A stretch of DNA of 63,987 nt, filler included, from Albugo candida (taxonomy: Eukaryota): NCBI GenBank assembly GCA_040437565.1. It is 18 parts of 18 records of this genome, joined end to end, with 100 filler letters (N's around TTAATTAATTAA, not from the genome) between each part and the next. Parts side by side here need not be neighbours in the genome. Positions count along the whole stretch, not along the records: positions 7,480 to 11,095 come from JBDOQK010000206.1; 17 more parts are not named here. One strand, given 5' to 3'. The number at the start of each line of letters is the position of its first letter. Positions within the stretch are counted from its first letter, which is position 1. Made by a program: the position numbers and the translations under genes. The notes beneath the pieces were generated by a model, which saw only the letters and a list, made by a program, of their open reading frames with translations, had not been told where the DNA came from and ran no database searches. Shown piece by piece: positions 1 through 63,987 of the stretch.

Positions 1-789
1 TGACTTCCGCAGAATCGATAACACATCGCAGCAGAAGATCGATGAAGACTTGAGACGAAGCACCAAACTATACATTGTTTGTTATGATGCCCCAATCTCG
101 AACATTACTCTATACAACTCACAATCAACAAAATGCATTCAGCCATCCTTGTGAATAAGACGAGTGCTTCAAGTTGAACACAAAGGATACTAATGCGGTT
201 GCGAGCTGGATTCTTGCGAAGTGGGAAGAAATTTTAGGCACTTTGCTAAACAACGGATTTCTATTTACTTGTTTTTTCCTGGTTCGAATTTGTTACTTCT
301 TTCCAGTTGCTTTGCGATATCCGATCAGCACGGTCGTATCACGTCTGATACGTCAGTCAAGATGGTATATGTAGCATTCGAAAATTTAGTAAGCGCTACG
401 ACACAATTCCAACTAGCACGAAGACAAATGTCATCTGTGTTTCTTGTAAACGTGTTACGCGATTCGTTTAGCTATTCAGGAGGACGATATGTATTTTCAT
501 TCACCACTCTTTGATCCAAATGTTTTGGCAGACATCATTGACCTCACTAAAGTGAGAGGCTTTGATCGAGTAGAAAATGTGTGTCATTCTCGAGGGAAGT
601 TCCCGTGAAGTGTGTATTCACAATATATTAGACCAAAGGAAAGCTGTGGAAAAGTATTTTATTTCTGATACGAACAGTTACAAGGCATTCATGCGCCTTT
701 GAGGTCCATCAAAAAATATCGAGACCAGTCGTAGAATGTGGATGCCTGTAGAATAAATTTACCTAGAAAGCTCTCGTCAGTGGTACATA

Positions 790-3560
790 TCAGTTCCATT
801 GTTTCTAGAGAATCTACCTTATTCCAGGAGCTTTTGGACGAAAAATCTCTTTTTTGTCAGAGAAATCCATTATTTCGTCTGCTATAACATCCTCTTTTGA
901 ACTTTCTCTCAATGCGAACTACATAATCGACATTTTACTGGCATTGTCTTACCACATCTAGAACGATAGTACTTGCACATATCAGTTGAAGCCGTCTATA
1001 TTACTAGAATCAGACTAATTGAATTCACTTGTTGTCTAGGCTAGAACTAGGATATAACAATATGAATATAAGAACCGGTTTATGAAAATACCTTTGAGAG
1101 ATGCTAATATGACTTCTCGGTGATAGCCCTTATTGTGATAGCCTCAGTGCCACCAGAATACGAACCTGTGTCCACCGTGTAAAAATTGTAAATTTTCAAA
1201 GGATCGAAGTTGCAGTTGTATTTCCACTTGCCGGTGACGGCCCGCAGCGATGATCTTCGAATCCTAAGTTCCATCGAATGATTCCTGCGTTGCGAGTTGA
1301 TCCAGCACCTGGGAAAGTCGAATATGTTCGTTGATCGTAACACTGTCTTCCAAAGTACCAAACGTGCGCACTAAACGTAATGTAGATCAATAAAAGTGCT
1401 GGAACTGTTCAAGTAATACTGATCTCAAGTAGAGAGTAACTCTCTCCATAATTGTACTGTGTGATCGCACTCTAAAACGAGATGCTGATCGGATTCCACT
1501 GCCCCACACGAAGACTGCGTGCACAATACAATTTCGGACTCTGCATGCTTTAAAAACCAGTAGAGCTTTGAAAACTGGTAGGACACGTTCTGGAGAAGCT
1601 GTGATGTAGCCAGGAATGTTCCAACTCGTTCTGAATGAATTGCGTCCTATCGTTCCCGCGATGACCAATTTGTCGACATCGAATGACTCTTGCTTGGTCC
1701 GAGAGGTTTCAAGACCATAAGGGTGGGTTAAGAGCGTTAAACCGGTGGGAAATACCGTTTTATCTCCTTCATTTGTATTTCCACATATAAGGATCTACCA
1801 CTTGTGCTTAGTAGTAGTAGTAGTAGTGGATCCAAGTGATCGTCGAATGGATAGGCTATAATATTCGAATGACTTCATTGTGAGGTCTACTCGAGAATTT
1901 TTCCTCAGCCATATCCGATGTAGTAAGCTGTTCCTCGCTGTAATATATGTCAATGAAAGCTTCCTTAGTTGGCGTGGGTCACATTGTAGAAAAATGTCCT
2001 GGAGACTTCGAATCTCGAAGGCTGTAGCAAAGGATTTTCGAAATGTGCGATGTGGTTCGTCTACCGTGACAAGATTGTAACGAAGATTTTGCGTAGTCGA
2101 ATACGAGTATCAGGCTCATAATGCTATTCCTGGTTGCAGTGGAATCACATCGGTTGTTCCATGTAGTATTGACGGCGTTGTTGAGCATTATAATGTGAAG
2201 TTTTAATGCTTCAATCCATCTGAAGCCATATTACAAATGCGTATTTCCACCCAGAAAATTTTCTCTCCCATTGAACCATTTTACTATGTCGATGTGGAGC
2301 GATAGTGAATTTTTCCATCGCCTCGTTTGGTCGAAAGGAAGCTTGAATAAGCTGTGATAATTCCGTCAAAGGAGCTGTCCCTGATGAAGGAATTGGATGC
2401 CTCGTAGGCTCAGTCGCCCCAATAAAAATGAAGCAAGCTGCAGTCCACCACCTTGTCGCCGAAGGTGTCAAAACTGTGTGCAGATAAGGTGAACGTGTTT
2501 CAAATCTTTTTGTATCTCTGACCAAGTACACACCGATTTAGCATCGACTGCCACTATCAAATAGTCTCTGCTGGTATGTCCAAGTGCATAGTGTAATGCC
2601 ACAGAAAGGACAAAATCATCGTATACGCAACAAGTAGTCGACCATGGCAGTTCGTTAACGTCGAAACAATATACCTAACCCATCATAAAATGATTCTTGA
2701 ATGTTAAAATAACCATACCTGACCTACTCCTCAGGACTCTTTATGGTCAAATTGGGAATACGAGGGCCCGGCATGGTGCGAGTCAACAAGAGCAAAGATG
2801 ATTCGCTCAAGTTGAGTTTCGCACCAGATCCATCGCAATAGACTTAAACGGGTTCGGGTTGCGTCAAAACTTCATTTCGTGTCTCTGAAAGCAATGTCGA
2901 ATCGTCCAAAAAATAATCCAGTTGCGACAGTCGTGCCGTTGATCCAAATTCCAAGTTCCTCATGTTGACGAAGTAAATTTTCCAAGTATTCGGTTGTCAT
3001 TAGAAAAAGTAATGCTGAGAGAATATCGCCTTGTACCCCTCCACGTTGTGGTGTAATGGATGGTATAATATTGCCATTGATCAACAGCTGTGCCTTCGTG
3101 TTGTTGTAAAGAAGACGAACCCAGTCGATGAAACTTTTTCCAACGCCCACTTTTTTTAAAAAAACTCGAAACATATACGTCCAATTGACACGATCATAAC
3201 CTTTCTCAGAGTCGACAAAAGTCGCATACGCTTCTTCCCCACGATGAGTGGACAAGTCTTAGATGTCGGTGAGATGTCGAATGCGGTGATGCATCAACCT
3301 CTCTCGCACAAATGCTTTTTGATCTTGATGGATCGATTTTGGCAAAAACCGTTGCAATCGATGCGCCAATAATTTTGAAAGTACTTTCGCATCGACAAAA
3401 AGTAGTACAATCCGTCGATAGTTGCCAGGATCACCTCGTGATCCTTTTTGTATAACAAGGTGATTGCCGAGTGACGTTGTGATCGAAGTAAGATACCTCT
3501 TTCCAACTCATATTCGAGAACGATCTTTAGACACTCGTAAAACATTTCCGGATCAAGCCG
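790..3560 (-). mobile_element. Degenerate 5'-truncated L1/Tx1-type non-LTR retrotransposon (ORF2 RT and C-terminal region, 3' UTR)
   Basis: RT motifs lie in broken ORFs: RSQRHSAITLLYKK (3294-3545) and FVDSEKGYDRVNW...RGGVQGDILSALLF (2872-3255). There are many stops and frameshifts. Nucleotide similarity to the copy at 27277-29414 extends to about 790, and similarity to the 33 kb copy stops at about 3560. Confidence 0.9.
1809..1826 (+). repeat. (TAG)6 microsatellite inside the LINE copy
   Basis: tagtagtagtagtagtag is present here and absent at the homologous position (~28500) of the other copy. Confidence 0.85.
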
Positions 3561-5254
3561 ATCGCCCTAGCTCAGGTGGTTCAGGTAAGGGTGTTCGCAC
3601 GTAGTCCTTCTATCAAGACACCGTTTCTTACTAGTTTCGTGGTTNNNNNNNNNNNNNNNNNNNNNNNNNNNNNNNNNNNNNNNNNNNNTTAATTAATTAA
3701 NNNNNNNNNNNNNNNNNNNNNNNNNNNNNNNNNNNNNNNNNNNNTGTACAATTTTGCGTCTGGCGTCACGCAGCGCATTCGTAGTCGGACAAATTGCCCA
3801 CCTCCTTTCAATTCTCTTGCATGGGTTCTTTAATGGAGATAGCTTCGATGCTGCTGTAGCCAGGTGTCAGATACTTTACACGTTAAGCCTTATTTTCAAA
3901 AGGGGATGTAGAGTCCGGTGTTCATCCAGTCATATGGTCAATTATATCCATAGGATGAGTAAAATAGTATCGATCCATCTCAGTCGTTTGACAAGAGCTT
4001 TCTTGTGTCCGGGCTTTTGGTTTTCTTTTCCTCGAGTCTTGGCATCCAATGGGGTGTATATCAGAATACCACATATACACCCGTGGTAGAAGCAGAAAGT
4101 CGCAGAATCCATAGCTCGACATGCTATCGGCCGCATTGATCACATATATTATATCCTTGGGTACGGTGCCCGTGTTGTTGCCATTTGCAGAGCTGTTCAC
4201 CGCATTTCCGAGAGATAAAAGTTTTTGAAAATGGAATTTTGTCCAGTGTTGGGGAAGAGTATGGGCCTGCACGTTGCTTTATAATCGTGGATTTCGATGC
4301 CAATGATAATGCCATTTACCCTTCTTGATCGCCGACACTGATGATCCTTTCGTACTTTAGTTGGGACCGCTTTCTTGCTCAAAGTGCGTTTGCATTTAAA
4401 AGACATGTAGTCGACGCTCTCTAGTATCGAACTCGATGGATATATATCGCTGCTCATGTGTTTTATGGTTTTCTTGCCATTTTTCCGTGCTTGTTGTATT
4501 CGATTTACCTCCGATCAAAATTGGCAGTTGGTTTGTTGCGTCTCCAAATGGAAGTAGGCCACACGAAAATCACATTCCGAACGATTCTGACGATCGAGTA
4601 GAGAGATTGGGGAAGGCTGTTGAGCTCATTCTACTGGAACTATAGCGGCTTTGACGGAGCTGGAGCCTACGCAGGAGAAATCAAGTCTCCTCGGACCACT
4701 TACCCGCATGCGATGATGCTGACTGTGCTCCGGTTGCTGTCACTTTAGTACCAGAATGTGTGTAGGATAGAGAGATGGACTCTTCCTTCTGGACATGTGA
4801 TTCCTTTCCTGGCAATATCAGGTGTGGATAAGCCCCATCACACCGAGTGGACAGATGAATTGCTACACTGTACTCGCATCAGCTAGACCGGGAAGTTGGC
4901 TGAGTGTAAGGTTTCTCACTCCATAATTGTCTGGGATTTTAGGTCTTTATGTAGCAGAAATGACCAAAGAAGGATTCTGACTGGCAGGAATGAGTGATTC
5001 TGATCAGCGCTTGCCTTCTTTGCTCAGTAGATGAATCATTTGGATGGTTGAGTAATTGTTGTAGGCGAGATGAAACAAGTGAGGCTTCTTGTCCTGCGAT
5101 GTTCTTGTCATTTTGTTTGATTATCGGTCTGGGGTTCTTTGGTTTGATACTATCCAAGGAATTGACAACTTTTACTCAGCATTGGCATCGGTGGTGGAAA
5201 TGTGTGTAGCAGTACGGATGCGAATCTCACATACATAATTGGAGCGTCCATATT

Positions 5255-5818
5255 CTATGCATTGTGGCCACCACGTAATTGTGCACTCGTTCTCTTCTTC
5301 AGCAAAGGAAGCAACGTAATCGAAAGGATTGCTTCGTTTTCGATCTGATGGCTCCCACTTGGGTAAACTTGACAGGAACGAGGCACTTCTCCAGCCCCTT
5401 CTGCAAAGTAGCGCCTATTGCAATCGTTGCAATGCTCCTGTCGGTGATTTCTACATCGCTTACATATGCCGCAATACCGTCGAGGGGTCTTCTCGGCTTC
5501 CAAAAGTGTACTTGTGCACCAGGAAAAGGTATAATGATACTCCAGCTTGTTTCTGGGAGCAAACGAAGACGTATAATCCATGCTTGCGCATCCGTGCAAG
5601 CATTCCTTGACCCGAACTTGACGTTTGTAGCAGGTGAGCGTAAAAGACTCCTGTAAGCGTGATTTCATTATACGGCCTTTGCATGCATTCTTTATGAAGC
5701 AGCTATCGTTTTCAAAATCTCCATATTCACATCGACGAATTGAACGATAGGAAATGGATTCTGACATGACGTACATCGACATGCTGAAGAGCTCATTCCA
5801 TTTGTACTGTTTCGACAA
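5255..5818 (-). pseudogene. Degenerate Cys/His-rich zinc-binding protein fragment
   Basis: YTFSWC...YCGICKRCRNHRQEHCNDCNRRYF resembles an HCxxCxxC...HCxxCxxC cluster with eroded ligands. The upstream frame is interrupted by stops. Confidence 0.35.
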
Positions 5819-7479
5819 ACTTTCACAAAAGTAGGATCCTTCGCCGATAAAGATACGTCATTTCGATCCTGAATGAGCACGCACGTCCTCGGTTCATGAA
5901 AGACTGCTTTCTGTGTCTAAGTATCCAATCAAATCATCTTCTTTCATTTCTCTGCTTCCCTTACTTGTATCACTCCTTCATGTCGGAATTCAAGCTATTG
6001 AGTCATCGTCCATCATATTTTCCCGCAGCTTCATTTGATCGTCAGCAGCTCCACTCTTCTCAACAGAGCCTCAACACAATGGACAGAACCGGTTCAGTCG
6101 ACATCAGCGTCTTCTCTATGTACACGAATTCACTATATCATCCATTACGTAATCGACCGAATTGAGAGATCGATTCACCGCTATTGCTTAAACCAATGAG
6201 ATCGTTGGGGCTCGCAAAAGCTTCGATATGCTCCATTGCATCCATCCCGTAGATGGAACATACGCCCAACTCGTCGCCAAAAGCGATTCTCGCACTGGGA
6301 GCTGCTGTTCCCCGTCCGTGCGCCACAATTACGCGCTTTCTTTCGTTGGTTGCCTTTTGTCTGTTTGGTGGAAAAGTAGATTTTGTGTATTGTTGTTCTC
6401 ACTTGTACTTGATATTATTCCAAGCACATTATTCTGATTCAATGCAACCGAACATAATGTTAGGTGCTGCGTACAACGAAGTGGATGTACTTGTTTCCAC
6501 GAGTTTATAAATTTATTAAATGACTTACACACTTCTTAATGCATGCCTATTATAACTACATATAGAACAATGATTGAGGGAGGCTCCCTTTTAAAGTTGA
6601 TGATGTGTGTTTCTGCTGACAGCCCTTTATTGCGGCTGCCTCATTTGACCAAAATAAAAAGGCTATGTCCACTTGTAATAAATATATAGTCACCAAGAGC
6701 ACCGTATACCCGAAATGATGTTCAGCACACTAAGACGCTATCAGGATCACCGTATACAAATGCTGGCAAACGCTACATGCAAATCATTTACAGGCGACTG
6801 CGACTGCGACTGCATCAGCGTCAAATTACGAGAATGTACAGTAAGCGCGCGACAACTTTAAGTACGGCGATACTCTAAAAAAGATGTAAGAAGCAGTCGA
6901 TGCCGGACCGAGGACGGCCAACCGTTGTGAAACTGTAGGGACTCTATCCGACATATTTCTCGCTTTGCTAACAAGTAAACTGTCTATTGGATTGTTTGCC
7001 TTGTCGTCTATGCTATCTTCAGATTCTTTTTATACAAAAGACGCTGATCTAGTTTCATTGATGCAGAAAATACGTTGCTATGCAGCGTGAAACGTAAGCT
7101 TATGGTAGTGGCGACTTTTATATTGGCGAGCTTGATTATGGCTTCCCTTTACACAATGCCTGACGAAAGCAATTAGATATGACATATACAGCCGCTTACT
7201 ACAGCGAGCAGAGGGCGACAAGCAGCAATGGTAAGAGATGAAGAAGAGACTTCTGATAAGCAAAAGGCACCGAAATGACGTCAGAGAATGTGATAAATGT
7301 ACTCTGAAATAGAATCTGCTGCGCGTAACATACGTCGGGATAGGAAAGGGAATTCAAGATCATTGTAGACTCATGCATTNNNNNNNNNNNNNNNNNNNNN
7401 NNNNNNNNNNNNNNNNNNNNNNNTTAATTAATTAANNNNNNNNNNNNNNNNNNNNNNNNNNNNNNNNNNNNNNNNNNNN

Positions 7480-10400
7480 CTGAATTGACAGTTTTAGCTG
7501 TAAAATCGAAACTGTATTCTGTCTCTTGTGTGTGTTCCGGTATTTGTAATGACTGTAATAATTGATACCTATTTATACTTTCAAAAAAAGAAGTTGACGT
7601 TAAGCAACTGAATGAAGCCGTAGTAACTACTCCAGGATCTAAACCTTGGATCAACACTTTGTTTTTCTTCAAATTTTCTAATGTATTTTGTGGTAAGAAA
7701 AAGGCGTCTGTTGTAACTTTAGATGGCATACGTTGGTTATGCAGTTGTTTATTTATCAGATACATGCGGGATTGCTCCGATTTGATCGACGTATTTAATA
7801 CTTGTAATTTATTGTAAATTTTGTTGCAGTCTGAACGCTTTTCCTTCAATTTCTTGTACAATAATTCATCCCAAACGTTTTTCATTTTTTCTGTTTTACG
7901 AAAAGCCCTACCCACATTCATTCGTTCTGTTTCTTCTTCTGATATGGTTTTTAACAACGAGGCGTACTCTTTTTTCTGAGCCTTAATTGAGGTGCTAATT
8001 TTCATGACTTCAGCTTCCATTTCTTTCTTATCAGCGGGTTCAGTAAGTTGATATTGAGAGGAGGCTGTATTGATAGCAGAGGGTTTTAAGAGATCTTGTT
8101 GGTTTTCAGTCTTCTTAGAGTGAGCTTTCTTCCCAAGAAAATTCAGGTCATATTGGTTGTTATATACAAACGAAAATCTTGGAGTCATATTTTGTTTTAC
8201 CAGTAAAGATTCCACGTTGTTCCAATCAAAAAAGTTTTTGAATAAATTGTGTTTTTCCGAGTCGCTTTTGATTTCATGATAGCTTGTAAAAACAACACCA
8301 TTTTCTTTAAAAATATTATATTCTTTGCAAAATAACAAATATAACGTTTGGTGATTAATGCTAATCCCTGGCGTTGCAGTCTTTTCTTTCACCGGGTATA
8401 ATACTCTTTCACGAAACTTCGTCCTTTGCCCAGCAAATCGAACTAAACTATTTCTTAAATACCGAATTTTGTAACACGTTAAAAAGCTTGCTTGATCGTT
8501 TTCTTTTAAAGAAATGTTTCGAAGCGTGTTGGTAACATTCGTGCAGAAATTTATGGCTTTTTGTGGAATAGATTCTTGCTTGTCCTTGTAGAGTTGACTT
8601 TTAAAGTATTCATGGTTGACGTTGCCAACTATACTTGAGGAATTACACATCATTGATGTAACAGCAATCAAAGCGTTTATCTCTTTAGCAGTAAGATCTC
8701 TCTCCTCCTCATCTTGTACATCCAGTATTTCAGTAGAGGTGGGGACTAAAGTATACTCTTCCTCTTGGTCTTCTTCGTCAGAATCACTAGATATGCCTAT
8801 GTATTTATAATAATAATATTAGAATTTAGTGAAATTTTTCAAAAATACATCTGCCGCAACATACTATCTTTATCACTCTCCTCTTTCTCTGTTTCTTTTA
8901 AAAACGAACGACGATAATCTAATACATTATCACCCAAGAAAATAACTTCCACTTGTTTTTCGATACAATGAATCTTATTCTGGCTTGAGTTTTGAAATTT
9001 TGTTAGTAACTCGAAAAGTACATTCATTTTTTGGGAAAGTGATTGAGCCGCTTTGTTTCTTCTTTTATGTGATTTTTTAAAATCTTCTTTCTTTTTTGTA
9101 TATGTTTTCTTTTTTCTAAAAAACCTTTTTGGAGCTAGGTTAATTCTTAAAATTAAAGTGATAGCTACTCCTAAGTCATGTTTGTACTGATTGTAAGACC
9201 ACATGTTTTCAAAATTAATAAAATACTGTCTACAAGCGGTGGCCAAGCTGGGAGTAGTAACGAAATTGCAAAAGTCATCTTCTTCTAATTTATGAGTAAT
9301 AGCATTCACAACGCTAGAGATTAAATGATTTTATTAGCAAATTATTGTAGTAAAAATGTGTGTGGTACTTACTCGGTACATTTTTCTGCTGATTTTTTCC
9401 CTACACAACGTGACATAATGTTCCAAAATCCATTATAAGAAAAAAGATTTTCCTCTTGGAATGACTGAAGAAAGTTTTTATCGGGAAGAAATAGGTCGAG
9501 GTCGTCTTTGCCAATTCCATGTCCACCAAAATCAATATCAGCTAGACGAAAAAATTCACCAGAATTACTACTGTCTGTAACAATATCGCCTGTAATGAGA
9601 AGATCAATTAAAATTTGAATTGCTTTTGACAGTCCATAGATGGCAGCGTGACAAGATGTTTGTAACTCATTTAAGCGTTCATGTAAAGTGTTGTAGTCAA
9701 AATTTTTGTTGACAACACTTTTCAGTGTTTTACCAACACTCATTAATCTATCATTTTCATAATCATCAATATCTTGTGTTATATCACAAAAAATAATAGA
9801 CTGATTTTCTGCTTCCTCTTCATCCGAGTCTTCCTCAGCGTCAGTACTATTTGTATCATTCAATTCAAAATTTCCAGAAAAAAAATCATTAAGCAAAGTA
9901 TCGATAGATAGCTTGTTGTTGTCTTTGAGAGTGGCAATTTTTCGGTGCAACCACATTGCAGATTGCGGAATGTCTGCAGCACTCATACCTTCAATCTCGT
10001 TGTTCTTCAACATCTGTTCAATTTTCCCTTTTACAACTGGAATAACACCTGTTGGCATTTGTTTGGTAGATAATGTTGATCGAAAATACCTGATTAATGC
10101 AGCATCTTCAGCGTTTCTTCTTCCTGTATTTCTCCGGAGAAAGTTCTGCCATTTAGTTGTATATATTTCGTTCGCCTCCTCCCTCACAAGTCGAATAATT
10201 GTGTCATCCAACCTTTTCCCCAGTTTGTGTTTCTCCTTTGTGACTTTTTTCTCTCCTTCTTCTCTTTTTTTTGCTACGAAATAATCATTCTGGTCGTGTT
10301 CAACTTGGTGCTGTTCTGTTATATCTTTTTTCATAGGCTTTTTGTAACATTTAAGAGGGTAATAAGTTGTGTTATTAATATAAGAATCCTTGTGTTCCAA

Positions 10401-11085
10401 AATGTAGAAACAAGGTAACGAATCACGAGATAATATATTTTCAGCTGAATATACAGCAACAGGTTTGGATCTTGTAGAAAAAAGTAAGATTTTGCATTGA
10501 TATAGTTGACATATACCATATACTAGCATTCTTCCTTCAACGTTAGCGGCGCTTCCAGAAGCGATATTAGAATGCATCGTCATAATACGTTCAGTTTGGT
10601 TCGAGTTCAAAAGTTTGGCGATATGGCGACTGCTTACGTGAGTGGGTTGTCGGTCTTTTGAACCATAGCTTACTTGACAAACTTTTATATTGTACTTTTT
10701 GAGGTTTGCGGTGGTTTGAGCCAAGCTTTCTTGAAACGTTCTTGTTTGAAAACCAGTAAAAGCATCCTTGAACGAAGCTATGCTTGTATCGTCTTTTTGG
10801 TTGGGAACTTCAATTTTGTTGTCAAGATTTATCCAAGAAAATCGTAAAATTCCTTCAGGCAAAGTTCCTTTTGTTTGAAATGTTATGAGTATCTTGTTGA
10901 GTTGTTTTCCTATTAGTATAATAATATAGTTAAACTTACCCTGAGAATATCGTTTTCTTTTACCTATGTAATTACATAAAAAATAGAAATCATCAGCTTA
11001 GGTTAGGTAGAGAGTGAAATGCAAATAACTTACTTGAAATCTGCACCCTGTCTTCTTCTCTGTCGGGCTTCGATCTTCTTTTCAT
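7480..11085 (-). CDS. Large Fanzor (TnpB-like RuvC) protein, 5 exons, 3'-truncated by the contig end; >1,112 aa
   Basis: Exons 11085-11034, 10963-10940, 10867-9373, 9313-8865 and 8796-7480 are joined by four GT-AG introns (70, 72, 59, 68 nt) that keep one reading frame. There is an in-frame TAA just upstream of the ATG. The N-terminus MKRRSKP...SKRKRY is NLS-like. Fanzor1-like segments: MSVGKTLKSVV, NFENMW...LILRINLAPKR, VLYP...ISINHQTLYLLF, FKNFFDW and FSFVYNNQYDLNFL. The RuvC-I motif LIQGLDPGVVTTAS has its Asp codon at 7637-7639 (about residue 1060). Confidence 0.75.
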
Positions 11086-11196
11086 ATGTTATCGTNNNNN
11101 NNNNNNNNNNNNNNNNNNNNNNNNNNNNNNNNNNNNNNNTTAATTAATTAANNNNNNNNNNNNNNNNNNNNNNNNNNNNNNNNNNNNNNNNNNNNA

Positions 11197-13676
11197 AGAT
11201 TCAAAACGGCTGCATTCGAAGATACCGAACGTGGATTGCTTACTCGTTCAAGCTATCTTGGATCTGATAATTTGGTATCATCGCTACCTCCAGACGATCC
11301 ATGGAAAAGTGACTTACAAAGAACACGCAATAACGAGATTCGGAATGAATCTCGAAGTTCTGATTATTACAAGGAACCAGAATTGCTCTCATTCAACCAG
11401 CCAGACACGTCTACACAGCTTTTACAATGTCGAATTGCCGCACTCGAGTCGATGCTCTCAATCCAAGAACAGCATGTTTCCAATGAGTTGGCCGGTACTA
11501 CAGCAACATCAGAAGATCGAAGACATGATGATATCCAGCTCGAGAAATCTCATTATGCGCAACTACTGGCTGCATGGCGACGTAAGGTTTTCGAATTGCT
11601 AGTGCAGGCGAAACAATGCGAGCTACAAGTGGATGTTGCGGAAGATCAACGCAACAAAGAGCTCTACACGCTGCAGGCAAGAAATCAAAAGGAAACATGA
11701 TTGTGAGAATGATATAAATACTCTGACTTCATCAATTTACTCCAGAACGAACGTATCTCACTACAAGAGCAGATAAAGACGTGGAAGCAAAAACTGCTGG
11801 ATCATTCTGCAAAAAACGAATTGGATAAATTGCAGCTTCGCGACTTTCAAAAAGAGGAAGAAAGAACAAAGCATAAGCTTACTCGAACAGTTCGAGCATT
11901 GGCCTCTGAAAAAGCCAAAGCTGAAATTATCGCACACTCTGTCGCGAATTTTTGCTCGGTAAGTGCTTACTCATCATCTTAATTTGCTTTTGCAAACGCA
12001 ATCCTTTGTAGCGGCTTGGACCAGTGATTACCTCAATTGATCGCATACACGATGCTACCTCGAAATTACAATCATACGAAATACGAGTTCATTCGCTTCA
12101 AGATCGAATTAAAGTTGCTTCGCTCTTACTGAGTCATCGTCATGCTTGGTATCGGAATAATGAAGCAGCCACCGAAATGAAACGGAGGATTCTCAATCGG
12201 CAAACCTTAATCTCACCTTCGCCGAGACCCCCTTGTGATGATAATAACATTGAAAAGAGGCAACGACCTGGGAGTAAAACCCAGCAGATCCGACATGGCT
12301 TACAAAAAGCTGTTCGGGCCGTCTTTGATGAATTGGATATATACAAGACTGGTATAATATCACGTGAGTCATTCGTTGGCGCTTTAAGTTCTAGCGACAG
12401 GGTTCTTCTCGCGCTCGGTGATGATATAACCAGAAAACGCTTTGCAAAGCGTTTGGACAGGCAGCTTGCACATCTCGTGGATAGTAAGACCGTAACATGG
12501 GGAGAGCTTATGCTACTTCTTGCTCCGAAATACAGCGACGTCTTGGGCTTAGCTAGTGAGAGAACAGCCCAATCGAGCATTTCATCAACAACCGCGGAAG
12601 TAGACGAGCGACCACTTGCTCCGATTTTCAAAGTCTGGAAGCGTGCCAAACTTGAGACACTATCAAAAGAGCGGCTATGTGACCTGATTCGGTCTTTGCA
12701 AAGGGATCGTGAGATGTTACGACAACGCGTGCAATGCGATGCCTTTCAGCTCGCTGATCGGGTTCAAGGGTTACGAAGCGAATGGGAAGCGAAAGTAGCG
12801 GCCCTTCATATACAGAATGGATTTTTACGTGTACGGAACCATCCATTCGAATCACTTGTTTACCTAGATTGGACATTTTCACTTGTAGAGAGAGCTCAAT
12901 CAAAAGACATCGGCAAGCCAAAAAGTGGAAGGGCAAATGATGCGACTGGAAGATGAAAGTGCGAGACTGCACATTAAAAAGCAATATTATCGGGACAAAT
13001 TTGAGCATAGTGTCAACGAGCACCGAGTTCTGATTGTAAGCGTCTTACCGATATGGCCCGTCACAAGTCGATTAATTAGTTACTAAATGAATAGGAACAA
13101 GTCAAAGCTGACAAAGAAATATGCGTACAGCATGAGCAGGAGCTGTGGCAGAAAGAAGTGCGCGACATGACGTTTCAGACTCATCAGATACAGCTAGAAA
13201 ATGAGAAACATCGAAAAAAAATTCGACAACTTGAACACGAAATCACGCGACTTCATAATAACATGACAAAAGTCGAGTCGAAACAAGTTTTGGAATTGAA
13301 GAACAAGTTGAGCCGAAGGTTAAAACGATCTATACGATGCTTCTTCTCATGTATTGTCTGTCATAGGATAAATGAGTTGGAAAAGATTCGGAAAGAACGC
13401 AATGGTATATTGGCCTCATTACGAGAGCTTGAACTTAACGCGAAGGCACCTAGAACGAGAAATTTCCAAGTTCAGACGGAGCCATTAAAGCTCATTAATG
13501 TCAAGATAGGCTCAACGCAAACCACGCCAGTCTGGCAGCTATCAGAAGCGTCCGCACCTTATGATGGATGCATAAAAACGGCAACTAAATCATCTCAGTA
13601 TATCGCAAGCGATCCTGAGTATGAAAAGCTTCACCGTCTTGAAACAATCGCAAAAGCACTTTTAGATGACAATTGA
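11197..13676 (+). CDS. CCHCR1: CCHCR1/HCR-like coiled-coil protein with EF-hand-like insertion, 5'-partial, 6 exons
   Basis: Exons 11197-11676, 11746-11958, 12012-12830, 12889-13035, 13095-13318 and 13367-13676 are phase-compatible; the first intron is GC-AG. LLAAWRRKVFELLVQAK matches the HCR motif LLxRWREKVFALMVQLK, and KERNGILASLRE matches the HCR C-terminal motif. VFDELDIYKTGIISRESF is EF-hand-like. Confidence 0.75.
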
Positions 13677-14898
13677 CAAAGGTAAAATAACGAAATTTAC
13701 GTCATTGCAATAACTGATTACTATCATCTCATGTACTGCGGCCTTTATTCCTCGTTGACTAATACGAATTGTTGCGATGTCAGCAACAGCCATCATTCGA
13801 GGTAGTTTGTCGCTTCCAGTCTCCATAGCACTTTGACAATAGCATAGTCCAAACAAAATATAAAAAAGCAAGGTGCTTTAGTAGAATTTGATCAATCTTA
13901 ACTTGAATGTTCAACTTACTTTAAATTTTGAGAGCGTTATCGGCTCAATGCTCCATTTGTTGTTTACTCGCGTAGACCGCACAGCAATTGGCAAATCAAC
14001 ATCCGCAAAGTATCGTCCATTTTCAGAATTTCTCCGTGTATTTGGACTGTATGTCGCGTTGATAACCTATCAGCTTTTGCCAACCAACTTGAGCATAGTT
14101 TCTTACACTCACGGGATCATTTCTGCGTAAGATTACACATAGGCTGTGATCTTTCCTCTACAGCTGTACAATGTGAGGTGGTCTTCCATAAAATGCAAAT
14201 TAACTCTTTCAACAACTGTCTATTCTGCAACGACAAACGCTAATGGATGCTTTGACTAGTTGAGGATTCGGACGATCATTTGAAAAGGCACCTCTTTATA
14301 TTTCCTCCTTTTGTTATTCTCACAAGTTACTCGAATTGCTGCCATAATCTAGGCCGCTATCTTGATGGGTAGGTAGACCATCTATCGAAATTACCAAAAT
14401 TGGTCAGATCAAGTTGTTCCGTATGTCAATTGGTCTTATAAGCTCGACCAATGGTCAAGTTGAAGGCTTGCACACCACCTACAAATCTAAGGCACATGCG
14501 TTTCCATCTTGTAATCTGACTTGCCTCCAAGAAGTTTTTATCTTACATTATCATCTATAGATATGATGAATGGAGGATTATTTGATTTTATACTTGTATC
14601 GTGAAAGCAAAGATAGCACTTACATACGAGTAGCGAACTGAAAATGAATTGAGCAAAAATAGAAAACAAACACACCATTTGCGATACACCAGACAGCATC
14701 ACCAAACATTCTTAGCAATACATCGAAGCTCAATACTCTCTTACCTTGGTCGTAGAAGCAATACCATTGCCAATGGCAATTTCATTGTCATACAATGCNN
14801 NNNNNNNNNNNNNNNNNNNNNNNNNNNNNNNNNNNNNNNNNNTTAATTAATTAANNNNNNNNNNNNNNNNNNNNNNNNNNNNNNNNNNNNNNNNNNNN

Positions 14899-16969
14899 CC
14901 AGACCTGAATTCATATCTTCGTCCAATCGTGCGTCAACTTTCAAAGTTAGCTAGTAAGCCTATTTCTGTTTCACGTAATGGTGTCCATGTTACTAATGCA
15001 AGAGTGATTCCTCTCAATGTTTGTGGAGATGGTGTTCAAATAAATGAATTACTGAACTTTAAAGGTCATGGTAGTTTCTATGGTTGTAGAATTTGCTTAA
15101 CAAAAGGTAAACACCGTACTGATGCTGTTAACTCTGATGGCGATGTCGTAAATTGTACTACTGGAATGTACTTTGCTGAAAGGGATGCCGACATTAGAAG
15201 CTATGAAAGCTTGATTCATACGGAAACTCATCCTGAATATGTAAGTGTCAGCGCGTTATAATTTACAAAAGAGAAAAAAAAACTTACAAATTCATTTTAC
15301 TTGTAGATAAAAAACGACTTCTATGGTATTAAGCTTCCTAGTGTATTTGCCCCATGTGTTGCTTTCAAAAGTGTGTCATTCCATGGACTGGATGAGATGC
15401 ATATGTTCACCAATATAGCTAAGACGGTATTTGAATTGATCTGCCCAAGATATAGTAAATCGTACAAGTATGCTGGTCATGAAAAAAAATATCCTTTTGA
15501 AATTTCAAATAACGGCTTTACTGCTATACAGAATAGTATTGATAATAGCAGACAGTTTATTCCTAGCTCAGCATTCAAGGGTAGCTTTTTGGGTGGAGCA
15601 AATCCCGCTAATCAAAAAGCTCTTTTTAGAAGTAGTGATTGGATCGATTATTTGCAATATGTTATTCCTACTATGGTGTGCCCACTTTTAGAAGATCAAC
15701 AAGTCAGAGACGCACTTTCAAGCTTAATCCGTGGTATCTCTCTCTCTTTACAATTTTCAATAGCAACTAGTGACCTTGTTGAAATAGAAAGGTAATGAAC
15801 AATACTACACTCGAATTAATATTTACAATAAAACTTACAAAATTTAATAGCAATTTTCAAGCTTGGTTTTTGATCATAGACAGATTGATTGCAAACAAAA
15901 AGATCTCAAACTCTATTTATAAAATCAACTTCCATCAGCTATCACATATTGTATATATAATTAAAGAAAATTCTACCTTACGTGGTACTAGCGTCAGATC
16001 GATGGAGAGGGCTATTGGAACAACAAAGAAGGCAATGTGTGCAAGAGTAAATGCAGGTGAAAATTCCAACAACATTTTTGAAAGAAACACTTTGCTTAAC
16101 TTTATTACCAATACAAAAATGATGAGTTTTGAAGGTGTCGAGAAACCAGTAGGAGACAAATCGCATACATTTATTTATCATCCAAGCCGCAACGAAAGCA
16201 ATAGTGAATCAATTGGTCAATTGTGGCAACCTTTTTATCCTTCCTTTAAATTATTTGGTACTGATAGTGAAACTTTGGTTGGTGAAAATCTTATCCCTCT
16301 ATCAACATTTATCAAAGCATTGAAAGGTTACAAGAAAAGATTTTTTGGTGAAAAAACTCCACTAGCCAACATTGAACTCGACTATAACCAAGTCATTACA
16401 CCATCAGGTAAAATGTGGCAGAACACAAATGTATTTTCTGGATCCATTTTCACAGCTCGTTTAGCAAAATCTATGAATAAAAGAGGAGGTGAACACGTTA
16501 TGTTTTATTCTACTCATAGGTAATTGGGAAAAAGAACATTCATTTTACCTAGTACTCTTGATTACTAATTAGTTTCTTTTTTTTTAGAAATGCCAATAAC
16601 ATTGCAAAGAGGTGCTGGTTTGTGGGGAGAATATTATTTTTTTTTGAGTTTAACTTCAACAAGATGAGAAAGAACAAGACTCCACCGGGCAGTTTTTATG
16701 CGTTAATGGAGGTCATGAAGAAACATGGTGCGGCAAAACATAACCCAAGCATTCCAACTGTAACTCCTTTTGGTGAAGATGAGTCAAAAAAATATACGAT
16801 TTGTGATATTTGCGATATTGTAACTGTAATCGGCTTATTGAAGATCGTTGAAGCTGGTAGTCGTAATGGACAATATTCGTTGTCATCTTCATATTATGTC
16901 ATTTCGCCTTCTACATCATTCAGCGAAAATATGAAAAACACGGCAGGTTCTTTGATTCATCTTTGTTAA
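14899..16969 (+). CDS. CACTA/Mirage-like (CMC) DDE transposase, 5'-partial, 4 exons, fungal-type
   Basis: Exons 14899-15240, 15307-15791, 15851-16519 and 16588-16969 are in phase. Motifs: SYLRPIV, GDxxxINELLNFKGHGSFYGCRIC (CxxC), LDEMH, RSSDW, HQLSHI and SMERAIG. Confidence 0.85.
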
Positions 16970-17369
16970 TAATTAATTAATAAAAAAAAAAAGAAAAAAG
17001 ACGAAAAAATAGAAACAAGTGAAATAATATATGTATTATAAAAACAATTACCACTCCGCCTATGACTCTTTTTTTTTCTTTACTGCACGCATTTTGTTTA
17101 TTATCTTTGTATGACATATACAAGACTCTTTTTTGCCTTTCATTCAATATATTAGACACTTGAAGCTAAACCATAAAGACTCATTGGAGTAATGCATGCA
17201 CGTCTCAATGATCATTAGCCGAAAATGTGCAGATTCAAAGAGATGATTACTTTTTTTAAATGTTAAAATCAAAGAATAAAATTGACAACAATCAAAAAAT
17301 ATAAGAAGATAGAAGGTAATTTATATTTTACTTTATTGAGAATAAATAGAAAAGAAAGTAACTTTTTAT

Positions 17370-17849
17370 TTACAGATCTCGATGGTGAGTCAATTCACTC
17401 GTGTTGTCCTTTTCAGGAGAAGGTATATCAAATATAATACTTTCACTACTGGATCCATTATACATGTAATAATCTTCTTCGCTTGCATAATATAAATCTC
17501 CTTCATTCATAATAATATCTTCTTCGTAGTATTCTTTATCTTCATAGTATTCTTCATCTTCATAATACTCTTCACCTTCAAGGTCTTCATATTCAGCATT
17601 TTCAGTCACTCCGTGTTCAAGTTTATCGACGTAAACTTCAAAACGATCAAACATTTCTGCTACTTCAACTTCAATAGGATCATATGTTTCTTCAAGCTCT
17701 TCTTCAGTATAAGCAGTTTGATTATTATTTGGATAACCTGGTATAGAGAATTCTTCGTCAAATAGTGTTAGGTGGTTTTGGTTTTCATTATTACTGATAG
17801 AAGGCACAGCTTGTTCTTCGTTGAAAAAATAATCAAAAGCAGAATTCAT
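17370..17849 (-). CDS. Acidic low-complexity hypothetical protein (159 aa), convergent with the transposase
   Basis: Clean ATG-to-stop ORF in AT-rich flanks. It is E/D/Y-rich with a tandem (E/K)EYYE(D/E) repeat x3. Confidence 0.55.
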   Translation of the reverse strand: MNSAFDYFFNEEQAVPSISNNENQNHLTLFDEEFSIPGYPNNNQTAYTEEELEETYDPIEVEVAEMFDRFEVYVDKLEHGVTENAEYEDLEGEEYYEDEEYYEDKEYYEEDIIMNEGDLYYASEEDYYMYNGSSSESIIFDIPSPEKDNTSELTHHRDL

Positions 17850-20575
17850 TTGTTAATATTTTATAATTGTATTGGAAGTTGTTGATAATAAAGAAAAGCA
17901 AACAAATAAATTATATTGCGTTGTTATTGTTATATTTATATCTTGTACCGAAATAAATGAAGTTTTTTTTCTTAAAAAGTTTAATTGTTTTATTTATGGA
18001 AAGAGAGCGTAAGTTGGTATAAAAAAAATATAAAGTATTCAAGTGGAATTATTAGAGCAAATGAGCCCGTATATATCGAATGTGTTAAAGTATTTATATT
18101 AGGGGTTATGGCGTATGGAACGAATAAGAACGCATCAAGCAAATAATAGTAAGAATTAAGCAAATAAGAACGGATCAAGTATAAATACGTGCGAGAGTAA
18201 CCGAAATTACACAAATCAAGCTTAAATACGTAATAGAGTACCATATATACTCGAATAACCCGGATAACAAAAAATATGAAGGAATGGGATATTCGGTCAA
18301 AGCACATATTTGCACGTATGGGCCACATGAATAAACGGATGAAGCCGTAATCGCCGAATGTACGTTTTTTTATGCCGGATATCCACAAATAGGGTATCTA
18401 TTAGTGAAATATGTGTAAACGTCCTGTAAACTATTACTTTTAACGTATTATTATTTTCNNNNNNNNNNNNNNNNNNNNNNNNNNNNNNNNNNNNNNNNNN
18501 NNTTAATTAATTAANNNNNNNNNNNNNNNNNNNNNNNNNNNNNNNNNNNNNNNNNNNNAAGCCGAAGATCATTACTGCGGGTACAGCACAAACAAGTCAA
18601 AATGCAAGTGCAACTCAGATCCTAGTCCTAGTTGGATGGCATTGTTCCGCCTAGTGTGGCGCGCACCAATTGGCAAATTACGGTATTTTTGGAACATTTG
18701 TACAAATTTACAGCTTTACAACTTTACAGCATTTACAAGCTGGACATAGTCTCGTATTAAGGGTGCTGAGGCTACTGCGATACGGGATTAATATCAACGA
18801 GAAGAGATATTATCATCTCTCACAGGTATTTCACGAAATGTTTTTTATATGTATATATATTATTTAAGATAGCCTAGGCAAGTAGAGAAGTCAGTTAGTC
18901 TAATTCTAGTAATATAGACACCTTCAAGTGAGCTGGGTACGGACCCTCCGGATGCTGCTTGCTATACTCGCATAGTATGCATGTAGCAAATGACAGATGG
19001 TCTGGCCTAACCCTATTTCGTCTGAACTCTTGACAGAAGAAGGATGAAACACCGCTTGATAAGCGAATTGCTTGTTCGGAAGAACATGCAGATCTGACGT
19101 GATGGTAGAGAATATCGTTCTCGCTTTGACTTATTGTAGATATTGGGTTTATTTGAGTCGAGCTGGCTTCGCTAAGTTCTCCTCAAAGTAGTCAGCTTCA
19201 AGCAGGTACAAAGTATGGTCATGACTGTCCTTCACTGGGCGGAGTGAATAGATCGATGGTCAAATGGTCAAATCTTTGGAAGAGCATCGAACGATGCAGT
19301 TGAATTTTCTTGTACCGATTTATCCAGAATATGAAGTAGAGCGTTTTAATGGCACTACAACGCATTCAAGCAAATCTTGCAGCATGCAGGAAATATCGAA
19401 GGCTTATAGTGTCATAGAGGGCTTGCATACGTCGGTAGACGCACGCTTTTGAATTATGCCTCTATGATAGAAATCGTCTCAGCAACTCGAACTGTCAGTC
19501 GCTTTTCATGCAATCACGTTTCCCATTATTAAAGTTTGATATGAAATAACGGGATCGAGAAGCATCATTGAGTGCCAAATTCGTTTGTGGTTGTATATGC
19601 ACATCTCTTCGATCACTTTAACAAAGCAGGTCGACTTTGTTGAATCTTTATCAGCCTTCGTGATGATTCCATTCGTTTCCAACGAAGCTATCGGCTTTCG
19701 AACACGTTTGGCTTAAGCTCCCAAGAACACATCGTAAAATCACATGGCTGCTTTACTGCATGAATCATTTGCATTGAAAAAATTTATAAATGCCAACAGC
19801 TCCTGATTTGTCAGGTATTGGATAATGGGGATGGTTTGAGAGTATAAACAGAGTCTAGGAGGATAACGATGTCAGTCAGCACGGAGACGCATTACGTCAG
19901 AAAGGAAAAGTGTTAGTGAGCTTGTATGATCAAATACGCCAGTCAAAAGGTATATACGTAGAGCCACAACGCAAAATTCACAAACGCCTCTATGGCGTGG
20001 CCGGACCCAATTCAAGCTATCAATCAGAAAACCGGCCGTAGGGTCCAAATCATATCCCTCGTCTCACGCAGCAAACTCAAGACGTTTTTGCGCATCATTT
20101 GAAGATGAGCTGACGAGGAGCACAAAGACGAATTGGAACGCGACTGGATGGTATACATATACATAGCGTGGAAGGGCGACAACCCGCGATACTCCGAAAT
20201 AAAGCTATGTTCGTATTCTACTGGTTACGCATCGGAAGGTGTGTAACCATTTGACATTTTGGTTTGGGAGCTCGTTATTTCATCCGGTCATGAAAATATA
20301 ATAGACTTTGACGGTCTGGAAGCGTAAATCTATATAGCATGCCTAATTGCTGCATTGAGATGACGTGTCAAATTTCACGAGAGAAGCCAGTTGAATCTCT
20401 GATGGCATCGATCAAAGCATATGTGATATCTTTCATACGACTCGAAGAACAATCGCAAGCAAAAGCGTCTAAAGAGAGTGCTCAGAAGGACTTTACAATT
20501 TGATCCATGGAGAAATCCATATCATAAACACTTTAATGCTATTATTGTCAAACTATCTATCTTTTACAAACGCAC

Positions 20576-20715
20576 CGTTAAGCTGCTTCTTTCCCATCTA
20601 TCCGCATCGTATTCTTTAAATTCCTTCGTAGAAAGCTTGACACATCTTTTGAGAATATCGTCCTCCATATCACAAGGCATGCATGCGCACATGTTGCCAA
20701 CTTGGTGCCTCACTT
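20576..20715 (-). pseudogene. Possible dynein light chain (LC8-like) first-exon remnant
   Basis: MPCDMEDDILKRCVKLSTKEFKEYDADRWERSSLT is followed by a GTGCGT donor. It resembles the LC8 N-terminal 'DM' helix. The upstream part is frameshifted, and no WHxIVG exon was found downstream. Confidence 0.35.
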
Positions 20716-21453
20716 ATACTAACGCGATCTTAAGGTGTCACTCGTAATTTGTCTGATGTACACTAATATCATAATCCCAGGAACTGATCCAACGTTCTCC
20801 ATTACCACAACCATCCACAGAGTAAGCGTATTATCACGTCCAACTCCGCCATCTTTGCATACTGAAACACAACGCCCTGCAAATACTAATAGCGCATCAC
20901 TTTTATGTGACATTTCAAGGTAGAAATACCTGGGACTAGTATGTGCTCAGTTACGGGTAGCATGATTCTGATATTTGCGGTGAAAATCGTGGTTCAATTG
21001 GATACCCGAGACCACCGAAAGTCCCTAGTGTATTGATAATCGCGACAACAGCGAGAATTATTTATAATATTTGACAATAATATAGACGATAGATTCTTCT
21101 TCAAATCACCATTTTGGTGCTTTACGGTGCTTAAAGATACCATGACTTAAGGCAGCTATGGGGAAAACGCAACTTCCGAAACGAAGATCCAGATTGATTC
21201 TATAATCAAGCTGCATTTAGTGATCGTGTTTACATTATGATGGCAGCACATTTGCTGTATGTGATACATTGGAACCATTCACATTGTACTCACTAGCATC
21301 ATGATATCTCGCTACGACTGTCTATGATGTTGCAAGTATAGACATTGGGACATGACGTTCCAAGAGATTCATAAGACAAATGAAGAGAATTCAGAGTGCC
21401 TTTATTCAAATTCACGGATGCTGCGCGCGTATGGAGCAGATACAATAGAGAAA

Positions 21454-21469
21454 GCTCACATTTCATTTT
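21454..21469 (+). promoter_or_regulatory. Oomycete Inr/FPR-like core promoter element
   Basis: GCTCACATTTCATTTT closely matches the oomycete consensus GCTCAYTYYNCAWTTT and lies about 70 nt upstream of the ATG at 21537. Confidence 0.45.
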
Positions 21470-21536
21470 CTGCGCTTACTCGACGCAACTGACAAGAAGC
21501 GGTATCTCATTGGGCATATTGATTGGCCGTGATCGC

Positions 21537-22116
21537 ATGCAGTGTCAGAGTGTCAAAACAGCATCCAAGCTCGTCAGAATTCACATTTTGCGAGCTCATA
21601 AAGCATCTTTTCGATCCGGCCCGTTGCAATGTTATGATACGCGAGCTCGATTTCTATCCGTCACAGACTTTTCCACGATCTCATACAATGTTCATTATCA
21701 AATTCGAAGTCAGAAAAAGCCATTAGCAAACGTTTTTGAAGAATTGAAAACATTTGTCGACGGATATAATCAGATCAAAGCCAACAAAAAGGTCGCTGAA
21801 GCTATTCAGACGTTTTATTTTCACTGCGGTCAAGACGCTGTGCAACTACCGTCCGCATTTCGTCGAAACGTTCTCAACTATCATCGTAGGCAATCAGTAG
21901 GACATCAAGATGATCGTAGTGGAAGAAATCTTTGGCGTCAGGACTCGATTTTGGTATCAATCATGCGATTGCATCTGGCCGAAGGTGACTATGCTTCTGC
22001 TCTTGAACTTATGAATGAGAATATCAGGCAAAAGAAGCTTGAACAGGAAAAGAGATCTCGTGATGAAAGTAATAAAATGCATCAAAAGGTACACTTTCGT
22101 TTATTTGGGGATCTTC
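21537..22116 (+). CDS. Putative mitochondrial PPR/helical-repeat protein, 3'-partial
   Basis: The ORF is open to the contig end. The N-terminus is R/K/S-rich and acid-poor (targeting-peptide-like). ILVSIMRLHLAEGDYASALELMNENIRQ resembles a PPR repeat. Confidence 0.5.
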
Positions 22117-22277
22117 NNNNNNNNNNNNNNNNNNNNNNNNNNNNNNNNNNNNNNNNNNNNTTAATTAATTAANNNNNNNNNNNNNNNNNNNNNNNNNNNN
22201 NNNNNNNNNNNNNNNNATTATACTTATCTAAGAAGCGGTTTTACAATGTTAAGATTGGCTTAAACGAGCAATAAGCT

Positions 22278-23026
22278 CTATAAAAGGACGCAAACCAACA
22301 TGTTCTTAATCATCGACAGTATCCAAAGCATCAAGATGGATCTCAGCTGTGACTGAGGAAGCCGCATCGTCGTTATTACGAGATTCATTTTGCGTATTTG
22401 TGCAACGACACGCGCAGGCGCCAGGCCCGACCGAAGATAACTTGAAATTTGTTGTCGCTCATCGATTTTGAGAGCACGGCCTTGTGGATGTACGGCAGCA
22501 TCTACGAAAGGCTCGTGATTGTGCGCAGATTGATTGGCCTCAACAACCCAGTGAACCAAGTCTCCGTGTCCTAGCATTCGACGAATCATCAAAGCAGACT
22601 GGTAGCCTGTTCCACGGCTTCCACGTACGCGTTTACGCTTCTGGGACATGGAAGTTGCTTTCTCCGCACAAGAGCATTTAAGACATATAGCTTTGATTTC
22701 ACCGTCTAAACGGTTTCCAACTCTCCTTGTTCTTTTCCAAGTAAATACGAAGCCTTCATCTTGAGATTGACGGGTCACTGCTAATATAGCCTCTTCTAAA
22801 GACGCGTAAGTAGTGCCGACGATGTCTTCAAATTGACTCATGGTTGGCAAAACGGAAGAGTAATAGTATGACGAAACTTGCCAGCTCTCGCGTTTCGAAC
22901 GGTCTATAATATATTGAAATAAGTATAGTCTCTCTAGCAAATCAGAACTCGTAATGATAACTTAAGGGTGCTGTATTTAAGGGTGAGGGCTGGTTAGCGA
23001 AAACTGCGGACTGGTTAGCGTCTCCC
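22278..23026 (-). mobile_element. MULE/Mutator transposon 5' fragment (terminus plus FAR1/WRKY-GCM1-type DNA-binding domain)
   Basis: From the ATG at 22841: YASLEEA...EGFVF...ICLKCS...SRGTG...WVV...HNHEP...HP..R.L. The DDE domain is absent. The upstream end carries direct repeats CTGGTTAGCG x2 and TAAGGGTG x2 and starts GGGAGAC on the minus strand at 23026. Confidence 0.75.
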
Positions 23027-24816
23027 TTTTTTAAATACGACTACAGTCGAAGATAGTTGAAGCTGCCAAAGAAAGGCGTCTAATTCTCTTTTCTTGAGTT
23101 GTTTGTATGGATAATCATTACTTCGACAGACCTAATCTGTGCGTGACGAATCATTCGTATCCTTTTTATTGTAAACGAAACAACGTGATTTGAATCATCT
23201 AACGTGTCGCATTATCTAGTGGCAAATGCCCAGAATGAGATCCCTCGTTTCCGAGTTGTTGGCCATAGCATTCATGAGTATCAGCTGCGTTGATTTTGGC
23301 AGAGCTCCATCATGATGTACAATGGTGAGCTGAGAGTTCCCGTGTGACTCCATGATAAGCATTTGAGTTTGTGGATTGACAAGAGGAAACATATGGGACA
23401 CTCTTGCTTGTTTTTGAAGTTACTTTATGTGTTGTGCTTGCTCTGTGCCGCTTTCTATCGACAATTGCTCGTCTTGCGCGGGTTACTTGCTCTAATCTGC
23501 GACGTTTATATGAAGGAACTGACGTATTATGATCCTGTTGCGGCCTGCCGAATCGTTTGTCATCCGCCCAACCTAATTTGAATTGCTGATGATTAACACT
23601 TCTTTGAGGCTGAATCTAATGATTCTCACTCTCATCAACATTTTCATGTACATTTTCATCTCTGAGGTGGTTGACTCTACCCGCCATTTTCCCTTTTTCG
23701 GCATCGAAAGCTTGAATTTATGAGAATCGCATTTATAAAAGCTGTATTCATGCAGCTTCGATGCCCCTTTCCCGAAAATCCACTTATCATTGTTTATCGC
23801 TCGAGACGTTCTCCGTATATAATTTTTTGCAAGACTTCTACCGGTACTAGATACAACTCATCGAGTACCCTACTTTCCCATGCAATGTTCCTCTGCCATT
23901 TCTGCTTGCCACCTACCAGAGGTATTATCTTTGACTCGAACAATGTTATGCGATCGACTTTTAGTTTAGTGTCTATTAATAATATATGAAACGAAGTCTA
24001 TCTTCCATCAAGTGCTTTCAGACCGAGCTTCCATCTCCGAAGCAGAAACGGAGAGTTGAACAAAAGTACTTGGCTTGTGCTTGAGAATTATCGACCATAA
24101 CGACCAAGTATGTAAAGAATAGCATAAATGGATAATGCCTAATGAATTACAGCGTTTCCTCAAAGAGGCCTTTCTCTTTCGATTGTGCGACCAGTATTGA
24201 GGCGATGAGACGTAGGACCCGTTATCTGACGGTTTCATTCTGCGACTATGAGACATTTTTGATAAGGTCTGTGACAAATCTACAAGAAGGTCGATTTAAA
24301 TTACATTTATCGCAGATACATGCGTAAAAGTTCCGTGACACTTTGCGAGCGTTCTGACAGAGACAATGTACGTGTCGAATTCGGACCCAACGACACCAAC
24401 TGTTCAGAAGATTGATCAGCAATACCGTTCAAAGCTTCTTTCTCACAAAAGTACGCCTGTGTTGGATCGCCAGTCCATCGATACGTATGGCTTGCACTTG
24501 GTTTTGTTCCTGGAATATTCCCAATTGCACCTGAGAATCACAAAGCTGTTCTTCCATTCGCCCTAAATGTATATGGCTGCTCTCCGAGTTGCACTAAATA
24601 TATTCATCAGACCATGAGAGAATCCGATCTCGCTGATAGTATAATTGGCCTCGTAAAGCGAGTAATTTTTCTTCGAATGCATTCTTCTCCGATACGATAC
24701 GATAGTATTTGCATTTAACGACTCCAATCGATTGCCTCGGAATCGAAATTCCATTACTTCTTGGCGCGATATTTTGATTTGTTTACTGACGTCTGCCAAA
24801 TGTACTATCAATGCGT

Positions 24817-25772
24817 TCATCCTTCTGCATGTCGACTTTGCAAAGCATCGACCTGAATCCTCAAAGCAGATGCTGTATCGACCCAAGTATTCTGCTTCTG
24901 TCGCAAAGCCTTCAGCGCTCGTTGTAGCTGTGTTATAATCGCTTCCTTCTCAGCAACGATTCCTTCGTAAGGGATTCGCATCTTCTCAGCAAATTCTTTC
25001 GGAACGTGATCCATAAAGCTGATATTTTTTGCCTTTCTCACTCTCGCCACATGCTGCAACAAAGTATTCTCTTTTTTCTCACAGCTTCTAATTGCGACTG
25101 TAATCTCTTCCATTCATTGCTCCGTAAATGCACTTCACGTCATGGCGGTACGATCCTAATTGCGTTGTGACATTGTTGAATTAGAGGCCGATGATACGCC
25201 ATAATCATTCAATTGGCGTTCCAACGAGACGATTTGTGCCTCTCGATCCTCGAGAGGTTCCTGGTAACGCCTGATACCTATGGCCTGCTACTTTTCCTAC
25301 AAAATAGCTTCATTTGGGGCCTGAGACTCATTCCACAACGTGTATTCACGTTCGTCTCTTCATCATTGATCGTTAAAGTGTGACAAGGCGCAAGGTCAAG
25401 ACTACACGTGCGTAATTCCCATTTGCAAACTCCAATAGCGTTTATTGATGCTGTTGTTGCTTCAATAAAGCTTTTGACACACCTTTTTCCTTTCCAAATT
25501 CTTTATCTATTTTCATCAGAAGAGAAGACGCTTGAAGGAGAGGAAACAACGTGCTGGTTTCACTGTGGCGATAAAAACGACCAGAGAGGTTGTCCGATTT
25601 CTCCGCGTACGCTTGATTCTCATCCCGGAGCTTTTCAAACTCAGCTTTGAACGCGCTGATACGAGTCGATTCCTCACAGTGTTGATATCCCTTCGTTTTC
25701 TCTTGTTCCTTGATTCTTAAGTTCACTTTTGCGCTTAATTGCATATCTTCCTTTACGATCGCATGCGTCTTC
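24817..25772 (-). pseudogene. Fragmented coiled-coil protein gene of unknown family
   Basis: Two heptad-rich ORF pieces (25442-25744 and 24817-25113) are interrupted by stops and frameshifts. Confidence 0.3.
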
Positions 25773-27276
25773 NNNNNNNNNNNNNNNNNNNNNNNNNNNN
25801 NNNNNNNNNNNNNNNNTTAATTAATTAANNNNNNNNNNNNNNNNNNNNNNNNNNNNNNNNNNNNNNNNNNNNTGTTCCACTGTTTGCCGTTAGAAGGTGT
25901 CTCATTAACCCGTCGAAGTTTTATGCTTTCATCAAGAAGGCACGAAGAATTTGAATGAAGAAAGCTCGATTGATAATGTTGGATAAATGAGGTGTGGTGT
26001 TACTTTATCCAACCAAGTTGATCAAGTGCTATGTGCGCTGTTTGCAAGTGTCTTTTTATGTAAAGCTCGCTGCTTGCTCGATACGATTTTAACTTCGTTC
26101 CATGATGACGATATTGATGGGTGAATATCTTTCATTTCGGTTGCACTAGGGAGATGTTTCGCCATTGTTTAGATTCTCACATGGTTCATCATCTCAGCAT
26201 GAGATGGTAAATCACACCAGTAAAGATGCTTTCACGACTCAAACCTTTCAAACGATGATTTGATCTAAATGTAAGTATCTCGATTATGTGTCGTCCAATG
26301 TGCAAGGAGAATTCTGACAGTTGAAGAAGTTTCCGACGGTGATCCATATTGGTCCAAGGATAGTAAGACCTTGATGCATGAGCGAAGACTAAGTGATTAC
26401 TTACATACACATGGCTTTCACGATAGTCTTTTGATACAATTCAACAGCACATTTTTATCCGCTGTGAGTCCGATTTCACATTTTCTAGCCTTTTTTCGAG
26501 ATGATTTCTAACTTTTAAGGTTGTGATTGTGCTTTGTTATCGCGATTGTTTTGTGCATATTTAGTTTCAATTTCGAAAAAATCATTCATATCTTCCTAAT
26601 TCCTACCCGGAGCCCCATATCGCCCACTCCATAGCTTCTTAACGTAATATTTTGTTACTTGTGTGGACAGTTATATCTGGAGACAATCATGTAGGCTAAA
26701 AGTTCTCGGTAGAAGGCCCACTACATAATCACTGTGCACGAGATTACGCTTTTGGCTGAGACGTTAAAAAGTGCTCTCATTACTTTATTCAGCTTTCCAA
26801 GCTTTTTCGAAGATGAATGAGATGAAGGAAATATCCAAAGGAAAATGATCTCAAAGCACAAAAAGGTGGCTTGATTGAATCATTGAAAAATAAGCTCTGT
26901 CGATATTCGTTCATTGCGCGGTTCTATAGTATAAAAACTCTCAGCATTGAACTCAATCAATTTAGGCTATGCTTGACCAGATAGCATACCTGCATCCGTA
27001 TATTCTGCCTCAAGAATCACGAGGTTCCGAATTGGCTCTGTCTTTCTTTGTTACAATGCAATCAACTAGGATGACTTTATAGAAGAGATATAAAGATTTT
27101 TGCTTGGCAGTATGGTGGATCACAGCATCATGTTTTGATACTGATAGAGTAGCGAACGTCACTGGGCTACCAGAAGAGTCAACTATTTGCCTGGTAATTC
27201 GTGTCAGGTCTACCTCAATCTTTTTCTGGGTGAGGGGCTGTCCATTTTTGCTCGAGTCGATTAGCCAAAAATCACG

Positions 27277-29414
27277 TAGTTTCATTATAGAAACTAATAG
27301 ATATACCTCTTTTTAGGAGCTTTTGCACGAAAAACGTTTCTTTTGTTAGAGAAACCTATTATTTTGTTTGCTATATCATTCTCTTATGAACTTCCTCTCA
27401 ATGCGAACTAAATTATAGAACTTTTACTGACCTTGTCTTACCTCATCTAGAACCATACTACTTACACATATCAGTTGAAAGTGTCTATATTACTAGAATT
27501 AGACTAACTGACTTCACTTTTTGTCTAGGCTATCTCAAATAACAAATATCAATACAGAAACCGATTTAAGAAAAGGGACCTGTGGGAGATGCTAATATGA
27601 ATTCTTGTTGATGATCTGTATTGTGATAGCCTCAGCGCCGCCATAATACCAGAATATGTCCAGCGTGTAAAAATTGTAAACTGTCCAAAGATCGGAGTTG
27701 AAGTTGCATTTTCACTTTTCGGTGACGTCGCGCAGCGATGATCTTCGAATCCTGCAAGTTCTATCGAATGATCCTTGCGTTGTAAGTTGACCCGGCACCT
27801 ATGAAAGCCGAATGTGTTCGTCTGATCGTTACACTGTCTTCATAAGTATTAAACATGCACACTAAACTTGGTGTAGAGCATGGAAAATTTTGGAGCTGTC
27901 GGAGTTGCTGATCGCCGATCGAACAAAAAAATATTTCGATCAGTCCAGATGAAGCGCACTGTCACCACCTACTATGATAGCCGTAAATCTGATATAATTT
28001 GCTGATAATCCTTTCATGTCAGCCGTAGTGCTGGCACAATTGCACATGCGATATGAGGCCAGCGTGGTCGAGAGGAGAAATACTGCTCTCAAGTAGAGAG
28101 TAAATCTCTCCATAATCGTGCTTTGTGATAGCAATCTAAAACGAGATGCTATTCGGATTCCACTTCCCCACACAAATGATGCGTGCACAATACTATTCCG
28201 GGCTCTGCATGTTACAAAAACTAGTAAAAAGATCGATCTGGAAGCATTCGAAAGGCCAGGCAAACTGTAGAGCTTCGAAAATCGGTAGGACACGTTTCCG
28301 GAGAAGCTGCGATGTAGCCATAAATGTTCCAACTCGTTCTCAATCCATTGCATCCTATCGTTCCCGTGGGGACCAATAGGTCGACATCGGATGACTCGTG
28401 GTTGGTCCAGGAGGTTTCCAGACCATAAGTGATTTCTAATCGATGGTAAATATCTTCTCCTCTCCTTCTTTGTATTTCCACGTAAAAGATCTACCACTTT
28501 TGTTTGGTTGGATCCAAGTGATCGTCGAGTGGATACGCTATAGTATTTGAACGACTTCATTGTAAGGTCAGCCATAGTCGATGTAGTCAGCTCTTACTCG
28601 CTGTACTAAAAAAATATTTCAACGTAAGCTTCCTTATTTGCGTGGGTCACATTGTAGAAAAACGTCCTGAAGACTTCGAATCTCGAAGGCCGCAGCAAAC
28701 GATTTTTCGAAATATGCAATGTGGTCCACCTACCAAGACAGGATTGTACCGAACGTTTTGCGTAGTCGGGTAAGAGTAGCAGCCTCATAATGTAATTCCT
28801 GGTTGCAGTGGAACCACATCGGTTCTTCCATGTAATTTGACGGCGTTGTAGAGCATCATAATGTTAATTTGTAGTGCTTCAATCCATCTGAAGCCATATT
28901 TCAAATGCGTATTATACCAAAGAAATACTTTCCCCCATTGAACTATTTTGCTAGGTCGAAGTGGCGTGATGGTGGATTCGTCCATCGCCTTGTTTGGTCG
29001 AAAGGAAGCTTGGAAATAAGCTGTGATAATGCCGTTGAGGCATCTTTCCCTGCTGAAGGAATTGGATGCCTCGTAGGCTCAGTCACTTCACCAAAAAGGA
29101 AGCAAGTTGCATTCCACCATCTTGCCGCCGAAGGTGTCAACACTGTGTGCAGATCAGGTGAACGTGTTTCAAATCTTTTTTGTATTTCTGATCGAGCACA
29201 CACCGATTTAGCATCGAATGCCACATACATTACAAAATCATCGTATACGCAACAAGGAATCTACCACGGGGAGTTCATGACCGTCGAAACCATACACCTA
29301 GCCCATCATGAAATGATTCTTGATCCCTGAAATAAACATACCTGACTACTCCTCAGGACTATTTATGGTCAAATTGGGAATACGAGGGCACAGCATGGTC
29401 CGAGTCAACAAGAG
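27277..29414 (-). mobile_element. Degenerate L1/Tx1-type LINE, 3' part
   Basis: Colinear nucleotide similarity to 790-2790, for example KRFETRSPDLHTVLTPSAARWW versus KRFETRSPYLHTVLTPSATRWW. The 3' UTR is shared. Confidence 0.9.
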
Positions 29415-29624
29415 NNNNNNNNNNNNNNNNNNNNNNNNNNNNNNNNNNNNNNNNNNNNTTAATTAATTAANNNNNNNNNNNNNNNNNNNNNNNNNNNNNN
29501 NNNNNNNNNNNNNNCCCCCGTATTTAGAGCCGATAAGATCATTATTTCTCAATTCTAGCAATCACGTAAGAATTATTATAATATTTCAATAACCTTCGCT
29601 GACATCCACCGCGCATCCACAACA

Positions 29625-31615
29625 ATGCAAAATCCATTAAACGCGTCCTATTCCTGCATCGAAGTTGCGGAGAGTGATGTCAATACCTTCGCTAAACTTC
29701 ACGGGTACGCTGTGAGTCGCGCTCGCTCAAAAAAGAAAAGAAAACCGGAAGAAATCCGAAAGGTTTGGCTGGGATGCGTGCACGGGGGACGCTATGGGAA
29801 ATCGTGAAGCGGCCTACGTAACACTTCAACGATCAAAAGCGGCTATGCATGACATGCTGTTATTCAACGGTTCAACGATCCAAAACACCCAGATTTGAGT
29901 TGCACATGGGACCTTGTGGTTGCAAACGGCGAACATCATGGACATGATACCGCTACTGATGCATCGACCAACACGAAAACAGAGCGCTTAATTCCAAGCA
30001 GGAGAAGATGGTTTCAAATATGACCAAAGCTGGCGCATCTCCGCGCTTAGTTCTTGCAACCCTCCACCAGAATGATCCAGGATGTCTGGCTGTCAGGCTG
30101 GACATACAAAATATCAAGCAAAAGGTAGTCAAAGTCCTTTCTTGTGGAGCGCATCTAGCAACCAAAATTAAAGTGTGCACATGAACTAGGAGCGAAGCAT
30201 CACACTAAGTGGACGTGGACCGATTGAAGCTCTATTGGACTTGCTAGAAGAGGAGAAAGTGTACTATATGTATCGAAAGCATGCATATGGGATCCTCCGG
30301 TGTCTGTTTATTGCCCCAAGCACGGCTGTATCGCTAGCTCGCATATTTTGTGCGAATTCCGTCTTTATCATGGTTTCGACATACAAGACTAATAGGTAAG
30401 CATCCCAAATTCTGTAAGAAGACATCCAATTTTGCCGAAGCGCATGTACGCGTTTGGTTTCAGATACAAGACGCCTCTTCTTCACATTGCTGGTGTCACA
30501 CCAGCAAATCAAACCGTGTCACTTCTGTTTTGCTTCCTCTCTGAGGAGAGCGGACCCAATGATACTTGAGCCCTTACACGATTTCGTAATTGCTATAGCG
30601 CTATGATTGACGGGCGCAAAGTGGTGATGGTCGTCGAACGAGAACACTCCCTCATTTCTGGCACAAAAAACGCCTTTCCGGATGCTTCAGTCTTATTTGT
30701 CTCTGGCAAAATTAACAAGAACGTGCAGGCCAATTGCAAAGCACACTTTTAAACAGACGAGGCATATAGTGACTTTTGGAAGCTGTGGCTGTCACTGTGC
30801 GATTCCGCTGACGAAGAGATCTTCGTGGACCGCTGGAGGACCATCAGGGAAAGCGTGTCGCCTCCAGTGGCAAATTATCTCGAATCCACCTGGCTCCAAC
30901 GGCACAGACAACAATTTGTGAAAGCGTGGATTAGCAAAGTTGCACATTATGGTCATTCTGTTACTTCCAGAGTCGAAGAAAGTCATGTATTTCTTAAACA
31001 GTGAATTGCAATATCTACAGCCAATCGCCACGGTGTTTATGTTAAAATTTTGCTCGCAGGGGAGGCACAAAGAATTGAGATTAGCCGCTAAATAAGTGTG
31101 GAGATGTTGTGGGTACAGATACGCTTGCAGGCAGACTTCTGGTCTACGGTTGTTCGGAAAATCTCCTCATTTGCTCTGTTTAAGGTAATAAATGCAAATC
31201 ATTTGGGAGCAATCCTTTCTTTATTTTTCTACGTGCTGAATGTTTGATGTTTTAGGTGCACGGAAAAGACCACCTTCCCTTACAGCCTGGTCCCTAGACA
31301 TTGTGTTCTGGGGCGTTTTCCATGTCAATGGGACTACACTGCGAGCATAAGCTTCGGGCGGTGATAGAAAATGCCATAGCGGTTTCTGACTTTAACCGCC
31401 ACTGGTGGTTGCAGCCCCTTCATCAAGCTCCTGCACCAGTGGGACACGTGTTCGAAAACACAATCGAATCAATTGTGTGTCGCCATGCAGATATGGATCC
31501 GCACCAGCAAAAGCAGCTACAGACAGCAATGGTGGATTTGAATGCTGCGGAGAATTTCAAAGTTGACGAACCAAATAAAGTTCGTACACTTGTTCGCCCC
31601 CCTTCAGGATCGCAG
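29625..31615 (+). mobile_element. Degenerate MULE transposase gene
   Basis: FAKLHGYAVSRARS...VWLGCVHGG. STYKTNR|YK is split by an intron at 30396-30463. Further motifs: PLLHIAGVTP, CLWQINKNVQANC, HYGHSVTSRVEESH and CSGAFSMSMGLHCEH...FNRHWWL. Stops and frameshifts are present. Confidence 0.85.
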
Positions 31616-31619
31616 CAGC

Positions 31620-33018
31620 ACCAAATGTTTGTCCATGATCACAACAGTGATTTATCCGTCCGACTCAAAAGCCGCAGTGGCGGCGTCATGACAATCCTTC
31701 GTTCAGACTTTCCCGGTTATACAACAGCTGAAGAACTCACCGAACGAAGCATTCGAAATCGCTATTTGATTTTGCGACTTCTCATTCACGATGCACCGGT
31801 TTATATTCACAGTGTATATATATGCACCGGTCAAGGCCGAGGAACGAGTGTTTTTTATGAGTTATTGCTATCCAACACTTTCGCAACACATATCGTATTT
31901 GGTGATTTCAACACACCACTCGATCCAGCTATCGATGCTTCGAGTTTCGGCACGAACCAATTCGATTAGCTATTTGGAATGGCTTTCACAGTTGGGTGTG
32001 TTAGACTCTTGGCGAATTCAACATCCGACTGAAAAGGTATTTACAGGACCATTACCGCGCAAAAATCGACTTGATTACATCTGCATATCGGAAGAGCTAT
32101 TCAATATGGTATACAAATCTCTGAGTGTTTTCGTCCACGACATGAGGGAGATCATCTGGCACAAAAAGTAACTTTTGCAAATCCAACTTAATCTCCGGGT
32201 CGAGGATATTGGAAATGTTCAATACGAATATTTGAATATACTAAAGTTGTCGAAGCAATCAAATTGGAAGCGAATTTGGTGCTCGAACAGTTGCGGACAA
32301 CTTCGAAACCCGGTAAAATGTGGGAAAGTTGGAAGACGAAAATCAAGAAACAGCTTCAAAGCATTAAAAAAGGCTTCACAAGATAGCCGACGTGATGTTG
32401 AGTCTAGCCAGCATGTTTTGGAAGTCGCAGCAGCTCGATATCGCATTCAAGACACCAATGACTCACGGTATTTTTACGAATCGAGTCTTGGACAATTCAG
32501 AATTTCGATCGAAAACAATGCGAAATACAACCAAGATGAAAGCTTCGACCTTCACGTGAACCATATGGAGAACTCTTCCAAGCATTTTTTTCACCCTCCG
32601 GATTGTTTTTGTCGTCGCGTGCCGATCGAAAATGCCATCAGAAATGTGGCACCGTGACATCGAACCCGAGGGAGATTATTGACGAATTCAGAGATCATTT
32701 GGGGTGGTGCCATGGGCTCTCTTTATAGATAAGAGACCGAATCAAATGTTTCATGTGAAAGAAAGCAAAAAAGTTATCGATTCGATTCAAGTATCCCTTG
32801 CCTCAGCAGAGCAAGACCGTCTTTCAACTCCCTTAAGTACGACCGAGATGGCGGAAGCGATCAATCACATGCGGAGTAGTTCTTCTCCAGTTATGGATGG
32901 ACTACCAGCTGCATTTTATCAGCTTGATCCGGAAACGTTTGGCGAGTGTCTCAAGATCGTGTTCGAATTTCAGCTAGAAAGAGGAATTTTACTGCGATCA
33001 CAACGTCACTCAGCAATC
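31620..33018 (+). mobile_element. 5'-truncated LINE ORF2 (AP-endonuclease and start of RT), degenerate
   Basis: SGGVMTIL, VYAP, HIVFGDFNTPLDP, DSWRIQHP, NRLDYI, SSPVMDGLPAAFYQ and RSQRHSAI. Frameshifted. Confidence 0.9.
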
Positions 33019-33124
33019 NNNNNNNNNNNNNNNNNNNNNNNNNNNNNNNNNNNNNNNNNNNNTTAATTAATTAANNNNNNNNNNNNNNNNNNNNNNNNNN
33101 NNNNNNNNNNNNNNNNNNCTGTTA

Positions 33125-33373
33125 TGTCGAAGGAAAATTGGAAAGTGTATTGAATTAGTTTTCCTATGAACTTACTCGTCGTGTTATCTTCTTCTACCTT
33201 GTAGCTTTCCCTGATCTTGATGGATTCTAGAACATACACTCAAGGTAGTTCTAGAATCATCAGACTGCACGTGAACCGTTTACACCCTGTCGTATCATCG
33301 CTGTCTTGTCACTTGTGCGTAGCAAATCACAGTTGGCTTTGTTGACCGTGCATTGACAGTGCACACATCAACA
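33125..33373 (-). repeat. 3' LTR of Copia element (~249 bp)
   Basis: On the minus strand the pol stop TGA overlaps the PPT GAGTGGGAG (33382-33374), which is followed by TGTTGA...TCGACA. Confidence 0.75.
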
Positions 33374-33380
33374 CTCCCAC

Positions 33381-36300
33381 TCACTGTTGATGCTCGGGTC
33401 CATCACGTACCTTGATGTCCATTCCGGCACGGAGGTACTGGAATCGCTTGGTGCCGAGTGCCTTCGTTAGTATGTCGGCAAGTTGATGTTCCGTCTCCTT
33501 GTAGATCACCTTTATATCACCGGCCAGAACTTTCTCTCGGACAAAGTGGTGACGTATGTCTACGTGTTTAGTCCGCGCATGGTATCCTGGGTTTGTTGCG
33601 AGAGCAATGGCTCCTTGATTATCCTCGTAGATGACAGTAGGATTCTTCTGCTCGAATCCGAGGTCAGCCATTAACATCCTTGCCCATAGTATGTCTTGAG
33701 TGCACATGCTTAGCGCCATGTATTCAGCCTCAGAAGTACTCAATGCAACGGTGCGTTGGTACTTAGACTTAAATATAACAGGGCCTCCATTAAGCACCAG
33801 CAAAACACCAGATACCGATCGACGGTCGTCCAAGCTGTTTCCCCAATCGGCGTCACTATACGCTGTTAGTTGTTGCTGTAGTTTGTCAACACTGTAGTGT
33901 AATCCAAAACCACTCGTCGAGCGGAGGTATCTTAGCACTTTGATCAGTGCCTTCCAGTGTTGTGAGCCAGGGTTTTCTGCAAATCGTCCAAGTTGGCTCA
34001 CAGGAAATGCTGCGTCTGGTCTGGTCGTGGTCACTATAAACAGCAGTCGTCCCAGCAATTGGCGGTACGGTGTACGACTCATGGCTTGTCTTTCGACATC
34101 GGACTTTGGACTGTTTGCGCTGGACAGTTTCATGCTCTGATCACATGGGTTACCAGTTGGTCGGGCTTGAGTCTGTCCAAACATGTCTGCAGTCTCCTCG
34201 ATGTATCTTTGTTGCGAAATAAACATCTCACGCTTCTTTCGGTCGTACATAACTTCCATTCCAAGCAAGTGCTTCACTGGACCAAGGTCTTTGGTTTGAA
34301 ACCGCTGAGAGATTTGTTCTTTCACCTTGCGTACCGTGGTTGCTTCTTTTGCAGCCACAATCATATCATCAACGTATAAGCACACGTACGCCCAGCCTTC
34401 ACCATCCTTTATCTTGTATATGCATCGATCAGCACCGCACGCGACAAATCCCATCTCCAGTAATGCATTGTGAATCGTCTTATTCCAGGCATTTGCAGCC
34501 TGCTTAAGTCCGTAAAGCGCGCGATTCAATTTAAGTACAAACTCGCTGCCAATTTTCATCCCTTTGGGTGGTAACAAGTATACTTCTTCTTGTAGGTCGG
34601 CATTCAGGTAGGCCGTATCAACATCAAGCTGGTCGATCACATATCCTGCTGCGCAGCAAATCGACAATAGCATCCTGATGGAGTTCATACTGGCGACAGC
34701 CGCGTACGTCTCGAAAAAGTTGATACCATATTGTTGCAGGAATCCGAGCGCCACAAGTCGTGCTTTGTATCGACCATCACTCTTTTTAGCCCATACCCAC
34801 TTCGATCCAATTGGTTTCATTCCAGGCTTGCGTACAATTGGTGTCCACGTCTTGTTACGCTCATGAGCCGCAAATTCATTCTCAATAGCTTTAATCCATT
34901 GGTATCTGTCAGGTCCATTCACTGCCTCCGCATAAGAGCCAGGTAAATCACGAGCTATCATGGCAACTTCTGCTATCAATGCCACATCGCTGTTTATTCG
35001 CGATCGCTTGGAAGGAGGTTCGTCATCTTCACTCCCACTGGCTTCATGGTTTTCATTGTATGGCACAATGCTGTTTTCTGTTGTGGTACTAGTGTTATTG
35101 TCTTCCAACAAGAGCTGAACAGGTTGCTCAATTGGTAGCATTTCATCAACACCTCCTCGTGGTCCGGATTCACTTCTCCCACTGGCATCGTCAGTAAGAA
35201 CACGATACTGATGCTCGCGACCGGAACGACGCTTAAGTTGTGGACGGAACACCATCGCTCCAGAGTCGTGCGGATTGTGTAATTCGAGTTCTTGGTGACG
35301 AGGTCCTTGTTGAATTACTTGGGAAGTGTGTTGATGTTGTTCGTTGTTCATATTTCTTGCAAGATAATGATTGCTTGTCTCACTCGAAGGTGTGTTACTG
35401 ATGTCATTGTCAGAACTCGGTACTTCCATCTCCACATCTTCGACAATTTCGTGCTCTTCCATTTCAACATCTTCATCACCATCTTGTTGCAAGTTACTTG
35501 GTTGATCTCCATCATCGTCATCTTGTCGTATTATTATCATCTTCGGGTGTGGTACAACCGGATTGTCTTCGTAAATGTTACTAACTTCACGTTCATCTAA
35601 CGCGATCGAACGACTGATCTTGATCGTACCAGTCTCCAGATCAAGCACCCTGTAACCCTTGGTGTGTCTTGCATATCCTAACAGCATGCAGCGAAACCCT
35701 TTCGCGTCGAATTTCGTGCGCTTTGAGTCATCGATATGTGCGTATCCAAGTGAACCAAATACACGTAGGTGAGAAATTTCGGGCTTCGTCTTAAAGCACA
35801 GTTCAAAAGGAGTCTTCTCCTCGTGATTGCAGTTCGTGGTTCTGTTAAGTAAATACACCGCCGTATTCACAGCTTCGGCCCACCACTTCTTTGCCACACG
35901 CTTGTAATGCATCATGCTTCTGGCCGTCTCAACAATCGTACGGTTCATCCGTTCAGCAACACCGTTTTGTTGAGGACTGTAGGGTACTGTCTTCTGATGG
36001 ATGATGCCGTGTTTCTTGCAGTACGAAGCAAACCTCTTGTTTTTGTATTCACCGCCATTGTCAGTACGTATGGCCTTAATACGAAATCCACACTGCTGCT
36101 CCATCTCGGTCCGAAATTCAATGAACTTCGACAGTACTTCACTCTTGGACTTCAGAAAATATACAGTCACTAATCTTGAAAAATCGTCCACGAGAGACAA
36201 TACGTATCGTGACCCACCAGGAGTTGGGTTCTTCATAGGGCCCATGACGTCAGAGTGAATAAGCTGCAGTGGCTGCGTTGTCTTTGTCTTCGACTCTTGT

Positions 36301-36614
36301 GGAAAACTCGCGACACACAGTTTCCCTTGTAGACACCCTCCACACAAATTCTTGTTCGTGTCAGGTACTACATTCGGTAGTCCTTCCGTAGCCTCCTTTG
36401 TCTTTTTAAACTTGTTGTGGCTAATGTGACCCATTCGTGCATGCCACAGCTCCCACTTGTTACCAGCGTCTTCATGTTCTACCAACATCGCGTGCTCATA
36501 CTCCACATCAAGAGTGTACACGCTTCTCATGCGCTTCGCAGAAATCATCAACACATTATCCTTGTAGATACCGCAGTATTTTTCACCGAATCGAACGTTG
36601 TACCCACGCTGGAC
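33381..36614 (-). CDS. pol: Ty1/Copia Pol (GAG-pre-integrase, integrase, RT, RNase H), intact, 5'-partial
   Basis: The frame is open from the contig edge. Motifs in INT-RT-RH order: LWHARMGH...CGGC, IHSDVMGP, IRTDNGGEY, QNGVAERMNRT, YKARLVALGF, LYGLKQA, LYVDDM, YSDADW, EDNQGAI and ADILTKAL. Confidence 0.97.
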   Translation of the reverse strand, partial: VQRGYNVRFGEKYCGIYKDNVLMISAKRMRSVYTLDVEYEHAMLVEHEDAGNKWELWHARMGHISHNKFKKTKEATEGLPNVVPDTNKNLCGGCLQGKLCVASFPQESKTKTTQPLQLIHSDVMGPMKNPTPGGSRYVLSLVDDFSRLVTVYFLKSKSEVLSKFIEFRTEMEQQCGFRIKAIRTDNGGEYKNKRFASYCKKHGIIHQKTVPYSPQQNGVAERMNRTIVETARSMMHYKRVAKKWWAEAVNTAVYLLNRTTNCNHEEKTPFELCFKTKPEISHLRVFGSLGYAHIDDSKRTKFDAKGFRCMLLGYARHTKGYRVLDLETGTIKISRSIALDEREVSNIYEDNPVVPHPKMIIIRQDDDDGDQPSNLQQDGDEDVEMEEHEIVEDVEMEVPSSDNDISNTPSSETSNHYLARNMNNEQHQHTSQVIQQGPRHQELELHNPHDSGAMVFRPQLKRRSGREHQYRVLTDDASGRSESGPRGGVDEMLPIEQPVQLLLEDNNTSTTTENSIVPYNENHEASGSEDDEPPSKRSRINSDVALIAEVAMIARDLPGSYAEAVNGPDRYQWIKAIENEFAAHERNKTWTPIVRKPGMKPIGSKWVWAKKSDGRYKARLVALGFLQQYGINFFETYAAVASMNSIRMLLSICCAAGYVIDQLDVDTAYLNADLQEEVYLLPPKGMKIGSEFVLKLNRALYGLKQAANAWNKTIHNALLEMGFVACGADRCIYKIKDGEGWAYVCLYVDDMIVAAKEATTVRKVKEQISQRFQTKDLGPVKHLLGMEVMYDRKKREMFISQQRYIEETADMFGQTQARPTGNPCDQSMKLSSANSPKSDVERQAMSRTPYRQLLGRLLFIVTTTRPDAAFPVSQLGRFAENPGSQHWKALIKVLRYLRSTSGFGLHYSVDKLQQQLTAYSDADWGNSLDDRRSVSGVLLVLNGGPVIFKSKYQRTVALSTSEAEYMALSMCTQDILWARMLMADLGFEQKNPTVIYEDNQGAIALATNPGYHARTKHVDIRHHFVREKVLAGDIKVIYKETEHQLADILTKALGTKRFQYLRAGMDIKVRDGPEHQQ

Positions 36615-36714
36615 NNNNNNNNNNNNNNNNNNNNNNNNNNNNNNNNNNNNNNNNNNNNTTAATTAATTAANNNNNNNNNNNNNNNNNNNNNNNNNNNNNN
36701 NNNNNNNNNNNNNN

Positions 36715-37000
36715 GTACAAGGAAACGAAGTACCAACTAGCGGACATTCTGACGAAAGCACTGGGAACAAAATGAATACATTTCATTCGTGATGCAATGG
36801 GTATCAAGACAGCGGGCAACTACATTGAGTGGGAGTGTTGAAATGTACACTGTAGTTGAAGCACCGAGTGTGCAGTACACACGACATGCGAAACGACGAC
36901 TATGAGGTATGACACATAATTCGAGAGGTCGTAATTAGTGGCCCGTAGGAGACTGTTAAACTTGATAATATCCTTCCCCTTTTGACCGAAAACTAACAGT
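36715..37000 (+). mobile_element. Copia 3' remnant (RNase H end, PPT, partial LTR)
   Basis: YKETKYQLADILTKALGTK*, then GAGTGGGAG (36827-36835) and an LTR start TGTTGA at 36836. Related to the element in the previous contig. Confidence 0.85.
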
Positions 37001-37004
37001 GTCA

Positions 37005-40000
37005 ACCCTGATGAGTCATCAACCCGGTGAGATGAAGAGAAAAGTACCCCCACCTCCGTTGCGGCAGTATAGGGCGGTACCGTAGTACATGTGGTACTCT
37101 CATTGTCTCGTCACAGAGTGGTGATAAGTGAAATGCAAGTGTTTACGACACCAAACGTCCCAACTTGGCAGACCTTACTAAGCCCCAGGAGTCCTTCCTA
37201 GGACAAGGCTAGAGCGAAAATTCAATATCGCATGGATCTCCCAAAGCCGAAAGCATCGGTAATTAAAGCAATATCTGAACATAATGCCGGGAAGTACCCG
37301 AATTGATTTGTTGTTGCCGCAAAATTGAGGCAGCCAGTCCTTTCAAGATCGCGAGAGAAATTTTCCCAGTGGGTTTGGAAATAGGTCAGGCTTTGGCAAG
37401 CATTCCGGATGGAAAATCACTGAAATCACTCCTAAATTTATGGAAACCTGGTGCGTGAGTCTCTTCTGGACACTCGTCAGCTTGAACAGGCGTCTAAACC
37501 CTCCGGAGGGAATATTAGTGTGATGATCACGTTATCGGACGAACGTGAACAACTGGAGTGCCAGATCGTTCTCGACGAAATGTATTTCTTACAAGAGTAC
37601 GACACCTTAAAACGTCGATATTATCTGGAATTTGATTGGATTCAGGAGCCGCCGCCGGCAACAGCTCCAAAAACAAACAAGAAATTAACAAAAATGGCAT
37701 CTGTGGTCGCCTCAGAAAATATGAATGTGTTGATTTCCGAGTATGGAAGAAGCGACAAAGGTAGTCAAACGAAAACTATCCGATCAACAGTCGTTGGAGT
37801 ATAAATATCCTCCGTAAATCACACCACCGGGCAGAGCGCAGCTCCCGCAAATATCCCTTCCACTCCTTGCTCTAGAAGACAAAACAAATCCACAAGAAGC
37901 AAAGGAGCCAGTAAAGTGGGATGGAGATATACACATGCAGGTAGTTCGTTCACTGTATAGAGCCATTCCGACATATGGTGTTGTACGCACGTACTATGCT
38001 CTGACTGGTTTGGCGACCAAGAACTATTTCTATGTTCTAGTGAAAATGGAAGCGGGGATAAAGAAAGTCGAAGCTGTTCACAACGGTCCTAAAATACGGT
38101 TTCAAATCATTCCAGTAAAACACGGATTCTAGAAGCGGTGTCCACTTAAACGTGGCTGCACATTTTTTCGTATACGTCACACGAAGGTTATAAAAGCGGA
38201 GCGACCAACTAGAGTTGGAAAATTTGGGAAAGCCATGGAAATGAATTCCAGAAGTGCTCTTCACATCATCCACCGGACAAGCTGGTCCATGATGACGCAA
38301 AAATTAGAATATGTGTGCAGGCTGAATGTTCAGCACGAATCCGGACAAAATCATTCGAGCAACACTTGATCACCCGATCTCTATGGATAGTGAGCTACTT
38401 GCCTGTAAGGAGTTCAATGTCAAATCATTGGACGAAATGCGTATCTACTGCAGGTAAATCGAGTATTCACTGCTCAACATTTAAATTAGATTTTACCTTT
38501 ACGACAAGATGGAGTCGACATGTAGGTGGGAAAGTTCCATCAAACCATGACGTGATACTCAAGAAAATAGCTATATGGCAGAGAGAGATGCCGGAAATGG
38601 TTCTCGTTTGTCAAGAGCAGCGAAAGCTCTAGTCATGATGGGACTTCTGATCTTGTGTACTGCCCCCTCTGTTTGCACAGATGTATGTTGGGTCACATCT
38701 TTCAAGTTTTGCCAGTGATTTGGATTCCGGTCCATCATTGACCCTTATTTCCAACCAGTTTGCTGCTATGACTGTCACACTCGGAGTTAGGCACCAATTG
38801 TTGGGCCCAATGGGTTGGAGGTAAAGGGCAAGGAGCTCTCTCTAACGACATCGACGAGATGTCCGTAAATCCCTACTTCTTCCCGTAACAATCTGCAACC
38901 CTTCAGCTCTCCATTAAAGATGGTGAAAAGAAGTTGATTGCTGGTCCACTTCAGCGTGGATACTAAGTGCTCATCTATTATCGCAACGTGGCACAACATT
39001 TCAGCACTCACGGCGAATGTTAATGATTTCACATATTTGGTCATCTTTTTATTGACTACGTTCTATCACAACACTTCACTTGTTGTGTTCGAGAAACCAA
39101 GTTTCACGATCACAATTCACTGAACTTTTCTCACTTTCTAATACACTGAGAAATTCAGGACAAAATGTTTGGAAATAATGACAACAGTGCTTTTCTTCAT
39201 TCAAACTTAAATTTTCCGTAGCGATGTGATGATATCCTTCGTTCAGACTTTCACGGTTATACAAAATCTGAACAACTCATTAAACGAAGCATTCGAAATC
39301 GCTGATTGGTTTTGGGTCTTCTGATACACGATTCACCGGTGTATAATCACAGCGTATCCGCACCGGTACAAGGCCGAGGCGAGAGTGATTTTTTTGTGGT
39401 TCTGCTCGCCGACAATTACGAATCAGCCACAACACATATCGTAGTTGTGATTTTAATACACCATTCGATCCAGCTTCCGATACTTCGAGTGGAACAATTC
39501 GACACGAACCAAGTCGATTAGCGTGTCTGAAATGGCTGACGTAGCTGGTTGGGATAGGCACTTGGAGAATCCAACAACTGGCTGACAAATTATTTTACAA
39601 CGATTACCGCGCAAGAATCGACTCGATTACAACTGCATGTCAGCAGAGCTAATCAATATGGTGTACAAAAACGAAACTTGTTCCCCACGACATGCAATGT
39701 GATAGAGAGTTGGTTTCTAATCCAACTCAATCCAAGGCGACGATATTGGAATGTTTATTGCGACTATTTGGATATTCTCAAGTTGTCGAAGCAATCAAAT
39801 AGGAAGCGAATTCGGTGCTCGAACAGTTGCGGACAACTCCGGCTCCTGGAAAAATGTCGGACAATTGGGAGACGCAAATCAAGAAACAGCTTCCAGGAAT
39901 TGAACACGATCTTATAATATAGCCGACGTGATTTTGAGTCTATTGATCGTGTTTTGGTAGCATCAACTCGATTTCGCACTCAAGACACCAATCAGTCACG

Positions 40001-40050
40001 TCAGTTATTCGAATCGAGTCTCGAATGACTCATAGAAACGTTCATGGAAG
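37005..40050 (+). mobile_element. Degenerate LINE: ORF1 remnant followed by ORF2 endonuclease
   Basis: 39230-40030 is colinear with the endonuclease region at 31690-32500 (LIHDSPVY.HSV.APVQ, KNRLDY). The 5' part (37005-37305) is similar to the reverse complement of 47435-47765. The ORF1 assignment rests on its position upstream of the endonuclease. Confidence 0.75.
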
Positions 40051-40689
40051 ATAACTGGTTGTACATCTGAAATGCGAACAATTCCATATGGAAGATAAAG
40101 GTACAAAGTCACGTCTCGTTTGTACGCTTGGTGCCTTATCCCTTTGTAACACAACATATATTTTTCAAGTATAAAAGACCGTTTTACATTTTGGAATAAA
40201 AGTAGAAANNNNNNNNNNNNNNNNNNNNNNNNNNNNNNNNNNNNNNNNNNNNTTAATTAATTAANNNNNNNNNNNNNNNNNNNNNNNNNNNNNNNNNNNN
40301 NNNNNNNNACATTTTACCATGCTATTGAGAGTCTACTCGAAAATACGCAACGTTTGTTGTTCCATGTACCCTACTTGTACCACATAGAAGTGCTAGAATA
40401 TCGCGTATAAGCAAATCATTTTATTTGAAAAAGTACGGTATCAGTTATAGTCTACTCGATAGTACCTTACTACTTGGATACGACAATAGGAGCCTAGAGC
40501 GCATCAATCACGAGGAGATATATACCTTGAGATTGGCTAGCGAGAACACATAATAACGGCTCCCGCTTCTCAAAGTATGTCTTAAACATACTAATCGAAG
40601 TTTTCGAACAATAATGATGGGATAAAGTGACAAAGGCAACGTTACAATCCAACTGGATGTGTATTCTATTTAAACTGATAGACTTCTGT

Positions 40690-43080
40690 GTATACTTGCG
40701 CTATCTCAAATAATGAATACACATACAAATAAAAACGTAAAGGTTTCATGAAAATACCTGTGTGAGATGATAATATGTCTTCTTGCTCATGGTCCTGTCT
40801 GTGTAGCGTCGAAAGGTACCCTGATTTTCAAATAGATGTTCGCCACATTACTGAGCATACACATTCAACTAGGAATAGGATCGGAGCTGCACTTACCATT
40901 TCGACTTGCACTTGCTAAAACAGTGTGGAGTAGAATAAGAAACTATTCTATTTGAAGCGTATGGTCCTATTATCTCTCTTAATAGTTTCTTTTCACATCA
41001 CTGGTCGCGCCCTTTTGACACAAATAGTCGTGCCTTTTCACCACCTTGCGTTCCAGAATCTTGGCAAGCTGAATGCGTTCGTCTGAATCGCTGAACTTCC
41101 TTCAAAAGTATTGAACGTGTGCACTAAACGTTCTTTATATCACTTGCTGATTGCTGGTCGAGCAAATGAGGACTCTGATCGATCCTGGCAAAGTGCAACG
41201 TAGCTCTTGGAATGAGGGCCATAAACAATGAAAATATAATTTGCTGATAATCTTTCCATGGTGACTGTATCTTTGGCACAATTGCACATGCAATATGCGA
41301 CCAACGTGGACAGAAAACTGATCCAAAGTAGGAAGTTCGTCCATCTATGATTATGCCGTATGAGAGTACTCGGGAAAGAGTTGTTTATTAAATTACTCTG
41401 CGTCACAAGGAAGCTGATCGCGCAATATAATGTCTGGGAATGAACATCTTCTGAAACCAGAAACGCGATCGAACAGGCAGTATCCAAAGGACCAGACGAA
41501 CCTATGACTTTTCAAATGAAAAAAATGTTTCCAAAAATGCCGTGACGTGACCATAAACTCTTGAACCCGTCCTGTATCTGTTGTGTCCTATCTCTCCCGT
41601 AAAGACCAGTCTGTTGACATCAGATCAATCTATAGAAATTTCTGCCAATTTGTGAGAAGGAGAGCTTAACGATGATCGATGAAAAAAAAAATGCTTCTGC
41701 TCTGTGCTTTGTATATTCATGTAATGTAAAACGATCTTTCACCTGTGTTGACTTAAATCCAATTGGTAAGAGCAATCGTCGAGCTGGATCGCTGCGGTAG
41801 CTTTGTGACTTTGAATAAAGTCGACGCAACACCTTCTCATCAGCAATATCTTATGCATGTAGCTCTTCTTCGTTGTCATTGATGAACGCTTCCTTCGCTG
41901 TTCATTTGTCATAATTTCTTTGAAAAAGGCTCGGTGACTTTCAGATCGTGAAAGCTGTAGCGAGCGATTCTCATTATTTCCAATGCACTTCGTCCATCAT
42001 GCCAAAATACACAAGTATTTTGCGTACTCAAACTACGAGTAGAAGCTTCACAGTGTAGTTATTGGTCGTAGTTGAAACACATCGATTGATCTATGTCGCA
42101 CTGACGGCATTGTCGAAGATCCATATCTGAGATTGAATGCTCCAATCCATCGCATGCAAATTTTTAAAGCCTTGTTTTCGCCAAGATGTTCCTTAGTATC
42201 TAACCAATTCCTTACAGCGGTGTGGTACGATGGTGAATATGTCCATCGGGTTGTGTTGTCCAAAGGAAGGTTGAATAAGTTGTAATAATTCCGTCGAATT
42301 TGTAGTTTAATTCTCGAATAATTGTCGACGCATCGGATGCGAAACTGCTTAGGAATTGAATGAGCTGTAGCTTCAGTCGTCTCACCAAATAAGGTACTTG
42401 TAGTCCACCATCTTGTTAGAATATAAAAAAATTTCTGATAAGGTGAACGGGCTTCACATATTGATTTAGCATCAATTTTCACTATCGGATAGTCTCTGCT
42501 GATATTTGCACGTGAATGTTATCGTCTGCTATCAAGTAGTGGACCACGGACAGTTCGTGCACGTCGAAGCCATGCACCAAACCTATCATGAAAATACTTG
42601 AACAGAGTTGAGATAATCATCGAATTAGTTGGTGTCTGGCCGAACAGAGTACCGAAATATTGAACGAATACTCGCGACCCATTACGGTCAAATCAACGAG
42701 ATAAAGGATGATTTAGTAAAGTTGAGTTCCTCAACAGATCCATCCCAATAGACTTGAAATGAGTAAAAGTTGCATTAGCATTCCATTTAGTGTTTTGGAA
42801 AGCAATGTCGAATCGTCCGCGAAAATATTACAGTCGCCACATCAGTCAAATGCTATGTTCTTCATGTTGGCGGAATTGATTTCTCAAAAGCTCTGTCGTC
42901 AATAGAAAAAGTACTATTCGGAGAGGATCATCTTTCTTGACTTCACCTTGTAACTTGGACGGCGTGATACTATTATTGATCTCAGGTGCGCTTTCTCGTC
43001 GGTTTTTACAAAGACAAACTCAGTCAATCAACTTTTCCAAGGCCCCATCCTTTGAAACTCGTGACAATCAATTTCATTTC
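40690..43080 (-). mobile_element. Older, more diverged LINE copy (RT to 3' UTR)
   Basis: IFADDSTLLSK at about 42795-42828, and DAKSICEARSPY...TRWW. The 3' UTR motif ggtttcatgaaaatacctgtgtgagatg is shared with 1078-1103. Confidence 0.85.
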
Positions 43081-43872
43081 GGTAGCAACAGCATTGATTT
43101 ATTGGTAATTGCATGCTTTTCTTTCGTTAAGAACGCAACTTTTTTTTAGAATTTTGTCGGAGTAGTAGGTTCTTGACGATTCGCAGATCGATCCAAGTGT
43201 ACCCTATAGCAAGCATCGTCAAGGAGATAGCTGGGTTTTTGCCTCCGCGCATCGCGATGTATACTTCTTTGGCTGCTCAAAATTCAAAATAATTCAGCGA
43301 CACGATGCAACGTCTACTTTGCACAAGTTTTGCAAGCATTCACATAAAACTTCAACGCGAAAGATTTATTTCTCTAATGGTACAAATTTTTGCCGAACTG
43401 TGTTTCTCATCACTGTACAAGTGTGTCCGTTTGTATGCGGTTTCTTTAAAATCGGAGAACTGCTTGCACTAATACAACTAATAAACTTGCATCACACATA
43501 TATCTTCCTCCAATGGCTGTATGAGGTGAAAATCATTACAACGGTTTCTATGTCTAGTCTCTCGTGTAGACTTCTTGATTTGGCGCAGAATTGTGTATGA
43601 TCGTGGATATGAGCTACAAGACTAGGGAAGACGTCGAAAGTGTCCAGTTTTATTGAATTGAGTCTGTTCCGTTGCACTTTACTTTAAGCTGGTGTACGCA
43701 ACCTGATGAAGTATCAACTAATAAATGAAGAGCTAAACTGATGAACAATTTCGACTACTGGTCGTCTTCCTGNNNNNNNNNNNNNNNNNNNNNNNNNNNN
43801 NNNNNNNNNNNNNNNNTTAATTAATTAANNNNNNNNNNNNNNNNNNNNNNNNNNNNNNNNNNNNNNNNNNNN

Positions 43873-46666
43873 CGATGGTAATGCTGAAAAATATAAAAAT
43901 ATATTTCATATACTCATCAAGCTTTTATTATAATAGTTATCGATGATGATGCTCCAGCTGATTCTGAAAGTTCTTCAGTTTTCCCAACTGAACCTCTTGC
44001 TATCATTTTCTTGATGTTGCTCTTGTACTTGAACGCCAAGTTTTTGACAGTGGAAGGATGTGAAGTAGTTATGGGATTTTTGAATTTAGCGTTGAAAGTT
44101 AGTGGGTCAACTTTCCAGTTTCCCGCTAGCATGAAAACCTTTACTAAAAGATTTGATTTCGATCAACACTTTCATTCCGGTTTGAAAACTTATGTTTCTT
44201 GTATCAAATGTCACTCAGTTTATGATATGCCTGAAAATCAGTATGAACGAGATCAACATAAAAAGTGCACTTTTGCCAGAAGTGTTTCTTTGATTGACGA
44301 TCGAGTTTTGGGATACTGTGGTCAAGAACTTTATGATGTGTCTAATGCAAACAATCTCTTACCAAAAGCTATTTATATGTACAACTCTGTTGTTACTACT
44401 TTAAAGAAGTTTTATTTACGTGAGGGGTTTGCAAAGGCAATTTCAGCTTGGAAAACTAGAAACATGACTCACCCTGATTATCTTTTTGATGTATACGATG
44501 GTGATGTATTTAAAAATTTTAAATTGAACGATTCTGATACTACTGCTTTTGTTGATCAAAGTGATAATAACTTGCAATTATCCTTAAACATTGATTGGTT
44601 TACTACCTTTAAAAATTCTGCTGAACATAGTTTAGGTGCGATTTATATCACCATTTTAAACCTCCCTTTACCTATGAGAAACATGAAGAATTATATGATT
44701 TTTGCTGGATTATTACCTGGTGGCCATGGAGAACCAAGCCTTGATCAAATTAATCATTATTTAAGACCATTAGTAGACGAACTGGAATTGTTAAAAAATG
44801 GTGTCATTGTTACATCTCCTGATATTGAAGGTGAATTTGTTATGAAAGCTGCTTTGACGCTCATTGTTTGTGATCTTCCTGGGGCATCAAAAGTAACTGG
44901 TCTTTCGTACTTTAACAGTACTTATGCTTGTAAAAAATGCGATAAACCTTTTGATACAATTACACCTGGTTCAAAACAAATCGATTTCTCTGACATGGAT
45001 TATGAAAATTATCCTTTGCGTACCAAAGAAAGCAATTTTAGATATGCCAATCATTTTAAACTACTTCGCAGCCAAGCAGCAAAACAAGATTATGTTCGTC
45101 AACATGGTACAAGATGGAGTGAATTTCACCGTTTGCCTTATATCGACCTCATTAGGTTCACTGTAATAGATAGCATGCACAACTTGTGGCTCGGAAGTAG
45201 TAGAAGAATTATGGTCAACATATTTATTGAAAGAGGATTTATAACAACTGATGATTTAAAAGAAATGGCTGCTGTATGTAGAAAAATTAAACTTCCGTTT
45301 GGATATGACAATTCTTCCATGGCTCGTAAAATCACAGCTGGATCTGGATTTACCTATTTCAAGGCTGCTGATTGGAAGGTCTTTATGATCGTACTTTCTC
45401 CTTTGTTACTTAAAGGTAAACTTCCTAATGATATGTATAATAATTGGATGCTTTTTGTTTCTGCTTTTGAAACTATGGGTTTACCTCAAATATCACGCCA
45501 ACAACTAGAACAATGCCAAGAAAAAATTGCTGAATTTGGTCGTGGATTTCTTCGTTTGTATGGTAAAGAAAGTATCATGTCTAATTTGCATTATCATTTT
45601 CATTTAAAGGTAAAAAATAACATGAAACAAAATATATTATATAATGTACTAATTATATTTATTTTTCTTATTGCTTTACAAAAAAAAAAAAAAAAAAAAA
45701 AAGATGGATTGTGAAGCATATGGTCCTTTCCACAGTCACTCAACATTTGTTTATGAAAGGTACCATTCTTACTTGAAATCTGTTCACACGAACAATAGAA
45801 ACGGTTTAGAAAGTACTATCCACAAAAAGATCTTAAACAACATTCATGCAAATGATATTACCAGCAATATTCCTTCTATTGGTAACGATGAAATGAATCA
45901 TAAACTGAAGAAATTATATGAAGGAAAAGATATAAATGACACCCAAGAAAACTATTATAATACTTACTTGAGAGAGGAAATGGATTTCGTGATGAGTGAA
46001 AATAATTTCAACTTGGCTGAATTTGTGAATTATTCTGGATATTTAGACCAAGGAGGATATAAAAGAGCTTTGGGATGGGAGCCATTACCTCCAACTACAA
46101 TCGCATCAATGAAGTTTAAAAGAAAGAGCTTACCTATGAAACAAATCGAATTTGAACAATTAATTTCGTATTATTCATGCTATTTCGATTTTAGTTTTTA
46201 TGGTGAACACCAAGACACGTCTGATTTAATAGCAGATACCTATTCAGTAGTAAGAAACAAAATCATAAGATTCAACTCTGTAAAAATACTTGGATATAGA
46301 TATAATTCTATTGAAGCAGCAAGTCCTAGATCAAGTATTGTCCGTGCCTATCATTATGGTGATGATACCTTAAGACCTGCTCAAATCCAGTATTTTTTCA
46401 GGCACGATTGCCATTTAAGAAACGATGAAAATGAAATAAGTCTTGTAACGTCAACATATGCATACGTGAAATGGTATCAAGAAAGTGTTATTCCTCTTAC
46501 TACTTTTAACTCTTTAAATACTTTTACCTACGACACTAAGTTTATGCCTGAGTCAGAAAATTGTATTATTCCTATTCATTCGATCCACTCTCCTGTCGGG
46601 TTTTACTTAAACTGTTTATCAGGTTATAATATGTTCATAAAATTTCCTCGAAAAATAACCGATTAA
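43873..46666 (+). CDS. CACTA/EnSpm (Transposase_21/tnp2-like) transposase, 5'-partial, intact, fungal-type
   Basis: Introns at 43878-43936 and 45610-45703 are in phase. Motifs: CIKC, DVYDG, LNIDWF, ILNLP..R, INHYLRPLVDEL, CDLPG.SK...ACKKC, IDSMHNLWLG, NLHYHFHL, FVYERY and RPAQIQYFF. Confidence 0.92.
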
Positions 46667-47244
46667 ACAACAACAACAGCTTTTTCATATATTATTATCA
46701 ACACTTAAAAATAACACTCTTATATATTATATATCTACTTTTTTCTCATTTATTATAAATAATAAACAATTTTTTATCTTTATCCATCTAAAAAAATATA
46801 CATCACATATCGCTTCTTAAATCATTTTCGACAACAAAAGCCACAACGTATTTCACTTTTAAAAAAAACACATCAATTGCCGAGAGAAAAATAATTCCCC
46901 TGTTGAATATGCTGTACCTTAAAAGTGTAATTTGGATGGTGTACTCGTTTTAGATTTGTAAATATATTATATATGACCTTAAAAAAGAGAGTTGAAGGTT
47001 GATACAACAAAGTACCTTTATTATCAATACATTGTATTACTCAATGATTTTTTTTTATGCTTTACATAAATACCATTTAATTTTAATACTTTTGCACCTT
47101 TTCATTTGAATTACTTCCAGGTAAAGAATTCCCTTTTTTAAGGCGGAATATTATTATTATAATCATTACTGATTACCACTCTATAAATACTAAACGTTTT
47201 TGAAAACTTTGCTCTTCTCTCTAAATATATTTTATTTAAAAAAA

Positions 47245-47334
47245 ATGCCTACAATTCCTACCGTTACCACTTCTACTTTCGTACCAACTTCCCGTACACC
47301 TTCTTCTAGAAACAACAATGCTGCCCGTGAAGAA
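47245..47334 (+). CDS. Start of a second gene downstream of the CACTA transposase (3'-truncated)
   Basis: AAAAATGCCT start context and a TATAAA at about 47182. The frame MPTIPTVTTSTF... is open to the contig end. Confidence 0.4.
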
Positions 47335-47434
47335 NNNNNNNNNNNNNNNNNNNNNNNNNNNNNNNNNNNNNNNNNNNNTTAATTAATTAANNNNNNNNNN
47401 NNNNNNNNNNNNNNNNNNNNNNNNNNNNNNNNNN

Positions 47435-47990
47435 AGACCAATCCGGGTGCTCCCCATCAGCATATAGCTGCAGTATAGCCTCGATATCCGAGGCTTTCGG
47501 TTTTGCGAGCTCCACGCGAAATTTCGCCCGAGCTCTAGCCTGGTCCTTACGCAAGGACTCCTGTGATTTTATAAGGTCAGCCAAGTGGAACTTTTAGTGT
47601 CGTACACACTTGCAGTTGCCTTTGAGTCACCCTGTGACGAGGCAACGACAGTACCGCATGTACTACCGGTACCACATCCGACACCGGTAGTACCGGTATT
47701 AACCTGTACCGTCACACTGGGAGTGGGGTACTTTCCACGTCATCACACAGGGGTGATGACTCATCAACAATCATGCAATCACCCAAAATAGGGTGACTCA
47801 TGAGGGTTGCCACGTCACTACAAGTGGACGCTAGCACCCTGGTTCTGTCGATATGTCGACTTGGACCATTGTTTTTGAAAGAAAAGAGTTGAAAAAAGTT
47901 GTTTTTCGAGTTGTTTTGTACTAAATTGGCGGGTTGCGTAGTAGCCGGAAATTCAGAAGAGCTCTACTTGCTTTATTCGAATCGCTACTC
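47435..47990 (-). mobile_element. LINE 5' end (5' UTR and degenerate ORF1 N-terminus)
   Basis: ATG GTC CAA at about 47869, then ST[W]ADLIKSQESLRKDQARARAKF. Homologous to 37005-37305, which precedes the endonuclease region. Confidence 0.6.
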
Positions 47991-48989
47991 AGCTTAGAAA
48001 CGATTTTTTGCCTTCAGTCCGCTCTCTTCAACTTTTCGGCGCGTTAAGTAGTCCAATCATTCCAATAAGAGCATTCCTTTTTCCAGAGTATGCTATTCGT
48101 ATATACATCACAATGAGCATCAATATATTTATACATCGTCTAATTTCAGGCAATATTAATTCTACATGTCATTGCTCTTGGCATACTCTGGCTGAACACT
48201 CTCGCATCCATTTATTTAAATTTCCTGCAGAAAAACTTAGTGCATGACTCTTCATGTCGAATCAAATCCTCACTCACTCTGTCATTCCATTATAACATTC
48301 ACGAATGACAGAAAAGAAGCTCTATCAGATGCTGTCGCCTTTATCTTTTCCATCTATCACTTGGTTCTTCAAATTTTATACTTAATAAAAAGCTAGAGGA
48401 ACCATTTCAAGTAACTGTGGGCGGTATTTAGACTCTTGACCCATCTTCTAGTCTACTGATTATAATCGCGATTCCAAGCACGTTTGTGCACGATGTAGGG
48501 CGTACCAATCCATCCACTTGATCTCAAAACCATTCACTGCTTATTCGATGAACGAGCCTCGATCTATTCTTTCCTACATTTACAAGGAATCGATGCAAAC
48601 TTCAAAGCCATTTGCGCCGAAATTATTCAGATGAACATTTAGGTGGCAGCACAGTAGACTTGAATTGTGAGTAAAACCCAATGATGAATGCTTCTTAGGC
48701 ATATAGACCAAGGTCGCTATATTCTGTCGAAGTCCCTGCTGCTTGTCTATGTGATCTGTCTCTCAGTTTCGACACTACAAGTCACAGGCGGCTTCGGTAA
48801 TTGTAGGTGCTTTTACTTGTTGATCACTATAAAGATGATATTCATACTAGGTATCTTATACCTACCCTACTCAACCTACTCGGGTTTGCTCTACATCAAC
48901 TACCCAGTCGTCACTTCGTACGGGACACAAACGGATCTAAATCGCATCACTTCGCCTTCTTCCATCAAGTTTCGCCTTCAATAGACCGC

Positions 48990-50878
48990 TACATCGCTTC
49001 AGCTGTAGGATTGTTTGCGACCCACCTCGACAGCAGGACCGGAACATCTTCATGCAGGATAACAGCGGTCTCTCATATGTTTTCCACGCTATCTAGCCCG
49101 ATCAATTTGACCAGGATTTCCCATGTCTGTAGATCGTGATTGAGACGGCACGCTAAGAATCGCTCCATTAAATGGCATTCATTCGCAAACACGATATCAT
49201 CCCATGGATTCTGCGTTACCTCCAAATGTCTTTTTTCATAAATCCCTAGTCGTGGAGCGTGACGCGTGTGGAAATCGTAGGGCTCCACTGGCTCCTGAAA
49301 TCTATGCACCCGATCATGCAATGTAGAGACCACACGGTATCGGAACTTCCAACGTAGGACCAATTTTTGGCGGGCTTGGTGACGTCACCGGATAATACAA
49401 AATTTGCAATTTTAAAATTGGTACATATGACGCGTTTTTCATTGCTGTAGCGGCGTCTTGCTGCCTCTTTCTTTTGTTTTGTGGCCTCGGGTAATGCCTT
49501 CTTCATATTTTCCAGTGTTTCTTGAAGGTTTTTAATGGATTCTTGCTGTTTCACATTTATCGGTCATAGACGCCAAATCATTTCATGCCGTCGGGTGATG
49601 CATCACGCTGATCGGATCTCCTGCTGGCAGTGCCGTAAACTCTATAAACGGTGTATAACCATTTAGCCGAGCTCATGGTAGCTAACTTACTGACGATTGA
49701 TAGAGTGGCAACAAAGTGGGCCATTGTCCAATCCTCAGCTTTCTTTCGCCCAAAATACAGTGCATTGTCTTTACTTCGATGGGCCCATCTTCTCACATAC
49801 GATACGCCGTCACGAAATAATGTTTGCGCGTAGATGTTTCGAAAGTTTCGAAATAACTTCATTCGTTAAATGTGACCCTCCGTAAGACATCCAGACCGAG
49901 ACCACGCCATAGCTCTAAAGCAAATCCATTGTTGCTACCACGGTGACATCGGTGTTGGCCACCCCATCAGGAATAAACTACCAAAACCCGCTCATGTCAT
50001 CTTTCAATACGAGCACATAATGATACCCTCCAACACCTGCAGGCATTGAAAGACGATCGAAATATAAGATTTCACTCGGTTTCTCTTAGCGTTTCTTTGA
50101 ATAGGCGAAAAATATCTTCCTTCTCGCGACAAAAGACAGTGTAGACATCGGAGCACGAATGCCTTCACGTCACGATTCATCGAGCTCCATACTACATGCT
50201 TTGCTATTTCTGAAATGTCGTCGCGATACTCCGATGATCTGCAGCTCCTGCAGGAGACAAATTCAAAGTCGTTGCTCGACATTTGCGACACTGTTTGGGA
50301 TCCAAATGCGGTTGTCCGCATCTACTAACGCCACGCTTGTTGTCTTTCTTCAATGTGGATTTATACGAAGGCTTCTGTCTTCCGAAGCTGATTCTAGCAC
50401 GCCAAATTCCTCCAATGACGGCCATGCAAAAGCAGTAGCTTTCAAAGGCGATACATTTTGTACGACAGCCAGAGCATAAGGTTTGTTCGTTTTTTGTTTC
50501 ACCCCTTCACTTGGCGATCCCAACGGGATAGCATAACCCTCCATACGTTTATATCCCCAGATACATATCCGATCACATAACAAAACGTTTGCAAGACCAT
50601 TTCCATTCGTTGAAGCTTGTCCGCTTCATATCTTGCGATGGGGGTATCGGATCGAGAATAAATTCTAGATTTGGTAATCATTGAAAAAATGGAAACTTTT
50701 CTCTTGCACTAACAGACGAATTCTCCACAACGACGAAAACTTTCTTCGATATAGTTGCCCAACCTGCAGCGGATCCTTCAAAATATCCACTTATAAATGC
50801 GAGTGGTACATGTACTTTGTCAACGATTTCATTACACTGTTTATCTGGTTCTTTAACTACCTTCCTTATCCTATCATG
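48990..50878 (-). mobile_element. Degenerate Ty3/Gypsy pol (RNase H, integrase, chromodomain)
   Basis: PLAFISGYF...W (RNase H), NVWRVMLSRW, VWSSMNRDVKAFVLRCLHCL (zinc finger), HAPRL and WEILVKLIGLDSVEN...LHEDVP (chromodomain-like). Many disruptions. Confidence 0.8.
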
Positions 50879-50980
50879 NNNNNNNNNNNNNNNNNNNNNN
50901 NNNNNNNNNNNNNNNNNNNNNNTTAATTAATTAANNNNNNNNNNNNNNNNNNNNNNNNNNNNNNNNNNNNNNNNNNNNAA

Positions 50981-53900
50981 ATCGCACTGGAAAATCAAGC
51001 AGCATTGTTTGAGCAATGTTTAACTAAAATTCGTACTGGACTTGCTAATGGACATGAGGCTACATTATCAAATATTAGTCATGCTCATCAGGTTATTGCT
51101 GCTAGTTTAGAACCTTATACTAGATCAACTCGTACTGGAATTAACCACGAACCTTTTCTTCATCCTTTGTCGACTTTCCCTACTTTGAATGGTATTGTTC
51201 ATTATCGTGACAGTCCTTCGAATGCAATTCCTGGATATAGAAATGTTGAACATACTATTACGGTCGAACGTAACGGAGAGGAAACAGATTTGGAAATGAC
51301 TTTGAGTCCCGTATCGGAGGCATTGAAATTAATGATTGCAAATCCTAAGTTCACGAATCATTTAGATTGCTTACCTGATAGAACTGAAAATCAATCGATC
51401 AAGCTTGCTCAAGGTGAAAAATGGAGAACACACCCTTCTTTTCAACAACCTATGATCGTCAGAGAAGATGGTGTTCAGCTTTGGATTAATGATACGGTAA
51501 AGCTTTTGAACTCATATTATCAAGACTCTGAACATCGACCTGCCTTCAAACTATTTGGATTTTTTACTAAAGATGGTGTTATACAAGTTGAAGCATTTAC
51601 TGTTACTACTACGACTGTGAATCATGTTACCAATACTCTTGAGTATGGTATCTCTGATAGTTTAGTGACTTTTGATGTTTCTAGTATTGACAGGGATTCT
51701 ATTGTTCGACCTGCACCCGATGATTTTACATCAGTTTATCATGGTGTTTATGATGAAGCTATGGGTGATTTCATGCCTAGTGCTTTGACTGAACGACAGT
51801 AAGTAATTTGGATATTTATAAAATTGCACAACTCTTATACTTAATAATTTTTTGCACATTAGAAATAATATGATTGAAAGATCCTCTATGTTTAAGCGTC
51901 CTTTACCAAACAATACTCATTTTCCTCTTGAAGCTCGCTCTCCTGCTGTTCATGCATACGTTGACCGTGACGGTGTTAGACAGTTCTTTCCTGGACGTGT
52001 TCTCAATTACATGGTTGTTCGGCTTACTCCTGTTAATCTCTTCTCGGACGACACAAGTGGAAATCGTACAAAGAAATGGAACAAATTTGATTACTGGACT
52101 ATGACTCCCTCTGCGTTTGCCTACTCAATGCGTAACCAATATGCTTCTCATTATCTACTCTGTGCATCAAATAAGCTTAATGCTGGTGAGATGTCAAAGC
52201 CTATTGTGGATGACTTGAAGTTATTGGAGTCTGGTATGGAAATGTTCTCTCAGAAATATAGTGAAAGTGTTTTAGTTATTGCACCCGTGTTATTTATCAG
52301 TGCTGATAATCCAAGACACTCTGATGTTTCTTGTACTCAAATGTCTGCTGCTACTTATTATTGTCGTTATTGTTATTTCAGAAGATTTGATAATAGTGTT
52401 CGTACCCTTGATCATATTGGTTTTGAACAATATGAAGCTGAAAGAAGATGTCGTGACCATTACATGCACTATTTCTTCCCGACTGAAAACCAAACGCCCC
52501 TTACTGTTATGGCTATGAATGAACACCGTGTTATTGAACCAGTTACAAATCTTGGTACTCTTGGTTATAAAAGAACTGGCTGTGAATTATTTCTTCAATT
52601 GAATTCTTGGGACCCTAGCAAGGATTGTCCAGTGGAAATATTGCATACAGTTCTTCTTGGTGTTGCTAAACATACTTTCGATGTGCTCAAGAAATACTTC
52701 TTAACTACGGAACAACTGGCTGTCATTACTTCTATCTACAGTAATCGACGATCTAAGGCTATTAGGACTTTCACATCTAATATGGACCTTCAAGGCTCAT
52801 TTGTTGGTAGGGATTACAAGTATCTGATTCAACAGTTCCCTCTTACGTTGTATCAAGCTCACGATCATCCTTTGTTTGCTCCTCAACGTCATGCTTACCT
52901 AGAAATCTTCCAGTGTGTGTCTAAGGTATACGAAAAGATAGGAGAGTTGGCATCCCTTCTTTACATGGCTGAAATTGATCAAAGGTTTGATGAGTATTGG
53001 GTACTTGTTCATAATACGGCAGAAGAGTTGATCGATTCCGTGGATATATTGGAACACGTTGATTTGCCAGGTGGTCATTCTCGTCCTCCTCGTCGCAATG
53101 CACGCACGAATAACAATGGAAACACTGCTGGAAATAATGGACGTCATGGACCAAATATACCGTTAAGTGACTTAAATAATGATGAAAATGTAGAACCTGA
53201 TAACAACCTTCCCTTCTCTTTTACAGGTCCTGAAAATGGTACTAATGATGATGAAGTTAACGAAGATGTTAACGAAGATGATAGTGGCCCTTCAACTATT
53301 TATCGTAAGTCTGGTGGTCCTTTAAACAATCGTTTGAAGTTCCATCTTTTGTATCATTTAAAGGAAAGTATTGTACGTTTCGGAACTGCTATTCAATACG
53401 AAACGGAAAGAAATGAGATGTGGAATAAGTTTTTTAGGGACGTTATTTTTCATACTAATAGGCACAACCCATCAAGAGACATTGCTAACAAGTTTGCTGA
53501 TGAAGTAATTCTAAGACATGTTGCAATGGGTGGTTCATGGAATAACGGTGAGAGTTTTGCAGGTTTGGCAGTTAACAACTACTTTAATGGTGAAAATGGA
53601 AATAATTCTATTCAAGCGTTCTACTTTTCGGCAACAAGAGAATTCACTGATAATAATTATATTCAAGCTTATCAAAAATTAACTGTAGGAACCTGTGGTG
53701 TTTTTCAAATTACTGAAGCCGGGAATACTGCTCGAAGAATTCTTGGTAAGGGTTGAAAGTATAGATGATCCATATATTTCACTTTCTTCTTATGTAGTTT
53801 CTGAAAATCATCTGGCTCCTGAAAATCCTGGTCGTCGTTCTATCTGGCAAAGAGGTTCTCGAACTGCTTTTTCTGATGCGGGTAATATCAAGGTTAAAAT

Positions 53901-54105
53901 AGATGATGAAGAACCAACACACGTCTTGCCTGTATCTAACGTTAAACTGCTGGACCTTGCCGACTTGTATCGCCCTTTGACATCAACTGATGATACGATT
54001 CTCTCTATCAACAGGTTCAAGTTTGGCACTCTCTGGTGGTTGAAGACGCATGATCTTAACTTTGATCCAATCCCTGCGGCAACAAATCCTTCCTCCCCTC
54101 TTTAA
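50981..54105 (+). CDS. CMC/Plavaka-related fungal DDE transposase (DDTSGN family), 5'-partial
   Basis: Intron at 51799-51862. Motifs: LFSDDTSGNRTKKWNKF, ADNPRHS...CRYC, PVEILHTVLLG, KFHLLYHL, RFG...ETERNE and NRHNPSRDIA. The last segment joins either through an intron at 53746-53797 or through a +1 G at 53750-53752. Confidence 0.85.
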
Positions 54106-57100
54106 TTTTTTCACTTAATTTTTCTAAGTGTTTTTTTTTCTCCCCCTCCACTTTTTCATCAAATTTTTCTAAGTGTTTTTGTCACACTTAAAATCCTCAC
54201 TTCCCCTCGTTCCCCTATTTTTTTTAACCAATTAAAGCCAAGTTTTTCATCGGATTTTATTTCCTCCGTGGTCTAACACTTTTCAAGCTGAATAAAACTT
54301 TATTTTGCGGACTTTATTTCATTTTATTTTTGAAAATTGAAAATTCTTGAGATTTTAGAAACTTTCATTGGCCAAACTGAAAAATGAGCTAAAAATTAAG
54401 GTTTGGGGGCCTCNNNNNNNNNNNNNNNNNNNNNNNNNNNNNNNNNNNNNNNNNNNNTTAATTAATTAANNNNNNNNNNNNNNNNNNNNNNNNNNNNNNN
54501 NNNNNNNNNNNNNATCACGCGAAAAGACGTCTGTTAGATAATTGATGCATTAGAGCTTGTAATAGTTTCTGTCTCTATTATTCTAGCAACAAACATATAT
54601 GAACCTCTCTAAGATTGATGCAATATGACTACATCTCAGGATGCGGTGCCTGTAGCAATACAACTGAGTCAAAAAATGATCTGCCCACTTGCTGTAATTG
54701 CAGCACTCATCAGCGAGAATGAACAAGTGCATCATATGAAACATAGTTGCTACTCGTTCGGTACTTGGCTAGTTAATACAGTAATGCTTTTTTTCTAGGT
54801 TATGCTGCTTTTGGTAGTAACGATTGCGGGCAATCAATTATTGCATGAATATCAGCTATTAAGCAACTGAGAAGTTTTGAGTGTTATCCGTATCCTTCTC
54901 TTACGCAATGTAATGAAGATTCTTTGAATCACATCGAGGTACCTTATTAGAGGTGCCCGTGATCTAAGGGTATATCAGCAATTGTCAGATCAAATTGCCC
55001 TCGTGAATTTTCTGTGGTGGAATGCATTTTGTAACGTTTCTACCAAAACGGTACAACAAGGAGACAAAAAAGATGTCTTTTTTTCATTATATGCCATCAT
55101 TCAGACATTACGCAGCGCAAAATTCAGTTACTATTCTGCAATACTTTGAAAGATTGTAAAGACTATCGATCCCATCCCGTAGACGCCTCTGTCAGGATGA
55201 GTAGCAATAGACCAATGGTGGCAGCGATACAAGTGTGTATCCCTGAGCCAAAACATGAGAGCGGAGCTCGCTTTGAATCAAGTCAGCACTGCCTTGACAA
55301 CGATACAAGAGTGTAAGTAAAAAGTTATTCCTGTCATTCAATAAGAGATGAATAAATAATTGAGGCACATTGACACTCATAATGCACAATACAAGACATC
55401 AAAATAAGCCAAGTGTGGATGAATTGCTTACTTTTAGGAAGCTTGCTTACGCTAAGAGTGTGCATTATTGCAGCAGCAAATGCAGAAATATAGCTTCTGT
55501 ACGGTTTTGGAATCGCCTGCGTGGTGACAGATCCTGCTTGTTGTCGTAAACATATACATGTCACCACCTCGTTGGTTGTTTAGTAGTTGCCTGAGCATTT
55601 CGGTTCGTATACGTATGTTCAAACTAAGACATGATATCAAACCAACCACAGCAGCAACACAGGAGAGCAAGTATCAACAACTTTCCGATGTTATTGCACA
55701 TTGAAACTGAAGAAGAGGCGACACGCGACATGAATTCAGAAGCATTCCGAGATATAACCTCGAAGCTCATAGAATTTCTTTTGAATATTCCTTACACATT
55801 GGAAGGCTTTAGTCATGTACAAAGAAGTAAAGAAACGTTGTCTTGGAATAGTGCATGTGGATTCTCGTACAATTCGTCTGCACGATATCACTGCCTTAAT
55901 AGCAAAAAGCTACTTTCTTTTCTCAAGAGGGTGTCTGGCGAAGGAAATGCAAGTGAATTTATGAGTGGGTTCCTCCTCAGTACATATACATCAATTGCTT
56001 TGCATTTGACAGTTCTCGTAGGTATTGATTGGTGTCAAATAACTTTATATTCGTCAATGCGGTTTGTCTCATGAGCATTGTCCTGGAGCTTGGATACAAA
56101 GAGAACATAAAAGGCTGATAGGTAAAAAATCTGAGGACAGTCACCATTGCTTGGAAATTGTGAACATAAACTTAGTGCATTGCAAATCATAGACTAGATC
56201 CACTTTGGTTCAAAACTTCTGTCGGAAAGGTTACTTTTTCGCGTTATTGACTTCAGCAGAAGATTGTTATCGTCCAATGCATAAGATCCATAGCTGATAA
56301 GTTTGAATTTGATGTGTCCTACTTTTAGACAAATGATGATTTAGAACTAGGTTTTGCTCTTATTATTTATTTGAAAGGTTTCTCGTCTAAATATCATATT
56401 TTCTCACCATTAAATAATAGTGCGATCTATTGTATATATGCTCAAATGCTCATGTCATGAATATACTTCAACTTGTACGGGTTTCGATGGTAATCAAAAT
56501 TTGCAAGAGCAACATTCAAGCTAAATAGGAAACATTCTCTTATTAGTGTACACAAATATTATCCTTTAGTAACTTCAACGGTGTTGCAGGTATGCACACG
56601 ACTTTGACTTGGTTCCGCAAATACCAGGATGTACCTCTCAAGTGAGACCTTTCAGATTGAATTATGGTGGACGAAGATAAAGATAAAGTTGTATCCACGA
56701 TCTCGTTGTGTGTAGCATTCTGCTCATCACTGTAAGAGGTTGCCTGCTCACCTCAATTCGAATACCAGCCGACAAGGACCACTCCAGACGCAGCGTAATA
56801 ACTTCCAAACCGCATATATATATTCAGAGCGGAAGTCAGTTGCAAACATGAGCTCGTCATTTGGTGCCTCACACTACGAAACTGTCGATGTCTGATTGTT
56901 CAGCTGACTTGAAAGATACATTTTCGTACTTTTCCAATCCATTCTTGTGTATAATTGGATAAAATCCTCTCCAAACCTGACTGCTTGTAAAAAATTCTCG
57001 TCATTTGGCCGCCTTCATCACCAGAGCAAAAAAGAACAGCAAAATAACAGCCTAATTCAGTATTGCGTTTTTCAAAAAGAAAAGCTCTCTAAACTTTCTT

Positions 57101-57327
57101 CGATAGTGAAAGTGTGTTATCAAATGTCGATGACTTTCACTTCTTTTCAGCTTCGGCATCGACGATGTATGCTCCGTACATTTAACAGGTGACCGTACAA
57201 ATTTCATCAAAGTGTACTTGGGATTTTAATTTTGCAGTCGCCCTGTATTATTGATTTATCATTCGATTGAAACAATTCATTCTTCATCGCGTACTCTTGA
57301 CGCCTTGTGCGTGGTAGAATAGCACGA

Positions 57328-57919
57328 ATGATGGAAGTAGGAATGCAAGTTTGGGTCCCAAGCGCCCAAGAGGTCTGGATGCCAGTTACTATTCTAAGTT
57401 GTGAGCAGCATCCCTCTGGTCATGAAATACAATTTCAATGTCACGGGACTGATACAAAATCCATGAGACAATATTCTCTCTCTGACGGACACGATACTAA
57501 TTCAATCCTATTGCAAAACGATATAAACGATTATACAAAATTACACTGTCTTCTCGAACTCCGACACGTGCACGAGCCCGCTCTCTTAGAAGCTGTTCAT
57601 CGACGATTTGAGAAAAATGTGATTTACACGTTCATGGACGAGATCCTGTTGGCTGTAAATCCCTTCACTCCCAATGCATCCTATTATTCTACCGAGCAAA
57701 TCGCTTTGTATCAAACTTGTGTGGATAAGTTTGTACCGCACCGAGATACACGTAAATTACCACCCCATGTCTATGCGATAGCCGCAAATGCATACAGTAA
57801 TCTGATACAAAATCAATGGAATCAGTCAATTCTCGTGAGTGGGGAAAGCGGTGCCGGGAAGACAGAAACGAGCAAGTTCCTAATGCATTTTCTAACATGT
57901 GTTCGTCGCAATGCATCCA
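57328..57919 (+). CDS. Myosin motor domain protein, 3'-partial
   Basis: N-terminal SH3-like VWVP...W, L.HVHEPALL, IYTF...ILLAVNPF, LPPHVYAIA and the P-loop NQSILVSGESGAGKTE. Confidence 0.95.
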
Positions 57920-58019
57920 NNNNNNNNNNNNNNNNNNNNNNNNNNNNNNNNNNNNNNNNNNNNTTAATTAATTAANNNNNNNNNNNNNNNNNNNNNNNNN
58001 NNNNNNNNNNNNNNNNNNN

Positions 58020-58159
58020 GTTATGATTCTGGTATACGTGGTACAAGAGTGGGAAAATGTTGTTCCTGCAGCCCTACTACACCCATTTGTGAGGATTGTT
58101 TTAAGCAACATTTACATCAAGTCTGGTCCACCCAAACTCATTTAAATAATAGTTTGTAG
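58020..58159 (+). CDS. C-terminal Cys-rich zinc-finger tail of a truncated gene (piggyBac-CRD-like spacing)
   Basis: YDSGIRGTRVGKCCSCSPTTPICEDCFKQHLHQVW...* is open from the contig edge. Confidence 0.4.
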
Positions 58160-58601
58160 TTTTTTTTATTATCCTGTTAATTTTTTTTATAAAATTGTTG
58201 AAATTCTTACGCATACTCTAACTGATCAAAATGTAGGCCCAGTTGGTCCGACCAATTTTTGGCAAAAATTGCCATTTTAAAATGCAGATCACCAACTATT
58301 TCCTTATTGGCGTTTTATACGGAGTTTAAACAAGCCTTAGGAAATGAAAAAAAAAAAAAAAAAAAAAAGTAACCCAGAAAATTACCATATATGGATTGCT
58401 AAAGAGTAATATGAATACATAGTTTACTGCTCATTGAGCAAATGATTCCTTTGCACATTAGTGAAAAACATTTAAAAAACAATAATAAACTATTTAATAA
58501 ATTAAGTGAGGTGATTTTTTTGAAGTTTTTTGAAGTTTTGTTTCCTTGTGTTCTTGAGATTTTGGTTTCTTCCCTTTTCGAAATTCAAATCTGAAATTTA
58601 A

Positions 58602-61401
58602 ATGCCTGCTCATAAACGAAGTAGAGAAGAAAAAGGAAAGGGTAGAGCAACTAATGTAAACTCTAGTCCTACAGAAAATAACAACAAAGAGAAAATATAC
58701 ATAAGGTTTCCGGCATCTATGTTAAAAAAGATTGCTGTACCTGATGTAACAACATCTACTACAATCCCAGTAGAAGATGCAAACACTACTACTGATGTTG
58801 AAGTTAGAGAACCAACACAAACTTCAGCACCAATTTTACAACAAAGAATTCGTTTGAAAATTAACACAAACGTTTCTAATCACCAAGAAAGAGCCAGGAT
58901 GTCAAATGCTGAAAAACAAGCGCGTTATAGATTAGCTCATCCTGAAGAAGTGGCTGCATTCCAAAGCATGTACCGAGCTGAACATGTCAATGAGGCTAGT
59001 CAATATAGAGCTGAACATGTCAATGAGGCTCGTCAATACAGAGCCGAACATCTTAATGAGGCTCGTCAATACAGAGCCGAACATCTTAATGAGGCTCGTC
59101 AATATAGAGTAGAACATGCAGCCGAAGCTCGCCAGTATAGAGCTGCACATGTCGATGAAGCACGTGAATATAGGCAAAATCGTCGTGCTCAGCGCGAAAA
59201 CCAAGCACCTGAAGTGAGTTTTTCTTGTTTTTGTAAAATATATATAATAAAAGAGCTGCAAAAATATTAATCTATGTCAACGTAGGTCAATATGCGATGG
59301 AGAGATAGTGTAATTCAATATGAACGTGAAATTAGAAGTGGACCAACAGTTATTTGCTTTTGTTGCACTAATTTATATTTTAAAAAAAGCACCACTTTAA
59401 TTAGTAAAGACAAACTTTGTGAATGGGGATGCGAACCTAATGTAGTAGAGCAAGCATTTTGGGCAGTAGATAGTGACGTTTTAAATGAAGATTTAGTTGC
59501 TGATGTACCAGTAAATCAAAGTGAACCTGAATCTGAAGAGACAATTTTTTATAGAGTGTGTTTGACATGTAGAGATACGTTTAAAAAAATGAAAAAGCTA
59601 CCTACTATTGCTGCATATAACGGATTGGCATTTCCTAAAAAGGTTGCCTGTGTCGATAGTTTAACTCGTTTAGAAGAAAGACTTGTAGCCCCAAGACATA
59701 TATTTCAATCCCTTTGGACACATAAAGGTATTCATGGACAATATCGTAGCAAAGGTGCAATCGTAAACGTTCCTGTAACAGTTGATACCACCGTTTCGTC
59801 TTTCCCTCAAAATTATGATGACTCTTCTACTATACATGTACATTTGGCACGTAAAATGGAGTACACTAAAAACTATATGCAAGGAGTTGTTAGTCCAGCT
59901 AAAATATGGGAGGCTGCTAGATACCTTCAATCCACACCATTATATATTGCCCATGATATTCAATTAGCAGATCAAGATGAATGGAATCAAAACAATATTG
60001 CTGATATTCCTATCGATGATGAAGATACTACTGAAGTAGTTCCTGCAGGTAATAATAATGATGATATTCAAAATGGTGATGGAACAAACAATACCGCTTT
60101 TGATGATAATAATCGTTATTCTGATGATGAAGATTTCGGAGAAGAATTGGATGCTCAGCTTCTAGAAGAACTTATTAATTGGGACGCAGAGGGTATCTAT
60201 GCTATTGATGAAGAAGAGGATGAAGAAGAAAATCAAAACAGCGAACAAAATAATACTAATGATACCACTGGCGTTGATCAAAATGATGATGAATATTTAG
60301 TAAATCCTGGAGTCAGAGAAACTTTGGTTATAGACGAAAACCAAATTTTAAGAATAGCACCTGCTGAGGGAAGCACTCCCTTATCAATCTTAATGGATGA
60401 TGAGTGTATATTCTTGGCATTTGTCAAAATCTTCTACGGACAAAGACTTAATACAGCAACAAATGTCTCAAAACATGCCATGTTTAAATCATTGATACGA
60501 AGTTTTGATAGAAGAGCAGCTACCCGGCCTGACCTTTTACTTTTTATGAATAGCAATATATTACTAAACAAACTGAAATCAAACATAAACATTATAGCAA
60601 GAAAGCGTACCCAAAATACTGAAGATGGTATGGTAGCATTAACTGCAGCCAACGTTTCTGATTCTGGTTATGTTGATAGCATGTTAAGTGCCGATCAGGC
60701 ATATAAAGTTTTCTCTGGGATTAGATCCTCGTCAACGTACTGGAAAGGGCAAAAGAAAAATGTTATGGCAATGATTGCTCAATTTGGTATCCCAACACTA
60801 TTCGTAACATTGTCAGCAGCCGAAAGCTATTGGCCAGAGCTTTTATGTATCCTTAAAAAAGTAATCGACAATGATACAATTACTGAACTAGAGGCAGAGC
60901 AACTGTCATTTACTGAGAAGGCTCGTTTGATCCAAAGTGATCCTGTAACTTGCGCTCGTTATTTTGATCATAGGTTTCGTGAACTGAAAAAAGCTATGAT
61001 GTTAGTTAATGATGATGGTCCTTTTGCTGGTTATGAGGTTCGAGAATATTATTTTAGAGTAGAATTTCAACATAGAGGTAAGAAACATTACAATTTTAAA
61101 TCATGTTCGAATTTATTATAGATTGGCTAAAAAAAAATCCTTTTGCATACAATAGGTTCACCGCATATTCACATGCTTGTTTGGTTAAAAAATGCTCCCC
61201 TCTTTGAAGACAAAATGTGTGACACTCGAGAAGAAGCAGAAATAATCCATCAAAGTATTTGCGATTTTGTCAACAAAATCATCACTTGTCAAAAAAATTG
61301 GGATGGTTCAGCTCATCATCAAGATGAAACATTATGCACGGAAGAAACATGGAAAGATCTTTTAAAATCAAGACAAACACATAAGCACACGCACACGTGC
61401 A
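58602..61401 (+). CDS. Helentron/Helitron2-type Rep(-helicase) protein, 3'-truncated
   Basis: Exons 58602-59213, 59286-61077 and 61156-61401. It has a CxxC...CxxC zinc finger and a DUF6570-like segment LTRLEERLVAPR...GQYRSKGAIVNVP. Rep motif 1 is GIPTLFVTLSAAE, followed by DPVTCARYF and the HUH motif YFRVEFQHRG|SPHIH, then QTHKHTHTC. Confidence 0.9.
58971..59168 (+). repeat. Coding tandem repeat, 6 x 33 bp (YRAEHxNEARQ)
   Basis: Units start at 58971, 59004, 59037, 59070, 59103 and 59136. Units 3 and 4 are identical. Confidence 0.95.
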
Positions 61402-61501
61402 NNNNNNNNNNNNNNNNNNNNNNNNNNNNNNNNNNNNNNNNNNNNTTAATTAATTAANNNNNNNNNNNNNNNNNNNNNNNNNNNNNNNNNNNNNNNNNNN
61501 N

Positions 61502-63502
61502 ATATGTGGTGACTCGAACCTAGTGATCAGGCAAATGCGGGGAGAGATGGATTGCAAAGCGCCCGGACTACAGTTACTGCGTCACAAAGCAATGCAGAAA
61601 CTTCGATCTTGGCCAAAACACGAGTTCCTACATATGAAGAGGGAGTGGAACCAAAGCGCGGATCGACTAGCTAGTGCAGCTTTGCAGCAAGAGAAAGGTG
61701 TCATTGTGAACTTGGATCAAGAATTGCAAGAGCTGATATCACTTAACCGGTTGCACGAGTTGCTTCTGCCAGAAAGGACGGATTGCGTGGTGAAAATGAT
61801 GGCGATTACACGATCCGCGCGGCGAAGACGTCAACAACCCGAAGTTTTACAAGAAGAAATAGTACAGCGGATGCGGATCGAGCGGATAAAACAAGCGCAA
61901 GAAGAAGAGAGCTGGATCGCCAACCTGAAGGAATATATTGTGGGCGATCTGACACATATAAATGCAGAGGATGCAAAATTATGCGCTAGGATCGCTCCAG
62001 ACTACGAAGTGGACGAAAACGGATTGCTGTTCTTCAGCCCCCGATCCGCTAAAGAATCAGACGATCGTATGGAGATGGTCCGTCTGGTTGTACCGGAATT
62101 GTTGCAGGAAGACTTTATGCACCATTACCACACGAGCTTAGAGGGTGGTCACCAAGGGATCGGGAGGACTTATCAGCGGATCAGATCCAACTTTCACTGG
62201 AGAGGATTGTATCGGAGCGTGCAACGTTATGTTGGCAAATGCGTGGACTGTACAACCGGGAAGGGTCTACCCGCGATCCGCGGCAGATCTCCGGGAAACA
62301 TACAAGCTACGTACCCATTTCAAGTGATCGCGATGGATCATATCCCATCATTGCCGCGGTCATTTAAAGGAAACACAGAATTGCTGCTGTGGGTAGATCT
62401 ATTCTCAGGGTATGTGATCGCGAGAGCAAGTTCGTCGAGGACCGCGCAAGCGATCGCTGAAGGATACGAAGAATGTGTGTTTCGAAGATTTGGAGCCAGT
62501 GAAGCTATACGTCACGACAGGGAGCCTGGATTTATGTCCGACTTTTTCAGGGCATTTAATCGGATCGCAGGGCAGAAGCAACGTGCGACCATGGCGTACC
62601 GACCGCAAGCGAACGGAACTGCGGAGCGTATGGTGCAGACGTTGACTCGGTCGATTAAGATGTACGTCACGGACGTAGAGCAGAAAGACTGGGATGAATA
62701 CGCAGAAAGATTGACATTTGCCATGAATACGGCACACGATCGGATCCGCGGAGATACTCCGTTCTATTTGATCCATGGTTGGGATCCAAGATCGACACTG
62801 GAAGCAACATTACCGTTGGGGAGCACTAAAACACGCGATGCTGATCCTAGAAGGTGGCGATATAACATCCAGCGTCAATATCAGAAGGCAAGAGAAGTGG
62901 TGAACGAACGTCTCAGGATCGCGATCCAAGATCGAGCGGATCGACACAATGGTAATGATGAAGTGTGTGATATTAAGTGCGGATCGCAAGTTTGGCTCTA
63001 CTTGGATCGAGTAAAAGACGGCTATGCTCGAAAGTTAGCACATATGTGGCATGGGCCATTTCGAGTGGCGGAGTTGTGTGGAGAACATGCGGTTCGGGTG
63101 GAGATCTCAGGAACTCCATACCGATTGTTCCCGATAGTGCACGTCTCCAAGTTAAAGCCAGTGCTACAGTTCCCGGATCGCCCAAGCAGTGTGCTGGTAA
63201 CTGACTGTGGAGATCGTGTGGATTTCGACGAGTCGTTGTTGCCGGAAGACAGTTGGGAAGGCGAGTTGGCTGCTGACGAATACGAAGTGGAGAAGATCTT
63301 GGATGTACGATCAGGACGTAAAACTCGTTATGGCCGAGTGCATCGACAGTTTCTGGTTCAATGGAAGAAACACGACGATCCGACCTGGATAGACGAAGCG
63401 GACCTGAACTGTGGCGCGTTGTTGCAAGATTTCGAGCGCAATCGTGTGAGTCACAACCGGTTTGAAGTTATGCAGTCACATGAGGAGGAAACCGAAGATT
63501 AA
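61502..63502 (+). CDS. pol: Ty3/Gypsy Pol C-terminal half (archaeal-type RNase H, integrase, chromodomain), Chronos-like, 5'-partial
   Basis: ICGDSNLVIRQMRG...WNQSADRLA (aRH), HHYH...GGHQG...CVDC, AMDH, RHDREPGF, QANGTAER, WHGPF, VHVSKLK and YEVEKILDVR...FLVQWK...PTW (chromodomain). The frame is uninterrupted. Confidence 0.95.
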   Translation: MCGDSNLVIRQMRGEMDCKAPGLQLLRHKAMQKLRSWPKHEFLHMKREWNQSADRLASAALQQEKGVIVNLDQELQELISLNRLHELLLPERTDCVVKMMAITRSARRRRQQPEVLQEEIVQRMRIERIKQAQEEESWIANLKEYIVGDLTHINAEDAKLCARIAPDYEVDENGLLFFSPRSAKESDDRMEMVRLVVPELLQEDFMHHYHTSLEGGHQGIGRTYQRIRSNFHWRGLYRSVQRYVGKCVDCTTGKGLPAIRGRSPGNIQATYPFQVIAMDHIPSLPRSFKGNTELLLWVDLFSGYVIARASSSRTAQAIAEGYEECVFRRFGASEAIRHDREPGFMSDFFRAFNRIAGQKQRATMAYRPQANGTAERMVQTLTRSIKMYVTDVEQKDWDEYAERLTFAMNTAHDRIRGDTPFYLIHGWDPRSTLEATLPLGSTKTRDADPRRWRYNIQRQYQKAREVVNERLRIAIQDRADRHNGNDEVCDIKCGSQVWLYLDRVKDGYARKLAHMWHGPFRVAELCGEHAVRVEISGTPYRLFPIVHVSKLKPVLQFPDRPSSVLVTDCGDRVDFDESLLPEDSWEGELAADEYEVEKILDVRSGRKTRYGRVHRQFLVQWKKHDDPTWIDEADLNCGALLQDFERNRVSHNRFEVMQSHEEETED

Positions 63503-63720
63503 CGGGTGATCGAAGCGATGAGTGGTTGGCGTATGCTAAGGGAGGTGGTGTGAGATGATGGATTGGGGTTATATGTAATTTGAGTGGTGATAGCGGATCG
63601 AAGGGATCCGATCGCGGTTGGAAAGCAAAGAAAAGAAGTTGATCTCAAGATGAAGAACAAGATGAAGGATCAAGAGAGATTATATTGAATTATGGAAGCA
63701 TATGAATCAAATCCGAGCGA

Positions 63721-63987
63721 TCAGGCAGGAAAGAACTTACCTCGCAATCGTACGATCGACGATCCGGGATGGTCAGCAATAGAAGAACGATACTGTGAAC
63801 GCCAAGGTTCAGCGGCATCTAACAACGGGAGAGCGGAGATCAAATTGGGGATGCCCTTCGGTTTGCATCCCAGGCCAGGGTACCAGGGGGAAACCTCCTT
63901 GAACGACGGGAAGTGCAGAAAGAAGGGATCCAACAGGATGTCCAGATCACAATGACCTGCTATCATGCCTTGTAGGATGAATCGGAG
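63721..63987 (-). CDS. 3' end of an antisense ORF within the Gypsy internal region
   Basis: The frame is open to the window end: LRFILQGMIAGHCDLDILLDPFFLHFP...WYPG...EPWR...DHP...RLRGKF. It converges on pol. Confidence 0.55.
   Translation of the reverse strand, partial: LRFILQGMIAGHCDLDILLDPFFLHFPSFKEVSPWYPGLGCKPKGIPNLISALPLLDAAEPWRSQYRSSIADHPGSSIVRLRGKFFPA

Follow-up and report, generated by a model that had tools for sequence, protein, structure and literature searches.

To our knowledge, no RNA-guided DNA endonucleases other than Fanzors are native to eukaryotes, and work is under way to turn Fanzors into compact genome editors. Fanzor1 proteins are mostly 600-700 aa long (PMC11423790), the mean size of Fanzors has been given as 620 aa, and an NLS and introns are typical of them (Jiang et al.). 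SpuFz1 of Spizellomyces punctatus (PDB 8GKH, 9CEU-9CEZ), about 640 aa long as judged from its catalytic numbering, has the order REC/WED, RuvC-I (at D383), RuvC-II, zinc ribbon and RuvC-III, and PpFz1 of Parasitella parasitica (PDB 9CF0, 9CF1) owes its extra length to a cyclophilin-binding insertion of ~100 aa in RuvC (PMC11423790). The RuvC and zinc-ribbon (TNB) core is shared with TnpB (IS200/IS605) and Cas12f/Cas12j, which are prokaryotic, intron-less and ~400-700 aa long, and Fanzor1-type proteins of 440-880 aa are found in giant viruses (Klosneuvirus, Hyperionvirus, Tetraselmis virus and others; BFVD). In Mucor circinelloides, the Fanzor1 family MCi-2 is described in Bao and Jurka 2013 (PMC3627910) as having copies with a 6-kb 3' region in common, in which Fanzor proteins are encoded.

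The contig studied here, from an Albugo candida assembly, very probably carries the 5' part (~83%) of a transposon-type Fanzor1 gene. As estimated from its relatives, the complete protein would be ~1,315-1,330 aa long, near the 1,300-1,450 aa that an earlier sequence-only reading of this DNA had proposed, and what distinguishes it appears to be mainly a stretch of ~520 conserved residues ahead of the usual Fanzor1 enzyme. The window family has the same domain order as SpuFz1, but the RuvC-I Asp of the window protein lies at aa 1060, RuvC-I reads D-P-G where SpuFz1 has D-x-N (D383, N385), a much longer helical hairpin accompanies the extra module, and identity is ~16%. In contrast to the RuvC insertion of PpFz1, the additional length of the window family is N-terminal. 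PpFz1 comes from the Mucorales, as do most of the named relatives, and Parasitella too has a member of the window family (P0009). Unlike TnpB and Cas12f/Cas12j, the window gene is split by four introns, and its product begins with an NLS-like peptide and would be about three times the size of TnpB. The eukaryotic traits typical of Fanzors are present here as four introns, confirmed by splice joints, and a basic N-terminal peptide that is a putative NLS. The 6-kb region of MCi-2 has room for such a protein, and MCi-2 is a candidate for identity with this clade. In the literature on Fanzor together with Mucoromycota, Albugo, Mucorales or an N-terminal extension (one item being on Fanzor2) we found no description of a Fanzor1 of such size, and supplementary protein lists may contain some.

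Gene structure and splicing

The window (the whole stretch of DNA that was analysed, 63,987 nucleotides) is made up of 18 small contigs, with 17 linkers N44-TTAATTAATTAA-N44 between them. The gene's contig is the third of these (7480-11095, 3,616 bp, GC 0.34), its coding strand is the minus strand, and it holds three minus-strand ORFs, at 10997-9369 (542 aa), 9330-8839 (163 aa) and 8818-7481 (446 aa, open at the contig end). ORFs of 446-542 codons at 34% GC are far beyond chance. Five minus-strand exons and four GT..AG introns between 7480 and 11085 (donors GTAAGT three times and GTATGT once, acceptors all AG) give a single stop-free frame of 1,112 aa, the same numbers as in the sequence-only reading, which had spliced three ORFs and two micro-exons through four canonical introns into a frame of at least 1,112 aa. 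The features of the gene, all on the minus strand, are listed here.

11034..11085, minus strand: exon 1, 52 nt; ATG at 11085; opens the basic NLS-like peptide
10964..11033, minus strand: intron 1, 70 nt, GTAAGT..TAG; joint 10963/11034 present in X2 record 7
10940..10963, minus strand: exon 2, a 24-nt micro-exon; carries the second basic cluster of the NLS-like peptide
10868..10939, minus strand: intron 2, 72 nt, GTAAGT..AAG; joint 10867/10940 present in X2
9373..10867, minus strand: exon 3, aa 26-524; N-terminal extension
9314..9372, minus strand: intron 3, 59 nt, GTAAGT..TAG; joint 9313/9373 in X2 record 4
8865..9313, minus strand: exon 4, aa 525-673; helical region with basic and acidic linkers
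8797..8864, minus strand: intron 4, 68 nt, GTATGT..TAG; joint 8796/8865 in X2 and X3
7480..8796, minus strand: exon 5, aa 674-1112, cut off by the contig end; encodes a region like Fanzor1 REC/WED and the first RuvC strand
7733..8041, minus strand: long helical hairpin, aa 926-1028, placed by alignment to the P0109 model (helices 391-442 and 448-489); probably belongs to the REC lobe
7631..7645, minus strand: GLDPG, the RuvC-I motif, aa 1058-1062; the Asp is aa 1060

The run contigs used to examine splicing come from runs of a second study, filed under another organism label. An RNA-side check of the junctions had been called for, and all four joints are seen in X2 contigs at an identity of at least 99%, that of exons 4 and 5 in X3 as well. 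The flanks of the exon 3/4 joint in X2 measure 48 nt and 222 nt, and those of the exon 4/5 joint 192/474 nt in X2 and 252/283 nt in X3. Exons 3, 2 and 1 are spanned by one 625-nt run contig, and exon 2 is an exact fit to positions 489-512 of X2 record 7, between both joints. The same record spans 11030-11095 and extends 51 nt past the contig end; an in-frame TAA sits 6 nt 5' of the ATG at 11085. The basic NLS-like start predicted from the sequence is indeed there, as a basic N-terminal peptide of aa 1-23 (11085-10947). X4 record 14 carries 10711-10939 with intron 2 unspliced. We take the molecules behind runs X2-X5 to be mRNA-like on the strength of the joints; among the data sets listed as matching this stretch, none is an RNA set. 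The public gene model of the contig is wrong in four places.

An alternative intron 2 of 30 nt (TAG acceptor at 10910, frame of 1,126 aa) was rejected, as the acceptor in the run contigs lies 42 nt further on. A joint 8251 -> 10432 in run contigs was discarded as unreliable (side of 22, non-canonical ends). Run X1 had the top word score (0.89), yet only a 30-nt piece of it matched. At the 3' side, 0 run contigs cover 7480-7530 or cross 7480, and the remainder of the gene past 7480 is on no other contig of the window.

Provenance and element context

It is an even call whether the gene belongs to A. candida, an oomycete, or whether the contig is DNA of a co-sequenced zygomycete fungus; in the latter case the gene would still be a Fanzor1, and no oomycete or cross-kingdom conclusion would follow. 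Fourteen of the 20 clusters examined are named, namely those of the window's own protein, of P0021 and of 12 zygomycete fungi (Mucor seven times, Parasitella, Rhizopus, Zychaea, Endogone and Modicella; lineages checked). Contamination retains its even standing because the other named relatives, own cluster and P0021 aside, are all zygomycete fungi. The 90% cluster of the window protein has a single member, both members from the assembly (the window gene and P0021) are on tiny contigs, and contig GC of 0.34 and gene GC3 of 0.31 compare with GC3 of 0.38-0.52 in 8 other contigs of the window. Low GC3 is also seen in 4 further window contigs, two of them with tnp2-type and Helitron DNA-transposon genes, and it may just mark a DNA-transposon compartment. 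Near-identical sequence recurs in at least 4 runs of the second study, with 14 differing places over 3.6 kb; such recurrence is not what one expects of a chance contaminant. Two Fanzor1 families are listed for Albugo laibachii in Table 1 of PMC3627910, and, at only 43-49% identity to the window protein, the nearest relatives point to no donor. Should the oomycete prove to be the gene's true host, this would mean that fungi and oomycetes have exchanged a transposon.

The assembly contains one diverged partial paralogue, P0021, which has the same locus-tag prefix and lies on a 2,300-bp contig, and the window holds no second copy of the gene. The contig lies wholly inside the gene and has no terminal repeats, the repeat search giving short chance pairs alone, and a search of the contig against Rfam gave a single match at chance level (E 0.86). 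Two metagenome scans and one viral scan (IMG/VR, by sequence) confirmed 0 loci of relatives.

Fanzor1 motifs and the state of the gene

A phmmer search returned 107 relatives at E<=1e-3, 16 of them at E<=1e-30. Exon 4 has 41-45% identity to the N-termini of P0109 and P0108, and the protein atlas gave as a lead DUF8286 clusters of Nucleocytoviricota and Mucoromycota. The GLDPG motif, placed at about residue 1060 with its Asp intact by the sequence-only reading, is found at aa 1058-1062, and all 13 rows of alignment A1 share its D-P-G. Conserved at 90% or more in A1 are also E684, C694, C720, N737, R738 and N741, among others. The window protein is cut off at the contig edge 50 aa beyond the RuvC-I Asp. 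Relatives that run past this point continue for ~255-270 aa, and there they have what homologues were predicted to have, namely the Glu of RuvC-II, a zinc ribbon of C4 type and the Asp of RuvC-III. No catalytic or zinc residue is missing from P0002, P0004, P0006, P0014, P0025, P0108 and P0109, which are phmmer matches at E 1e-21 or better or cluster mates of such matches. The C-terminal Fanzor motif given in PMC3627910, D-X(125,275)-[TS][TS]-X-X-C4-X(5,50)-RD, is present in the same seven proteins. A Fanzor1 pattern published in a preprint (10.1101/2023.08.09.552727) starts with 'DPG', in agreement with the GLDPG of the window protein. Eighteen relatives reach 230 aa or more beyond G.DPG; the strict form of that pattern fits 8 of them, the seven proteins named above included, a shorter form fits 9, and 9 fit neither.

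Comparison with SpuFz1 points in the same direction. This protein (8gkh) is the sole PDB sequence match below E 0.1, at a modest E-value of 0.0081, and it is on top in a profile search against PDB, again at a modest E-value (0.0018). The MBP fusion implies an offset of 394; once this is applied, the family's Glu and Asp coincide with SpuFz1 E541 and D606, both described as metal ligands in the SpuFz1 paper. Spacing in RuvC is 161 aa from D to E and 55 aa from E to D in P0109, and 158 and 65 in SpuFz1; because the two D-to-E distances are alike, no RuvC insertion is evident in the window family. Four of the eight relatives scanned match Pfam PF07282 (Cas12f1-like TNB) over the expected segment at 18.6-21.3 bits, below the gathering threshold of 26.3 bits, and no Pfam family reaches threshold on the three window ORFs. 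The 446-aa ORF has no phmmer match in PDB at E<=10, and tblastn against phage records found nothing.

These features are consistent with a mechanism of the kind described for SpuFz1 and PpFz1. The five exons are joined into one mRNA-like molecule whose product starts with the basic NLS-like peptide, and the complete protein would enter the nucleus and bind an omegaRNA made at the 3' end of the element that carries the gene. By analogy with those two enzymes, its single RuvC site may cut dsDNA beside a short transposon-adjacent motif, and cutting would help the element to be retained or to spread. RNA guidance of the window protein is what we infer from this likeness.

It is unlikely that the gene is instead a decaying or domesticated copy, transcribed and spliced although no longer encoding an RNA-guided nuclease. 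The run contigs depart from the window copy by 11 non-synonymous and 3 synonymous changes, a ratio of ~0.9, and because of this the recent copies look unconstrained. Motif residues are lost in some relatives (Val replaces the RuvC-III Asp in P0070, and the P0023 group is without the first CxxC), and the long relatives that fit neither form of the published pattern agree with such losses. The 3' part of the window gene is outside the contig, and the window copy may be broken downstream, because RuvC-II, the zinc ribbon, RuvC-III, the omegaRNA and the element ends all lie there. Against decay, no stop interrupts the 1,112 codons although the DNA is AT-rich, the window protein keeps its RuvC-I Asp, and the seven relatives named above have complete catalytic and zinc residues. 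Identity of 43-49% is moreover kept along the whole length between species, which argues for long-term selection.

The N-terminal module and the fold of the core

The size excess over an ordinary Fanzor1 is mostly an N-terminal module that matches no recognised family or fold. Exon 3 (aa 26-524) encodes a conserved alpha/beta block followed by two helical domains, the first set off by a basic linker and the second by an acidic stretch. Relatives of this extension were sought among proteins of 30-277, 281-896 and 1,335-3,810 aa; three were found in the 281-896 aa range and none in the other two. In these size ranges, no single sequence shows the complete length of ~1,300 aa. These proteins, P0115, P0116 and P0003, are 43-47% identical to the extension and all share its ORF end, and on this sequence comparison the extension is conserved in a small clade. 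An extension profile returned only low-complexity noise from PDB (E 2.3), and Pfam gave nothing relevant at E<=10. Protein atlas scores were all below 0.8, the best lead being an OTU annotation on 19% of cluster members (0.77), which is too weak to use. Foldseek with an AlphaFold model of the extension (pLDDT 42, from a 4-row alignment) gave 0 matches at E<=0.001, and we make no claim of a new fold.

There is very little room for the view that two adjacent genes, one for an N-terminal protein and one for an ordinary Fanzor1, have been falsely joined. In favour of two genes, no relation of the N-terminal part to Fanzor could be detected, and the database relatives are mostly separate ORF-sized pieces. 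However, run contigs link exon 3 to exon 4 and exon 4 to exon 5 in frame, and the ORFs of relatives stop at the position where exon 3 ends, this shared end indicating a conserved intron. The Mucor saturninus model P0003 has extension and core joined in one, and P0115 (extension) and P0004 (core) are each on a contig of 5,256 bp, the equal size suggesting that it is the same contig.

Taking the gene as a single one, we consider the module most likely to be an accessory part, for host factor, chromatin or nucleic acid binding or for regulation of the enzyme, rather than catalytic core. Nuclease control, chromatin tethering and a second enzymatic step in transposition are candidates for its role, and proteins of ~1,300 aa that share a large conserved module would, as a clade, show eukaryotic Fanzors growing by domain addition, like Cas12. 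A bolder reading, to which we give only a low probability, is that of a double-size Fanzor1 clade in which fusion to an N-terminal module, perhaps an enzyme or a binder of a host factor or of chromatin, gave the nuclease a second activity or new control; in this reading the clade would also have crossed between zygomycete fungi and a plant-parasitic oomycete.

The structure modelled for the core was that of P0109, a relative 43% identical to the window protein (AlphaFold, pLDDT 79.3). This modelled fold is matched best by solved Fanzor1, over the WED/REC lobe and over RuvC and TNB. Foldseek placed PpFz first (1.4e-6), followed by Cas12f and SpuFz (1e-4 to 7e-4), the global TM-scores of these matches being low (0.14-0.23). 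With VIA, SpuFz scored Z 14.8 (320-330 residues, rmsd 8.2-8.9) and PpFz Z 14.0 (442 residues), model residues 36-768 being paired with SpuFz 141-633, and TnpB and Cas12f/Cas12j reached Z 11-12 over 175-215 residues in model region 500-770. Part of the Fanzor1 WED/REC segment order put forward in the sequence-only reading holds, as the protein from ~aa 560 overlays Fanzor1 REC/WED, but its 'K.LKS' segment falls in the N-terminal module. That GLDPG comes from another RNase H-like fold (RuvC resolvase, YqgF or DDE transposase) is scarcely credible, for although a short hydrophobic strand with an Asp motif is common among RNase H-like enzymes, the Foldseek and VIA matches listed on the RuvC part are of Fanzor, Cas12 or TnpB type with no resolvase, YqgF or DDE enzyme, the remaining matches listed concern the long helical hairpin alone or are weak and of low probability, and the order and spacing of Glu, zinc ribbon and Asp in relatives agree with the published TnpB/Fanzor motif. 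The profile and structure comparison suggested earlier as a check against resolvases and YqgF likewise groups the family with Fanzor1, TnpB and Cas12, by the SpuFz1 sequence match and the top places of PpFz and SpuFz. Against BFVD, Foldseek with the P0109 model gave 23 viral matches at E<=1e-3, including named TnpB-like proteins and transposases of giant viruses, and the giant-virus Fanzor1-type proteins matched over 560-930 alignment columns, the best of them at 1.1e-10.

Transcript structure and deposited model

The minus strand of the third contig of the window (7480-11095; 3,616 bp, GC 0.34) carries three long ORFs of 542, 163 and 446 aa, onto which micro-exons of 52 and 24 nt are spliced. 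The start codon is the ATG at 11085, preceded by an in-frame TAA that lies 6 nt upstream. Once the four introns of 70, 72, 59 and 68 nt (donors GTAAGT in three and GTATGT in one, acceptors AG in all four) are removed, 1,112 codons remain open, GLDPG being residues 1058-1062; the frame is cut at its 3' end by the contig edge. A sequence-only reading had proposed this assembly of three ORFs, two micro-exons and four introns, with GLDPG as RuvC-I, and its figures were reproduced by the spliced model. Five public sequencing runs contain DNA of this contig: X1, from one study with organism label A, contains 0.89 of sampled words, and X2-X5, from a second study with organism label B, contain from 0.65 down to 0.11. 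Contigs of X2-X4 are at least 99% identical to the Fanzor1 contig, with 14 differing places, and their joints coincide exactly with all four modelled introns. The joint 8796/8865 is present in X2 and X3 contigs (sides 192 and 252 nt) and 9313/9373 in an X2 contig (side 48), while 10867/10940 and 10963/11034 stand together on one 625-nt X2 contig that leads from exon 3 across exon 2 (24 nt) and exon 1 to 51 nt past the contig end. Because these are four precise GT..AG excisions, we infer that the X2-X4 sequences are RNA. With all four joints there, the predicted splice junctions withstood comparison with the runs, and transcript structure, intact frame and RuvC-I motif are direct observations.

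An X4 contig reads through intron 2 (10868-10939) unspliced, stopping at the donor, and spliced and unspliced forms of this intron coexist within the second study (X2-X5). A frame-keeping 30-nt form of intron 2 (TAG acceptor at 10910; 1,126 aa) was not seen in the run contigs, the 72-nt form being the one seen. In one X2 contig, 8251 is connected directly to 10432, so that 2,180 nt are missing; the ends are TT..AT and the short side is only 22 nt. This contig reflects either chimeric assembly or a copy of the element with an internal deletion. Loose run-contig ends lie at 8228 and 10453.

In the public annotation this contig carries P0001, a 900-aa 'hypothetical protein, partial [Albugo candida]', which departs from the transcript-supported model at four places: it begins at aa 121 of that model, treats aa 554-608 (about 9061-9225) as intron where the run contigs are continuous, joins exons 4 and 5 with a donor other than the run-supported one, and lacks the last 39 aa before the contig end.

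Family and fold

Pfam gave no match to the ORFs of this gene, and phmmer with the 446-aa ORF found no PDB sequence. With the same ORF as query, an exhaustive phmmer search gave 107 relatives at E<=1e-3, of which 49 reach 1e-10 or better and 16 reach 1e-30 or better. Past the point where the contig ends, P0002, P0004, P0006/P0109, P0014, P0025 and P0108 continue for ~255-270 residues, in which a conserved Asp-Glu-[Tyr/Phe]-x-Ser-Thr-x-Thr-Cys-x-x-Cys block is followed by a second Cys pair and then by Asn-Arg-Asp-x-Asn-Gly-Ala-x-Asn. This is the TnpB/Fanzor motif as defined by Bao and Jurka (PMC3627910), and homologues including P0002, P0004 and P0109 hold the RuvC-II Glu, zinc-ribbon Cys pairs and RuvC-III Asp that had been expected there. 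The stricter of the two forms of the Fanzor1 pattern given by Yoon et al. (10.1101/2023.08.09.552727) fits 8 of the 18 relatives of judgeable size, the shorter form 9 of 18, and neither form 9 of 18. Against all PDB sequences, the sole match of P0002 was SpuFz1 (8gkh, E 0.0081); a 13-row profile also placed SpuFz1 first (E 0.0018), with Cas12f (E 0.39) among the sub-significant rows. With SpuFz1 numbering counted on the printed alignment (394-residue offset for the MBP fusion), the family Glu and Asp align to E541 and D606. The SpuFz1 paper lists both as ligands of the metal, alongside D383 and N385.

The fold was modelled with AlphaFold on the relative P0109 (792 aa; 75-row alignment; 43% identity with the window protein across 417 aa), giving a pLDDT of 79.3 with 407 residues at >=90. 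Foldseek placed PpFz on top (1.4e-6), with AsCas12f and SpuFz at 1e-4 to 7e-4 and ApmFz2 at 1.5e-3. VIA-align gave Z 14.8 against SpuFz (320-330 aligned; model 36-768 on chain 141-633), Z 14.0 against PpFz (442 aligned), and Z ~12 against Cas12j and Cas12f over the RuvC part only. Viral models matched 23 times at E<=1e-3, those with names being giant-virus TnpB-like proteins or transposases. Global TM-scores were low, at 0.14-0.23, in line with expectation for a protein of several lobes whose model contains no nucleic acid. The matches listed for the RuvC part include neither RuvC resolvases nor YqgF or DDE enzymes. With SpuFz1 first in the profile search and PpFz and SpuFz leading the structure searches, kinship to Fanzor/TnpB over other RNase H folds was borne out; the family and fold of the relatives are directly evident, and the window protein family is Fanzor1.

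Size and the N-terminal extension

The RuvC-I Asp is residue 383 in SpuFz1 and residue 1060 in the window protein. A REC-like part of the excess is a hairpin in the P0109 model, with two helices of ~50 and ~40 residues corresponding to window aa 926-1028, but most of it is N-terminal, and exon 3 (aa 26-524) is without counterpart in the structural alignment. The relatives P0115 (507 aa) and P0116 (508 aa) share 43% of residues with exon 3 across 96-98% of it, and Mucor saturninus P0003 reaches 46% identity across its second half. The relatives' ORFs stop at the position of the exon 3 end, which fits a shared intron position. P0115 (extension) and P0004 (core), each on a 5,256-bp contig, probably lie on the same one. 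Since run contigs bridge exons 3-4-5, P0003 runs on from extension into Fanzor core and P0115 and P0004 are probably from one contig, it is far more likely that extension and core form a single gene than two. With the 255-270 residues seen in relatives added, the complete protein would be about 1,315-1,330 aa, within the 1,300-1,450 aa estimated earlier. Most Fz1 proteins are of 600-700 aa (Xu et al., PMC11423790) and mean Fanzor size is 620 aa (Jiang et al.). The literature searched, surveys' supplementary protein tables aside, describes no Fanzor1 as large as this one or carrying this extension; the window gene is a Fanzor1 member with unusual architecture. The Mucor MCi-2 family, for which PMC3627910 reports a conserved 6-kb region encoding Fanzor, may be of the same clade.

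Pfam, PDB profile and atlas searches with the extension returned nothing usable. Its AlphaFold model (4-row alignment) was poor, with pLDDT 42 and helical residues 230-350 alone at 75-86, and had no Foldseek match at E<=0.001. A block at aa ~115-205 (window 10600-10330), strongly conserved in P0115 and P0116, has a predicted strand/helix mix; its conserved positions include His, Ser, Cys and Asp. The block resembles an enzyme, though without a family match.

Provenance and proposed function

The 63,987-base window joins 18 unrelated contigs of 2,486-3,644 bp, ordered by size, through 17 linkers of N44-TTAATTAATTAA-N44. As these are separate pieces, adjoining contigs are not genomic neighbours, and gene-neighbour readings spanning any linker would be artefacts. 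Other elements in the window are:

33384-36614, minus strand: Copia-type polyprotein (RVT_2, rve)
43897-45711, plus strand: tnp2-family transposase
59286-61118, plus strand: Helitron-like protein (Helitron_like_N, DUF6570)
61502-63499, plus strand: Gypsy-type integrase with chromodomain

The record labels the Fanzor1 contig as Albugo candida, an oomycete, and the chances that it is instead contaminant DNA are about even. Organism names are given for 14 of the 20 relatives' clusters looked up. Two of these are the window's own protein and a paralogue in the same assembly; the other 12, all zygomycete fungi, favour contamination. The paralogue, P0021, is 31% identical and shares the locus-tag prefix; it is partial, on a 2,300-bp contig, has G-I-D-P-G and, like the window gene, is truncated by the contig end. 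GC3 of the long ORFs is 0.38-0.52 in eight contigs (2, 4, 6-10 and 18), Copia and Gypsy elements included, and 0.21-0.34 in five (3, 5, 13, 15 and 17), including Fanzor1 (0.31), the tnp2-type transposase and the Helitron. This split would suit a second genome in the assembly or, alternatively, an AT-rich DNA-transposon compartment. Against a one-off contaminant, the near-identical expressed sequence recurs in the second study. For Albugo laibachii, two Fanzor1 families are listed in PMC3627910.

By homology with SpuFz1 and PpFz1, the complete protein would be imported into the nucleus, as supported by its N-terminal basic peptide and by the finding of Jiang et al. that N-terminal NLSs are common. 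It may likewise bind omegaRNA transcribed from the element's own 3' end and cut DNA beside a short motif with one RuvC site, formed by Asp 1060 with a Glu and an Asp expected beyond the contig; RNA-guided cutting of this kind would favour retention or spread of the element. The extension itself is probably accessory, serving in binding or regulation. The run contigs differ from the window copy by 11 non-synonymous and 3 synonymous changes, a ratio which suggests that individual recent Fanzor1 copies drift, like transposon copies.
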